The notes under the pieces were generated by a model. It was not told the origin of the DNA. It saw only the letters and a program-made list of their open reading frames with translations, and did not search any database. Below are positions 1 through 64,000 of a stretch of DNA of 64,000 nucleotides, piece by piece. The translations under genes were made by a program, and so were the position numbers. Within the stretch, counting starts at the first letter, position 1, and every line of letters begins with the position of its first letter. Location: positions 4,192,001 through 4,256,000 of the forward strand of contig OY970194.1 of assembly GCA_963708075.1 (NCBI GenBank), read 5' to 3'. Source of the stretch: Sedimentisphaerales bacterium. GTDB taxonomy: Bacteria; Planctomycetota; Phycisphaerae; Sedimentisphaerales; Anaerobacaceae.

Positions 1-1283
1 GGCGACGGACGTTCGCTTGCTGGTGGCATTGTGGTTGTATGCGGCGACCCAGGGGGTGGGCAGCACGCGGGAGTTGGAGCGGCTGTGCGAGCATCATGCG
101 GCGTATCGCTGGCTGTGCGGCGGGGTTGGCGTGAACTATCACACGTTGAGTGATTTTCGCGTCAGTCATGAAGAGGCGTTGGACGGTCTGATGACCGAGG
201 TGCTGGCGATGCTGATGGAGCGTAAGCTGGTCAGCGTGCATCGGATCAGCCAGGATGGGATGCGTGTGCGGGCCAGCGCCGGCAAAGGCAGTTTTCGACG
301 GGAGCGGCGATTGAACGAGTTGCTCGACCAGGCCAAGGGCCAGGTGGAAGCTCTGAAGGCCCAGCGGGAGTCGCCCGCCCTTACGGATCGCCATGCGCGG
401 CAGGTGGCGGCGAAAGAACGAGCGGCTCGAGAGCGGCTGGAGCGAGTGGAAAAGGCGCTGGGGGCCTTGGAGGAGATCAAGAAGGTCAAAGCCCAAGCGC
501 GGAACAATCAGCGGGACAAACCCAGCCCGCCGCGTGCCTCGACGACCGACAGTGAAGCCCGTGTGATGAAAATGCCTGATGGCGGCTTTCGTCCAGCCTA
601 TAACCTGCAGTTTGCCAGCGACACGCAATCGCGGGCGATCCTGGGCGTGGACGTGACCAACGCGGGCACGGACAAGGCCGAGAGTGCGCCGATGCGTGAG
701 CACGTCGAGGAGCGTACGGACGGCCAGGTGAAGGAGCACTTGATGGATGGAGGCTTTGTCAAGTTGGAGCAGATCCAGGCGGCCGAGCAGGCGGGTGTAC
801 GCATCTACGCTCCGCCGCAGGGCGGTCGAGGGTGTGTGGACCCCTGTCAGGTGCGTAAGACGGACAGCCCTGAGATCGCCGCCTGGCGGACGCGCATGGC
901 CAGTGAAGAAGGCAAGAGCATCTATAAGGAACGGGCGGCGACCAGTGAGACGGTCAACGCCGATCTGCGGACCTATCGCGGGTTGGCTCGATTGCTGGTC
1001 CGTGGGCTGCACAAGGTGCGTTGTGTTGCGCTGTGGTCTGCGCTGGCGTACAACATGATACATTTTGGTGAGGCATTATTGGTGGGCTGAGAGTCCAAAA
1101 GGGGCATAGAGTACCGCCCCAGGGCCCGATCGGGCCGGCTGCTGAACTGATGGAGGTTTGGACAAGACAGATCGACCCCTGAACGAACCTGAATAGACTG
1201 AGATCTACAGAATGAACAAGGACCGATCAGGTCGCAGAGATGCAGTCGAACCATCACAGTAATTCGAATTCTCTCACAGCCTC
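1..1283 (+). mobile_element. IS1182-family insertion sequence, 5'-truncated by the window edge
   Basis: Transposase ORF to 1090. The probable right end is TTCTCTCACAGCCTC (1269-1283), the reverse complement of a GAGGCTGTGAGAGAA-type terminus. Confidence 0.75.
17..1090 (+). CDS. IS1182-family DDE transposase (partial, N-terminus outside window)
   Basis: Motifs 'AYRWLCGG..NYHTLSDFR', 'QDGMRVRASA', 'STTDSEARVMK..GGFRPAYN', 'YKERAATSETVNA', 'RGLHKV'. Confidence 0.9.
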   Translation: MLVALWLYAATQGVGSTRELERLCEHHAAYRWLCGGVGVNYHTLSDFRVSHEEALDGLMTEVLAMLMERKLVSVHRISQDGMRVRASAGKGSFRRERRLNELLDQAKGQVEALKAQRESPALTDRHARQVAAKERAARERLERVEKALGALEEIKKVKAQARNNQRDKPSPPRASTTDSEARVMKMPDGGFRPAYNLQFASDTQSRAILGVDVTNAGTDKAESAPMREHVEERTDGQVKEHLMDGGFVKLEQIQAAEQAGVRIYAPPQGGRGCVDPCQVRKTDSPEIAAWRTRMASEEGKSIYKERAATSETVNADLRTYRGLARLLVRGLHKVRCVALWSALAYNMIHFGEALLVG

Positions 1284-1456
1284 AGAGCCCTCGGTTGTCT
1301 TGTCCCCTGCTTGCGATGTCTCATCCCATAATGACTGCCCTACTGTTGGAGAGTTGGTCCGCACGCGTGTTTTTTGCGATTTTCAGCATTGTGGTCGCAT
1401 TGCGGCCGGGGGCGGGCTCTTTAGAATAGAAGCGCTTCAGTAAAGGGTACCTGAGC

Positions 1457-1993
1457 GTGCAGTCTGATGCAGAATTGATCGAAAGTGTCCTGGCGGGCCG
1501 GGAGCAGGCGTTTGAGCTGTTGGTCAAACGCTACGAGCGATCGGTCCGTGCGACGGCCTTGCACGTCGTGAAAGACCGTCACCTGGTCTTCGATATCGCC
1601 CAGGAGTCGTTCCTGAGGGCCTACCGGCAGTTGGGCCACCTCCAGCAACCGGCGGCTTTCGGGGCCTGGCTCCTGCGGATCACCCATCGTTGTGCCCTGG
1701 ATGCACTGAAAAGAAGGCCCAACGAGGTTCCGCTGGAGCTGGATGAGAGCCTCGGCGTGGCGCCGGAGAGCCGTGACGGGCAACTCGAAGAGGACAAGCG
1801 GGAACTGCTGGCGGCAGTCATGCAACTGCCGGCCGCCGAGCGACAAGTCGTCATGCTTCGGTATTTTGACGGTCATACCGTCAAAGAGGTCGCGAGAATC
1901 GCCGGCCGAAGCGTCGGCACAGTCACCAAACAACTGTCCCGGGCCCACAGACGCCTGCGGAGCATGGTTAAGGAGTTGTACGATGCCTCCTGA
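1457..1993 (+). CDS. ECF-type sigma-70 factor
   Basis: Region 2 'DIAQESFLRAY..F.AWLLRI' and region 4 'LPAAERQVVMLRY..EVA...GTVTKQLSRA'. Confidence 0.9.
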   Translation: MQSDAELIESVLAGREQAFELLVKRYERSVRATALHVVKDRHLVFDIAQESFLRAYRQLGHLQQPAAFGAWLLRITHRCALDALKRRPNEVPLELDESLGVAPESRDGQLEEDKRELLAAVMQLPAAERQVVMLRYFDGHTVKEVARIAGRSVGTVTKQLSRAHRRLRSMVKELYDAS

Positions 1994-3428
1994 GAAGAAT
2001 ATCGAAGAGAGATTGCAGGAACTGGGCCGGGCCGTGGGCGGGAATGACTCGCTCACCAGGGCGGTAATGGCCCGCATCCGCACAGGGCAGATCGCTGCGT
2101 CAGACGAGGACTCCCAATCAAGGATTCAACTCGTTGTCAGGAGATTGATCATGAACAGAACCATGAAGTTCACTACTGCCGCGGCGTTGATCATTGTCGC
2201 GTTCGTTGGCGCAGTCAGCTTTCTGGACAGGTTCGGGGCCTCGGCTTACGCCGTGGAACAAACCATCGAGGCCCTGCACAACGTCCGATATATGCACATC
2301 GTCAAGTATGATAAAGCCGGAAACCTTGAAGATGAGCGATGGGAAGAGATCGATCCGAACGGCTATCAGGCCCGATATCGCCAGAACACGCCCTCCCATT
2401 TGTTCTACGTGGTGGACGACCGCAAGACCGTCATGGTCTACCACGCCGGCAAGGACAAAAACACGGCCATCCTCTACGATCCCAAGGAGCAGTCCTACAC
2501 ATGGCATTACGCCCCCGGCAAGATGTTCGATGAGATCGCCGAAGGCAAACCGGCCTATGCCGTCGTGGCTGAGAACGTCCAGTACAAAGGTCGGCCTGCA
2601 CACCATCTGCGAATGGTGGCCTTGGATTGGGACGTGTATATCGATCCAAAGAGCAAGCTGCCGATGGCCATCGGGGACTATGAAGTCAGCTACGAGGAGC
2701 CCCCTCAAGGCACGTTCGACATCGCGATTCCCGAAGGCGCCATCGTGGTGGACAAGCGACCCGGCGCGACACCGGGGCCGGAGCCGCTGTGGATGGTGCA
2801 GGAGCGGGAGAAGAAGGAAGCGGCCAAGATTGCCCAAGGCTATTTCGAGCAGGGCAGGCGGGCCCTGGCTGCGGGCCAGTACGCAGCCGCCGTGGACGCA
2901 CTGACGGAGTCGCTGGAGCTCTCGCCTGGACGCAATTGGGCCCAGTTCTGGCTGGGCAAGGCGCTTTATGAGTCCGGCCGCTATGATGAGGCTATCTATC
3001 GGCTTACGAGAGTGATCGAGATGACGAGTGAACACGGCTTGCAGATCCCCTCCTATTATTTGGCCAGAGCCGTGGCTTTCCAGGGCAAGGGAATGACCGA
3101 TATGGCACAGATCGACTTCGAGAAGGCTCTGCCAAAGATGATAGAGGCCTTGCGAAACTCTGAAGCAGCGGGGTCCTTCGACCTTGCCGACGATCCCCTG
3201 CGGTGTGCTGACGGCATGAGGGAAGACTGCCATGGAGCCCCGACGCCGGAGCAGAGCCTGGTCATGATGATCAACCGCTTGCGAATCCTCACCGGGCAGA
3301 ACTTCGGCTACGACCCCAGTGCCGGCGAGGAGGAAAAGGAACGGGCCATCTCCGCCTGGGAGCAGTGGTCCAAGGATTCAGGCCGGTTCAAGTTCACGCC
3401 GGATGCCAAGCTGATTCCTGTCCCATAG
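1983..3428 (+). CDS. Putative anti-sigma membrane protein with TPR repeats
   Basis: The ATG at 1983 overlaps the end of the sigma gene. Single TM segment; TPR-like 'AVDALTESLELSPGRNWAQFWLGKALY'. Confidence 0.65.
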   Translation: MPPEKNIEERLQELGRAVGGNDSLTRAVMARIRTGQIAASDEDSQSRIQLVVRRLIMNRTMKFTTAAALIIVAFVGAVSFLDRFGASAYAVEQTIEALHNVRYMHIVKYDKAGNLEDERWEEIDPNGYQARYRQNTPSHLFYVVDDRKTVMVYHAGKDKNTAILYDPKEQSYTWHYAPGKMFDEIAEGKPAYAVVAENVQYKGRPAHHLRMVALDWDVYIDPKSKLPMAIGDYEVSYEEPPQGTFDIAIPEGAIVVDKRPGATPGPEPLWMVQEREKKEAAKIAQGYFEQGRRALAAGQYAAAVDALTESLELSPGRNWAQFWLGKALYESGRYDEAIYRLTRVIEMTSEHGLQIPSYYLARAVAFQGKGMTDMAQIDFEKALPKMIEALRNSEAAGSFDLADDPLRCADGMREDCHGAPTPEQSLVMMINRLRILTGQNFGYDPSAGEEEKERAISAWEQWSKDSGRFKFTPDAKLIPVP

Positions 3429-3488
3429 CCGCTTGCGACAACAGACAAGAGATGGTACGCACACTGACCGGTGTGCTACCCATGGCAC

Positions 3489-3520
3489 AAGGGCCGGACG
3501 ATAACTCCGGCCCTTCTCAT
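3489..3520 (+). terminator. Stem-loop after the ECF operon
   Basis: AAGGGCCGGA-N7-TCCGGCCCTT perfect 10-bp stem followed by a pyrimidine-rich tract. Confidence 0.6.
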
Positions 3521-3805
3521 CTTTAATGCGACCAGGGGCATTTTCTTTCGCGAATTTGCTGTAACGTTTCTTCGCACTTAACGTCTATGTGTATAGAGAG
3601 AACTTAACGCTGCACACTTTCGCAGGGATGCAAGGGCTATCGCGGGTCGCTTCAGTCGTCCGCCGCGGCAAAATCATCGCGGAGGACCGGCTGCGGGGCA
3701 CTCTGTCGAACACCTTACCTCCTTTCACTGTTGGGCCGACTGGCGGAGGTCGGCCTTTGTTCTTGCGCATTGATTCCCCTGCCGCCAGCCTCTACAATGG
3801 TTCTC

Positions 3806-4519
3806 ATGCGAATCCCATTGACCAAGTATGGATTGCCCCAGGTGGTCATCTATCCGCTGACCTTCCTTGCGGCGATGATTGCGTATTTCATGATTGCCCT
3901 GCAGTACTTCCCCGATTGGGCCGTGCAGACTTCGTGGGTATTTCTGACCGTGTCGGCGGTCGAGCTGGTGTTTTTTGCATTGCTGGTGTGGTCCCTGAGC
4001 TTCTTTCGAGACCCTCAGCGGGAGATCCCCCGGGATGGTAACCTGCTTCTGGCCCCCGCCGACGGTACGGTAAGAGATATCGAGATCGTGGACGAGAAGG
4101 ACTTCATCGGCGGCCCGGCGCTGCGAATTGGCGTCTTTTTGAGCGTTTTCAACGTCCATATCAACCGTTGCCCCTGTGACGCGAAGGTCGAGAAGATCAC
4201 CTATCGTCGGGGCAGGTTCCTCAACGCGATGAATCCGTTGGCCGGCAAAGAGAACGAGTCGAATGACATTGCAGTGGTTCGGACGAAGCGGCCGAACGAC
4301 CACCTTCTTGTCCGCCAGATCAGCGGGGCGATCGCCCGGCGGATCGTCTGTGCCGCCCGGGTCGGACAGCCGCTTGCCGCCGGCGAGCCGTTTGGCATGA
4401 TCAAATTTGGCTCCCGCACCGAACTTTACGTTCCCGCCGGCGAATATATAGAATGTCTCGTGCGGATCGGGGACAAGGTCAAGGCGGGCATCACACCGAT
4501 GGTAAGGTATCGCGATTGA
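3806..4519 (+). CDS. psd: Phosphatidylserine decarboxylase proenzyme (short type)
   Basis: 'FFRDP.R', 'APADG', 'FLSVFNVHINR', and the self-cleavage motif 'MIKFGSRT'. Start approximate. Confidence 0.92.
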   Translation: MRIPLTKYGLPQVVIYPLTFLAAMIAYFMIALQYFPDWAVQTSWVFLTVSAVELVFFALLVWSLSFFRDPQREIPRDGNLLLAPADGTVRDIEIVDEKDFIGGPALRIGVFLSVFNVHINRCPCDAKVEKITYRRGRFLNAMNPLAGKENESNDIAVVRTKRPNDHLLVRQISGAIARRIVCAARVGQPLAAGEPFGMIKFGSRTELYVPAGEYIECLVRIGDKVKAGITPMVRYRD

Positions 4520-4520
4520 C

Positions 4521-4548
4521 GATTTACCATTTGTGATTTACCATTTGT
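4521..4548 (+). repeat. 14-bp tandem direct repeat GATTTACCATTTGT x2
   Basis: Exact duplication between psd and pssA, of the same style as the 7-bp-periodic intergenic repeats elsewhere in the window. Confidence 0.7.
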
Positions 4549-4562
4549 GAGTACGAGACGAC

Positions 4563-5516
4563 ATGCAAAAATCGGGCCAGGAGTTGGTAACAGGAATGAA
4601 CGGCAAACATCAGTTCGCGAATCATAAGCCGAAGGGCCGGCTGTTTCGGCGGGTCCGCCGGCAGCGCGTCAAGTATATCACGGTGTTGCCCTCGCTGATC
4701 ACCATCCTCAACGGCGTGTTCGGCTTCACCGCCATCATGTTCGCCAGCAAGAGCGGGGACGCAAGCACCGCCCGCGTCTCCCATTTTGCCGTCGCCGGGT
4801 ACATGGTCCTGCTGGCCATGTTCGCCGACATGCTCGACGGCAGACTCGCACGGATGAGCCAATCGACCTCCAGCTTCGGCGGCCAGTTGGACAGTCTCTG
4901 TGACCTGGTCAGCTTCGGCGTAGCACCGGCGTTCCTCATGCTCAAGCTCGTAGAGAGCGAGCTGGCGTTGACGGGCGAGCTGCACCACGACATCCTGTAT
5001 CGCTTCGTCTGGCTGGCGGCCCTGGTCTACATAAGCTGTGCGGCGATCCGCCTGGCCCGTTTCAACGTGGAAAACGACGAAAATGAGGCCGCTCATATGA
5101 GTTTTGCCGGCCTGCCCAGCCCGGCGGCGGCGGGCGTGGTCGTCAGCCTGGTCCTCTTCCACCAGGAGGAGTTGCCGGACATGAAGCTGCTGGTCTATGC
5201 CCTGCCCTTTTTCGCCCTCACCGCGGGCATCCTCATGGTCAGCCGAATTCGATACCCGCACGTCGTAAACGTGTATCTGCGAGGAAAGCAACGGTTCAAC
5301 TACCTCATCAGGGTGCTGTTATTCCTCGGCCTGGTCGTCTGCATGAAGCAGACCGCCTTGTTTCTGATCTTCACCACCTATGCGGGCGGCAGCCTCGTCA
5401 AATGGCTCTATTTCAAAGCCACCAGGCAGAAGAGCCGCCTTGCCCCGGTCACCGCAGATCTTGCCGCGGGTACTGCCGGCGCAAACCCGTCCTACGGTCC
5501 GCACAGCCCGGAGTGA
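4563..5516 (+). CDS. pssA: CDP-diacylglycerol--serine O-phosphatidyltransferase
   Basis: CDP-alcohol phosphotransferase motif 'DMLDGRLAR..S.FGGQLDSLCDLVSFGVAP', 'RLARFN'; adjacent to psd. Confidence 0.9.
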   Translation: MQKSGQELVTGMNGKHQFANHKPKGRLFRRVRRQRVKYITVLPSLITILNGVFGFTAIMFASKSGDASTARVSHFAVAGYMVLLAMFADMLDGRLARMSQSTSSFGGQLDSLCDLVSFGVAPAFLMLKLVESELALTGELHHDILYRFVWLAALVYISCAAIRLARFNVENDENEAAHMSFAGLPSPAAAGVVVSLVLFHQEELPDMKLLVYALPFFALTAGILMVSRIRYPHVVNVYLRGKQRFNYLIRVLLFLGLVVCMKQTALFLIFTTYAGGSLVKWLYFKATRQKSRLAPVTADLAAGTAGANPSYGPHSPE

Positions 5517-5532
5517 AAATCCGCATCGGAGC

Positions 5533-5561
5533 TTGACAGCGCCGGAAGGGGCCGGTATAAT
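5533..5561 (+). promoter_or_regulatory. Consensus sigma-70 promoter
   Basis: TTGACA (5533-5538), 17-nt spacer, TATAAT (5556-5561), upstream of the lipoprotein-dacA genes. Confidence 0.8.
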
Positions 5562-5679
5562 TAAGTTCATGGTGGAGCAAGGTTTGCGCCGCCATCAGAG
5601 ATGGCTCATGGTTGGCCCGGGCCCGGAGTGTTGCGCAGGTGACCCAGCGACTCGACTGCACCTTAGAGAAAAAGGGGAT

Positions 5680-5943
5680 ATGATGAAAAGCGTGACGGCT
5701 GTGGAAAATAGGAAAGGATGGCAGAAAGGGACAGGTTTACGCCTTTTCACAGTGGTGGCCTTGTGCCTGCTGGGGATGCTCCTGAGCGGCTGTTCCTGGC
5801 AGCATCCGGGCGAGACCGCCCAAGAGGTCAGTCGAAGACACGAGCGGTCACTGCAGTTGAACAATCAGATGATGCTTTCCGACATTGACAGGGTCCTGCT
5901 GCTGGACCGGCCCAGCCATCTCACCGACAAACGAATACCATAA
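5680..5943 (+). CDS. Small lipoprotein
   Basis: Purine-rich RBS, hydrophobic stretch and lipobox LLSG-C. Confidence 0.7.
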   Translation: MMKSVTAVENRKGWQKGTGLRLFTVVALCLLGMLLSGCSWQHPGETAQEVSRRHERSLQLNNQMMLSDIDRVLLLDRPSHLTDKRIP

Positions 5944-5984
5944 GAGAATCCGGGGTCTCGAGGCCCACGGAAGGGTCAGCGCAG

Positions 5985-6812
5985 GTGGATGCACTATTTG
6001 ACTACTTTCATCGGGTCGCGGCAAATCCACCGTGGATAGTTGTCGTCGAGCTGCTTTCGATCGGGCTGGTGGTCTGGTGGGTCGTTGATTTCCTCGAAGG
6101 CACACGCGGCGAGCGACTGTTTCGCGGCGTCATCTTCCTCCTCGTGGCGGGCGTGCTCATCCTGAACCTGGTAGTCGAGCGGCTTCCTTTCGAGCGGCTT
6201 CAGTATCTCTACAAAGGCTTCCTCATTGCGGTCATGATCGTGGCGGTGGCCGCGTTTCAGCCGGAGATCCGCCGCGTCCTCATTCAGATCGGCCAGCCCC
6301 GCATCTGGATGGGCTCTTCCCATCAACTCTCCCGCACGGTCGAGGAGCTGATCTCCGCGGTGACGCAGCTTTCGGCCGCTCGCATCGGCGCCATCATCGT
6401 CCTGGAGAGGGAGGTCGCGCTTGGGGAGTTCATCGAAACAGGCTCCCGGCTCGATGCCCGCGTGACGGCCGACCTGCTCAAGAGCATCTTCTATCCGGGA
6501 ACCGCCCTGCACGACATGGCCGTGGTGATTCGCAATGACAGAATTGTCGCCGCACGCGTACAGTTGCCCTTGGCGGAAGCGGGCACCATCGATGGCGTCG
6601 CGTTGGGCTCACGCCATCGGGCGGCCCTCGGCATCACCGCCGGGTCCGATGCCCTGTGCCTGGTCGTCAGCGAGGAGACGGGGACGATCTCCGTGGCGCA
6701 CGAGGGCAAGCTCAATCGCAACGTCACCGAGTCGCAGATCCGGTCCTACCTGGCGACGACCATGGGGGAAAGCATGCCGCTGGTGGGCCGGCTGTGGAAA
6801 CGCCATGCGTGA
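5985..6812 (+). CDS. dacA: Membrane diadenylate cyclase (CdaA/DacA)
   Basis: Three N-terminal TMs, 'FQPEIRR', DAC motifs 'LHDMAV' (DGA variant), 'GSRHRAALG', 'VSEETG.IS'. Confidence 0.9.
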   Translation: MDALFDYFHRVAANPPWIVVVELLSIGLVVWWVVDFLEGTRGERLFRGVIFLLVAGVLILNLVVERLPFERLQYLYKGFLIAVMIVAVAAFQPEIRRVLIQIGQPRIWMGSSHQLSRTVEELISAVTQLSAARIGAIIVLEREVALGEFIETGSRLDARVTADLLKSIFYPGTALHDMAVVIRNDRIVAARVQLPLAEAGTIDGVALGSRHRAALGITAGSDALCLVVSEETGTISVAHEGKLNRNVTESQIRSYLATTMGESMPLVGRLWKRHA

Positions 6813-6854
6813 TATGGAAGTGGAGTCTCGCGGAGCTCCGTGTGAAATTGTGAC

Positions 6855-7907
6855 ATGATAGACGCAAAACGCAAACTCGGAAAGATCTCAGTGACCGTGT
6901 TTCTCACCGCCCTGATCTGGGTGTGGGCGGACCTGGCGCAGGATGAGCGGTTGGAGCTGTCCAATTTCGTCACGATCACGATGGCCAAGTCCGGCGATCC
7001 GAACCTCTGGGTCGCCCTGGAGGGCGACAGCTCGACGCTGCGGGCATCCGTGACCATCGAGCGCGTCGTTCTCAAGGGCCCCGCCTCACGGGTCAGTGAA
7101 ATCGTGCGGCGCAAGAACCGCGAGAAGCTGGACCTCAACTTGTTCCTCGTGCCCGAGCAGATGGGCCTGACGGAGACGACCACGCGCACACTCGATCTCG
7201 ATGTGCTCAGTTTCCTCAAGCAGAGCGATGAGATCCGGCAACTGGGCCTGACGGTGGAGACCAGCGAGCCGAGGATGATCAGGGTTCAGCTCTCCCGGCT
7301 CAAGACCGAGCCGATGAAAGTGGAATGCATCGATGACATGGGCAATCCGCTCATCGCCGAGACCATCGAGCCGTCGCTTGTGAAGGTGCGCGTTCCACCC
7401 GAGGGGATGGCGGCCGCGAGGGTGCGACTGACGGCGGAGGAACAACGCCAGGCCCGGGAATCGCCGGTGGAGAAGACTCCCTACATCGAGCTGGCGGACG
7501 GCCAGCGGCGCGACGCGCTGCAACCGGTAAAGGTGAAACTGCCGCCGGCGGAGAATGCGCTGCGGCAATACGCCGTGTCGGCGACCATCGGCCTGTGCAT
7601 GAGCCAGAATATGCAGGACAAGTTCACGGTCGAATTGCGAGGGGATCCGATGGCGGATCTCGTACTCGTTCGGGCGACCGCCGCCGCTCACCAGGAGTAT
7701 GACAAGATGCCATTCCACATGCTCCTGTTCATCGAGGACTCGGACAAGCCCAGCCAGGAGTACTTGTCCCGCGAGGTCGTCTTCAATTTCCCGCACGACC
7801 ACGTGGAGCGCGGCGAGATCAAATTGGATCAACCGGTGCCGAAGGTCCAGTTCCGCTTAGTCCCCATCCCCGAGCCGGCGCCCGCCCCCACTCCCGCTGA
7901 AACATAG
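6855..7907 (+). CDS. CdaR/YbbR-like membrane-anchored protein
   Basis: Single N-terminal TM, beta-rich extracytoplasmic part, directly downstream of dacA. Assignment is mainly by context. Confidence 0.55.
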   Translation: MIDAKRKLGKISVTVFLTALIWVWADLAQDERLELSNFVTITMAKSGDPNLWVALEGDSSTLRASVTIERVVLKGPASRVSEIVRRKNREKLDLNLFLVPEQMGLTETTTRTLDLDVLSFLKQSDEIRQLGLTVETSEPRMIRVQLSRLKTEPMKVECIDDMGNPLIAETIEPSLVKVRVPPEGMAAARVRLTAEEQRQARESPVEKTPYIELADGQRRDALQPVKVKLPPAENALRQYAVSATIGLCMSQNMQDKFTVELRGDPMADLVLVRATAAAHQEYDKMPFHMLLFIEDSDKPSQEYLSREVVFNFPHDHVERGEIKLDQPVPKVQFRLVPIPEPAPAPTPAET

Positions 7908-7921
7908 ACCCATCGTCACGG

Positions 7922-9616
7922 TTATGAGGCGACGTCCGCGGCGCGGCGGGCCGGGTAGGCAAGAAAGACCCTTGCTGCGGAGATAACCGAGACACTGCCG
8001 AGCACCAGCAGGACCAGGCCGCAGACGCCCGAGATGACCACCTCCGTCTTCATCTTTCCGCCGAACAGGTCCCCCAGCGACCTGATGAACGGCAGGACCT
8101 GCAGAATCAACGCGGCCATCGTTGTCACGAGCATGAAGAGCATTGGCACGATGGTATAGAAAGCCCGCTTGCCCGAGCCGATCAGCCAGGCGGACAGCGC
8201 CAGAAGCGTCAGGCTGGCCAGCATCTGGTTGCTCGTGCCGAAGATCGGCCAGGCGACCAGGTATGCCTTCTCCTTCGCCGCCAGAAGGAAGATCAGCGGG
8301 ATCGCCAGACTGATGGCCGTGGCCAGGCAGCCGCCCCAGAGCCCGCGCCAGCCGGTCAGCTCCTGCAAGATGTAACGGGCCAGCCTGGTGGAGACGTCGA
8401 GCGTGTCGTACACGAACGTGGAAAAGGCCAGCAGCGCGAACGGGAAGGCAACGTTGAAGCCGATTCCCAGCAGGCCGCAGTACTTGGCCAGGCCATTCGC
8501 ATAGATCAGATTCGGGTCCATTTTGAGCTCCTCCGAGCCCTGCTTGATCATCATGACGGTCGCCAGAGCCAGCACCGCCACGACGCCCTCCAGCAGCATC
8601 GCCCCGTAGCCGATCGGCTTGGCGTCGGACTCCTTGTTGAGCTGCCTGGAGGTCGTGCCCGAGGAGACAATCGCATGGAACCCCGAGCAGGCGCCGCACG
8701 CCACCGTGATGAACAGGAAGGGAAAGAGGAGCCTGCCATTCAGCGAACTCTTGAGGCCCGAGAGATTCACAGCCGGATACGCGATCTCGAATCCGCCGAG
8801 CAGGGCGCCCGCCAGGCCGATGAAGATCGTCAGGTACAGCAGCCATCCGCCGAGATAACCGCGCGGCTGCAACAACAGCCACATCGGAATGATCGACGCG
8901 ATGAAACAGTAGATCAGGAGGAAGACGTCCCATTGCTTGGCAGAGACGCCGCCGAAGAACTCCAGCACGGGCGCCGGCAGGCGCGGCCCGATCCATACCG
9001 CCAGCAGCACCAGCGGCAGAAAGATCACCGTGAGCAGCCACAGCTTGAGCTTCGAGTGCCGCAGCAGTACGCCCATGACAATCGCCAGGGACAGGTACAG
9101 GATCGAGGATGCCGCGACTCCCGGCCCGTAGGCCTCGCCTTGCGCGACGGCCTTGAAGGTCTGGCCGGTAATGTCGGTGAAGGCGATGATCACGTACACC
9201 AGCGCCAGCCAGATGAAGATCAGGAAGTAGATATACGTGTACCCGGGCAGGTACAGCCTGGCGATCTCACCCACCGACACGGCCTTGTGCCGCACGGAGG
9301 CAGTCAGCGTGGCGAAGTCGTGGACCCCGCCGATGAAGACCGCGCCGACCACGATCCACAGCCACGCGGGCAGCCAGCCGAACCAGATCGCCGCCAGTAC
9401 GGGCCCGACAATCGGCCCCGCGGCCGCAATGGCCGAGAAGTGCTGGCCCAGCAGCAGCGGCGCCTTGGCCGGCACGTAATCCAGGCCGTCATTGACCTCA
9501 TGGGCGGGCGTCCGGTAGTTGTCGCTGAGGCTCATCTGCTTTGCGACGAACCGGCCGTAGGTGAAGTACGCCAGAGTGAAGATCACGATCGTCGCCAATA
9601 CGATTATGCTAATCAT
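7922..9616 (-). CDS. cstA: Carbon starvation protein A family transporter
   Basis: 'TPAH...DG.DYVP', 'HFSAIAAAGPIVGP', 'TVACGACSGFH', 'WPIFGTSNQMLA'. Confidence 0.93.
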   Translation of the reverse strand: MISIIVLATIVIFTLAYFTYGRFVAKQMSLSDNYRTPAHEVNDGLDYVPAKAPLLLGQHFSAIAAAGPIVGPVLAAIWFGWLPAWLWIVVGAVFIGGVHDFATLTASVRHKAVSVGEIARLYLPGYTYIYFLIFIWLALVYVIIAFTDITGQTFKAVAQGEAYGPGVAASSILYLSLAIVMGVLLRHSKLKLWLLTVIFLPLVLLAVWIGPRLPAPVLEFFGGVSAKQWDVFLLIYCFIASIIPMWLLLQPRGYLGGWLLYLTIFIGLAGALLGGFEIAYPAVNLSGLKSSLNGRLLFPFLFITVACGACSGFHAIVSSGTTSRQLNKESDAKPIGYGAMLLEGVVAVLALATVMMIKQGSEELKMDPNLIYANGLAKYCGLLGIGFNVAFPFALLAFSTFVYDTLDVSTRLARYILQELTGWRGLWGGCLATAISLAIPLIFLLAAKEKAYLVAWPIFGTSNQMLASLTLLALSAWLIGSGKRAFYTIVPMLFMLVTTMAALILQVLPFIRSLGDLFGGKMKTEVVISGVCGLVLLVLGSVSVISAARVFLAYPARRAADVAS

Positions 9617-9848
9617 ATAGCCTCCCGGCTTCGACCCTAAAGACCACGGCTGTCATGCCTATCAGTCTATCAGACCGGGAGCAGCTTACGCAAGCCGGTC
9701 GGGCAAATCATCACATCCCGTGAGATGCTACTGCCCATCACGCAGGCCTGCCGGGTGTGCGGCCTTCAGGATGCCCTCAAGCACAGTCTCAGGACTTCCT
9801 GACTGTGGACAAGGGAGACGCCGCCGCCAGGGCCGCCCGCGACCGAAT

Positions 9849-10766
9849 TCAGCTTGAGGGCGATGTGGTCCGCGCCTTTGGGCTGATATCGTGGGACTGC
9901 CTCGTCAGCGGCAGAATGCCCGCCATCTCTCCGATCACGTTCACGAGCTCCGTGCCGGACGGAATGACGATCTTGGCGTTCTCGCTCAGGGACTTTTCCA
10001 GAGCCTCGAGTTTTCGGAGCAGTTGCGCGTTCCCGACGAAGTACGTGTTTGCGGCCTCGTTGACCAGCCGGATCGCCTCGGCCTCGCCCTCGGCGGCGAG
10101 GATCTTGGCCTGCTTGATTCCTTCGGCCTTCTTGATCTCCGCCCTCTTCTCACCGTCCGCCTGCCGCTCCATCGCATTGGCGAAATCCAGGGCGGCAACC
10201 TTCTCGTTCTCCGCCTTGACGACCTTGTTCATCGTCTCCTGAACATCCTTTGGCGGGTCGATCTCTTTCAATTCTGTCCGCACGATCTCCATACCCCAGT
10301 TCTTGGTCTCCCGGCTCAGGGTCTCCAGCAGCGCAGTGTTGATCTTGTCCCGCTCGCTGTTCGCCGACTTCAGCGTGAGAGTGCCGATGATATTGCGCAG
10401 CGTCGTACGGGCGAGGTTGACGATCTGATACTGGTAGTTGTTGACATTGTACTGCGAGCTTTTGACGCTCTCTTCGTCGCTCTTGACCTTGAAGTAGACT
10501 TGGGCATCCACCCTCGCATTGAGGTTATCATTTGTGATGATCTCCTGCGGCTGGGCGTCCACCATCTGCTCCGTCGTATTGATCTGAATCATTCGATCGA
10601 CCCCGGGAATGATCCAGTGAAATCCCGGCTGGGCGAACCGATGGTACCTGCCGAACCGCTCGATCAGGCCCCGGTGCGTCGGACGAATGATCCGCACGCC
10701 CGAGAACGCGAAGAGGAACACAAAAGCCACAACGACGGACACCACGATCGGACCGATTGGACTCAT
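9849..10766 (-). CDS. SPFH/Band 7/stomatin family protein
   Basis: 'IERFGRY..PG.HWIIP', 'QEIITNDN', 'TTLRNIIG', 'EIDPP'. Confidence 0.9.
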   Translation of the reverse strand: MSPIGPIVVSVVVAFVFLFAFSGVRIIRPTHRGLIERFGRYHRFAQPGFHWIIPGVDRMIQINTTEQMVDAQPQEIITNDNLNARVDAQVYFKVKSDEESVKSSQYNVNNYQYQIVNLARTTLRNIIGTLTLKSANSERDKINTALLETLSRETKNWGMEIVRTELKEIDPPKDVQETMNKVVKAENEKVAALDFANAMERQADGEKRAEIKKAEGIKQAKILAAEGEAEAIRLVNEAANTYFVGNAQLLRKLEALEKSLSENAKIVIPSGTELVNVIGEMAGILPLTRQSHDISPKARTTSPSS

Positions 10767-10898
10767 AAGACTCCCTTTCACTCAGATCAGCCAAGCTCTC
10801 TTATCTTGCCGTGATGCCTTGCACAAAGCACAAGAGAACAAAGAGCAAGTCATCAAGAGGCGATTGTCCTGACACCTCTCTGTGGATGGCGGCACATG

Positions 10899-12236
10899 TT
10901 ATTTCTTCGGCTGGTCGCGGGAGGTTTTGGGGCGGGCCAGGAGACGGATGGGGACCTCGGCGATGGGCAGCAGATCCCGCAGGCGGCCGGTGACGAAGCG
11001 GCGGTAGTTCTCGTCGAACACCCCCGGGTCGTTCACGAACATCAGGAACGTCACCGGGTTGACGGCGATCTGCGTCACGTAGTAGATCCGCGGCCACCGC
11101 ATGCCTCGCTTCTGGGGGGTCGCCCGCTCGTTCCGGATGGCCTCGAACGCCTTGTTCAACCGGCCCGTGGTGATCCAGGTCGTCGCCTGCTTGTACAGCT
11201 CGGCCGACAGGTCCAGCACGCTCTGGACGTTCTTGCCCTCCGTGGCCGTCGTGAAGGCGATCGGCGCGTACCGGAGCATGGGCATGGTCTTCGTCAGGTA
11301 CTCCCCGTAATCGCTCGTGGCGGCCCGGCTCTTGGCCAGGTCCCACTTGTTGACCACGAGGATGCACGCCTTGAACTCCTCGGCGACCAGGTGCGCCAGC
11401 TTCTTATCGACCTCGGAGACCGGGGCCGTCGCGTCGATCAGGAGCCAGACCACGTCGGCCCTGCTGATGGACCGGATGGACCGGATGTAGCCGTAGAACT
11501 CGATGCTGTTGGCCATCTTTCCGCGTTTGCGGATGCCGGCGGTGTCGATGACGATGAGGGTCTTGCCGTCCTTCTCGATCCGCACGTCGATCGCGTCGCG
11601 CGTGGTGCCCGGGACCTCGCTGACGATCACCCGCTCGCTGCCGGCGATGGCGTTGACCATGCTGCTCTTGCCCGCGTTGCGTTTGCCGACAATGGCGATC
11701 TTCATGGCCGGCTCCGGCGGAGCCCCCATCTCCTCGACGCCTTCGAGCCGCTTGAAAATCTCGTCGAGCAGTTCCGTCTTGTTCACGTTGTTCTGCGCCG
11801 AGACACAGAGGAACTCGCCGAACCCGAGCCGGACGAATTCCCCGGCGGCGGGGAACATCCTGGCCGTATCGGCCTTGTTCGCCACGCCGATCACGTCGAG
11901 GTTGTGCTTGCGGAGCATCTCGGCGATCCGCTGGTCGAGCGGCGTCAGACCATCGCGGATATCGACCACGAAGAGCACCAGGTCGGCCAGCGCGATGGCC
12001 TGCATGATCTGCCTCTCGATGTGGTCGCTGAGCTGGTCGGCGTCGACGATGCCGTAGCCGCCCGTGTCGATGAGCTCGAAGTACCGGCTATCCCGGCCGA
12101 TGAACGTGCTGACGCGGTCCCGCGTAACGCCGGCCGTCGGCTCGACGATGCTGATCATCTCCCCGGCCAGTGCGTTCAACAGGCTGCTCTTGCCCACGTT
12201 GGGCCGACCAATGATCGTAACTACAGGCAATCCCAT
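10899..12236 (-). CDS. der: Ribosome biogenesis GTPase Der (EngA)
   Basis: Two G domains (GRPNVGKS/DTGG/NKAD and GKRNAGKS/DTAG/NKWD) plus a KH-like C-terminus. Confidence 0.97.
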   Translation of the reverse strand: MGLPVVTIIGRPNVGKSSLLNALAGEMISIVEPTAGVTRDRVSTFIGRDSRYFELIDTGGYGIVDADQLSDHIERQIMQAIALADLVLFVVDIRDGLTPLDQRIAEMLRKHNLDVIGVANKADTARMFPAAGEFVRLGFGEFLCVSAQNNVNKTELLDEIFKRLEGVEEMGAPPEPAMKIAIVGKRNAGKSSMVNAIAGSERVIVSEVPGTTRDAIDVRIEKDGKTLIVIDTAGIRKRGKMANSIEFYGYIRSIRSISRADVVWLLIDATAPVSEVDKKLAHLVAEEFKACILVVNKWDLAKSRAATSDYGEYLTKTMPMLRYAPIAFTTATEGKNVQSVLDLSAELYKQATTWITTGRLNKAFEAIRNERATPQKRGMRWPRIYYVTQIAVNPVTFLMFVNDPGVFDENYRRFVTGRLRDLLPIAEVPIRLLARPKTSRDQPKK

Positions 12237-12517
12237 CTTCGTCGATCCTATCTATCCTATGTTTTGCGCGATCCGCCGGAGAATGCGGCCAAGCAGGCGC
12301 ATTGTACTACAATCGAGGCGAATCGCAAAGCTTCACTTCGCCCGGCGATGTTGTGCCACTTGAATGATCCCCGAGTTCCGCATAGAGTAGAGGGACGGTT
12401 CCGTCGGGAATGAACGGGAATGGGCATTGAATCGTATAAAATGAAAGTCAGTAGCGCAGTCGGGTGTGAGATTTCGGCCCCGGCGGCGGATGTTGTCAAT
12501 CTGCAGAGGGGTTTCCC

Positions 12518-13904
12518 ATGAGACATTTGTTCCGCAGGCTGGTCATTGCGCTCGTTCTGGTGGCGGCCGTGGGCGGCTCGGCCGCGTGGTACATCCGCCG
12601 CGATAACGCCGAGGCGGTCTCATTCCGCACGGCCACGGTTACCCGCGGCGACCTGGTGGTGACCATCGGGGCTACCGGCACAGTAGAGCCGGAGGAGGTC
12701 ATCGACGTCGGCGCTCAAGTCGCCGGGCAGATCATCTCGTTCGGCAAGGACGCCAACGGCGACACCGTGGATTATACCTCGCCTGTCGAGCCCAACATGG
12801 TGCTGGCCCAGATCGACGATACCCTCTATCGTGCTCAGGCCGCCGAGGCAGCCGCCCAGGTCCAGCAGGCGCAAGCCGCCGTGCAGACGGCGCAGGCCAA
12901 CTTCAAGCAGAACCAGGCCAAGCTCTACCAGGCCCAGCGCGACTGGGATCGGGCGCAGAAGCTCGGGCCGGCATCGGAAGCCCTGGCGCAGACCACGTAT
13001 GATAGTTACCGGTCGGCCTTCGAGATCGCCCAGGCGAATATCGCCGTCAGCCAGGCCGACATCGCCCAGGCCCAGGCGTCGCTTGCCCAATCCCAGGCGG
13101 TCCAGCAGCGCGCCCAGCGCAACCTGGACTATTGCACGATCAAGTCTCCGGTCAAGGGCGTGATCATCGATCGCCGGGTCAACGCGGGTCAAACAGTGGT
13201 CGCGAGCCTCAACGCCCCGAGCCTGTTTCTGCTGGCCAAGGACCTGACGCACATGCGAGTGTGGGTAGCCGTCAATGAGGCGGATATCGGCAAGATCAAA
13301 TCGGGCCAGCCGGTGAGTTTCACTGTTGATGCGTTCCCGGGCGAAACCTTCAAGGGCGAGGTGGCCAAGGTCCGGTTCAACGCCTCCATGACGCAGAATG
13401 TCGTCACGTATACCACGGAAATCACCACGGACAACTCCAGCGGCCGGCTGCTGCCCTACCTGACGGCGAACGTGAAGTTCGAGCTCAACCGGTTCAACAG
13501 TGTTCTGATGGTACCGAACGCGGCGTTGCGCTGGACGCCGTCGGCCGAGCAGATCGACCCGGGTGTCCGCGATTCGTTCAAAGCGCGGCTGGCGGACTCC
13601 AAACGCCCCGGCGCCAATCCGCCATCGCGAGGTCCGCAATCCCCGTCGGCTTCCGAGAACCGGCTCCAGCCGGGGCACCCTCTGGGCCGTAGAAGGCAAA
13701 TACGTCAGGCCCATCCCCGTGCGGGTAGGCCCGAGCGATAACCTGATGACGGAGGTACAGGGGGACGGCGTCGTGGAAGGCTTGCAGATCGTCACGGGCG
13801 TGCAGGCGCAGGCTGCCGCTCAAAGCACGGACACCACCAACCCGTTCGCCCCGCGATTCCCGCGAAGACCGAGCGGCGGCGCCGGCGGCCCGCCACCACG
13901 CTGA
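12518..13904 (+). CDS. MacA-like efflux periplasmic adaptor; apparent frameshift near 13650
   Basis: 'VGAQVAGQI', coiled coil, 'SPVKGVII.R.V..GQTV.ASLNAPSLF'. The C-terminus continues in ORF 13563-13904. Confidence 0.85.
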
Positions 13905-13933
13905 CAGCCGGCCTTGAGGGAGCAGACGCAGCC

Positions 13934-14658
13934 ATGGAATTCATTGAACTGCATGATATCCACAAGACCTATTACATCGGCGACATTGATGTGCCGGTGC
14001 TCAAGGGCGTTTCGCTGACCGTCTCGCGCGGCGAGATGGTCGCGCTGATGGGCGCATCCGGGTCGGGCAAGAGCACCCTGATGAACATCCTGGGCTGCCT
14101 GGACCGGCCGACCTCCGGCGAGTACTGGCTTGAAGGCGAGGACGTATCGCGGCTGTCCTCCGATCAGCGGGCCATGGTCCGCAATCGCAAGCTCGGGTTC
14201 GTCTTCCAGAACTTCAACCTGCTGCCGCGGACCAGCGCCCTGGAGAACGTGGCGATGCCGCTGACCTACACGTCCGATCTGTCCGACCGCCAGGCTCGGC
14301 ATCGTGCCCGGGAGGTGCTGGTGCGGGTCGGGCTGGCCGACCGGCTCGACCACGAGCCATCGCAGCTTTCCGGCGGCCAGCAGCAGCGCGTGGCGATCGC
14401 CCGTGCACTGGTGAACCACCCCCCGCTGCTGTTCGCCGATGAGCCCACGGGCAACCTCGATTCGCACACCAGCGAGGAAATCCTCCGCATGTTCGTCGAA
14501 CTCAACGACGCTGACGGCATTACCATCATCATGGTCACGCACGACGCGGATGTGGCCAGGCACGCCCGGCGGATCATTCACATCCACGACGGCGTGATCG
14601 TCGACGGCCCCGGCGAGCCGGACGCGCACCCTGCGGCCGCCGGGACGGGAGATACAAC

Positions 14659-14662
<4 letters not shown>
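13934..14662 (+). CDS. ABC transporter ATP-binding protein (MacB/LolD type)
   Basis: Walker [32 protein letters not shown]. Confidence 0.95.
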
Positions 14663-16027
<1,365 letters not shown>

Positions 16028-16068
16028 GGCTGATGGCAAATGGCTTTCTCGCAACCGGTCATGAGCCC

Positions 16069-16101
16069 GGGTGGCAGCGGCAAGCGCAGCTTGCCGATGG
16101 C
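16069..16101 (+). repeat. REP-like palindrome, GGGTGGCAGCG family, copy 1
   Basis: GGGTGGCAGCGGCAAGCGCAGCTTGCCGATGGC; near-identical copies at 17664 and 36275/36331. Confidence 0.8.
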
Positions 16102-16149
16102 GGACAGTCAGACGCGTTAGTGCCGGACATCAGGCAAGGGGAGTTGATC

Positions 16150-17607
16150 ATGCACGAACCGTTGCGGTGTGATGGAAGCGTGAGCCGGGTCGCCTGGCCT
16201 GCGCTTCAATCCTTATATGTGTACACATCCTGTCTTGTATTGCTGGCCGGCTGCAAGGTGGGCCCGAACTTCAAGCCGCCGCAGACGCCGGTCCCGCAGG
16301 AGTGGACCGGTCCCCTGCCGCCGTCGCCTGCCGAGGCCGGGCAGGACCTCGCGTCGTGGTGGACGCAATTCGACGACCCGACGCTGACCTCACTCGTGGA
16401 TAGCGCCATCGAATCCAATCTGGACCTGCAACTGGCGCAAGTGCGGATTCGCCAGGCGCGTGCCGCTCGCGGGGTTGCCGCCTCCGGCCTGGGTCCGAGC
16501 GTCAATGCGACCGGCTCCTTCCGTCGCGGCCAGTCGCCCGGATTGGCCGGGGCCAATACCTTCGGGCCGACGACGAACCTGTACCAGGCCGGCTTCGATG
16601 CGGCCTGGGAACTGGACGTTTTCGGTGGCGTGCGGCGCAGCGTCGAGGCTGCCAACGCCGATCTCCAGGCCTTCGTCGAGGCCCGGCGAAACACCTTAGT
16701 GACGCTCACGGCCGAGGTGGCCCTCAACTACATGGACCTGCGCTCCCTGCAACAGGAGATCACCATCGCCCAGGAGAACCTCAAAGCCCAGCAACACAGC
16801 GCCGACCTGACCCGCCAGCGATTCGAGGGCGGGTTCGTCAGCGGCCTCGACGTCGCCAACGCACGGGCCCAGGTGGCGACCACGGCCGCTCAGATCCCCG
16901 TCCTGGAGACCTCCGCCCGGCAGACGATTTACAGCCTCAGCGTCCTGTTAGGCCGCGAGCCCGGGGCCCTACTGGCGGACTTGTCGGCCGCAGCGCCCAT
17001 CCCCGCGACACCGCCGGCTGTCCCCGTGGGCGTCCCTTCCGAGCTGCTCCGCCGTCGCCCGGACATCCGCCAGGCCGAGGCCCAGATTCACGGCGCCACC
17101 GCCCGCATCGGCGTGGCCGTCGCGGACCTCTTCCCGCGATTGTCCCTGTCGGCCGCGATCGGCAGAGAAGGAAACAAGTTCAGCTCGCTAAGCGATGCGG
17201 TCAACCGCTTCTGGTCGTTTGGCCCCTCAGCGAGCTGGAACATTTTCGCCACCGGCCGCAACCTCTCCAACATCGAGCTGCAAAGGGCCCTGGAGGAAGA
17301 ATCGCTGATCACATATCGACAGATCGTCCTGGCCGCTCTGCAGGAAGTGGAAAACGCGTTGATCGCCTCCGCCAAAGAACAGGAGCATCGCACGGCCCTG
17401 ATCGACGCGGTCACCGCCAATCGACGAGCCGTGCAACTGGCCACCGAGCTCTACACGCAGGGCCAGACCGACTTCCTCAACGTCTTGAATGCTCAGCGCT
17501 CCCTCTACATCTCCGAGGATGCCCTCGCCCAGAGCACCCGCACAGTCTCGACGAACCTCGTCGCCCTCTACAAAGCCCTCGGCGGCGGCTGGCAACCGGA
17601 AGAATAG
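16150..17607 (+). CDS. TolC/NodT-family outer-membrane efflux lipoprotein
   Basis: Lipobox LAG-C, 'WWTQFDDPTL', 'WELDVFG', 'LLRRRPDIRQAE', 'LYKALGGGW'. Confidence 0.93.
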   Translation: MHEPLRCDGSVSRVAWPALQSLYVYTSCLVLLAGCKVGPNFKPPQTPVPQEWTGPLPPSPAEAGQDLASWWTQFDDPTLTSLVDSAIESNLDLQLAQVRIRQARAARGVAASGLGPSVNATGSFRRGQSPGLAGANTFGPTTNLYQAGFDAAWELDVFGGVRRSVEAANADLQAFVEARRNTLVTLTAEVALNYMDLRSLQQEITIAQENLKAQQHSADLTRQRFEGGFVSGLDVANARAQVATTAAQIPVLETSARQTIYSLSVLLGREPGALLADLSAAAPIPATPPAVPVGVPSELLRRRPDIRQAEAQIHGATARIGVAVADLFPRLSLSAAIGREGNKFSSLSDAVNRFWSFGPSASWNIFATGRNLSNIELQRALEEESLITYRQIVLAALQEVENALIASAKEQEHRTALIDAVTANRRAVQLATELYTQGQTDFLNVLNAQRSLYISEDALAQSTRTVSTNLVALYKALGGGWQPEE

Positions 17608-17663
17608 CAGGTCCCCCGAGCGGGCGCATAACAGGATTGTGACAGAGCAGGTATCGAGTTCCA

Positions 17664-17696
17664 GGGTGGCAGCGTCAAGCGCAGCTTGGCGATGGC
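17664..17696 (+). repeat. REP-like palindrome, GGGTGGCAGCG family, copy 2
   Basis: GGGTGGCAGCGTCAAGCGCAGCTTGGCGATGGC. Confidence 0.8.
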
Positions 17697-17773
17697 CTGG
17701 TTGGGATGCCTTGCTTGATGAACGAGCAGCGATCCCTCTGACAAGTGGGAACTGACCACGGAGAACTGTCCAC

Positions 17774-18271
17774 TCACCTGGGTGTCACGCGAATCTTGAT
17801 CATCGCCACCAGGAGGGACTTCTTGCCCGCCGGCAGATTGTCGAGCCGGGCGTTCTTGACCTCGGCGCACAGCGTGGCCATGCCGAACGGGGGGCTGATG
17901 TCGGGGGGATCGACGGAGCAGGAGTACTCCCCCGGCACGACGCCTGTCGGCTCGATGGAGCAGGTCACCGTCAGATCGAACGTGCACATCACGATCAGGG
18001 GGCTGCAACCCCTGTAAGTCCCCTCGTCCACCCGCTCCAGCCTGACCGCCGAAGCCCCGAGGAGAAACTTGTAGACTCCCACGACGTCCATGACGACAGG
18101 TATTTCCAGGTCCGGGATCGTCTGTTCGACGAAGACGCACGGCCAGTCATGCGTCTTGATCTCCCCCGCGCTGCAGGCCATCGCCACAGCCATCATCACG
18201 GCCAGGACAGCTCCCGCCGTCGCAGCGTGACACGCCGTGATCGAAGTCCCTCGCTCGGAATGTCCCTTCAT
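17774..18271 (-). CDS. Small secreted Cys-containing hypothetical protein
   Basis: Signal-peptide-like N-terminus, beta-rich mature part, consensus promoter upstream. Confidence 0.65.
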   Translation of the reverse strand: MKGHSERGTSITACHAATAGAVLAVMMAVAMACSAGEIKTHDWPCVFVEQTIPDLEIPVVMDVVGVYKFLLGASAVRLERVDEGTYRGCSPLIVMCTFDLTVTCSIEPTGVVPGEYSCSVDPPDISPPFGMATLCAEVKNARLDNLPAGKKSLLVAMIKIRVTPR

Positions 18272-18372
18272 CACCCTGCCCTCTATCCCGCCAAACCCGC
18301 CTGCCCACGGCTCCTTCCCGAAATCCGCCCGACATGCCGCTCCTCCCATGAGGACATATCCAACCAAGAATA

Positions 18373-18401
18373 ATTGTAGCCCCCCCCACCCCCCTTGTCA
18401 A
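18373..18401 (-). promoter_or_regulatory. Sigma-70 promoter
   Basis: Minus strand TTGACA (18401-18396), 17-nt spacer, TACAAT (18378-18373). Confidence 0.7.
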
Positions 18402-18419
18402 TGGCAGTCCAAATCTTCT

Positions 18420-18733
18420 TGGCCACAGAGAGCCTGCCCTCGCGAAGGCGGGGGTCACAGAGCACACAGAGAAAATGGAACCGTTGATGAACGCTGATGA
18501 ACGCAGATTTTCAACCGTGAACCGGCAACTGCAAACAGGGATCGGTGATCAGGGCTCAGAACCAATCGGTCCTGCTGCCCCCTGGCCCCTGACCCCTGAC
18601 ACCTCCCTCTTTGAACCGCGGGGGACGCAGAGCCACGCGGAGGAAATGAACTGTGCACGGCGTCGGCGAGAGCCGGTAGCGTGGACTCCGCCCACCGCCT
18701 TGTCTCGAAAACTGGGGTCCGTCCCTAGTATCC
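18420..18733. repeat. Composite intergenic repeat cluster
   Basis: CACAGAG-type and GATGAACGCTGATGAACGCAGAT 9-10-bp periodic motifs, CCCCTGA heptads and a GTAG-type palindrome; segments recur at 22286, 23120 and 26990. Confidence 0.75.
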
Positions 18734-18892
18734 CAGTCGTCGAACTGGTGCAGAAAACGAGTCAATTCCGGTTTGATCTGCATGATCGTATTGGCGTCCA
18801 TACCGATGACCTCCCAACGGAACTTCCGTTCCTATCGGATCATCGGATGGCTGCTTAGATTTTCTTGAGCTTTCGTAGCGTTATAGTACTAG
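18734..18892 (-). mobile_element. Truncated IS701-like left end (about 22 transposase codons)
   Basis: Minus strand begins CTAGTACTATAACGCTAC. ORF 'MDANTIMQIKPELTRFLHQFDD' (ATG 18801) resembles IS701 transposase N-termini and stops resembling one at the repeat boundary. Confidence 0.6.
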
Positions 18893-18895
18893 TTT

Positions 18896-21538
18896 CTACC
18901 GCTCTTGGTGCTCTTCGTTTGGCGTTTCGGGAGTCCCATCCGAGTCTCCGTCCATGACATGATCAAGGTTAACCCCGAAGTAGGCCGCATACTGACTACT
19001 TGGTACATCATCGGGAGTGTCTTCCGCACGATTCTCCTGAAGACGTCGTTCTATGTACTCCCTATCGGCACGGAACTTCTCTTGAATGAGAGGCATGAAT
19101 TGACAACCCAGGCCTCCTCGCACGGGCGCAAGATTATATGCATCGAACTCCCTCTTCTCTTCATCTGCCAGGTAATCCAGGAATCGCTGTGTACGAGAAA
19201 ACCGAACCTGCATTCGCTGGTATTTCTCATGCTCGCGATCAGCCAAGTTGTTTACTTCGTAGACAGACTGGCGTAGCGCGCGTTCGAGGGACGCATCGTT
19301 CAATGGAGTATCCTGGAGAACAAGATCCAGGTATGCAAAGATCCGGCTCAGATGTGTCATGTAATACCAACCCGACGCGGTAACGCGCACATGACTTGCT
19401 CCGGCGACAGTAACAGTCGAGCGAGTGTTCACTTCGATCAGTTGCTTGTTGACAAGCCGATCCAGCGTGTTTGTCACATCACACACATTATCAAATACGT
19501 CAGCAAAGGCACCCACGCACCTCGAGAGTTCTACGTAACCCTGTCCCTCCGGATTTGACTCACTCCTGCGCTCGAGCAACGTGGCTAGTATCCGCATCGC
19601 GGTGAAATGACTGGAGTTCTTTTCGGCCGTACAATTGAACAGATTCAAGATAGGGCTCTGCTCCTCCTTGTAGTACGCCCTATCCTGCAACATTATCGAC
19701 TTCAAAAACTCGTGAAAGGCGACGCAGTAAGTGCCATCTCGACGGTAGATCAGGAGCATCTTGTCCACGTCAGTTGCTCCTGATGTGAGGAATGTCGCGA
19801 ACATTTGGAGAGCAAGTCTCATGTTGCCGAAGCATAAGCATTCAACAAGCAGTGATATTCTCCGACTCCATTTGAATATGCTGGTCTGGACAATCCGAAA
19901 GAATTCACACACATCACGAGCATCGAAGCTATGGTCCTGCAGGACAGTCCGCATCAACCTGCTCTCTTGGGTCCCAATTGCACGTATTGCATATTCGATC
20001 CGGTTCTCGATCATTGGACGAAACCGAGGGGAGGCTATGTGAAACTTGTGGCTTGTATAGGCACTGAACGCCCTCTGGATGGTTGGTGCGTAGTATGACT
20101 CCTCCCGCAATGCAATTATCGTTACGCAGCCTGCCACTCTGGCAATCCGTTGAGCCAATAGAAATATCTGGGCCTGGTACTCGGGATCAAGCTGGTCTAC
20201 ATTGTCTGCAAAGAGGACAACGGACTTCCCCTTCACGACACTCGCATACTTCAGGAGTTTGGGTACGTAGTCCGAGAGATCCTCTTGCCACTGTAACAAG
20301 TATGTGCTGATAGCATCTTCGTATTCTTCCGTGTGATTGCGGATACCCCTCAGTGCAGTTCGCTCAAGATTCGTTAGCTTGTCCTTGAAGATCTTCTTGA
20401 GGTAGCGACGTTCTTCTATGCCGTCGCTGCTGTAATTGGCCCTCACTATGTCGAGTACATGAGACCATACAAATGACTCCAGCATGACCGGATCAAGTGG
20501 AGCGTTCAGAAAGTCTACATGAAAGGTATAGCTTTTCCGGTCAAGTAGCTCTTTGGCCAGTAGGTTTTCGTACCGCCTCAAGAATGTAGTTTTTCCTGAA
20601 CCTACACCGCCCAAGAGTAAGTACAACTCACCTCTCCTGTCCCGAATAGCATTTTCCAACTGCTCGCCGAATTTGCCCACGTCATCGGCCGTCTGGCTTA
20701 TGGCTACAGCGCCCTCGTCGAGCAAAGGTTGTGGAATTGCATCGGTGATTACAACGTTCAAGTCCTCCGCGACTACCCGAAGGCTCTGGTTGTGTACATA
20801 ACACGATTGGAGAAGGTCAGGGTCCCCTTGGGCCGCTATGTCCTCGAAGAAGTACTTCGTTATGGGTTGAAGCTGCCCATTCAGTCTGTTCCTGCGCAGC
20901 GGCAGGTCGGCATTGAAGAGGCGAGTAACTACGCGCGCGAGGCTTCTCGAACTAGGTAATCCGCGACCAAATGCGTCCTCAAGAGAACCTTTGCATATCG
21001 CCGAATAGGAGAGGAGGTTCCAAAACTCAACGAAATGATCGCGAATATACTCCATGGAAGGGAACACACGAGCACGCCCTTCGCGCCATGGGATATCATC
21101 TCGAATGGCTCGGAATACCAGCCATGTGTACCCATTCGTTGCCACAGCGTATCTTATCGCTCCATCATCGCAGTATTGGCGAACCTGATAGATTGCCTTT
21201 TTAACTTCGGGGTCCGTGACTAGCACACCATTCAATTTTAGAGACCGCCCCGAGACGTTGAGCGGCAAGACAAATGAAGTCCCCTCCCGTTTTGCCTCAA
21301 CAGCTATAGTAGACACACCGCGGATACGTAATTGGTAATCGGTGTGTCCCGATTCGACGGCATCCTCTCTACTGATTGCCTCTTCTGGCCACTGGCAGAC
21401 CTCCTTCAGTACTCTATCTATGCATTTGACTCTCGTGTCAGTTTCGCTAGCTGCGCCTCTCCTCTGGAGAAATGACCTAAAGTCAGAAATAATGCCTTCA
21501 AGCAACTTGAGCGATTCGTCCACCGAATGATGCACCAT
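18896..21538 (-). CDS. HsdR_N-like PD-(D/E)xK nuclease fused to a P-loop ATPase; putative defence protein (about 880 aa)
   Basis: 'ETDTRVKCIDRVL..W', 'TDY', 'VEAKR', 'QVRQY', 'ATNG..W', Walker A GGVGSGKTT, Walker B VLFADNVDQ. Visibly lower GC than the flanks. Confidence 0.75.
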   Translation of the reverse strand: MVHHSVDESLKLLEGIISDFRSFLQRRGAASETDTRVKCIDRVLKEVCQWPEEAISREDAVESGHTDYQLRIRGVSTIAVEAKREGTSFVLPLNVSGRSLKLNGVLVTDPEVKKAIYQVRQYCDDGAIRYAVATNGYTWLVFRAIRDDIPWREGRARVFPSMEYIRDHFVEFWNLLSYSAICKGSLEDAFGRGLPSSRSLARVVTRLFNADLPLRRNRLNGQLQPITKYFFEDIAAQGDPDLLQSCYVHNQSLRVVAEDLNVVITDAIPQPLLDEGAVAISQTADDVGKFGEQLENAIRDRRGELYLLLGGVGSGKTTFLRRYENLLAKELLDRKSYTFHVDFLNAPLDPVMLESFVWSHVLDIVRANYSSDGIEERRYLKKIFKDKLTNLERTALRGIRNHTEEYEDAISTYLLQWQEDLSDYVPKLLKYASVVKGKSVVLFADNVDQLDPEYQAQIFLLAQRIARVAGCVTIIALREESYYAPTIQRAFSAYTSHKFHIASPRFRPMIENRIEYAIRAIGTQESRLMRTVLQDHSFDARDVCEFFRIVQTSIFKWSRRISLLVECLCFGNMRLALQMFATFLTSGATDVDKMLLIYRRDGTYCVAFHEFLKSIMLQDRAYYKEEQSPILNLFNCTAEKNSSHFTAMRILATLLERRSESNPEGQGYVELSRCVGAFADVFDNVCDVTNTLDRLVNKQLIEVNTRSTVTVAGASHVRVTASGWYYMTHLSRIFAYLDLVLQDTPLNDASLERALRQSVYEVNNLADREHEKYQRMQVRFSRTQRFLDYLADEEKREFDAYNLAPVRGGLGCQFMPLIQEKFRADREYIERRLQENRAEDTPDDVPSSQYAAYFGVNLDHVMDGDSDGTPETPNEEHQER

Positions 21539-21819
21539 AGTCAAGCCTCGCAACATGCCCGCAATCGCTTCTCGCGCGACCGTTTCACACCGACGGCCTT
21601 TTGCTCTGAGTACAGATACCATGAATGACTTCTGCAGATTACACCGGATGAGTGGCACGATCAAGGAAAAACTCAAGCCTTTGGGGGATATCTGAGGGAA
21701 AACGGGGACCGTCACTATTTCCGTCTTCTCCCATCTCATTTATCCCTCGGCCTTCGCACCTTCATGGCCATCGAAGACATTTCGGCCTCACCACATCGAT
21801 CCGACCCGCGACGGGCCAT

Positions 21820-22360
21820 TCGAAATGCGGAACTCGGAATGCGGAGTGCGGAATGACAAGCAGGGATCGGGGTCAGGGAATCAGGCGGGTTCTTACCTTC
21901 CTGCGTTCTTACCCTCTTACTTTCCATGCTTTATTCTCCGTGGTCTCCGTGACCTTCGTGGTGAAGAACAAGGATCGGTGGGCGAAGCCCTCGTTGTTCT
22001 ACACATCTTTCAAGATAGTCCCGCAAGGACGGCCGCTCATAGCCCACCGTTTCAACGGTGGGTACGAAAGTCCGAAACCATACCAAGCCCCGTAGGGGCG
22101 AAAGAAAGGCGCCGGCCGAGGGTGTTCTTTCGTCCCGGACGGGACTCGTTTTGTGTGCGGCCCCTGTCCCCAGCGATCAATCGCTGGGCTATGATCTTTC
22201 GCCCTGCGGGCTTGCTTTGCGGCCGAAACATGGCATTTCTCATCAGAATCGCGGCTCTACCATCCCGAGATATGTAGAACAACGAGGGCGAAGCCCACCC
22301 TACCGGCTCTCGCCGAAGCCGTGCACGGTTTATCTTCTCCGCGTGCCTCCGCGTCCCTTG
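21820..22360. repeat. Composite repeat cluster containing a 295-bp TIR-bounded insert
   Basis: Heptad repeats (CGGAATG, CAGGGAT) and palindromes CCCACCGTTTCAACGGTGGG and CCCAGCGATCAATCGCTGGG. TIRs at 21991-22007 and 22269-22285 are flanked by GGGCGAAGCCC. Confidence 0.8.
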
Positions 22361-22437
22361 CCATGACGCATCTCGACAGCTTCGGTGGCGTAGTCCAGCA
22401 TGTGGCGGAGACGGGTCGTGTCGTCATGCCGCGTCAT
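22330..22437 (-). pseudogene. Truncated HEPN/DUF86 toxin gene
   Basis: '[23 protein letters not shown]' overlaps the MNT stop codon as in MNT-HEPN pairs, then runs into a repeat after about 27 codons. Confidence 0.65.
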
Positions 22438-22726
22438 ACTGCACCTCTGCCTCGGCGAGTACTTCGTCACGAAAGTACTTGGACAGGAATCCGGCGGTGT
22501 TCAGGTCCACCTTACGCCCGAGGATTTCGGACAGCTCCTCCTCCATCGTGAAGAAGCGCAGCCCGACCCGCACATCGGGTTCGAATTCAACGAGGACATC
22601 GATATCGCTTTCGGGCGTGAAATCGTCGCGGAGCACCGAGCCGAACAACGCCAGTCGGCGAATGCGATTGCGCCGGCAGAACTCGGCGATTCGCTCTTTC
22701 GGAATGTCGATCGGTGCCTTGGCCAT
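22424..22726 (-). CDS. Minimal nucleotidyltransferase (MNT antitoxin)
   Basis: '[23 protein letters not shown]', '[11 protein letters not shown]'. Confidence 0.92.
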
Positions 22727-22785
22727 ACACCTCTATCGTGCCATCGCGGCCGGTGATTGGGTAGCCAAAGTGATAGGATAGATCG

Positions 22786-23445
22786 GTGGGGCAAGCCCTG
22801 GGGATTTACGGTCTATGATTTGCGATTCACGATTGGGGAGGAGGCAGGGGAAGTGAGAAGTTTGAAGTGTGAAGTTTGATGTTTGAAGCGGGAGGTTTGA
22901 AGCGGAAGGTCTATCGGGGATTGCAGTTCTCTGCGTCTTGGCGTCCCCATTCGACTGCGCTCAGAGCCCGCCCTGAGCTTCGCCGAAGGGGCAGGTTCTG
23001 CGCGAGATAATCAAAGAGGATCGGTGTGCGGTGCACACCCTACGAAATCTGCGAAAATCTGCGTAATCTGCGGATAGAAGAGGCAGTTGCGAGGTGTTTT
23101 TGGCAGTTCTCGCCTGCGAATCCGCGTTTATCAGCGTTTATCAGCGGTTCCATTTTCTCTGCGTGCCGGCGTCCCTGCGAGACAGTGGGCCCGACCAAGC
23201 CTGCAGGGCGAAAGACCATAGCCCAGCGATTGATCGCTGGGGAACCAGGGCCGCAAACAAGAGGAGTCCCGTCAGGGACGAAAGAATGCGCCAAGGGTCG
23301 TGGCGGCTTTCTTTCGCCCCTGTGGGGCTTGGGGTGATTTCGGGCATTCGTACCCACCGTTGAAACGGTGGGCTATCATCATCCGTCCCTGCGGGACTAT
23401 CTTGACACATGTGTAGAATAACCAGGGGCAAGCCCCACCCTACGG
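22786..23445. repeat. Composite repeat cluster
   Basis: 22786-23165 is an inverted copy of about 26985-27350; 23196-23435 is an inverted copy of about 21980-22215. Confidence 0.85.
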
Positions 23446-23633
23446 GCTTATCTTCTCACCTCCTTACGTTCTTACCGTCTGGCACCCATGTGCGGCAGGT
23501 CTGGGCGAGAACGAGCCGGGGGCGGGCGGCGTAATAGTGGGGGCGAGACCCTTGCTATGAAGGGGCGGATCTGGTAGGATGGTGCGGTTTCGATGCCATC
23601 GGAATGTCCTGGTGAATCCCGTGGAAAAAGGTC

Positions 23634-24903
23634 ATGGCAGAGAGTGCAGTTGGACAATTGCAGTGCGGCGAAAGGTTTCCGGCCGGTGCGGCTTCATGTG
23701 GCACCCCCGCCCTCGGGGGTGATCCCAGCCGGGGGCGGCTGGGCCACAGAGCGGGGCTGTATGTCCATGTGCCGTTCTGCCGGAGCAAGTGCCGGTACTG
23801 CGGGTTCTATTCCGTGCCATGTGGCACCCCCGCCCTCGGGGGTGATCCCAGCCGGGGGCGGCTGGGCCACACCGGGCGATTGACCGCCGCCCTGCTGCGG
23901 GAACTGGAGCGATATGACGGGGCCGAGTTCCGCACGGCCTATATCGGCGGGGGCAGCCCCACGGCGTTGCCCGCGGAACAACTGCTCGCGCTGGCTCGTA
24001 GAATTCGCGAGCGGTTCACGGGGATTGAGGAATTCACGGTCGAGTGCAATCCGGGGCAGGTGGAGCTTGGGCTTTTGGAGAGATTGCGGCAGGCGGGGGT
24101 AAACCGGCTGTCGTTCGGGGCACAATCGTTTCATCCGGCCGAGTTGCAATTGCTGGGGCGCGGGCATGGCGTCGAGGATATCGGCCGGGCTGTGGAGCTG
24201 GCGAGGCGAGCGGGGTTTGACAATGTCGGGCTGGACCTGATCTTTGCGATCCCGGGCTCGACGCTCGGCGACTGGCAATACAGCGTGGAGGCGGCGATCC
24301 GTTTGGGCGTGCAGCATGTGTCGGCTTATAGCCTCAGCTTCGAGACGGGGACAGTGTTCGACGCGTGGCGGCAGGCCGGGCGGCTGTGTGCCGTGGATGA
24401 GGAACTGGACCGGGCCATGTATGAGTGGGGCGTGGAGCGGCTGGGGGCGGCGGGGATCGAGCAGTATGAGATTTCCAACTTTGCCCGGCCGGGATTTGAG
24501 TGCCTGCACAACGTCGGGTACTGGGCCAACCGGCCGTTTGCCGGTGTCGGGCCGGGAGCGGCGTCCTGTGGGCGGGGCTGCAGGACGGCCAACGACCCGG
24601 ACATCGAGCGGTATGTGGCGGCGGTGGAGGCCGGCGAGGAGGTCCCGGGCGTGGTCCAGCCGGTAAATGATGAGGACGCGGTCTGTGAGACGGCGGTCCT
24701 GAACCTGCGGATGCGATCCGGGATCGACCTGGCCGAGTTTAGGCGGCGGACCGGGCGCGATGCGATGCAGACGTTCGCCGAGCCGATTCGGCGATACCGT
24801 GACCTGGGCCTGATCGAAGTCACGGACCGGGCGGTCCGGCTCACGCGCGCAGGCTCTGCCCATTGCGGACTCGATACTTTGCGATTTTTCGGCTCTTGAC
24901 TGA
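23634..24903 (+). CDS. hemW: Radical SAM heme chaperone HemW (HemN-like); probable frameshift near 24855
   Basis: '[17 protein letters not shown]', 'GGGSPT', 'ECNP', 'DLIFAIPG', 'YEISNF', 'HN..YW'. The shifted frame ends [15 protein letters not shown]. Confidence 0.9.
23695..23871 (+). repeat. Two identical 54-bp double-hairpin repeats inside hemW (23695-23748 and 23818-23871)
   Basis: CATGTGGCACCCCCGCCCTCGGGGGTGATCCCAGCCGGGGGCGGCTGGGCCACA occurs twice; both read [17 protein letters not shown] in frame. Confidence 0.95.
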
Positions 24904-24909
24904 GAGACT

Positions 24910-26716
<1,807 letters not shown>

Positions 26717-27352
26717 TCATTGATGATGGATAATGGATGATTGATGATTCAATCATCGAGGCCGCGGAGGAATCTACGTAGGGGCGAATCATCATTCGCC
26801 CGCCTATTTTCGACACGGATTCAGTTCAAAACGATTGATTTTCAACCGCGAAGCACGCGAAATACGCGAAAACTGCTTCATTCATGTCATTCCCGCGAAG
26901 AGCCTGCCCTCGACCCCCGATCAAGTCGAGGGCAAGCTCTGATCGGGGGCGGGAATCCAGGTTTCTTCACCACCGAGGACCCAGAGGACACGGAGAAAAT
27001 GCAACCGCAAATAGACGCTGATGAACGCAGATTTTCGACTGAAAACTATCGAAAAACACCTCGCAACTGTCTTTTTGTCCGCAGATTACGCCGATCTTCG
27101 CAGATCTCGTAGGGTGTGCACCGCACACCGATCCTCTTTGATTATCTCGCGCAGAACCTGCCCCTTCGGAGAAGCTCAGGGCGGGCCCTGAGCGCAGTCG
27201 AATGGGGACGGCGAGACGCAGAGAACTGCAATCCCCGATAGACCTTCCACTTCAAACATCACACTTCACACTTCAAACTTCACCCATCCCACTTCGCTTC
27301 TCAATCGTAAATCGTCATTCACAAATCGTAAATCCAGAGGCCCCTGCCCCGC
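26717..27352. repeat. Composite repeat cluster after lepA
   Basis: GATGATT heptads, GTAGGGGCGAATCATCATTCGCCC and GTAGGGTGTGCACCGCACACC palindromes, GTCATTCCCGCG...GCGGGAATCC, ACTTCAC/ACTTCAA heptads. Confidence 0.85.
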
Positions 27353-27464
27353 GAAAAACCGTCGAAGACCTCAGATTCTCATTGGCTTGTGGGCGGGAAT
27401 ATGGTTAATTATGCCTCTTGATGTGACGCGTCGTTGGTTTACGTGTGTACAGGAGGTACGTCGT

Positions 27465-27563
27465 ATGTCGAAATCGAAAGACACAAGGAAAGAGCAGAAG
27501 AAACAGCCGCAGAAAACGCTGAAGGAAAAGAGAGCCGCCAAGCGAGAGAAGAAGAACGCCTGA
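27465..27563 (+). CDS. Small Lys-rich protein (32 aa)
   Basis: RBS AGGAGG, then MSKSKDTRKEQKKQPQKTLKEKRAAKREKKNA*. Below the ORF-track cutoff. Confidence 0.65.
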   Translation: MSKSKDTRKEQKKQPQKTLKEKRAAKREKKNA

Positions 27564-27749
27564 TCCATCCGCGGCACGATCTCTGTTCAAGTCATCCTGG
27601 CCGCCCGGGATAGTACCCGCATCTGCACGATTCAGGGGCCATCGTACTCAGTTCGCCCCGGAAACAGGTAAAGCGTCCCCCGGGACTTGAGAACCTGGCC
27701 AACGCTCATCATATTAGCGAGCATGAGACGGGTGAGTGTTCCGACAGGC

Positions 27750-27914
27750 TTACTTTGCGGCTGTGACCTCAGGCGAGGGAGGTGTCTTTGTAGACTTCCA
27801 TTTGTCCTTGCGGATGAACTCAGTCCAGATCGCCTTGGCCTCCTCTTCGGAGCAAATGAACGGCTTGTCCGTGCCTCGTGCCTTGCGGTATTCTGTGTTC
27901 GTCATGTTCGACAT
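27750..27914 (-). CDS. Possible small hypothetical protein (about 54 aa)
   Basis: MSNMTNTEYRKARGTDKPFICSEEEAKAIW... with GAGGTGAAGG upstream. Confidence 0.35.
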   Translation of the reverse strand: MSNMTNTEYRKARGTDKPFICSEEEAKAIWTEFIRKDKWKSTKTPPSPEVTAAK

Positions 27915-28265
27915 CCTTCACCTCAGACCGGGCGGCACAGTTCGCTCCGAGAGCCATCTTCAGCTTTCGTCAGGGGCGCTCGCCTCAATCCGAGTACATT
28001 CATTATACGCTTCCCGGCCGGACTTCGTCAACCGCAGACTTCCCGCATCATGCCCCCAACGCCAGGTCCCCGGCCAGTCCACCCCCATTGATTCCCCAAA
28101 AAGGCCCTTTGCGAGCCCCTAAACCCCATTCCACCGTCGAAACCCCGCCCGACCAGCGCCAACCATAAATCTTCGTCCGCGACAGTTATTTCCACGATTT
28201 CCTCCCATGTGGCGGACATCCTTCCCAATTCTCAGCCAAAATGAGCCAAGCGTCCCCAGAACTCA

Positions 28266-31200
28266 CTATTCCCTGATTTCTGGCGGCCATGCATAGGCCG
28301 ATCTTCTCACTGATTCATAGTTCGCATCAAGGTCCCGCTGCATCAGAATCAACGCAGCGATCCGGCGGGCCATGTTCATAACGTCGCGTGCCTCTTCGGT
28401 TTTGATCGCTCTGCCAAGGATGCTCTCTTCCCGGTAACTCAGCCATTTCTTGATGACCTGATACCCGCCGATGTTATACTCCCACACGTTCAAGGGGATG
28501 TTGCGCCAATAAGCCGTATCGTTCAGGTACACGTCGCAGGTCTTTTCGCCTAGTAGCCGAATCACGTCTTTGGCTGTCATTCCTCGTGCCGTAGCTTCAG
28601 CTTCGATGGCCTTAAGCTCTCCTGCATCATATGCCCGCAGAGACAGTCTACCCTTGGCGGGCATGACAACACCGCTTTTGCCGGCATGCCCCCAGCCGGC
28701 GATCACGGCCAAGTCGAGCACCGCCTGCCCAATCTTCGTTGTGACGCCGATGATCTTGAACAGAGGACCTAACCTGCCCACCGTGACGCCGGGGATCTCG
28801 GTCTCGGTATCCAGAATTGCTGCGATCCGCTCACCCAACGATGCTGATGCCTGGAGGGCCTTACGCGCAGCGGGCAGCGGAATCCTAGGCCAATCCCGTC
28901 GAATGCCGTCCGCGTTTTGCGCAAGATAGATCGGGCTATATCCAATTGCCAAAGCGTGCATCCAGATCCACCCCGCTGCCTTGGTGTCCACATCGGCATC
29001 TTTGACGCCTACCTTGGCCAAGTAGGCACGTGCAGCCCTGGAGAGATTGGAGACGGGCTGATCCTCGACACGGCTACCGTCCAAGGCATCAAACAGGGTC
29101 GCGTGTTGCCGCTTGTTCAGACGATTCCCATTGCACAACCAAAATGGAATAGCCACCGCATCAGGCACGATGTAGTGGTCATCGAATAGAGTGGCCGCGA
29201 AACTGATAGGATGCGCCTCCCGATCGGAGCTTGACCGAAAGCGGGTAAGGAGAAACTGATTGCCCTTCCAAAGCTGCGCCCAAAGACTTGGACGCGCGCG
29301 GTTCCAGACGGGACTCACCGATGTATAGTAACACCATCGCACGTCAAAGGGACGCAGAACATATCGGCACACGTGGTCGGCGTCGAACGTCTCCGCTTTG
29401 ATGGCTTTCTGGCGTGCTGTCTTGGGCTCGAACGCCGCAGCGCTTTGGGTCAATGCGCCATGTTGAGCCTTATATTCTTCCCAGGACATGTCGGGTGCCA
29501 GATAATTCCGCATCCGCTCTTCAAGTCTCACACGATCTATATCGATCAGCGCTCCGCCTCGCTTCTCCATCAATCCGTTGAACGGTGGAACAGCACACAA
29601 ATCTACCATTTTCGGCCAAGACTGATACTCGCGAGAGACTGCTTCCGGGCGGAAAGAAAGCCGGTTCTCAGACGACGGACAGGCCAGCGTGTACGTCGCG
29701 TCGAACTTCTTGGTCTTGAGGCTATCGTGCAATTTCGCTCGCTTGTCGACGCCCCAGAAGTGGCGAAAACGAACCGTCGGTTTCTTCTGCCGCGTGGCCT
29801 TGCGGACAATGACGCAAATCGTCGTGCCGACTCGAATGCCTTCACGGTTGTAGTCGGTCGAAAAGACGGACGGGTCGGGTTTGCCTTCGGGCGTCAATTT
29901 TCCTGTTTCCCGGCTGTCGCCGTTCATGCAGTCCAACCACAATTTGTCGAACTCCTTGAGAAACCGCTCGCGCATAACAACGAAGGAGGGGTCACCCAGG
30001 TACGAGAAATTGGAAATGAAGGAGATCACTCCCCTGCCGGTCATCTCCGCGATGCGTCGTTCCGCCAAGCGGAGGAATCGCACGTAGAGATCGTCCAGAT
30101 TGAACTTCTTGATACCCCAGCCGCCAGCGCTCGTAGGCTTGTTCAGATTGGCTTTGTAGGGTTCGACCAGCCCTTGTTCCTCCTCCGGGCTGACACCGGC
30201 GAAGGCATTGTAGGGCGGGTTCCCCAGGATCACCAAAATCTTCTTCTTGCGCTTCACTTGCTCGGCGGCGTCGCGCTCCTCCACGAGCTCCGGATAGGGC
30301 AAAGGCAGGGTCGCCTTGGCTCCCCTGGGTAGCTCCCACCCCGTCAAGGCATTGGTCAGATACACGCCGACCCGCTCACCTTTGCTCTGTAACAGCGGCG
30401 CACCTTCCGCCTGGAGCATCAGGCCCAGTTGGAGGTGCGATACCACAAAGGGGGCGGGGAGGATCTCAAAGCCGAACACGCGGTTCATCGCTGCTTCCTT
30501 CAGATCCGACGCGACGAGAGCGTCTCCCGCCTTGTCGCGCAGAGTTGTGGCAATTCGACGGAGGACCTCGACCAGATATGCCCCCGTGCCACAGCAAGGG
30601 TCCAACACGATCACGTTGGGATCGGCCAAACCATCGGGAAGGTCCAACTCCTCGCGCAAAACCGTGTCGACGCGCACAACCTGATACCTGACGATCTCCG
30701 GTGGGGTGTACCAAACGCCCAGTTCCTTGCGCAAGTCCGGGTCGTAGGCCTCGAGGAACGGTTCGTAAAAGTATTGGACCGCGTGCTCGTCCTCGAAACG
30801 CTTGAAGAACTCACCTCGGTCAACACGGTTCAGGACGCCAGCACCCCAGTCCAGCAGTTCCACCAGGCCCAACTGACCAAGCTGGCTGGGTTCGGCGACT
30901 TGCCGGTATAGGGTTCGGATGAAGGGAACATGCAGAGACCATTCGGACGTGCGCCAGTCAAATCGCGTGTTGGGACTGCGGTTGGCTTTGTGCCAGCTTA
31001 CCCATGCGGAGAAGACGCCGTAGAAAAGGGTCTGAACCAGTGTTGATCGGAAGAAGTGCTCGCCCTTGTCGGCAGTGAACTTCATGCCTAAGGCATCTTC
31101 CAGGGCGGATCTTACGGCCTGCAGAGCCGGCAACTGCTTCTGCTGCTCGACACGGAAAAGACCATCGCGTGCGTAGGATGCCAGGAACCATGCCACCAGT

Positions 31201-31808
31201 TTCGGGCTCACCAGCGGCGCATTGTGCAGACATGCTCGCTTGATGAACTCGATGAACTGCTGGCCCTTTTGCTGGGCGGTTGCGCGGGGATGCGCGACCT
31301 TATTCTGCCAGAAATCCCTTTCATCATCCGCCAGCGAGAATGATTCACGTTCCACTGGATGCGCGTTGGTGCCTCGCTCGACGATCAGGAAGTCACGCAG
31401 GTTGGTCACGACAACGATGCCATATAGATTGAGGTACTTGGAAACCTGCTCGCTTGCCGCGACGCCCTTCACTTCCTTCTTCGCTGACTTTGCTTCTATC
31501 GCGCCGCGAGATGGAGGAAGGCCGCGTCCGGGTTTGGCCTCGCTCTTGCGGCCGAACTGATCGGCTGTAAAGAGTCCCCCATCGGGATTGTCTGCTCCTT
31601 GATCCTTCAGGTTCATGACGCAAAGAACTTTGGGCTTCAGTGTCTTGCCCACGGCGTTGAACAGATTGGCCAGAGCCGGGTAATACGATGTCTCAGGCGA
31701 GTTTGCCTGTGTTGAGCGAATGTCCCGCAATTGGGACAGATACGCCTCGGCAATCCCTACAGCCTGATTGGCCGTCATTGGACCGACACTCGCATCCTGC
31801 TTTGCCAT
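28266..31808 (-). CDS. Single-chain restriction-modification enzyme (nuclease, N6-adenine MTase and Type ISP-like specificity domain)
   Basis: N-terminal 'PDGG...IEAK', 'FYEPFL..YDP..RK..GVWYTP', motif I LDPCCGTG, motif IV GNPPY, C-terminal 'YVLRPFD.RW', 'PRIP', 'IGGYQVIKKWLSYR'. Confidence 0.9.
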   Translation of the reverse strand: MAKQDASVGPMTANQAVGIAEAYLSQLRDIRSTQANSPETSYYPALANLFNAVGKTLKPKVLCVMNLKDQGADNPDGGLFTADQFGRKSEAKPGRGLPPSRGAIEAKSAKKEVKGVAASEQVSKYLNLYGIVVVTNLRDFLIVERGTNAHPVERESFSLADDERDFWQNKVAHPRATAQQKGQQFIEFIKRACLHNAPLVSPKLVAWFLASYARDGLFRVEQQKQLPALQAVRSALEDALGMKFTADKGEHFFRSTLVQTLFYGVFSAWVSWHKANRSPNTRFDWRTSEWSLHVPFIRTLYRQVAEPSQLGQLGLVELLDWGAGVLNRVDRGEFFKRFEDEHAVQYFYEPFLEAYDPDLRKELGVWYTPPEIVRYQVVRVDTVLREELDLPDGLADPNVIVLDPCCGTGAYLVEVLRRIATTLRDKAGDALVASDLKEAAMNRVFGFEILPAPFVVSHLQLGLMLQAEGAPLLQSKGERVGVYLTNALTGWELPRGAKATLPLPYPELVEERDAAEQVKRKKKILVILGNPPYNAFAGVSPEEEQGLVEPYKANLNKPTSAGGWGIKKFNLDDLYVRFLRLAERRIAEMTGRGVISFISNFSYLGDPSFVVMRERFLKEFDKLWLDCMNGDSRETGKLTPEGKPDPSVFSTDYNREGIRVGTTICVIVRKATRQKKPTVRFRHFWGVDKRAKLHDSLKTKKFDATYTLACPSSENRLSFRPEAVSREYQSWPKMVDLCAVPPFNGLMEKRGGALIDIDRVRLEERMRNYLAPDMSWEEYKAQHGALTQSAAAFEPKTARQKAIKAETFDADHVCRYVLRPFDVRWCYYTSVSPVWNRARPSLWAQLWKGNQFLLTRFRSSSDREAHPISFAATLFDDHYIVPDAVAIPFWLCNGNRLNKRQHATLFDALDGSRVEDQPVSNLSRAARAYLAKVGVKDADVDTKAAGWIWMHALAIGYSPIYLAQNADGIRRDWPRIPLPAARKALQASASLGERIAAILDTETEIPGVTVGRLGPLFKIIGVTTKIGQAVLDLAVIAGWGHAGKSGVVMPAKGRLSLRAYDAGELKAIEAEATARGMTAKDVIRLLGEKTCDVYLNDTAYWRNIPLNVWEYNIGGYQVIKKWLSYREESILGRAIKTEEARDVMNMARRIAALILMQRDLDANYESVRRSAYAWPPEIRE

Positions 31809-31929
31809 GCCCGAAATCCCTTGACCTTACGAATGAACCGAAGTGCCAGCCATCTTACTCGACCCGGCGCAGATGTCAAACGATCTCTGCACCCCAGGGC
31901 CACTCTTGTACGAACGAGTTTCCCAGAAG

Positions 31930-32015
31930 AGCGGTGGGCGGAGCCCACCTTACCGGCTCTCGCGTGGTTCGCGCCTGCGGCTGGACGAGGGCGGGCACGG
32001 GGGCCTGCCCCTACA
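31930..32015. repeat. GTAG/GTAA-type REP-like palindromes
   Basis: GGTGGGCGGAGCCCACCTTACCGGCTCTCG (matches 22286-22311) and GGGCACGGGGGCCTGCCCCTAC. Confidence 0.7.
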
Positions 32016-32016
32016 T

Positions 32017-33980
32017 GTCGGCTCGGCAAAGCCGAGTGAAGTTGCTAACTCGCAACAACTGAAAAAGATTTCCAGATCTTCATGCGGCGGCTTTGTTAAG
32101 TTGTTCTGTGGTGGCCTTTTGCGTTAGCGAGATGGTAGCGATGATTTTGGCTCCGTTCGCGGTCAGGCGATACTTGCGAGTCTTGGGCAGACGGCGGATG
32201 ATCTTGTGCTCTCGCAATAGCCGCAGCAGATACGTCACCTTCGCCGAGACCTCCTTGGCAGGACGGTTTGGATAGAGACGGCCGGCAATATCCCGATTGC
32301 GGAAATCCCCGACCAGTCCACAGGTCGCCACCGCCGCCAGCAGTTGCTGGTCCGCCTCGGACCAGGGTCGCAGCGCCCGGATCGATTTGCCCCTGCGGAT
32401 GTGACGCCGGCAGATGGGCGAGACCACTTCTTCCACTCGCTCACTGGTGTCGAGCTTGGCCAGGGCTTCGAGGTAGCGGTCATTGACTTGTTGCGAGACT
32501 TGACTGCGGGCGTATAAGTCCACGATGCCCTTGCTCATGGGCAGCATCCTCTTGGAACCCTGGGGATCGCGTTCGGACCGGCGGTAGACACGAAAGGCCC
32601 GAGCGTTGTTGATCGTGCACTCCGTACGCAGGATCGAGCCGGCCTTGTCATAGACCTTGACGGAGTTGGCGTGTGCCTGGTGCTTGACCCGAATTCCTTC
32701 GGGACGATCCCGGTAACTGCTGATCACCTCCTCCTGGCAGTTGGGATACAGACGCTTGCCGAGGAACCGCAGCACATCCTTGCTGCCAAAGGCGATCATG
32801 GAGCCACGCACCAGTTGGGGATAGATACGGCCCAACGCCTTGGGATCATCAAAGGCGATATCCGTCGCCCATTCGGTCTCATGACTGGTCCAGTAGTAGT
32901 GCAAAGGAAAACCGGCAAACATCGTCTCGTGGGCCGGATTGAGGAATCGTGCGATGCGGCCGAACTGCCGGCACCAATCGGTGCGGTGCAGTTGGTCCAT
33001 CAATGCCTGAGCCCGTGGAAAATCAGCCATCCAGGGAAAGCAGTTGTCACACCGCCGGTACGCCAGATGCTCTTGATCCATCCTCTTGGCCAGCCATTCG
33101 CGGCCGTTCATCCACATCTGAATGGCAAAGGGAAACCACGTTTGGATGCGGGCGCCCATGAACCCGAAGTAGGCATCGTACCAGTAATGGTACAGGTGCA
33201 TGCACTTGCCTTGAAACAGCTCCAAATCCAGCGTCTTGGCCTGGCGATTCTTATGAAGCTTGTAGGTCATGCATGGCTCAATCGTACGCAGAATGCAAAT
33301 CAGTCCCTCCCGGATGCCATCGCGGGCAGCGATGTCCAAAGCGACTTGTTCCTTATTGGTTCGGCTGGAGTGCAGGTACACATTGGGTCGGCCGGCCTGT
33401 TCGGCCTTGGCCACAGAGGCCTGGATCAGTTGCGCCGTCTTGTCCAGGGCGTACTGCTTGAAGTCCTTCATGAGAATGCTGCGATACGCCAGGTAGGAAC
33501 ACATCCCCGCCAGGTTGGCCACCAGGCGAAGGGTCCCACGAAAAACGATGCGGTCCCAGCCGCTCAAAACCCCTATAATGTGCTTCTTGTGCTTCTCCAT
33601 GAACGATTGCATGGCATCCTCCTTGAAAAAACAGGTTGTCAGGTACAGCAACCAGCATAGCAGGGATGGATGCCTTTTTCATTCCAGAGGCTTGTGATCA
33701 TCCTTTTCCTTTTTGCCCTCGATAGGCTTGGGGCAAAAAGGAAAAGGGTGACCATCGTGGACAACAAGCGGGGCCAGCAGCGTCCACGGAGTGTGAGCAA
33801 GAAAAATGACAGGCGAGTCACGAGGGCGGATTCAACATCGCCGAGGATCGCGACTCTCGCTGGCGGCCCAGACTCGTGACCGAGACCACGCCTGGCATGT
33901 TCTTGCCACACGCAGTAGCTGCGGTCGAACGAGAACGCACATGCGATACGCCTTTGGTTGCGGCCGAAGGCCGCGCCAAG
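32017..33980 (-). mobile_element. Putative unclassified insertion element with subterminal hairpins
   Basis: Hairpins CTCGGC-AAA-GCCGAG (32022-32036) and GCGGCC-GAA-GGCCGC (33960-33974). It abuts a truncated repeat at 33981. No TIR or TSD seen. Confidence 0.55.
32080..33612 (-). CDS. Putative Rep-like (Rep_trans-type) transposase with C-terminal winged helix, 510 aa
   Basis: RBS AAGGAGGA; motifs 'GVLSGWDRIVFRG', 'TEWATDIAF', 'NSVKVYDK.GSILRTECTIN', C-terminal 'LLRLLREHKIIRR...RKYRLT..G'. Family assignment is inferred. Confidence 0.6.
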   Translation of the reverse strand: MQSFMEKHKKHIIGVLSGWDRIVFRGTLRLVANLAGMCSYLAYRSILMKDFKQYALDKTAQLIQASVAKAEQAGRPNVYLHSSRTNKEQVALDIAARDGIREGLICILRTIEPCMTYKLHKNRQAKTLDLELFQGKCMHLYHYWYDAYFGFMGARIQTWFPFAIQMWMNGREWLAKRMDQEHLAYRRCDNCFPWMADFPRAQALMDQLHRTDWCRQFGRIARFLNPAHETMFAGFPLHYYWTSHETEWATDIAFDDPKALGRIYPQLVRGSMIAFGSKDVLRFLGKRLYPNCQEEVISSYRDRPEGIRVKHQAHANSVKVYDKAGSILRTECTINNARAFRVYRRSERDPQGSKRMLPMSKGIVDLYARSQVSQQVNDRYLEALAKLDTSERVEEVVSPICRRHIRRGKSIRALRPWSEADQQLLAAVATCGLVGDFRNRDIAGRLYPNRPAKEVSAKVTYLLRLLREHKIIRRLPKTRKYRLTANGAKIIATISLTQKATTEQLNKAAA

Positions 33981-34090
33981 TTCATCGGCGTTCATCTGCG
34001 GTTGGAGAGCAGTTGACAGTTGTCTGTGGTCGGTTGTCAGTTGTGGCGTGCACGCCTTCGTGCTTTCTTCGTGGTCTTTGTGGTGGATCG
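33981..34090. repeat. Repeat cluster
   Basis: TTCATCGGCGTTCATCTGCGGTT, GTTGTCA/GTTGTCT heptads, CTTCGTGCTTTCTTCGTGGTCTTTGTG. Confidence 0.65.
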
Positions 34091-35017
34091 TTTTCTCTTT
34101 CGCTTGTCTGCTCTGCGTCTGGCGGCCTGGGCTCTTTTGTAGACCGCTTTTATCCGCTCTTTGGGCCACTCTTCGGGGAAGTTCAGGTAGGCGAATTCGC
34201 CGTTGAGCTCGACGTTCTTGCGGTCGCTGGCGCGGGCGGCTTCGATCTCGTCGGTGTAGCGGCCGACGTGGACGCTTTTGCCGTTGTACCAGGCGGTGGA
34301 CCGCCACAGGTTCCGATTCTTGTCCCGCGTGACGCCTTTGTATTTCGAAGTCTTGCCTCGCGGGCGGCGGTTGCAGTTGTTCTGGCCGTAAGTGCACAGG
34401 CGCATGTTGGCCTTGCGGTTGTCCAGGCTGGTGCCGTCGTGGTGATCGACGACCTTGCCCTTGGGGGCCTTCATGATCTGGCGATGCATGAGGATGCATT
34501 TGCCCTTGGAGTTGCGAGCGGCGTACCATTTGCCGCAGGTGTAGTGGGCGGTCCATCGATAGCGGCTGAGCTCCTCGTAGTCCTCGGCGTCCACGATGGC
34601 GAACATGCCCTTCGTCAAGGCGATGTAGCGAACCTTGTCGTTCGGGGGCTCCGGCTCGGGGTAGCGGACCGGCGGCTCGCGCCGGCCGTGGAAGTTGCGG
34701 CACGTGCCGCACGGGAGCACCTCTTTGATCTTGCCCGGCGCGGCGGCACTGTTGACGCAGAGCAGTTGGCCCGGCCAGCGGGTCGTCAGCCAGCCGGCGA
34801 AGACGCAATAGGCGCAGGTCCGCTTGTTCGCCGGCTCCTGGCGCTGCTCGTTGTCTGCGGGAGGCCGCCCGCGTGCCCGGAATCGTTTCTCGTGCTCCGC
34901 GTCCTGCGGCCGATGACCGGCGGGCTCCACGGGAGCGTCCCCCGGCTCGATGCTGGTCGATGGAAGGCGCTGCGGAGCGCTCGTCCCACTTTCTGTCCTG
35001 TGCTCTGCATTGTCCAT
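34037..35017 (-). CDS. HNH endonuclease-AP2 domain protein with Cys-rich N-terminus
   Basis: 'MHRQIM...VVDHHDGTSLDNRKANMRLCT', AP2 'SKYKGV...W.......HVGRY.DE.EAARA.D', N-terminal CAYC..C..CGTC. Confidence 0.85.
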   Translation of the reverse strand: MDNAEHRTESGTSAPQRLPSTSIEPGDAPVEPAGHRPQDAEHEKRFRARGRPPADNEQRQEPANKRTCAYCVFAGWLTTRWPGQLLCVNSAAAPGKIKEVLPCGTCRNFHGRREPPVRYPEPEPPNDKVRYIALTKGMFAIVDAEDYEELSRYRWTAHYTCGKWYAARNSKGKCILMHRQIMKAPKGKVVDHHDGTSLDNRKANMRLCTYGQNNCNRRPRGKTSKYKGVTRDKNRNLWRSTAWYNGKSVHVGRYTDEIEAARASDRKNVELNGEFAYLNFPEEWPKERIKAVYKRAQAARRRADKRKRKRSTTKTTKKARRRARHN

Positions 35018-35287
35018 CTTCTGCCCTCCCAAAGGCGGTTCCGGACGATTCCCAGGAGGGCCGCGGACGAGAACACGCGCCCCTCCACTAGGGGACGAAA
35101 GTGCGCGAATCGGTCGAAAAAAGTGAAGGATCGAGGGAGTGGAGAGCGCTATAACTCATTGTGGGCAAAGGAATAGAAAAAATCCTGCACGGCAGCCGTT
35201 TTCACTTCCAAACCGGCGCACGAATCGTGCGAAAATCGACCGAAAGTGGTACGGGGGGCGATTGTGTTCCTGCGCCGGTCGGGCGGC

Positions 35288-35473
35288 TCAGGTGTAGTTG
35301 ATGTTTCCGAAGCCGAGGAAGGCCCGGCAGTGGGGGCAGAGGAGGAACTGCTTACGCTCGATGAAGCCCATGCCCTTGGACTTCACCCAGATGAATCGCA
35401 GTTCTTTGTGGCAATGGGGACAGAGCGGCCAGACATCCTCCGGCGCTTCCGTGATATCGAGCTTTTCCTTCAT
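35288..35473 (-). CDS. Small zinc-ribbon protein
   Basis: Two CPHC motifs; RBS AGGAG. Confidence 0.65.
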   Translation of the reverse strand: MKEKLDITEAPEDVWPLCPHCHKELRFIWVKSKGMGFIERKQFLLCPHCRAFLGFGNINYT

Positions 35474-35522
35474 TTCGATTCTCCTGTGCTGAAGGGGCGC
35501 AAGAAGCCGAGGGGTCGTGGCT

Positions 35523-36155
35523 CTATCTGCGCTCCCAGGTCACTCTGAACTCGGGGGTGACGGCGTAGACGAGATCGTTGACGAGTCCGGCGTAGGCGTT
35601 GTCCGGGTCATCGATGTCGAGGCTGACGTTTTTGTTCGCGGAGAAGCTGGCGCCGCCGATCCGCTGCGTGGCGTCGGCGGAGCGGCTCCAGAGCGATGCT
35701 CCGCTGGCGGCCTCGACTATCTGCACGGCGAACGTGGCGTGCACATCCGCGGAGACCCCGATGCTGGTCAGGCTGTGGAAGACGGAGATGTTCGGGCGGA
35801 CCTCAGAGAGCACGAGATCGCCCGTGACAATCGTCTGGACGCCGTACTTTTCGCCGATCGCCTTGAAGGCGGCCGGATCGAGCCGGGGCTGACCGATCGC
35901 CTGGAGAACCTCGCCCTCGGTCCCCAGTCGCGTGAAGCGCACCATGCCCTGGTCCTGCCTTGCCGCCTCGATGAATCGGCCCGTGGCGAGGGGCCCGAGC
36001 GCATCCTGCGAGGTACAGGGGAACTCGATGACGCCGATGATCTCGTGCGCCTTGAGGTCGATCCGGGGAGGGATCATCACCCTGGTCCTGGACCCGCACC
36101 CGCATACTGCCAGTGACACTACCAAAATCGCGGCCGGCCCAAACGCTCGTACCAT
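35523..36155 (-). CDS. Lipoprotein (CsgG/TolB_N-like fold possible)
   Basis: Lipobox-like signal; 'AIGEKYGVQTIVTG', 'IVEAASGASLWS'. Confidence 0.6.
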   Translation of the reverse strand: MVRAFGPAAILVVSLAVCGCGSRTRVMIPPRIDLKAHEIIGVIEFPCTSQDALGPLATGRFIEAARQDQGMVRFTRLGTEGEVLQAIGQPRLDPAAFKAIGEKYGVQTIVTGDLVLSEVRPNISVFHSLTSIGVSADVHATFAVQIVEAASGASLWSRSADATQRIGGASFSANKNVSLDIDDPDNAYAGLVNDLVYAVTPEFRVTWERR

Positions 36156-36274
36156 GCAAAGGCTCCTTTCAAGCGCACCATGACCATAGTACTATCGGCC
36201 AAATCGGGGTCGCACCAAATGAGAAAACGAGGCAATGCTTCGGGGGTTGCACGACAGTAAATGGCAGTTGATCC

Positions 36275-36363
36275 GGGTGGCAGCGTCAAGGCCGTAGGTC
36301 TTGGCGATGGTTGCACCGTATCCGAGGAGGGCCATCGCCAAGCTGCGCTTGACGCTGCCACCC
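36275..36363. repeat. Inverted REP doublet (GGGTGGCAGCG family)
   Basis: GGGTGGCAGCGTCAAG...TTGGCGATGG and the inverted GCCATCGCCAAGCTGCGCTTGACGCTGCCACCC. Confidence 0.8.
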
Positions 36364-36438
36364 AGCCACCTCATGCTTGCTCTTCCAGAATCCTGTCGTG
36401 TACCCTCTTGGGTGGTATGAACGGTTCTTCGTGTTTTA

Positions 36439-36780
36439 TCAGCCGAGGTCGGTGTACTTGTCGGCCCGGCCGCGGGCCTTTTCGACGGGGTACTTGATCC
36501 TGTTGCGTTCGAGCTTGCGGCCGGCGGCGTCGAGGATGTCCACGCCCAACTGGTCGGCCAGGTTCAGCAGGCAGAGAGTGACGTCGCCGATCTCCTCCTC
36601 CACGGCCGCCTTCTTTGCCGCGGGCAAGTGCCGGCTCTCTTCCTCCGTCAGCCACTGGAAGTGCTCGATCAACTCGCCCACCTCGCCCGCCAGCGCCATC
36701 ACGAGATTCTTCGGCGAGTGGTACTTGCCCCACTCGCGCTCGCGATTGAACGCCCGGATTCTCTCAATCAATTCCTGCAC
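36439..36780 (-). CDS. MazG-like nucleotide pyrophosphohydrolase
   Basis: 'EREWGKYHSPKNLVMALAGEVGELIEHFQW', 'EEIGDV', 'KYPVEKARG..KY'. Confidence 0.9.
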   Translation of the reverse strand: MQELIERIRAFNREREWGKYHSPKNLVMALAGEVGELIEHFQWLTEEESRHLPAAKKAAVEEEIGDVTLCLLNLADQLGVDILDAAGRKLERNRIKYPVEKARGRADKYTDLG

Positions 36781-37083
36781 GAGTACACCCCACAGACAAC
36801 AAAAGTCGCATCTGCCGAATCCGGCCGGTGCGGACCGGCCACACGAGCGACTATACTCCCTTGCTCCTGAATCGACAAGATCCGATAGGGCAGAGTCTCG
36901 GCGCCGTGTCTGTGCAGGCTTGTGGGCATTGTTCCCATGGTTTCTCAGATGCCTGGCACCATCGGCAAGCTTCGCTGCTCTGCGCTTGCCGCTGCCACCC
37001 ACCACGGGGCCTTTGGAGAGGGTCGGATCGAGCCTTCAAGGGACCGCCGCTCTATCTCCACAGACAATTGACCCCCTATCGTA

Positions 37084-38272
37084 TCATCTGTGACGAACTG
37101 TCTTCCCCTGGGTCGTGGACGGCATCGGCGGGACTTGGACGGATTGGGTTTGCGGGGTTGAGGGAGCCGGATTGAAGGCCATGGCGGGGCCATACTTCTC
37201 GGCGACTTCCCTGTTGATCTGGGCAATGATGGGCGCGAAGTCGGTGGCGGGGTAGATCCTCTTGCCCTTGCCATCCGGATAGACGATGCGGAGGACCTTG
37301 CCGCGTTCCCACTCGTGCGGCTCGATCTCGACGTAGGCCGAGAAGCCATATTTCGAGAGGGCGTCGAGCGTGGGGGCCGGATAGGACGCCGGCTCGACCC
37401 CGGCCGGCGGGGCCAGTGGGAGGCGCCGGAGTGACAAAACCGTCGTCAGCTCCGATGTCGGTATTCCTTCTTTTCATGCTCGTCAGCATCCCGGTGCCGC
37501 TGTACCATTTGCCCCGGACGGACTCGCTGGCCTTCCTCGCCACGGCGGCCGGTTGCACACCGAGTTTACGCATCTCTTCATCGATGGCGATGGCCATAGC
37601 CTCGTCATAGGGGTGCTCCGTGTCCCGCAGGGCCCTCGCGGCGATGATGACCCCGAGGAGATTCGAGTAGCTGTCTTCCCAGGAGAACGCGGAGTGCGAC
37701 TCACGGATCACACCGACGGAGCGGAAACCATACCACGTGATGATCTCGTGCCAGGAAACCATGTTGAAGGCCAGGTACGGACTCATCGCAAGGGCCACCT
37801 CGCGAGCGACCTCGGCGCGCTGCTCCTGCGGCAGGCTCTGCCAGTTGTCGGGATAGGAGATGTGCACGGTGTGCCGGGAGCGGTCGGCGATCAGCCCGTA
37901 GGAGAAGCTGCCATCGCCATGCATCAAGTGCCGGTAGCTTCTGGCGGCAAGATAGGCGGTCCAATCCGCGGCGATGCGCACGTGCATCGTATCGATATGC
38001 CCGCCCCGCGTGGTGTACGCGATCCCGTTCTTCTCCGACGTCCGGAAGTAGTAGCCGTGCTTGCCGAGGTTTGCGCCGAGGAACGGTGCGCCCCTGGATG
38101 CACAGGGCGTGACGCCGCGACGCAGCCTCGGGGGGAGATTGAACCCAGTGACGACGACCTCGCTGGCCGGCTCGGACATACCTTTATCAGGGAGCACCTG
38201 GCAGCCTGCCGCCGCCAGCCCAAGCGTGAAACCAAGCAGGAGGAATTTACCGAAGACCCGTCTGCTTTCCAT
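37084..38272 (-). CDS. DUF4056-like lipoprotein; apparent frameshift near 37425
   Basis: Lipobox AAG-C; 'YT.RGGHID..H.R..AD.T', 'WHEI', 'SAFSWED.YSNLLG'. Confidence 0.7.
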
Positions 38273-38534
38273 CGTTTTCTCTCAATTCCAGCGTCTATAT
38301 CTCAACCGCGTTCTTCTTTCGGAATCATCAATATCATAGTAGGGTCAATGGGCAGGGTTTGTTTGGGAATGTGCCCTAAGGCCAGTGCTCGAATCGGGCT
38401 TGAAAATCCCTGACAGGCATCTACGAGTCGGGCGGGCGCGGCTTAGTACTCACGCGCAGTCCAAATCCCCTGTTGGCCTCATCAGGCGAAGCTCGTTTGT
38501 ACTGTGCCCGACAGGGCATGCAATGTGTGCCGGG

Positions 38535-40142
38535 TTACTGCGGCGCCGCCGATTGGAGCCAGCGAAGCGAGAGCAGGCGGAAATCCTCGGCATCGACGCG
38601 GCAGTCGCCATTGATGTCGGCGGCGTCGATGGACTGGCAGGGCTCGGCGCCGAACCAGGATTTGCTCGCCTCACACGTGCCGCCGTAGACGCCCATATTC
38701 ACGCGGCCGCCGTTGGGGAACGGCTCCTGCTCGACCGGACTATTCGGGTCGCCCGCGTCGATGCACGGGCTGGTAACGTCGTCGAGCACCCACGCGAGAG
38801 ATTCGCCATCCCAGTGGCCGGCCTGCGATATCAAGTGGAAGTCGTTCTGGTCGGGAGCCACGAAGAGGGGATCGACGCCGATGTTGCCGATGCCGCCCCG
38901 TTGGGGCGTCCAGCGCTCGATGCAGCAGTATTCGAGCCTGATCTGATTGGGGTCACCGCTGACCTGGGCGTCGTAACCCGTTACGCCGTTATGCAAGCTG
39001 CGATTCCCCCAGAAGATGCATCCACGGGCCGTCACGGCAGCGGAATTGTCCGCGGCCCAGAGGGCTCCCGCGCGCCCGCCCTCCTTGTAATCCCAACTGA
39101 CGTTGCCGTAGAACGTGCACTGCTGGAGGGACACGGAGGCGTCCGCCACGCAGAGTGCTCCCACGTAGCCGCCGCGGTTCCCGGAGAACAGGCAGTTGAC
39201 GATCCGGGCCCCACCGCCGGCACAGACTACGCTCGCTGTGCTGTCGAGCCCGGAGTTATCGATAAACGTGCAGTACAGCAGGGACATTTCGCCCTCGTTG
39301 TGGAGGACCCCCAGGCCCTGCGCGGAGCGATTGGCGCGAAACAGACAACCGAAAAAGACCGCCTGACCCCTGTCGTTGGCAACGCCACATCCGGCGTAGC
39401 CGCAGTCGTTCTCGACAAACTCCGAGGCGATCACCTGAACCGAACCCCGGTCGTTGCGCAGCCAGCCGGAGATAGCTCCGGCCCAGTTATGGGTGAAGCG
39501 GCAGTCCTCGATGTACAGATTTCCTTTGTGGTTGTACACGCCGGCGTTCCCGTCGTCGGCGCCGTTGTCCCGAAACGTGCAGTCGCGCACGACGAGGCTT
39601 CCGCCCTCGTTGTACAGGGCGGCCTCGCGCTCCTCGTCGTCGGCGTAGCCGTGCGCCATGATCAGGCCATCGAGCACGGTGCCGTTGCTCACGCCGTCAG
39701 CCATGACCACATGGAAGCTGTTGTCGGACCAAGTGCTCCGGTCGTTGGGGTCATCGTTGCCGGCGAGATCGCCCGTCAGAACGGTGGCGAAGAGCGTGCT
39801 ATCCCGCAAATCAGGGTCTGCCGCCCCTACGCCGGCGAAGCCGCCCTTGATCGTGACGCCGTCGGGCGCTCGAAAGGTGGCATTGCGATCACCCGCCGTA
39901 TTACCGCCGCCCCGATCGGGCAGATACACCCCCTGTGCAACGCGAATCTCGTCCCCGGCAGACGCGACGGCCAGCGCATCCTGCAAGTACCGCAAGGCGG
40001 CGGCCCAGGACGCACCATCCCGGGGCCCCGCGGCATCGTCGTCCACATAGATGGTCCGCGCCCACATCGGGCTCAATCCTCCCGCCAGAACTAAGCACGG
40101 CAGGACCAACATTGTTGTTCTCACGCATCGCTTCGTGCCCAT
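38535..40142 (-). CDS. Secreted parallel beta-helix repeat protein with dockerin-like C-terminus (copy A)
   Basis: 'IYVDDDA', 'C.F..N' repeats, 'SPCIDAGDP', 'ADINGDCRVD..DF'. Confidence 0.8.
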   Translation of the reverse strand: MGTKRCVRTTMLVLPCLVLAGGLSPMWARTIYVDDDAAGPRDGASWAAALRYLQDALAVASAGDEIRVAQGVYLPDRGGGNTAGDRNATFRAPDGVTIKGGFAGVGAADPDLRDSTLFATVLTGDLAGNDDPNDRSTWSDNSFHVVMADGVSNGTVLDGLIMAHGYADDEEREAALYNEGGSLVVRDCTFRDNGADDGNAGVYNHKGNLYIEDCRFTHNWAGAISGWLRNDRGSVQVIASEFVENDCGYAGCGVANDRGQAVFFGCLFRANRSAQGLGVLHNEGEMSLLYCTFIDNSGLDSTASVVCAGGGARIVNCLFSGNRGGYVGALCVADASVSLQQCTFYGNVSWDYKEGGRAGALWAADNSAAVTARGCIFWGNRSLHNGVTGYDAQVSGDPNQIRLEYCCIERWTPQRGGIGNIGVDPLFVAPDQNDFHLISQAGHWDGESLAWVLDDVTSPCIDAGDPNSPVEQEPFPNGGRVNMGVYGGTCEASKSWFGAEPCQSIDAADINGDCRVDAEDFRLLSLRWLQSAAPQ

Positions 40143-40188
40143 TGGTCTTTCCTTCCACTATTGGATCTGCGTGATCAGTTCCTCTCGT

Positions 40189-41792
40189 TTACTTGTCCAC
40201 CTGCGGCCAGCGCTGGAGGGCTAGGCGGTAGTCCTCGTCGTCCACCCGGCCGTCGCCATTGAGGTCAGCAGCGTTGACACCCGGGCCGGGCGCGACGCCG
40301 AACCAGGATTTGCTCGCCTCGCAGGTGCCGCCGTAGGCGCCCATGTTCACCCGGCCGCCGTTGGGGAACGGCTCCGGCCCAACGGGGCTATTCGGATCGC
40401 CTGCGTCGATGCAGGGACTGGTGACGTCGTCCGCCACCCACGCCAGGGCCGCGGCATCCCAGTGGCCGGCTTGCGATTTCAGGTGAAAGTCGTTCTGGTC
40501 GGGCGCCACAAAGAGGGGATCGACGCCGATGTTGCCGATGCCGCCCAGGTCCGGCGTCCAGCCCTCGATGCAGCAGTATTCGAGCCTGATCCGGTTGGGA
40601 TCGCCATCGAACTGGGCATCGTAACCAGTTACGTCGTTATGGTGATGCAAGTTGTGATTGCCCCAGAAGATGCAGCCGCTGGCTGTCAGGGTACCGGCAT
40701 CCAAGCGGGCGTTGGGGCCCAAGACAGCTCCCGCGCATCCTTCCTCCACGCTGGTGTTGCCGCAGAACGTGCACTGTTCGAGGGACACGGGGCCGTCCCC
40801 CACATGGAGCGCCCCACAAAGAAACCTCTGTTGCCCGCGAACAGGCAATTGGCGATCCGGGTCCGGCCTGCGCCGCAGGTTACGCCCCCCTCGCCGTCGA
40901 GCGCGTGGTTGTCGATAAACGTGGAGTACAGCAGGGACATTTCACCACCGTTCACGACGACCCCCATGCCCTCCCCGGAGGAATTGGCGCGGAACAGGCA
41001 ACCGAAAAGGACCATTTCACCCTTGTCGTTGAGAACGGCGGGCGTGCCGTCGCCGCAGCGGTTCCCGATGAACTCCGAAGCGATGACCTCGACCGAACCC
41101 TGGTCGTTGTTCAACGCGCCGGTGAGTTCCCAGGTAAAGTTGTCGATGAAGCGGCAGTGCTCGATGCGCAGAGTGCCTTTATGGTTGTAGACGCCGGCAT
41201 TCCCGTTGTCGGCGCGGTTGTCACGGAACGTGCAGTCGCGCAGGATAAGGCTTCCTCCCTGGTTGTACAGGGCGGCATCATGCTCCTCGTCGGCGTAGCC
41301 GTGCGTGATGGTCAGGCCGTCGAGCATGGTGTCGCTGCCCGCCCCCTCAGCCGTGACCACGTGAAAACTGTTGTCGGACAGAGTGCTCTGATCCTTGAGG
41401 TCGTCATTGCCGGCGAGATCGCCCGTCAGAATGGTGGCGAACAGCGCGCTATCCCGTAGATTGGGGTCTGCCGCTCCCACGCCGGCGAAGCCGCCCTTGA
41501 TCGTGACGCCGTCGGGCAGTCGAAAGGTGGCATTGCGGTCGCCCGCCGTGTTGCCGCCGCCCCGATCGGGCAGATACACCCCCTGTGCAACGCGAATCTC
41601 GTCCTCAGCGGACGCGACGGCCAGCGCATCCTGCAGGTACTTGAAGGCCGTGGCCCAGGAGGAGCCGCCCCCGGACCTCGGAGCGTCGTCATCTACATAG
41701 AGGGTCCGCCCGAATGCCGTGCCCGGCGAGCCCAGGAGGACTGTACAGAGTGATATCAGGAGCAGTATTCTGATATGTCGTTTCATTTGCAT
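40189..41792 (-). CDS. Secreted parallel beta-helix repeat protein (copy B); apparent frameshift near 40810
   Basis: Paralog of 38535-40142, split between ORFs 40686-41792 and 40189-40848. Confidence 0.8.
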
Positions 41793-42088
41793 GTGTTTCT
41801 CCTCTCATTATCGAGTCACGAATTGATCGCTCCGCCCCGCCGAGTAGTTCGACTTATCTGAGGCATTGGGTGGACCAGCCCTCTGCACAAGCAGCCGCAC
41901 GGGACCATGCTGTTTCTCAATTTCTATTCTCGCTCCACGGCAGAAATCCGTCACAATTTGACCCGATTCCTGACCGAATGCTCCCTGTGACGATAGGAGT
42001 GAGGATCGCGAACAATAGGGTTGACGGCGATGGGGGGCAGGGAGTATCGATAGAGGGACATGAGAAGCAACGTGTTGGAGGTATCGAA

Positions 42089-43171
42089 ATGCAAAGCAGT
42101 CGGCGTGAGTTCTTGAAGGGGGTCGTCGCGGGGACGGTGGCGATGAGTGCGTCTGGGTATGCACAGCAGGAGGACAAGCGGGTTCTGCAAGCGAAGGCGC
42201 AGACGGCGATTCCGCGGTGGCGCGGGTTCAATCTGCTGGAGATGTTCACGATGCGCAGCCGGGGCGACTTCCGCGAGGAGGATTTCCATTGGATTCGCGA
42301 CTTCGGGTTCAACTTCGTGCGGTTCCCGACGTGTCACCGGCTCTGGATCGAGGGCGACGACAACTACAAGATCAAAGAACCGATGCTGGCGAACCTCGAC
42401 CGGGGGATCGAGCTGGCCAATGCGGCTGGCCTGCACGTGAGCCTGAACTTCCATCGCGGACCGGGGTACTCCGTGAACCAGGAGTTCAAGGAGCCGTTCA
42501 ATCTATGGAAGGATAAGGAGACGCTCGACGCGTTCGTCTTCCACTGGCAGTTAATGGCAAAGCGATATAAGGGCATCGGACGCGACAAGCTCAGTTTCGA
42601 CCTGATCAACGAGCCTCCGTCGGTAGGCGAGCAGATGAGCCGGGCGGACCACGAGCGGGTCGTCCGCACGACAGTGGCGGCGATCCGCCAGACCAGCCCG
42701 GACCGGCTCGTCGTGGCCGACGGCCTGAGCTGGGGCAATGAGCCGATGCCGGAACTGGCGGACCTCGGTATCGCCGAAAGCACGCGAGCGTATCAGCCGA
42801 TGTTCATCAGTCACTACGGGGCGTCGTGGGTCGATAGCGGCAACTACCCCCAGCCGGCATGGCCGGGCAACGGCTGGGACCGCAAGCGGCTGGAGGAGCA
42901 CTACGCCAAATGGGCCGACGTGGCCCGCAAAGGGGTCGGCGTGCACTGCGGCGAAGGCGGAGCATTCAACAAGACCCCGCACCCGGTGGTCCTCGCGTGG
43001 CTCCGGGACGTCCTGGAGATCCTCACCGGCCACGGCATCGGCCTGGCCCTGTGGAACTTCCGAGGCTCCTTCGGCATTCTCGATTCCGACAGGGCTGATG
43101 TCCAGTACGAGGATTTCCACGGGCACAAGCTCGACAGAAAGCTGCTGAGTCTGCTGCAGGAATTCGCGTAG
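42089..43171 (+). CDS. Glycoside hydrolase family 5 with Tat signal
   Basis: SRREFLK Tat motif, 'GFNFVRFP', 'LINEP' (acid/base), 'HCGEGG' (nucleophile), 'LWNF'. Confidence 0.9.
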   Translation: MQSSRREFLKGVVAGTVAMSASGYAQQEDKRVLQAKAQTAIPRWRGFNLLEMFTMRSRGDFREEDFHWIRDFGFNFVRFPTCHRLWIEGDDNYKIKEPMLANLDRGIELANAAGLHVSLNFHRGPGYSVNQEFKEPFNLWKDKETLDAFVFHWQLMAKRYKGIGRDKLSFDLINEPPSVGEQMSRADHERVVRTTVAAIRQTSPDRLVVADGLSWGNEPMPELADLGIAESTRAYQPMFISHYGASWVDSGNYPQPAWPGNGWDRKRLEEHYAKWADVARKGVGVHCGEGGAFNKTPHPVVLAWLRDVLEILTGHGIGLALWNFRGSFGILDSDRADVQYEDFHGHKLDRKLLSLLQEFA

Positions 43172-43314
43172 CGCGGCGATTCGGGGGAGGAGGGTCGCGG
43201 GAGTGGACGCAGTGGATCTATAGGACTGATAGGACCTATGGAGCGTCCGCCGCCATGTGGGGGCGACTGCGCAACCTCTCGAAAAATTTTTTGCATTTTC
43301 TTTTTTTTCCGGTA

Positions 43315-43336
43315 ACGTACGACACATGTCGTACGT
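43315..43336. promoter_or_regulatory. Candidate BlaI-family operator
   Basis: Perfect palindrome ACGTACGACA-CA-TGTCGTACGT about 35 bp upstream of the BlaI-like gene. Confidence 0.7.
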
Positions 43337-43370
43337 CTGTTATATGTGTAGCACGAAAGGAGATCTGACT

Positions 43371-43829
43371 GTGAGTAGAAACAAGCGTTCCGACAAACCG
43401 AGCGTCGAGCTGACCGAGGCGGAATGGGCCATTATGCGAGCGGTATGGCAACATCAGCCCTGTGCGGCGGGCACGGTACAGGAGGCTCTGGCCACCACCA
43501 AGGGTTGGGCCTACAGCACCGTTAAAACCACTATGGATCGTATGGTCCGCAAGGGGCTGCTCCAGACCCGGCAGATTCGCAACCTGACCCTGTTCAGCAC
43601 GACGGTGGATGAAGTGGAGGCCAAGCGCGGCGAGTTCTACCGGATGCTCAAGCGGGCCTTTGACGGGGCGTTGGCCCCGATGATGCAATTCCTGGTGGAG
43701 CATGAGGGGCTTTCGGCGGAGGAAGCCCGTCAGCTCCGGGAGATCACCCGCCGGGGCACGAAGGCGGCGAAATCGGACCGTGCGGATGACCCGCACCAAC
43801 GGGAGACCGGAGATGGACGCGATCAATAG
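43371..43829 (+). CDS. BlaI/MecI/CopY family repressor
   Basis: 'LTEAEWAIMRAVW', 'WAYSTVKTTMDRM..KG'; RBS AAGGAG. Confidence 0.92.
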   Translation: MSRNKRSDKPSVELTEAEWAIMRAVWQHQPCAAGTVQEALATTKGWAYSTVKTTMDRMVRKGLLQTRQIRNLTLFSTTVDEVEAKRGEFYRMLKRAFDGALAPMMQFLVEHEGLSAEEARQLREITRRGTKAAKSDRADDPHQRETGDGRDQ

Positions 43830-46818
43830 TGCAATCGTTCTTCTCAATGACTGGGGCCGGGTGTTCTGCGACTTCGGCGGACGCATATTCATCCAATCCA
43901 CCGTTTTAGTGGGGCTGCTGCTGATCGTGGACCTGTGCCTGAAGCCTCGCGTGTGTGCGCGATTTCGCTATGGGATTTGGCTGCTGGTCCTGGTGAAACT
44001 AGTGCTGCCGCCGTCCCTGGCGTTGCCGACCGGCGTCAACTATTGGCTGGGCAGGTACTTGCCCGCGACGACTCCAGCGCCCTTGATATCTCCAGTACTG
44101 TCTTCATCTCCGGCGTCCCTGATCTCGCCGGCGCCGTCGGCATACGACAATTCCCGCCAGGTCATCACTGCGATACCTTTCGGCAGAGCGGAGGTGGCTG
44201 CGGCCGGCAGGGACATCGTTCCTCTGCAATGGCCGGGGCTGGCTCTGTTGGGCTGGCTCGCCGTGGTCTTACTGCTGTCGGCGCTGGTGCTTCAACGGGC
44301 TGCGTCCGTCAGAAGGTCGTTGCGACGGAGTCATCCCGCCCGGCAGCAGATGATTGCTCTGCTGGAGGAGTGCCGTGCCAGTCTGGGCGTCACTGCGCCC
44401 GTGTCGCTCAGGCTCACGGAGGACATACACAGTCCCGCGGTGTGTGGCTTTTTGCGCCCGGTGATTCTCCTGCCCGCGTCGTTGCCTGCAGGACTATGGC
44501 CGGAAGGCGTGCGCACGATTCTCACTCACGAGCTGGCCCATATCAAACGGTGGGACCCGTGGGTGAGCTTGGCGCAGACCGCCCTGCAAATCGCCTATTT
44601 CTGGCATCCGCTCGTCTGGATGGCGAATACGAAATTGCGGGATCTCCGAGAGCTGGCCGTCGATGAAACGGTCGTCGTCACGCTCCGGTCCCAGGCTCAG
44701 TGCTACACCAATACGCTTATCGACATTGCGCAAATGGCGTTTCGAAAGCCGGCTTTCAGTTTGAGATTGATAGGAATAGCGGAATCTAAGAGAGCATTGG
44801 AAAGGAGAATCAAACATATGTTGAATCGACGCATATCGAAACGTCCCACATTGGGATTGTCAGGGCTGCTGGCGATTGTCGCCATCGGCGCCGTGCTGGT
44901 GCCCATGGGACAGGGAAGCATGGCGGCTCCCGTGAAGCAGACCTCCGTGCAGAGCGTCCCGGCGCTTCCCGAGGGAATCGCGGAGCTGTTTCCACTCACG
45001 AAGAACGACGTCCTGGAAAGGTTCGGCCAGCCCGCGAGCATCGAGGGGCCGTACCATATCTACGAAGACCTTTCCTTCTCCATACCCGAGAACGATGTCG
45101 TCCAGATCACTCTACTCACCCCCCGTTACGCCTTCGGCAACGGCATCCGTGTCGGCGACTCCGAGGCGAAGGTCAAGGGGGCATTCGGCGCGGACTGGGG
45201 GCTCCAAGAGGCAGAAGCCAAGGATTTTCTGATCTACGAGGGCCTTGGCGTCAATTTCGAGATCAACAAGCAAGACCGCACCGTGATGGAGATCAACATC
45301 AGCGAGGAGTACGGGGACCCCGCCCAGTTGGAGGCCTATGCTCACGCCGCCGAGTTCACGGCGCAGCTTCCTCTAAAGATCGCCCAGCTCGATCTTGACT
45401 CCGCCGGCATGGAACAGGTCCTGGCGACGTTTGGGCAGCCGGTGAAATACATATGGGGTCCGAAGACTCTGCCGGCCGACCAGTTGCCGAACCGCTTCAT
45501 CGCCGTGTACCCGGGCGGTTTCCACGTGTTCATGATGGACAATCGCATCGTGGAGCTGCGTTTTGAAGGCAACTCCAAGTATGTGTATGCCGGCAAGTTG
45601 CGCATCGGCTCGACGCTGGAGGAGGCGCTGGCCGTGCTCGGCGCTCCCGTCAAGACGGTCGAGGGCAAGCCGATCGGCTGGTCCGACTCGGACAACGTTC
45701 TCTTCAAGGACATCGATGGACGGAAGGGGCACTGTTATTACCACCGGCCCGATCACGGCGTGCGCGTCTGGTTCGGCGACTACAAAGTCGCGGCCATCTA
45801 CATGACCCGGAGCGACTTCGACGACGGCGGCTCAATGGGGCCGTTCGACCCGGAATTCGCTCGCCTGTTGCCGGAGCGGGTCGCCGCGCTGGATATAGAT
45901 TCTGCCGATCTGGAACAGGTCAAGGCGATCTTCGGCGAGCCGACGAAATATGTATGGGGCGACAAGACCTTCACGGCCGATGCGCTGCCGGACAACTACA
46001 TCATGAGTTATCCGTGCGGCTTCAGCGTGTGGATGACAGGCGACCGCATTATGGAAATCCGTCACGAGCGGAACTCGCCCTATGTCTTCCGGGATAAGCT
46101 GCGCATCGGCTCGACCTTGCGGGAGGCCCTGGACCTGTTGGGCGAACCGGCCGAGACGGTCACAGGTCAGAAGAACACCTTCAAGGAGAAGGTCCTGTAC
46201 AAGGACATCGACGGACGCCAGGGGTATGACTACTACCACCGCCCCGATCAGAAGGTCCGCGTCTGGTTCGGCGATGACAAGGTCACGGCCATCTATATGA
46301 CCCGGGGCGACTACAGCGATGGCGGCGAGGAGCCGTTCGACGCCGGGTTCGCAAGCCTGCTGCCTGAGCGACTGGCCCGATTGGACATTGACTCGGCCGG
46401 TCTGGAGCAGGTCCGGGCGATCTTCGGCGAGCCGACGAAATACGTCTGGGGCAACCAGACCTTCCGTCTCGACGCCCTGCCGGACAGTTACATCATGAGC
46501 TACCCGTGCAGCTTCAACGTGTTCATGCAAAAGGGACGCATCATGGAGATCCGCCACGAGCGGACCTCACCTTATGTCTATCGCGGCAAGCTGCGCATCG
46601 GCTCGACCCTGGAAGAGGCACTGGCCCTTCTTCGCGCGCCGACCGAGACAGTCACCGGCCAGAAGAACGAATTCAAGGACGGCGTCCTGTACTGGGACAT
46701 CAACGGCAACGAGGGGCATGGCTATTACCATCGATCCGATCAGGACGTCCGCGTCTGGTTCTGGGAGGGCAAGGTCACGGCGATCTACATGACCCGCAGC
46801 GACTATCCCGCGCGTTGA
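43813..46818 (+). CDS. M56 (BlaR1-like) peptidase with repeated C-terminal extracytoplasmic domains
   Basis: 'SPAVCGFLRPVILLP', HELAH zinc motif, 'FWHPLVW', 'ELAVD', 'LERRI', then three repeats of about 160 aa. Confidence 0.9.
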   Translation: MDAINSAIVLLNDWGRVFCDFGGRIFIQSTVLVGLLLIVDLCLKPRVCARFRYGIWLLVLVKLVLPPSLALPTGVNYWLGRYLPATTPAPLISPVLSSSPASLISPAPSAYDNSRQVITAIPFGRAEVAAAGRDIVPLQWPGLALLGWLAVVLLLSALVLQRAASVRRSLRRSHPARQQMIALLEECRASLGVTAPVSLRLTEDIHSPAVCGFLRPVILLPASLPAGLWPEGVRTILTHELAHIKRWDPWVSLAQTALQIAYFWHPLVWMANTKLRDLRELAVDETVVVTLRSQAQCYTNTLIDIAQMAFRKPAFSLRLIGIAESKRALERRIKHMLNRRISKRPTLGLSGLLAIVAIGAVLVPMGQGSMAAPVKQTSVQSVPALPEGIAELFPLTKNDVLERFGQPASIEGPYHIYEDLSFSIPENDVVQITLLTPRYAFGNGIRVGDSEAKVKGAFGADWGLQEAEAKDFLIYEGLGVNFEINKQDRTVMEINISEEYGDPAQLEAYAHAAEFTAQLPLKIAQLDLDSAGMEQVLATFGQPVKYIWGPKTLPADQLPNRFIAVYPGGFHVFMMDNRIVELRFEGNSKYVYAGKLRIGSTLEEALAVLGAPVKTVEGKPIGWSDSDNVLFKDIDGRKGHCYYHRPDHGVRVWFGDYKVAAIYMTRSDFDDGGSMGPFDPEFARLLPERVAALDIDSADLEQVKAIFGEPTKYVWGDKTFTADALPDNYIMSYPCGFSVWMTGDRIMEIRHERNSPYVFRDKLRIGSTLREALDLLGEPAETVTGQKNTFKEKVLYKDIDGRQGYDYYHRPDQKVRVWFGDDKVTAIYMTRGDYSDGGEEPFDAGFASLLPERLARLDIDSAGLEQVRAIFGEPTKYVWGNQTFRLDALPDSYIMSYPCSFNVFMQKGRIMEIRHERTSPYVYRGKLRIGSTLEEALALLRAPTETVTGQKNEFKDGVLYWDINGNEGHGYYHRSDQDVRVWFWEGKVTAIYMTRSDYPAR

Positions 46819-46847
46819 TCGGTGACACCTGTTCGTACGGCACATGG

Positions 46848-46883
46848 AGAGCCGACCTGCCGACCGCAGGCCGGCTCTTTCTC
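46848..46883 (+). terminator. Intrinsic terminator
   Basis: AGAGCCGACCTGC-N5-GCAGGCCGGCTCT stem (one mismatch) followed by a T-rich tract. Confidence 0.6.
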
Positions 46884-47002
46884 TATGCAGGTTTGGATTG
46901 ATCCACAGGGATGGCGACCTCGTCCTGGTACTGGACGACATCCTCGACGGAGGCGTTGAACGCGCGGGCGATACGAAAGGCCGGAGGCAGCGACGGAGCG
47001 CG

Positions 47003-48355
47003 CTACAGGGGTGAGCGGGTGGACTCGATCCTGCCCTTTTGCAGGGGTACACTGCGTTTTCCGGGCCGCTTGCCGGTCTTGTCGGCGGACTCCGGCTTTT
47101 GCAGGGGCAGTTCGAGGGTGAGCGTCCCGGCGCCCTTTCGCACGACGGTGAGGGCGACCGACGGCTGGTCTCGCACTTTGAATATTGCCAGCTCGAAATC
47201 GAGATTGTTGGCCAGAGGCCTTTCGCCGACGGCGGTGATCACGTCCTTCTCCTGCAGTCCCGCCTGAGCGGCGAGGCTGTCCTTCTCCACGGTGAGAACG
47301 AACAGACCTTCCTGCATATCGATCCCGCTATTCAAGGCCAGTGCGGACGTCAGACGATCGATCTCAGCGCCGATCTCGGGGAACCTGAACTCCCTGACCA
47401 ACTGCCGGATGTCGGCGCCGAGCACCTGCCTGAAGATTTCGCGCAGATCTCGCCCATTCACGGTCTGGCGGGTCCCAATCTCCGTCACGATCTTGCGGAT
47501 CGCCTCCGGGCCGTACGTATCTTCCACGAGCAGGAACAGGCCAAGGGCGGCATTGTAGTACCCCCGCTCATAGGCCGTCCGCGAGGACTGCACCCAGGAG
47601 AACAGCCTGTCACCGACGACAGCGAGGGCTGAGAACGGATTCGTGTGCAGAAGCGTCTGCCGGTAGTACAGCCGACGGGAGTTCGGGATGTCCTCCGAGA
47701 GGGTACGATAGGCGACGTAGCCGCCGTAATTGGCCAAGCCATCCCGGAACCAGCGAGTGTAGTTGTTGACGTGCACCACAAAGACCAGCATGCCCCAGGA
47801 GGGATCCGGCAGGACCACTCCGCCCTTGCGGCCGGCGGCCAGCGAGGTCTCCACAAGCTCATGGACGAACATGTAGGGATAGCTGCGATTCTGGACGAGG
47901 ACGGCTTCGCAGGACTCGTCGCCCGCCTGGACAAACAGAGGCAGCGGAAGCTCGTTCGGCTCGACGTCCAGCATGACATCAAAATCCTGCGGCCGGTCAT
48001 CGAAGCGAAGCAGGTAAACCGTGCTGCGGGTCGTGATGGTGACGCCCGTGTGCTCCTGCACCTCGTCGAGCAACTCGTTCGTCTTGTCGGCGATGCACTG
48101 AGCCTGCTCCGCCAGGCCCTGCTGATACTGGATCGTCGTATCACCCGCGCTCCGCGAGCCTTCGAACTGGACCTCCTTCATCGTGATATCGTTCAGGAGG
48201 TAGTGGACCCGGCTGCCGTAGTGCACCTGCCATTGCTCCGGCTCCTTGCGATCCAGCACCGCCTCGGTGAGCCCCTTGTTGATCGTTTGACAACCCGCCG
48301 ATAGCGAGATCAGCGTCACCGCGACGGCCAAGAGCAATCTGGACTTGTGTCTCAC
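47003..48355 (-). CDS. Lipoprotein with C-terminal PDZ domain
   Basis: Lipobox SAG-C; PDZ 'GLFVLTVEKDSLAAQAGLQEKDVITAV'; peptidase-like 'HELVE...WFRDGLANY'. Confidence 0.75.
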   Translation of the reverse strand: MRHKSRLLLAVAVTLISLSAGCQTINKGLTEAVLDRKEPEQWQVHYGSRVHYLLNDITMKEVQFEGSRSAGDTTIQYQQGLAEQAQCIADKTNELLDEVQEHTGVTITTRSTVYLLRFDDRPQDFDVMLDVEPNELPLPLFVQAGDESCEAVLVQNRSYPYMFVHELVETSLAAGRKGGVVLPDPSWGMLVFVVHVNNYTRWFRDGLANYGGYVAYRTLSEDIPNSRRLYYRQTLLHTNPFSALAVVGDRLFSWVQSSRTAYERGYYNAALGLFLLVEDTYGPEAIRKIVTEIGTRQTVNGRDLREIFRQVLGADIRQLVREFRFPEIGAEIDRLTSALALNSGIDMQEGLFVLTVEKDSLAAQAGLQEKDVITAVGERPLANNLDFELAIFKVRDQPSVALTVVRKGAGTLTLELPLQKPESADKTGKRPGKRSVPLQKGRIESTRSPL

Positions 48356-48596
48356 AACTCAGACCCCACAAGAATGTTTTCCTCACAGCTTACTCACGCT
48401 GCCGTGTCCCGTAAAGCGAAATTCCCCCTGCCGCCCGTAGCGAGGGGTAGGGAAAAGGAGGATTGCAACCAAGCGTAATTCCCACTACAATCAGAAATGC
48501 ACCGGCCGATACACTCACCGTCGTGGGGAGACGGAGAAAGGGGCTCGGCCGTTTCCTGAGCCGACCGCACGATCTGCAAGATAAGAGGAGATCGCT

Positions 48597-50396
48597 ATGT
48601 TCATGAGACGGGTTCTCGTGGTGATCACGAGCGTATTGGGCGCGATATTTCCCTGCGGGGACCTTCAAGCGGCGGAGTACGCGGATGCTGCCGCAACGAC
48701 GGTGTCGCTGCCCCGGCCATACGTCGGGGCGGCCAACGTGTACCCTCATGACCTGGTCATGCAGTGGCCCGCGGTCGCCAATGCGAATTCGTACAGCATT
48801 TACCTGGGCACCGATCCGGATGATCTCTTCCTGCTGAGCACCGCGGCCACGCTCCGGCTGGAGGTCAACAGGGAGCTGGCCTGGGGCAAGTGCTACTACT
48901 GGCGGGTGGATGCCCGCACGACCGGGACGACAACCATCCGCGGCCCACTCTGGCGGTTCACCATTGCCCCCCCGCCGCCCGAGGACCCGGACTTGCTTGC
49001 GTGGTATGCGTTCGACGAAGTAGCCGGCTCCATAACCGTCGATCTCTCCGGCCACGGCGTCAATGCAGTCCTTGAGCAAATGATCTGGGAGACGACAGGC
49101 GCGCCGGGCCTCGAAGGCGGCTCCGTGCGATCGGACGGCTCGGGGAACATGCATTTCGGCATCACCGGACCGACCCCGCCGCTTCGCCAGGCGACACTCA
49201 CAGGCTGGTTCAGAATCGGCCGGCAGGAGCAGTGGATTCCTCTGTGGTATCTCGCCCGCGGAACCGACAGCTACGTGAGCCTCGTGCCGCAGCCGGCCAA
49301 TGACGGGGGCCTTGTGATCGAGGTCAAGGGCGCAGGCCAGAGTCAGCCCATCCGAACTCAAGCCAGGGACCCGCTGCCCGTGGATCACTGGACACATCTG
49401 GCGGTCACGATGGACGCGGCGGGCGAACAGATCACCGTGTACGAGGATGGCGCGGCCGTGCTGACCGCCCGCGGATTGACAGGCCTGACGACGGTGCTCG
49501 AAACGGCCGACTTCGTATCCATGGGAAACTCCTTCACGTTGTCCGACTGCCTGCGCTGTAGTGTGGACGAGGTGCGACTCTACGCGAGGATTCTCGACGC
49601 AGAGGAGATCGCTCGAACCATGCTCGGCCATCCCAACAGCCCGTATGAACCCAATCCCCCGCACTGGGCTCAACTGCACGCAAGCGTCCCGGCCGTGCTG
49701 CGATGGAAGGCCACGGATGCGGCCCTCACATATAACGTGTACGCAGGGACAGATATCAATAATCTCGACCTCGTGGCGTGGGACTTGACCAAGCCCGAAT
49801 ACCCGCTCCAACAGAAGCCCGCGGATGGGCAGACCCTCTGCTGGCAGGTGGAGGCGGTCGTGGACGGCGGGTTCGTTCGAGGTCCCTTGTGGCAATTCTC
49901 CGTCACCGGCCTGTCCCTGGCCGACGTCATCAAGGGAGCGAAACCCTGGTGGGCCGATTACGGGAAGTACTATCACCAGGCCGCTCCAGACCTGTCGTTG
50001 ACGGACATGGATGGCGGAGGGCATCGGGTCCGGGACTACCGCGGCCGACACCTGCTGCTGGCGGTCTGGGCCCCCTGGTGCCCCACCTGCCGCGAAGAGC
50101 TCGTCACGTTGGCCAGACTGCGAGACGACATGAGCGAGGAGGACATGATCCTGCTGGCGGTCACCGATGAGAGCAATCGGAGCGCCCTGCCCGCCTTTCT
50201 CATCGAGCATCCGGAGATCAACTTCCCGGTGTGTATCACCAGACTATCGGCTGTGCCGCCATTCAGCAGCGTCACCCACGTCCCCTCGATCTTCTATGTT
50301 GCTCCGGATGGCACGATAAAGCTGGCCACTGTCGGCGCCGTCCCGCTGGAGACCATCGAACAAGTCCTGGAAGCGGCCTGGCCGTACCAGCCGTAG
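48597..50396 (+). CDS. Secreted LamG-like plus TlpA/thioredoxin-domain protein
   Basis: Signal peptide, 'YYWRVD' modules, LamG 'WTHLAVT...DEVRLY', 'WAPWCPTC'. Confidence 0.8.
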   Translation: MFMRRVLVVITSVLGAIFPCGDLQAAEYADAAATTVSLPRPYVGAANVYPHDLVMQWPAVANANSYSIYLGTDPDDLFLLSTAATLRLEVNRELAWGKCYYWRVDARTTGTTTIRGPLWRFTIAPPPPEDPDLLAWYAFDEVAGSITVDLSGHGVNAVLEQMIWETTGAPGLEGGSVRSDGSGNMHFGITGPTPPLRQATLTGWFRIGRQEQWIPLWYLARGTDSYVSLVPQPANDGGLVIEVKGAGQSQPIRTQARDPLPVDHWTHLAVTMDAAGEQITVYEDGAAVLTARGLTGLTTVLETADFVSMGNSFTLSDCLRCSVDEVRLYARILDAEEIARTMLGHPNSPYEPNPPHWAQLHASVPAVLRWKATDAALTYNVYAGTDINNLDLVAWDLTKPEYPLQQKPADGQTLCWQVEAVVDGGFVRGPLWQFSVTGLSLADVIKGAKPWWADYGKYYHQAAPDLSLTDMDGGGHRVRDYRGRHLLLAVWAPWCPTCREELVTLARLRDDMSEEDMILLAVTDESNRSALPAFLIEHPEINFPVCITRLSAVPPFSSVTHVPSIFYVAPDGTIKLATVGAVPLETIEQVLEAAWPYQP

Positions 50397-50597
50397 CCGA
50401 GTGACGCCAGGCGCCGGCCAATCATGCCACGATCTCCGGACAGCATCGTGTCGAAAAGGCCCCCTCCATCTCGGCCCCTCACATCCGGCTGTACTTGAGG
50501 ATTCCACAGGCGTGTGTTTTGTGTTACCTTTCTCCCAAGAACGATGATAGACCGGATTCCATCTACGCGTATGCAACAGTTCGAATCGGGAGGCAGG

Positions 50598-53500
50598 ATG
50601 ATTATGAATCTCCTACGGCAGAAAACCACCGGTACATTCCTGATGATGTGCCTGCTCGGGGCTGCGTACGTTGCAGCGAAAATCGCCAACATCCTGCAAC
50701 TGATCAGTTACCCCAGGGAGGATGCCGCCAAGTTGGCGATCGCAATCATGCTGTGTGTGATCGGATTCTCGCGAGGACGCGACTTCTTTCAATTCACGCA
50801 TACGATGTCTATCTTCGTGGTCGGGTCGCTCTTCGTGATCGCCTACCATATCATTCAACTGGCGAAAGAGATGATCGTGTTTCATGGAGTGCCCCTGGTG
50901 GCCAGGGACTCCGCAGCCGCCAGCGTTGTCGGCGAGACGCTGCTGATCGGAATCCTTTGCCTGTTTCTGGGTGGGATTCTCTTCTCGGTTTCCAGGATCA
51001 ACATCGCAAAAAGGCAGTTGGAGAAAGACATCGCGGAACGCAAGCGGGCCGAGCAAGCCCTGCGGGAGAGCGAGTCCAAGCTCAAGAGCATCTTCCGGGC
51101 GGCGCCCGTGGGCATCGGGCTCTTATCGAACCGGGTCCTGTTGGATGTGAACGACCGCATTTGCGAGATGGTCGGCTACTCCCGGGAGGAGTTGGTCGGG
51201 CGCAGTGCCCGGATGCTCTACGCGACACAAGAGGATTACGACTACGTCGGCCGGGAGAAATACGGACAGATCCGCGAGCGAGGCACAGGCACAGTGGAAA
51301 CCCGCTGGCAACGAAAAGACGGCGAAGGGATCGACGTCCTTCTAAATTCCACGCCGCTGGATCCCAAGGACTTGTCGAAGGGCATCACTTTCACCGCTCT
51401 GGACATTACCGAGCACAAGCACATGGAAGGGGCGTTGAGAGAGAACAAGGCGAAATTGGAGACGATTCTAAACTCTTCTCCGTGCGCCATCGTCGTCTCC
51501 GATCTGGAAGGGCGCGTGGTGGACGCCAATCCCGCGTGCATGGACATGTTCGGAGTCCTTTCCAGGGAGGAGGGAATCGGTCGAAGTACTCTCGACTTCG
51601 TCAGTCCCAGGGATCGGGACAAGGCACGTGACTACGTGGCCAAAACAGCACGGGGCGGTCTGGTGAGAGACGTCGAGTACGCGTTCCTCAGAGGCGACGG
51701 CAGTGAATTCATCGGCGAGGTTTCATCGAACGTTATCCGGGATGCCGCCGGCGCCCCTGCGGCTTCGTGACAGTCACCGCCAATACCACGGAAAGAAAGC
51801 GGTCTGAGAATCTGATGAAGATACAGCACGATCTGGCGGTCAGCCTCGGCGAGGCCGGTAGCCTGGAAGAGGGTTTGCGTCTGTGCCTTCAAGCAGCACT
51901 CAATGCATCGGGGCTGGATTGTGGCGGCATCTATCTTCACGACAGGGCATCCGCAGGTTTGTACATGTCGTGCCATACCGGCTTATCGGAGGAGTTCGTC
52001 GCACGAGTCTCGCGCTATGACCGGGAGGCGATTAACACGCAGATGGCCATGAGCGGAAGACCCATGTACGCGACTGTCGAGGAGCTGGACGCCTCCCTCG
52101 TGTGCGAAGCCTTGCAAGCCCTGGCCGTCATCCCCATCATTCACCGAGGCCAGGTCATCGGATGCCTGAACGTCGCCTCCCACACGTTGGCAGAGGTGCC
52201 CCAGTACGCTCGCAGCGTCCTGGAGACCATCGCCAGCCAGATCAGCGGCACGATCGCAAGGCTCGAAGCGGAGGAGGAAGTCCGACGCGAACGTGAGCTG
52301 CTGGACCGGATCGCGGGCACGAGCCAAGTGGGAATCACCGTCGTAGACCGCGATGGACGGATGAAGTTCGCAAATCCGCGGGCCGTTGAGATCCTCGGCC
52401 TCGCCAGAGACCAGATCCTGCAGCGAGCCTACGACGCCCCTGCCTGGCATATCACCGACTATGATGGCAAGCCTTTTCCTGAGGAACAGTTGCCTTTCCG
52501 ACAAGTGATGGCGACGCGCCGGCCGGTTCATAACATCCGCCACGCCATCGCACGCCCCGGCGGGCGCCGGGCCCTGCTTTCGGTCAACGCTGCTCCCATC
52601 CTCGATGATACGAACCGCATAGAAGGTGTGGTCCTCACCATCGACGATGTCACGGAGCAGGTCCGTATAGAGCAAGCCCTGCGGGAGAGCGAACGGCAGA
52701 TGCGTCTGGTGGTGGAGGCGTCGCCGTTGCCCATCCATGTAACCCGGCCGGCAACGGGAGAGATCCTCCTGGCCAACCGTGCGACCTGTGAACTGTTCGG
52801 CTATGACCGTCAGGAGATCCTGGGCAAGAGCACACCGGATTTCTATGCGAACGCCGCTCACGACAGACCGGTGGTCCTGGCCGAGTTGCAGGAACGCGGC
52901 CGCGTCGTCCAGCGTGAACTCTCCATGCGAAAGTCGGACGGCACGGCATTTCCCGCTCTCATGTCGCTTGAACCGGTGGAGTACGAGCGTCAACCGGCCA
53001 CGCTGGTCGTGATCTACGACCTGACCGAGCGTAAGCGCGCCGAGGAGGCCTTGCGCGAGAGCGAGGAACGGTATCGCCTGCTGCTGCAGAACGCCAACGA
53101 CGCTGTCTACGTCCACGAGGTGTCGCCGGAGGCGCCGGGCGGTTCCTGGAAGTCAACGAGCGCGCCTGCCAACTGCTGGGCTACACCCGCGAGGAACTCC
53201 TCCGCATGAACATCCCCGAGATTGATGTTCCCGAACAGCGGGCCTGCATTCCCGCCATCCTCCGGCAACTGTATGACATCGGCTCGGCACTATTCGAGAC
53301 GGAGCATCTAACGAAGGACGGCCGGCGGGTGCCCGTGGAGATCAGCACCCGCTTGTTCCACCTGCGAGGACAGCCTACGGTTCTCTCGTTCGTGCGCGAC
53401 ATCACTGAACGCCGACGTGTCGAGAAGGCGTTGTGGGAGAGCAAGCAGCGGATGGACCTGGCATTGCGGGGCGCCGATCTCGGCACATGGGACTGGAACG

Positions 53501-55290
53501 TGCAAACGGGCCACGTAGTCTTCAATGAGCGGTGGGCCCGGATGCTGGGATACACGCCGGACGAAATCCGGCCCCACGTGAGCGTGTGGAAGGAACTGAT
53601 CCATCCCGATGATCTGGCGAAAGTCATGGAGGTTCTGAACGCACACCTGCGTGGCGAGACGGATTCCTACACGACGGAACATCGTCTCAAGCATAAGTCG
53701 GGCGACTGGGTCTGGGTACTGGACAAGGGACGCGTCATCGAGCGTGAAGCCGATGGCAAGCCGCTTCGCGCGTGCGGCACGCATCTGGATATCACCGAGC
53801 GAAAGCACGCCGAGGAGGCCCTGCGGGAGTCTGAAGAACTGTTCTCGGCCGTCGTGGGACAGGCGAAGGACGGCATCGTTCTCATCCAGGACCAGCACTG
53901 CATCTTCGCAAACCAGGCGCTCGCCGACATGTTGGGATACAGGCGTGACGAGCTGCAGGGCAAGCCTTTCATCGACAAGATTGCTCCGGAAAGCAGGGAC
54001 CTCGTCGCAAGGCAAGTCGTGGCTCGCCTGAGGGGGCAGGATGCACCCTCGGTGTACGAAGCGAGGCTGCTGGGGCGAGACGGGCAGATCATCGATGCGG
54101 AGCTTGGGGCAACGGTCATCCGGCATCGGGGCATAGCCACCGATGTGGGAATCGTTCGTGACATTACCGATCGCAAGAAGGCCGAGCAGGCGCTCGCGCG
54201 ATCCGAAGAGAAGTTCTCCAGAGTCTTTCGGGCAAGTCCCGCGCAGATCGCTATTTCCCGACTGAGCGACGGTCGCATGATCGACGTCAACGAGTCGCTC
54301 GCACAAGCCTCCGGATACCACCGGGAGGAGATCCTCGGCCGCACGTCGTTCGAATTGGGATTCTGGGCGGATCCCGAAGATCGGGGGCATCTCACGCGGC
54401 GCATCGCCGCGGAAGGCGCGGTGCGCGATTACGAGTGCCGGTTTCGCACCAGGGATGGCCGGATTCTCAGCACCCGCTACTCCGCCGAGGTGGTCGAGAT
54501 CGGGGGCGAAGTCTGCCTTCTTTCTGCTTTCGTGGATGTCACCGCGCGTAAGCAGGTGGAGGAGAGGTTGCGGGCTCATGAGAGGCAGTTAAGCGTGCTG
54601 GCGTCCGAGCTGGCGCTCGCGGAGGAGCGAGAACGACGACGGATCGCGGGGGAATTGCACGATCATGCCTGCCAGAGTCTCGTCTTGGCGCGCATGAGAC
54701 TCGATGCGCTGCTTGCCACCATGCCTGCCGCACAAGCCGAGGCCTTTCAGGGGATCAACAGCAGCCTGAACAAAACGATCGAAAGCGTGCGGGAGCTGAC
54801 ATTCGACCTGAGCTCACCCACCTTGTACAAGTTCGGCCTTGAGGCGGCCCTGGAGGAGTTGCTGGATGATAAGTTCCGCCTCCAGAAAGACGTGGAACAT
54901 GTCTTCTCGAATGACCATCTGCCAAAACCTCTGACGGACGACGTGAAAGTGCTGCTGTTCCAGTCTGTCCGGGAAATCCTGATCAACATCATCAAGCATG
55001 CTCGGGCCCATAGAATAAGCCTTGACATAAGACGCACGGATGGTTCTATTACGATTGCCGTGACCGACGACGGCGTGGGTTTCGATCTCGAGGAGGTGTT
55101 CTCATTGCCTGCCCGGCATCGCGGTTTTGGCCTGTTCAACATAAAAGAACGCCTGGATTATATTGGTGGCATCCTTAAGACAAGCTCGCAGCGTGGAGAA
55201 GGAAGTCGATTCGTGTTGGTAGCTCCTTTGAAAATGGAAGGTCTCGATTCCAGGAGGAACCACGATGTCGGCCAGAGTTCTGCTCGTTGA
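50598..55290 (+). CDS. Membrane multi-PAS/GAF histidine kinase (HisKA_3 type); apparent frameshifts near 51760 and 53140
   Basis: Four TMs, about 8 PAS and 1 GAF domains across three ORFs, 'EERERRRIAGELHD', 'NIIKHA', 'DDGVGF', 'GFGL'. Confidence 0.85.
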
Positions 55291-55912
55291 TGATCATCAG
55301 GTGTTGCGCGAAGGATTGCGTGCGCTCTTGGAGAAACAGGAGGATATGGAGGTGGTGGGTGAGGCCGGCGACGGTCACACAGCCCTGCAACTCGTTCGGG
55401 ATCTTCAGCCGGATGTCGTTATCATGGACGTGAACATGCCGGACTTGGACGGGATTGATGCTACACGTCTGATCGCCCACGAGTGCCCGAAGACGAAAGT
55501 ACTTGCCCTGTCCATGTATCTGCGAAAGACATTTGTCTCGGAAATGTTCAAGAGTGGAGCCTCCGGCTACATCCTCAAAGAAGACACCTTTTCTGAAATT
55601 GCGAAGGCGATCCGGATGGTGATAGCCGGAGAACGATACGTTTGTTCCAAGGTCGCCAATCTGCTTGTGGATGAGTATCTCGATCGCGGAAGCCCGGCCT
55701 CGGCAGGCAGCTCGTTGACCGAACGCGAGACAGCGGTCATCCGCCTGTTGGCGAACGGCAAGACATCGAAAGAAATCGCTGCCGCCATGAACGCCAGTGC
55801 CAAGACCATTGATGCCTGTCGCCGGCAGATCATGCGGAAGTTGGAGTTCAGAAGCGTTGCCGAGCTGGTGAAGTATGCGATCCGGGAAGGATTGACGAGG
55901 CTTGATTCCTGA
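55265..55912 (+). CDS. NarL/LuxR-family response regulator
   Basis: 'VDDH', 'IMDVNMP', 'YILK', HTH 'LTERE..VIRLLANG..SKEIA'. Confidence 0.93.
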   Translation: MSARVLLVDDHQVLREGLRALLEKQEDMEVVGEAGDGHTALQLVRDLQPDVVIMDVNMPDLDGIDATRLIAHECPKTKVLALSMYLRKTFVSEMFKSGASGYILKEDTFSEIAKAIRMVIAGERYVCSKVANLLVDEYLDRGSPASAGSSLTERETAVIRLLANGKTSKEIAAAMNASAKTIDACRRQIMRKLEFRSVAELVKYAIREGLTRLDS

Positions 55913-56125
55913 GCCGTCTTCGGCACACCAGAACTGCCGGGCTGACATCGGAGGTTCTTTCCTTCCATTCCCCTGGGATTCCGCGCGAGCATTTGGCTAT
56001 TCCAAGTAGCCAAATACCCCGTGTCTGTCAGGTTTTTCCCGTTCATTGTCTTTTACACCCATCGATAATGAACATTGTCAAAGGTTCTTGGCAGAATTAT
56101 GGCGCCCCTTCATATCATGGGACAA

Positions 56126-56827
56126 ATGGATAGGCAGACTGCAGTGGTTACCGACGAGAGGAGCCGCATCCTTTTCGTCAGTGATGCATACCTGGTGAGA
56201 GACGCCCTGCTGGCGATGTTCAGTGGGTGCGCCGACATGGACATCATTGGCGCAAGCGATGACCCGGCCAATGTGCCGGATTCACCCGGCAGATCGCAGC
56301 CCGATGTGATCGTGATCAACATCACGGGTACCCGTACTGCCAACGTGGCAGCCGTCAGACAGTCCCTCGACCGATGGCCCCAGGTAAGAGTCATCATCTT
56401 GTCGGCCTTTTCGAATAAGACATTTCTGGCGGAAGTCCTTCGCGCCGGCGCCCACGGATACGTCACCATGCAATGTGCTTTTCAGGAGTTGCTCGAAGCC
56501 GTTCGGACAGTCGCCTCGGGCTCCACGTATCTTTGTTCTGCGATCAGGCAAACGATTCTCGATGGGTATGCCGGAGTAAAGACTGACAATATCGGCCCTG
56601 ATGCCGGGTCGATGACAGATCGCGAAGGCACGATCCTTCAGCTCTTCGGGGAGGGCCGGTCCTCCAAAGAGATCGCGGCAAGGCTGAATCTCAGCTCGAA
56701 GACGATAGATGCCTGCCGTCGGCAGCTCATGCAGAAGCTCGACGTGGATAGCACGGCCGGTCTGGTCAAGTGCGCCATTGCATTGGGCCTGACGACGGTC
56801 GATCCGTGGTCCGTACCCTCCAGGTGA
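56126..56827 (+). CDS. NarL/LuxR-family regulator with degenerate receiver domain
   Basis: Intact LuxR HTH. The receiver has VIVIN in place of the phospho-Asp and lacks the conserved Lys. Start uncertain. Confidence 0.8.
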   Translation: MDRQTAVVTDERSRILFVSDAYLVRDALLAMFSGCADMDIIGASDDPANVPDSPGRSQPDVIVINITGTRTANVAAVRQSLDRWPQVRVIILSAFSNKTFLAEVLRAGAHGYVTMQCAFQELLEAVRTVASGSTYLCSAIRQTILDGYAGVKTDNIGPDAGSMTDREGTILQLFGEGRSSKEIAARLNLSSKTIDACRRQLMQKLDVDSTAGLVKCAIALGLTTVDPWSVPSR

Positions 56828-57098
56828 CAGCCGTTCCTCCGCACCATCATCCTTCCTTGTTCTTATCTCCTTCATGCCGTGCAGATATTCCTTGTCCCTG
56901 CCATGCTCGTCGGGCCTTTGCACGATGGCGTGGCGTCTTTGGATCGTTCGAAATAGCCAAAGGCTCGTAATGTCCGTCTCCCTCGAAGTCGATGGGTTCG
57001 CCGTGCCTGTGCCCGAGGCACAAGGGCGGCTGCCCTCGTATTCCTGGGCCCTGGTTGGCAACAGATCGTAAAGTGGGTCATTTTTGGGAGAATCTATC

Positions 57099-57665
57099 AT
57101 GGCTGAAGTCGCAGTACAAATGAAGGGCTCCCGTATTGGAGACGCCCTCACCAAAGAAGGCAAGTACCTGACCTTCGCGTTGGCCCACGAGGAGTACGGC
57201 CTGGAGATCCTGAAGGTCCGGGAAATCATCGGCTACATCGATGTCACGGCCGTCCCGCAGACACCCGGCTACGTCAAGGGCGTGATCAACCTCAGAGGAC
57301 AGGTCATCCCGGTAATCGACCTGCGTGCCAAGTTCGGCATAGAGACCGCCCAAGTCACCGATGAAACCTGCATCATCGTCGTGGAAATCACCGAGGCTAA
57401 CCGCAAGTTCAACACCGGCATCATCGTGGATTGTGTCCAGGAAGTGCTGGACATTGCCGGGGAAGAGATTGAGGAAGCACCGCAGTTCGGCCCATCCGTC
57501 AACACCGATTTCATTCTCGGCATGGGCAAGGTTGGTCAATCCGTCAAGATTCTGCTGGACATCAACAAAGTGCTCTCCTGTGACGCACTACAGAGTCTCG
57601 CGCACGAGTGTGAGACGGTGGCCGGCTCAGATTCCAAGGAAAAGGACTTGCACGAAAGGGATTAA
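57099..57665 (+). CDS. cheW: Chemotaxis coupling protein CheW
   Basis: 'KYLTF.L..EEYG..ILKVREII', 'GVINLRG.VIPVIDLR'. Confidence 0.95.
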   Translation: MAEVAVQMKGSRIGDALTKEGKYLTFALAHEEYGLEILKVREIIGYIDVTAVPQTPGYVKGVINLRGQVIPVIDLRAKFGIETAQVTDETCIIVVEITEANRKFNTGIIVDCVQEVLDIAGEEIEEAPQFGPSVNTDFILGMGKVGQSVKILLDINKVLSCDALQSLAHECETVAGSDSKEKDLHERD

Positions 57666-57667
57666 CT

Positions 57668-59177
57668 ATGAAACGAGTCAGCATCCTGCTATCTGTCGTG
57701 ACTCTGCTGGTACTGGGCGGCGCAACTCCCGCTGCCGAGGATTCTCAGTACCTGCAGCAAGAGAACACGCAACTGCGGCGCCGCCTCGAGCGACTGGAGA
57801 ATGCCATTGAGGCCCTCCAGAAGGCGACCGTCGCGCAAAGCCAGTCGGCCGGTTCATCCAAGGCGGCTCCTGCGCCTTCTTCCAGCCAGGCTGTGCCAAA
57901 CAAGGATGTGGAGAGCCTCAGGCAGGAGAACGTGCAGTTGAGACAACGGCTGGAGAAACTGGAGAGCGCCCTGGCCGCATCCAGCAAAAAGGCCACTCCG
58001 CCACCGGCTGCTCCGGTGGACGCCAAGAACCAGCCTGCTCCCGCCAAGCCGCAGCCTGTTCCCGGTCCCGCCGGCCCGCCGGAGAAGAAGAACGTCCTGT
58101 CCAGCCTGGATATCGAAATCTACGGGATCATCAAGGCGGATGCCTCCTATGATTCGTCCCGCACGAATCCGGGCAACTACGTCGTGTACGTCGATTCAGA
58201 AGAGACGCGTCACAACGACGATGAGTTCAACTTGACGGCGAATCAGACACGCCTTGGGATGCGCATCAGCGGCCCGGCAACGGAGACGTTCAAGACCTCC
58301 GGGCTCATCGAGTTCGACTTCTACGGCAACTACGCGTCCGAGAATAAAGCCAAGATCCAGATGCGCCATGCCTATATGGTCCTGGATTGGCCGGTCTCTC
58401 AATTCAGCATTCTGGCGGGCCAGACGTCTGACATTATCTCCCCGCTGGTGCCGAACACACTGAACTACACCGTGCTGTGGGACGCCGGCAATGTTGGCTA
58501 TCGCCGGCCCCAGATTCGTTTCACAAAGGGCATCCCGCTCGGCGAGAAGGCGAGCCTGAAGCTTGAGGGCGGTTTCGCCCGGACCATCGGGCGGACCGAT
58601 CTGACCGGCTCCGAGACCGGCGAGGACGCAGGGTTCCCCACCGGCCAGGCCAGAGTGAGCATGACCTTCCCATTCTTCGGCCCCAAGCCGACGACCATAG
58701 GGGTTTCCGGCCACTGGGGACGAGAGGAATATGACCTCGACAACACCGGAAGGAACCTGGATTTCGAGAACCCAGTCCATCAACCTGGACGTGACACAAC
58801 CTGTGTTCCCCTGGCTCACGGTTCTGGGCGAGCTGTTCTCCGGGCAGGATCTCGACCAGTACTTCGGCGGCATCGGCCAAGGCGTCAATACGACCGCTCT
58901 TAAAGAGATCAGCGCTGACGGCGGCTGGGTCGCCCTCAGCCTCGGACCATGGTCCAAGTGGAGCTTCAACGTGGGCGCCGGCCTCGATGAGGTGGAACGC
59001 GACGACGTCGCCAACGGAGCCCGGACGAGAAACTCCTCCATCTTCGCCAACGTGCTCTATGCACTCAACAAGAACGCCCAGATCGGCCTTGAGCTGTCTC
59101 GCTGGGACACGTACTACCGGGGTCCGGGCGACGCCGACGACACACGTGCTCAGGCCTCATTCATCTACAAATTCTAG
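57668..59177 (+). CDS. DcaP-like outer-membrane porin with N-terminal coiled coil; apparent frameshift near 58770
   Basis: Signal peptide, coiled coil, 'YGIIKADA.YD', 'QTRLG', 'IEFDFYG', 'MRHAY', 'LAGQT', C-terminal Phe (ASFIYKF). Confidence 0.75.
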
Positions 59178-59239
59178 GGATCCAACGTTGAGGGACCGCC
59201 GTTTCTTTCGTCAACGATCTTGAGTGAAGGGATCAAACC

Positions 59240-61451
59240 ATGCTGAGAAATGTCAAACTTCAAACCAAGCTGCTGGCCTATGGGATTCTCCTGACCATCC
59301 TCCCGTTGGCTGTCATCTCCTTCGTCGTGCTCAGGCAGAACGGCAAAATGGTGAAAGTTGCCGATGAGGAGAGCACAAACCTCGCGTATGCAGACCTCGA
59401 CCATATCGCACAGAATATCTATGGCATGTGCAAGTCCCAGGAGGACCTGCTCCAGCAAAGTATCGATCACTCCCTGAACGTGGCACGCCACGTTCTTCAG
59501 CGAACCGGCGAAGTCCGCCTGGCGGAAGAGACCGTCACGTGGGACGCCGCGGATCAGTCCACGAATGTCTCGTCCAAGGTGGAACTACCCAAGATGATGG
59601 TCGGGGACGCCTGGTTGGACAAGATCGCCGACATGAGCAAAGCGGCCCCGGTCGTGGATAAGGTCCAGGACCTCATCGCCGCGACATGCACGATCTTCCA
59701 AAGGATGAATGAATCGGGCGACATGCTGAGAGTGTGCACGAACGTCCAGAAGAAGGATGGCACGCGGGCGATCGGGACGTACATCCCGCGCACCAATCCC
59801 GACGGCACGCCAAACCCGGTGGTCGCTGCCGTTCTGCGCGGCGAGACGTACCAGGGTCGTGCCTCAGTCGTGGGCCGTTGGTACATCGCGGCCTATGAGC
59901 CGATTCTCGACCAGAACAATAAGGTCATCGGCATGTTGTACGTCGGCGTGCCGCAGGAGAGTGTCACCACCCTGCGGGACTCGATCATGGCCGCCAAGGT
60001 CGGCAAGACCGGATACGTCTACGTCCTCGACTCCAAGGGCAACTACGTCATCTCCGCGGGCGGCAAACGCGACGGCGAATGCATCTGGGAGGCCAAGGAT
60101 GCCGGCGGCGCCCTGTTCATCCAGGAGATCGTCAAGAAGGGCTTGGCCCTCAAGCCGGCGGAGATCGCGGAGCAGCGATATCCGTGGAAGAACGAGGGGG
60201 ATGCCGTGGCCCGGGACAAAGTCGTGCGCATCGCATACTTCCAACCGTGGGACTGGGTCATCGGCGTCGGATCCTACGTGGATGAGTTCTACCAGGCCAA
60301 AGACCGCGTGACCACCATCGGCAGAAGCAGCAATATCACGCTGGGCATCGTTCTGCTCGTCGCCTTCGTCGTGGCATCAGCCACCTGGTATCTCGTCGCC
60401 CGGGGTATCGCAGGCAAGGTTCATCGGGTTGTCGCCCTGCTCTCCGAGGGCGCCGAACAGGTTTCGTCTGCGGCCGGACAGGTTCTCGTCGGCCTCGCAA
60501 TCGCTGGCTGAAGGCGCCACGGAGCAAGCAGCCGGCCTCGAAGAAACGTCCAGCAGCCTGGAAGAAATGGCGTCTATGACAAAGCAGAACGCCGATAACG
60601 CCCAACAGGCGAATGGGCTTTCCTCCGAGGCACGCAAGTCCGCAGGCATGGGCACGGAAGCGGTGTCGCGCATGAACACCGCCATCCAGCAAATCCAGAA
60701 GAGCTCGGACGAGACCGCCAAGATCATCAAAGTGATCGATGAGATTGCATTCCAGACGAACCTGCTGGCGCTCAACGCGGCAGTGGAAGCCGCACGTGCG
60801 GGCGAGGCAGGCAAGGGCTTTGCGGTCGTGGCCGAAGAGGTCCGCAACCTGGCCATGCGTTCGGCGGAGGCGGCCAAGAACACCGCCAACATGATCCAGG
60901 AATCGGTGAAGAACGCCAAGAATGGCGTGGACATCGCCAGCGAGGTCACCAAAGTGCTGGACGAGATCGTCCTGAACGTCGGCAAGACGACCGATCTGGT
61001 CAGTGAGATTGCCGCCGCTTCCCAGGAACAGGCGCAAGGCATTGACCAGGTCAATACGGCGGTCACCCAGATGGACAAGGTCACTCAACAGAACGCCGCC
61101 AATGCCGAGGAAAGCGCCAGCGCCTCGGAGGAGTTGACCGCACAGGCGGAGTCGATGAACGAGATCGTCGGCCAGCTTGTCACCCTGGTCGGCGGCAGTT
61201 CCTCGAAGTCAGGCCGCGCCCAGACGGAAACGACACGTCAGAGTCCCAAGGTCGCCGACCATCCGCGAGCAGCACATCCGGTGGAGAAGACCTCGGGCAA
61301 AGAGCACGGGCTCGGCAAGTCCGACGAAACGTGGCATCAGATCAGCCGCCCTGACGGCAAGGGCAAGCAGAAAGCAGCCGGCAAACCTTCGGCACGCAAG
61401 GCGATCCCCCTGGATCCTCATGAAGATGACATGAAGGAGTTCAATGGATAA
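59240..61451 (+). CDS. Methyl-accepting chemotaxis protein with Cache domains; apparent frameshift near 60483
   Basis: Two TMs around Cache_3/Cache_2-like 'RAIGTYIP', 'GKTGYVYV'; signalling domain '[30 protein letters not shown]'. Confidence 0.93.
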
Positions 61452-61548
61452 GTGCATCCCACCGATGGGATAGCGAATTCGATCTGGCTCGGGCGGACCG
61501 GAGGCCCGTCCGAGCCGTTCTCTTGCAGATAGGAGTGAGCGACCGATC

Positions 61549-61923
61549 ATGGGAAAGTCACTGATGATAGTGGATGATTCGGCCACAATGCGAAAGATCA
61601 TCATGCGGACGGTGCGCATGTCGGGCCTGGAATTCGAGCGAACGGACGAGGCCGGCAGCGGCGTCGAGGCCCTGGACAAGCTCAAGAGCGGTTCGGTGGA
61701 TGTCATACTATGTGACATCAACATGCCTGAGATGAACGGCACGGAGTTGGTCAAGAAGGCCCGGGAGCTGGCCGCCTGTGCCCGCACGAAGATCGTCATG
61801 GTCTCGACGGAAAGCGCCCAGGACCTGATCGACCGGCTGATGACCGACGGCGCCGACGGGTATATCACCAAGCCGTTTACACCGGAGCAGTTCAAGGAGA
61901 AGCTGACCCCCTTGTTGAACTGA
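61549..61923 (+). CDS. cheY: CheY-like response regulator
   Basis: 'IVDDS', 'CDINMP', 'YITKPF'; located in the chemotaxis operon. Confidence 0.85.
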   Translation: MGKSLMIVDDSATMRKIIMRTVRMSGLEFERTDEAGSGVEALDKLKSGSVDVILCDINMPEMNGTELVKKARELAACARTKIVMVSTESAQDLIDRLMTDGADGYITKPFTPEQFKEKLTPLLN

Positions 61924-61992
61924 ACACCGGAAATGTCTCTACGGGAGGGTCTGAGAACCCGCCCCAACGGTATGCTTGATAGGGAGTAGAAA

Positions 61993-62505
61993 ATGGTAAC
62001 AACCGCATCCCTCAAGGACGTCGTGCTGGACAGTGCCAGGGAAGTATTTGAAACCATGGTCTTCATGGCGTTGGCCGAATCCAGTGGGAACGCTCCGCCC
62101 ATCGAGGAGATGGCGCTGCTGGGATCGATCACCTTCAAGGGGAGCCTCGAGGGCTGTCTCACGATCTGCTGTGATCTGACTTGTGCCCGGACCATCGCGG
62201 CCAACATGCTCGGCATGGACGCCGGCGAGGAACTTGGCGAGCCGGATATCTGCGACGCGATCGGCGAACTGGCCAACATGGTGATGGGCACGGTCAAATC
62301 GAAGATCCAAAATGATGTTGGGACCATCGAAGTCTCCATCCCGTCTGTGGTCCGCGGCCGCGAACTGAAGAATCGCATGGGCGAGGGAGCCGGTTCGGTC
62401 AAGGTCGTGGCGGATATCGAGGGGCAGTACTCGGCCGAGTTCTCGCTTCTGTATCGCAACCGCTCACCCGAACGACAGAACCAGGACAGGCGAGCAGACC
62501 AATAG
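61993..62505 (+). CDS. cheX: CheX phosphatase
   Basis: 'DAIGELANMVMG' ExxN motif, 'SIPSVV.G'. Confidence 0.85.
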   Translation: MVTTASLKDVVLDSAREVFETMVFMALAESSGNAPPIEEMALLGSITFKGSLEGCLTICCDLTCARTIAANMLGMDAGEELGEPDICDAIGELANMVMGTVKSKIQNDVGTIEVSIPSVVRGRELKNRMGEGAGSVKVVADIEGQYSAEFSLLYRNRSPERQNQDRRADQ

Positions 62506-62528
62506 AATTAGGATGCGCCGGATAGAGC

Positions 62529-63998
62529 ATGGCAGACACAATGATCGACAGCACAGCGCGGATGATCGACCTCTCGGACGCGGCGTACCAGGCCTTCTGC
62601 GAGGGGATCTCCGGCATGTTCGGTGTGGAGATGCAGTGCGACCGTCAGCAGGCGGGCGTGGGCGCGGCCGGGCAACTGCAGAGCCACTTCAAGAAGCTCA
62701 CCGCGGTTCATGTGGTCGCGGCGGACGGGGCCGTGCATGGGACCTTACACCTGCTGTTTGATCAGGCAGGACTGTTCATTCTCTCGGGTGTAGTCGTCAT
62801 GCTGCCGGAGAGCCGGATCCTGGAGCAGGTCAAACGCGGCTCGATGGAGAATAACGAGAGCCTGCAGGATGCCGCCAAGGAGGTGGGCAATCTGCTGGTG
62901 GGCTCCTGGGACACGGTCTTTCGTGATGCGTGCAAAGGCCACAAGCACTTCGTCAAGAAGGCCAGCGTCATCGGCAAGCTGTGGGAAAAGGACGGCCAGA
63001 TGGAGCTGTCGCCCGAGGATCAGGTCCTGCTGGTTCTCTATAAGATGACCGTCGAGCCCTACCCCAGCTTCACCTGTGCGGCCGTATTCCCAAAATCCGT
63101 TCTGGCAGGCACTGACAATCCAGGGACTGGCCAGGTCGCCGAGCCGCCAAAGCCGCAGGAGCCGGCAGAGGTGGGTTTGAAACCTGTCCAAACTGAGCCG
63201 GAGCGGGTTATCGCGGCCGTCCAGACGCCGACACCAAGTGGCAACGGGAAGACTGAGAGCCCAGGCGCTGCACCGAGTCCCGTGGCGGAAAATCCCACGC
63301 AGCCCCCTGCCGAAGCAGCAAGTGAACCGACTCCAGTGGCTGTTGTACAACCGCCGGGCTCGGGCAAGAGCTGCGAGTCTTCTCCAGAGACCAAGCCGGC
63401 CGACCCCGCGGACAACGCGCCGGCCGTGGCTGATGCCGGTGTCCCCAACGTGTCACAGGAATCCGGCCCCGTCGTTCCTGTCTTGCGACAAAGTGCCGGG
63501 CCCAATGGCGAATGGATCGAGCTGCTGCGTACCCCGGCGGACAAGATCATGCAGCGTAACATCGTCTGGGCCGGCCCGGACGACACGGTTCAGACCGTGC
63601 TGGCGAAGATGCAGCAGCACAATACCGGTTACGTGCTGATCGGCCAGAACGGAACTCTCGAAGGGCTCGTCTCCAATTCAAGCATTCTGGGAGCCGTCAG
63701 CCTGTACCTGCGTCCGGTGTTCGCCAAATGGCGCCGCCCGGAAGATGACGCGACGCTCGGCGTGAAGGTCAAATGGATCATGAGCCGGCCGGTCCGGACC
63801 ATCCGACCCGATGCCACACTGGAAGCGATGATGGAGAGTATGCGCCGTTATGGCGGGCGTTGTCTGCCCGTGGTGGACGGCAAAGGAACAGTGCTGGGCC
63901 TCGTCACCACGTTTGACATCCTGCTGTATCTTCTCCAGGTGGGCGGAGACGTATCCTGGCAAGGGAGCCCGCCCCAGGCCCCCGCCCTGCTGCTGTAG
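62529..63998 (+). CDS. CheX/CheC-like domain, Pro-rich linker and CBS pair
   Basis: 'DAAKEVGNLLVG' ExxN; CBS motifs 'IMQRNIV..GPDDT', 'IMSRPV.TI.PD', 'LPVVD..G..LGLVT..D'. Confidence 0.75.
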   Translation: MADTMIDSTARMIDLSDAAYQAFCEGISGMFGVEMQCDRQQAGVGAAGQLQSHFKKLTAVHVVAADGAVHGTLHLLFDQAGLFILSGVVVMLPESRILEQVKRGSMENNESLQDAAKEVGNLLVGSWDTVFRDACKGHKHFVKKASVIGKLWEKDGQMELSPEDQVLLVLYKMTVEPYPSFTCAAVFPKSVLAGTDNPGTGQVAEPPKPQEPAEVGLKPVQTEPERVIAAVQTPTPSGNGKTESPGAAPSPVAENPTQPPAEAASEPTPVAVVQPPGSGKSCESSPETKPADPADNAPAVADAGVPNVSQESGPVVPVLRQSAGPNGEWIELLRTPADKIMQRNIVWAGPDDTVQTVLAKMQQHNTGYVLIGQNGTLEGLVSNSSILGAVSLYLRPVFAKWRRPEDDATLGVKVKWIMSRPVRTIRPDATLEAMMESMRRYGGRCLPVVDGKGTVLGLVTTFDILLYLLQVGGDVSWQGSPPQAPALLL

Positions 63999-64000
63999 GC

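Follow-up and report, generated by a model that had tools for sequence, protein, structure and literature searches.

The window analysed here, the whole stretch of 64,000 nt, carries on its reverse strand a 1,939-nt mobile element (32041-33979), which BLAST recovers as near-identical sequence at three loci of its own genome. The two further genomic copies (C1:3519585 and C1:5208771) occupy unrelated sites and are nearly identical to the window copy. The 510-aa ORF with the segments TEWATDIAF and KVYDK...LRTE that had been read from this DNA is present within the element (32080-33612, reverse strand), preceded by a strong ribosome-binding site (AAGGAGG at 33618-33624). The features of the locus are as follows.

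32041..33979, reverse strand: whole element, 1,939 nt, the sequence common to the three genomic copies
32080..33612, reverse strand: putative transposase of 510 aa, with a predicted TBP-fold domain (about residues 1-390) and winged helix (about 392-510), from the ORF and structural models
32041..32079, reverse strand: gene-3' end, ending in TAGCAAC (TAGYARY in the family, from comparison of the ends of relatives); putative initiation end, ori-like
33953..33979, reverse strand: gene-5' end, composed of TTGG (4 nt), the hairpin 33960-33974 and an AACC motif, matching the family motif; putative termination end, ter-like
33613..33674, reverse strand: hairpin predicted to mask the ribosome-binding site in read-through transcripts; its 12 pairs never vary and show no covariation
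33703..33746, no strand assigned: 17-pair inverted repeat in the leader, with 3 pairs changed on both sides
33774..33924, reverse strand: structured leader, a long interrupted stem specific to one clade and optional in the family, with compensatory pairs among 7 sequences
32022..32040, no strand assigned: flank, a hairpin plus 4 nt adjoining the gene-3' end where a repeat half would be expected; absent from the other two copies
33980..34000, forward strand: right half of the short host repeat that serves as target, identified from repeat matches; an unfilled repeat of this type joins exactly at 33980 (X5)

Copies, ends and insertion junctions

The original prediction had placed a unit at 32017-33980, bracketed by two hairpins with 6-bp stems and 3-nt loops (32022-32036 and 33960-33974) and abutting a GTAG-type REP on its left. 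Both hairpins exist, but the bracketing does not hold: the three copies agree only from 32041 on, which leaves the left hairpin, and with it the REP-like unit at about 31991-32015, in flanking DNA. The left hairpin, absent from the other two copies and with no second perfect copy in its own genome, was accordingly rejected as an element end, and the right hairpin alone is conserved. Since hairpins of this type number 24 in the window and occur at 0.43 per kb genome-wide, two of them prove little by themselves. A public contig matches 32041-33981 with zero differences and then runs into the flank of copy 2 (X1 record 2). Both non-window copies share a one-base insertion, and one of them has another; because the public contig with the copy-2 flank lacks the insertion, these extra bases may be assembly errors or strain differences.

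Comparison with relatives defined the ends further. The family pattern at the gene-5' end (4 nt, hairpin, CCGSAAYC) was found upstream of 84 of 98 distinct loci, a count that omits four distant plasmid loci, versus 1.7 in shuffles and 1 on the opposite strand, and the 3' ends of relatives, as judged by eye, carry a short motif rather than a hairpin. A related genome of the set (G132) holds 22 full-length copies of 1,700 nt, 0-3 nt apart and each at its own site, 16 of them with a half-repeat upstream. Of 301 genomes from the phylum, 17 have homologues, as do 13 of the 23 other genomes of the genus, and a distant clade on Burkholderiaceae plasmids has ends of its own that are common to three different sites. 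Short non-coding derivatives consisting of just the two ends, with two end types, are present in the element's own genome (64-198 nt), and derivatives of about 175 nt in G132. The collected homologous loci thus include multiple genomic copies, conserved ends and empty sites, as the proposal of mobility had anticipated. The mobile element is real, and its family has been recently active.

Both C-type and T-type ends occur among the element and derivative ends of the element's own genome. This genome also contains a second-lineage remnant, comprising a hairpin end and a gene start (C1:5137309-5137584, reverse strand), which is probably the partner of the T-type derivatives. In G132, one element copy (C1:2160816-2163918) is split by about 1.4 kb of other DNA.

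Neither terminal inverted repeats nor target duplication were found in the three copies, in the G132 copies or against an empty orthologue in another genome (G378), as the original prediction had stated. It had also reported that the right edge cuts a recurring repeat in half; the repeat is there, with 3 matches in the window and 0 in 100 shuffles, and the cut falls at 33979|33980 instead of 33981. Unfilled copies of this target repeat lie at 18486-18508, 23120-23142 and 27010-27032 of the window. In the element's own genome the junction is ambiguous by two bases, and the register was settled by relatives. In G378 the orthologue of a gene hit in G132 is uninterrupted and reads ATG CAC GAA; the register must therefore be C|ACGAAG, no base having been duplicated or deleted, and 18 of 21 unfilled G132 repeats have C at the position preceding the cut. 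Other junction registers are ruled out by this orthologue and by the unfilled repeats.

The other two copies lie between both halves of the host repeat ATCTGC|GTYCATC, and the window copy has the right half only. Next to its gene-3' end, TTCA and a hairpin take the place of GCAGAT, an arrangement that resembles the element's predicted end-to-end junction (TTGG plus hairpin). This odd junction could reflect termination at a surrogate hairpin, the end of a decayed relative, an off-target insertion or a misassembly; no contig bridging it was seen among the contigs listed, and 23 genomes of the same genus yielded no empty orthologous site corresponding to the window copy.

Target choice and its covariation with the element end

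Read in gene sense, the 22 G132 targets have C before the cut in 21 cases. After the cut come A in all 22, C in 20, a purine in 22, a position that varies, and again A in 22. The resulting target type is C|RCRRA, situated mostly inside short host repeats, so the suggestion that the element targets repeats is borne out. In two distant lineages, doublets of 9-10-nt direct repeats are the preferred targets.

Analysis of the gene-3' junctions revealed that element base -4 covaries with target base +1. The junctions were called with a matrix blind to both positions, and four distant plasmid loci (one of which had earlier given a false junction call), the window copy and the partial locus of copy 2 were omitted beforehand. 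Among 75 calls from 108 distinct loci, the combinations were T:A in 51, C:G in 16, T:G in 2, C:A in 2, T:T in 3 and G:T in 1. The target base is mispredicted by base -4 in 4 of 71 loci and by the best single amino-acid state in 10. That target +1 belongs to the host is evident from the G378 empty orthologue. A quick tree places 10 and 9 changes in the two traits, and 8 independent tree pairs gave a mean of 5.7 in agreement and 0 in opposition (median p 0.031, range 0.031-0.219 over pairings; p 0.25 in a smaller set of 60 loci). Within the element's own genome, 5 of 6 C-type ends adjoin G, and all 4 T-type ends adjoin A. The window copy violates the rule with a C:T mismatch, and the distant Burkholderia clade shows no clear sign of it.

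The simplest reading of this covariation is a 2-bp pairing across the junction (GY-NNN-RC), which suggests base-pair-assisted targeting. One varying pair is involved, and a symmetric readout of GY-NNN-RC by the protein could also produce the pattern. About 42 nt past the stop codon, a sub-clade represented by L169 and L176 has swapped junction bases (GA|TC for GT|AC) that are still palindromic. The commonest element start, ACAG (17 of 72), is also the commonest target start.

These junctions also bear on conservative recombination of double-stranded DNA through a circle with a short core, of the IS110 or tyrosine recombinase type. The lack of duplication and the two ambiguous junction bases in the element's own genome are in keeping with such a route, which we nevertheless regard as very unlikely. 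In G132 the base before the element is C and the element's last base is T, which leaves no shared core; members with an 80-nt leader hit similar targets; no recombinase or DEDD fold appears among the structural matches listed; and the candidate internal guide fails to covary with the target. That guide (33934-33943, where 9 of 10 positions match the target) was rejected on the absence of covariation in L001-L003.

The leader measures about 365 nt in the clade of the window copy versus about 100 nt in many relatives, and its structured segment is absent from short-leader members such as L100. Across 7 sequences, 97% of the cells are paired and 6 pairs are changed on both sides, a result reached by 9 of 500 shuffles that ignore kinship. 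Since the leader is optional, it is not a required guide. In 61 genomes it turned up nowhere outside the element, and no Rfam family matched it at the gathering score, with only miRNA models below that score. A sigma-70 scan of 33560-34050 yielded no promoter.

The encoded protein and its predicted fold

The 510-aa protein belongs to a large family: 3,306 relatives were recognized among 7,997 scored candidates, and clustering at 50% identity divides the family into 5,689 clusters. Ten plasmid records out of 72,556 contain a match, from Burkholderiaceae, Rhodococcus and mycobacteria, labelled as hypothetical, as an ArsR regulator or left unannotated; no homologue was found among 50,697 phage records. 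Searches of Pfam, NCBIfam and PHROGs provided no family name, only weak winged-helix matches, and no transposase match in Pfam or NCBIfam. A sequence search of the PDB returned nothing, and the atlas clusters are all hypothetical. The judgement that the unit cannot be placed in standard IS families is upheld in that the protein fits no family in the libraries searched.

A Rep_trans-like identity had been proposed for this protein, with PF02486 as the family to compare. Membership by sequence was not found: PF02486 matched neither the 510-aa protein (E up to 1), nor any of 20 relatives examined (E up to 0.1), nor any protein of its own genome, and hhalign against a shallow 9-sequence Rep_trans alignment detected no profile similarity (probability 0.8%). 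The Rep_trans motifs I (RxD) and II (T/SxY/ExG) and the E of motif III are absent, the consensus being instead QxEWATD, RxKH and YDKxG. The order of conserved residues is nonetheless that of Rep_trans, in which the active site runs N'-D, motif I, YxK, RxE (PMC5714925, in the accessible text of section 10): D20, E247, Y321, R329 and E331 follow this order in the protein. In 108 sequences, Y143, G150, P161, N169, E247, Y321, R329 and E331 are invariant, D20 is retained in 104 and K323 in 101, and conservation of D20, E247, D251, Y321, R329 and E331 lies at 96-100%. Y321 falls on a predicted beta-strand (316-323), Y143 is a second invariant tyrosine, and no conserved H-x-H (HUH) pair exists in the family.

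Structure prediction gave a pLDDT of 93.2 for the full-length protein and of 96.6 for residues 1-390 folded alone. Fold searches with the full-length protein mainly returned winged-helix matches; for this C-terminal domain, noted from the sequence, model residues 392-510 match MarR/PadR-type wHTH proteins (Z 8-9.8). With the N-terminal domain as query against 48,161 chains, the best seven VIA rows are five TBP or TBP-containing chains, among them 6cnb_R, which we take to contain TBP, and both Rep_trans structures. The scores were Z 8.6, rmsd 3.5 over 177 aligned residues for TBP (1mp9), Z 7.2, rmsd 4.5 over 186 for RepSTK1 (4cij), and Z 6.9, rmsd 4.8 over 179 for RepDE (4cwc). The Rep_trans scores are therefore modest, at about 7 below the 8.6 of TBP and within the range that the tool labels a 'common arrangement'. 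Foldseek also returned 4cij as the best PDB match for the domain (E 1.1e-3), with TM-scores of 0.18-0.26. In the viral library the matches were unnamed proteins, viral TBPs and an inovirus Rep, including A0A345MNV4 at E 8e-4; this protein carries PF02486, and Rep_trans has the TBP fold, according to the accessible text of PMC13107129. The 4cwc alignment, itself of modest score, begins at model residue 13 and chain residue 39, which would place D20 on D46 if ungapped. No RNase H, HUH, recombinase or DEDD fold was present among the best 50 matches listed for the N-terminal domain. The nearest enzymes in the proposed comparison are thus RepSTK1 and RepDE, at modest scores, and not a known IS transposase. 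Predicted fold and residue order agree with the earlier notion of a non-HUH, Rep_trans-like tyrosine enzyme, and by prediction the protein is Rep_trans-like in how it works while not being a PF02486 member.

Since TBP outscores Rep_trans and one homologue is annotated as an ArsR regulator, we also considered that the ORF might be a passenger regulator with a TBP-like domain and a winged helix, and that the element is moved in trans by some other transposase. To this we give hardly any credence: the acidic, tyrosine and arginine residues are invariant, the gene and the end motif travel together over 30-90% identity (84 of 98), and the gene is missing from the short derivatives exactly as transposase genes are.

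A proposed mode of movement and its known counterparts

We consider it probable, on the strength of the structural model and the layout of the ends, that the element is an autonomous member of a large, unannotated insertion sequence family, and that its predicted TBP-fold tyrosine nickase moves one strand in an IS91-like, rolling-circle manner. Movement of a single strand is likely because there is no target duplication and because the protein is predicted to fold like rolling-circle nicking enzymes; tyrosine nicking and single-strand transfer are inferred. In the proposed sequence of events, Y321, with a metal held by D20, E247 (or D251) and E331, would nick the gene-antisense strand at the gene-3' end (32041) and the enzyme would stay attached to the 5' end of the nicked strand, which host replication would displace. 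A second cut would fall 5 nt beyond the hairpin stem at the gene-5' end (33979), and the freed strand, directly or as a circle, would be joined into a nicked target C|RCRRA (gene sense). The target would be chosen with the help of the element's own end, through pairing of two bases at the initiating end with the two target bases next to the cut.

Movement of the antisense strand is proposed by analogy with IS91. In the accessible text of PMC13181058, IS91-family elements move as the bottom strand and cause no duplication; their target adjoins oriIS, terIS carries a palindrome, and the ter cut site resembles the target. The layout here is similar, with the strict target beside the gene-3' end and the hairpin beside the gene-5' end. 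The opposite polarity, with the origin at the hairpin end and transfer of the gene-sense strand, appears improbable to us. Rep-Arvir initiators do have a hairpin as origin (PMC13107129, in the part available), and the element's own genome is rich in hairpin ends with no recognizable partner end within 400 nt. The hairpin, however, does not contain the cut, and it is the end lacking a hairpin that borders the strict target (A at +1 in all 22), as at oriIS of IS91 in the accessible text of PMC13181058.

Under the IS91-like reading, the gene-5' end would resemble a target, and head-to-tail copies are therefore expected. Junctions of a 3' end with the 5' end of a related copy were observed at L140:2370-2400, L158:1-60, and L162:60-100 and 1740-1780. 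No circle (end-to-end) junction was seen in four contig sets or in G132, contigs being prone to drop rare forms.

The target choice of IS200/IS605 elements is guided by base pairing, and their small Y1 HUH TnpA acts on hairpins at both ends. The same enzyme as in our proposal might work in a comparable peel-and-paste fashion, cutting both ends on single-stranded DNA, with the donor resealed and a single-stranded circle inserted under the guidance of base pairing. Precise insertion without duplication, the element-target covariation, the minimal 64-nt derivatives and the absence of a helicase domain from the 510-aa protein all fit this scheme. We hold it to be unlikely, though worth keeping in mind, given that there is a hairpin at one end only and that the nearest enzymes are replication initiators; the rapid gain of copies in G132 suits copy-in, if not decisively. 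The likeness to IS200/IS605 thus extends to single-strand chemistry, as proposed here, and to element bases that may pair with the target, and the differences are a 510-aa non-HUH protein in place of a Y1 HUH TnpA and a single hairpin.

The family shares with IS91, IS801 and IS1294 the absence of terminal inverted repeats and of duplication, unlike ends, a palindrome upstream of the gene and a target beside the downstream end. The IS91 transposase, however, is a HUH Y2 enzyme, whereas the protein here has no HUH motif, a different predicted fold and its tyrosine on a strand, and its target bases covary with the element end. DDE insertion sequences differ in having terminal inverted repeats and target duplication. 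Helitrons and Replitrons resemble the family in copy-and-paste movement, oriented insertion, a terminal hairpin and non-autonomous derivatives, but are eukaryotic and HUH-based (PMC10288648, accessible text).

With the Rep_trans/MOBT enzymes (RepSTK1 4CIJ, RepDE 4CWC and inovirus Reps) the protein shares a predicted TBP-like fold, the order of acidic residues and a YxK on a beta-strand with RxE downstream. It differs from them in lacking a sequence-level match, in its altered motifs I-III, in its fused winged helix and in being encoded by an insertion sequence with defined ends instead of a plasmid, phage or ICE. The Rep-Arvir/DUF7845 proteins likewise join a TBP-like catalytic domain to a downstream MarR-like winged helix and have similar structural matches to TBP and an inovirus Rep, but are archaeal replication initiators of viruses and plasmids, and the accessible text of PMC13107129 does not describe transposition by them. 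DUF7845 (PF25227) was not among the Pfam matches listed for the family, in a Pfam copy that may lack this entry.

Rolling-circle and single-strand transposons use HUH enzymes in the accessible parts of PMC10288648 and PMC5714925, the former naming only HUH-based groups of Rep-mobilised transposons. Rep_trans enzymes, in the source text available, serve plasmids, filamentous phages and ICE transfer. A literature search whose scope stopped short of ISfinder, most subscription journals and supplements returned no published description of the family. The predicted enzyme class is thus likely to be new for transposons, with a likely IS91-like way of working. We see an even chance that it amounts to an undescribed major class of prokaryotic transposase, namely TBP-fold, Rep_trans-related enzymes of thousands of mis-annotated elements across phyla, whose end bases pair with the target.

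If so, a second class of rolling-circle nuclease has likewise been turned into a transposase, and if the pairing is real, an altered element end would re-aim insertion. The family is large, recently active and able to interrupt genes, yields miniature derivatives and is labelled as hypothetical or as a regulator. Its mechanism is directly testable, because the ends are tiny (a 64-nt derivative) and insertion is scar-free.

Several features of the surroundings were recorded alongside the element. A gene for a 1,180-aa DNA methyltransferase with a Type ISP C-terminal specificity domain (28266-31808, reverse strand) adjoins the element's atypical end and is patchy in the genus, its start being matched in 3 of 23 other genomes. 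Further along, a gene for an HNH_3 and AP2 protein (34037-35032, reverse strand) has many paralogues in the genome and genus, often amid short repeats. An 8.8-kb segment (26733-35523) containing the methyltransferase, the element, the HNH-AP2 gene and repeats is missing after lepA in G305 and G313, and this comparison marks the stretch between lepA and the next conserved gene as an insertion hot spot. The lepA-like gene (24910-26733, forward strand) is split over several frames, which suggests assembly indel errors. Finally, a repeat of about 165 nt (36242-36405), with inverted ends and a long internal palindrome, looks like a MITE unrelated to the element; it has at least 14 matches in its own genome and many in G307 and G311, some with short terminal direct repeats.
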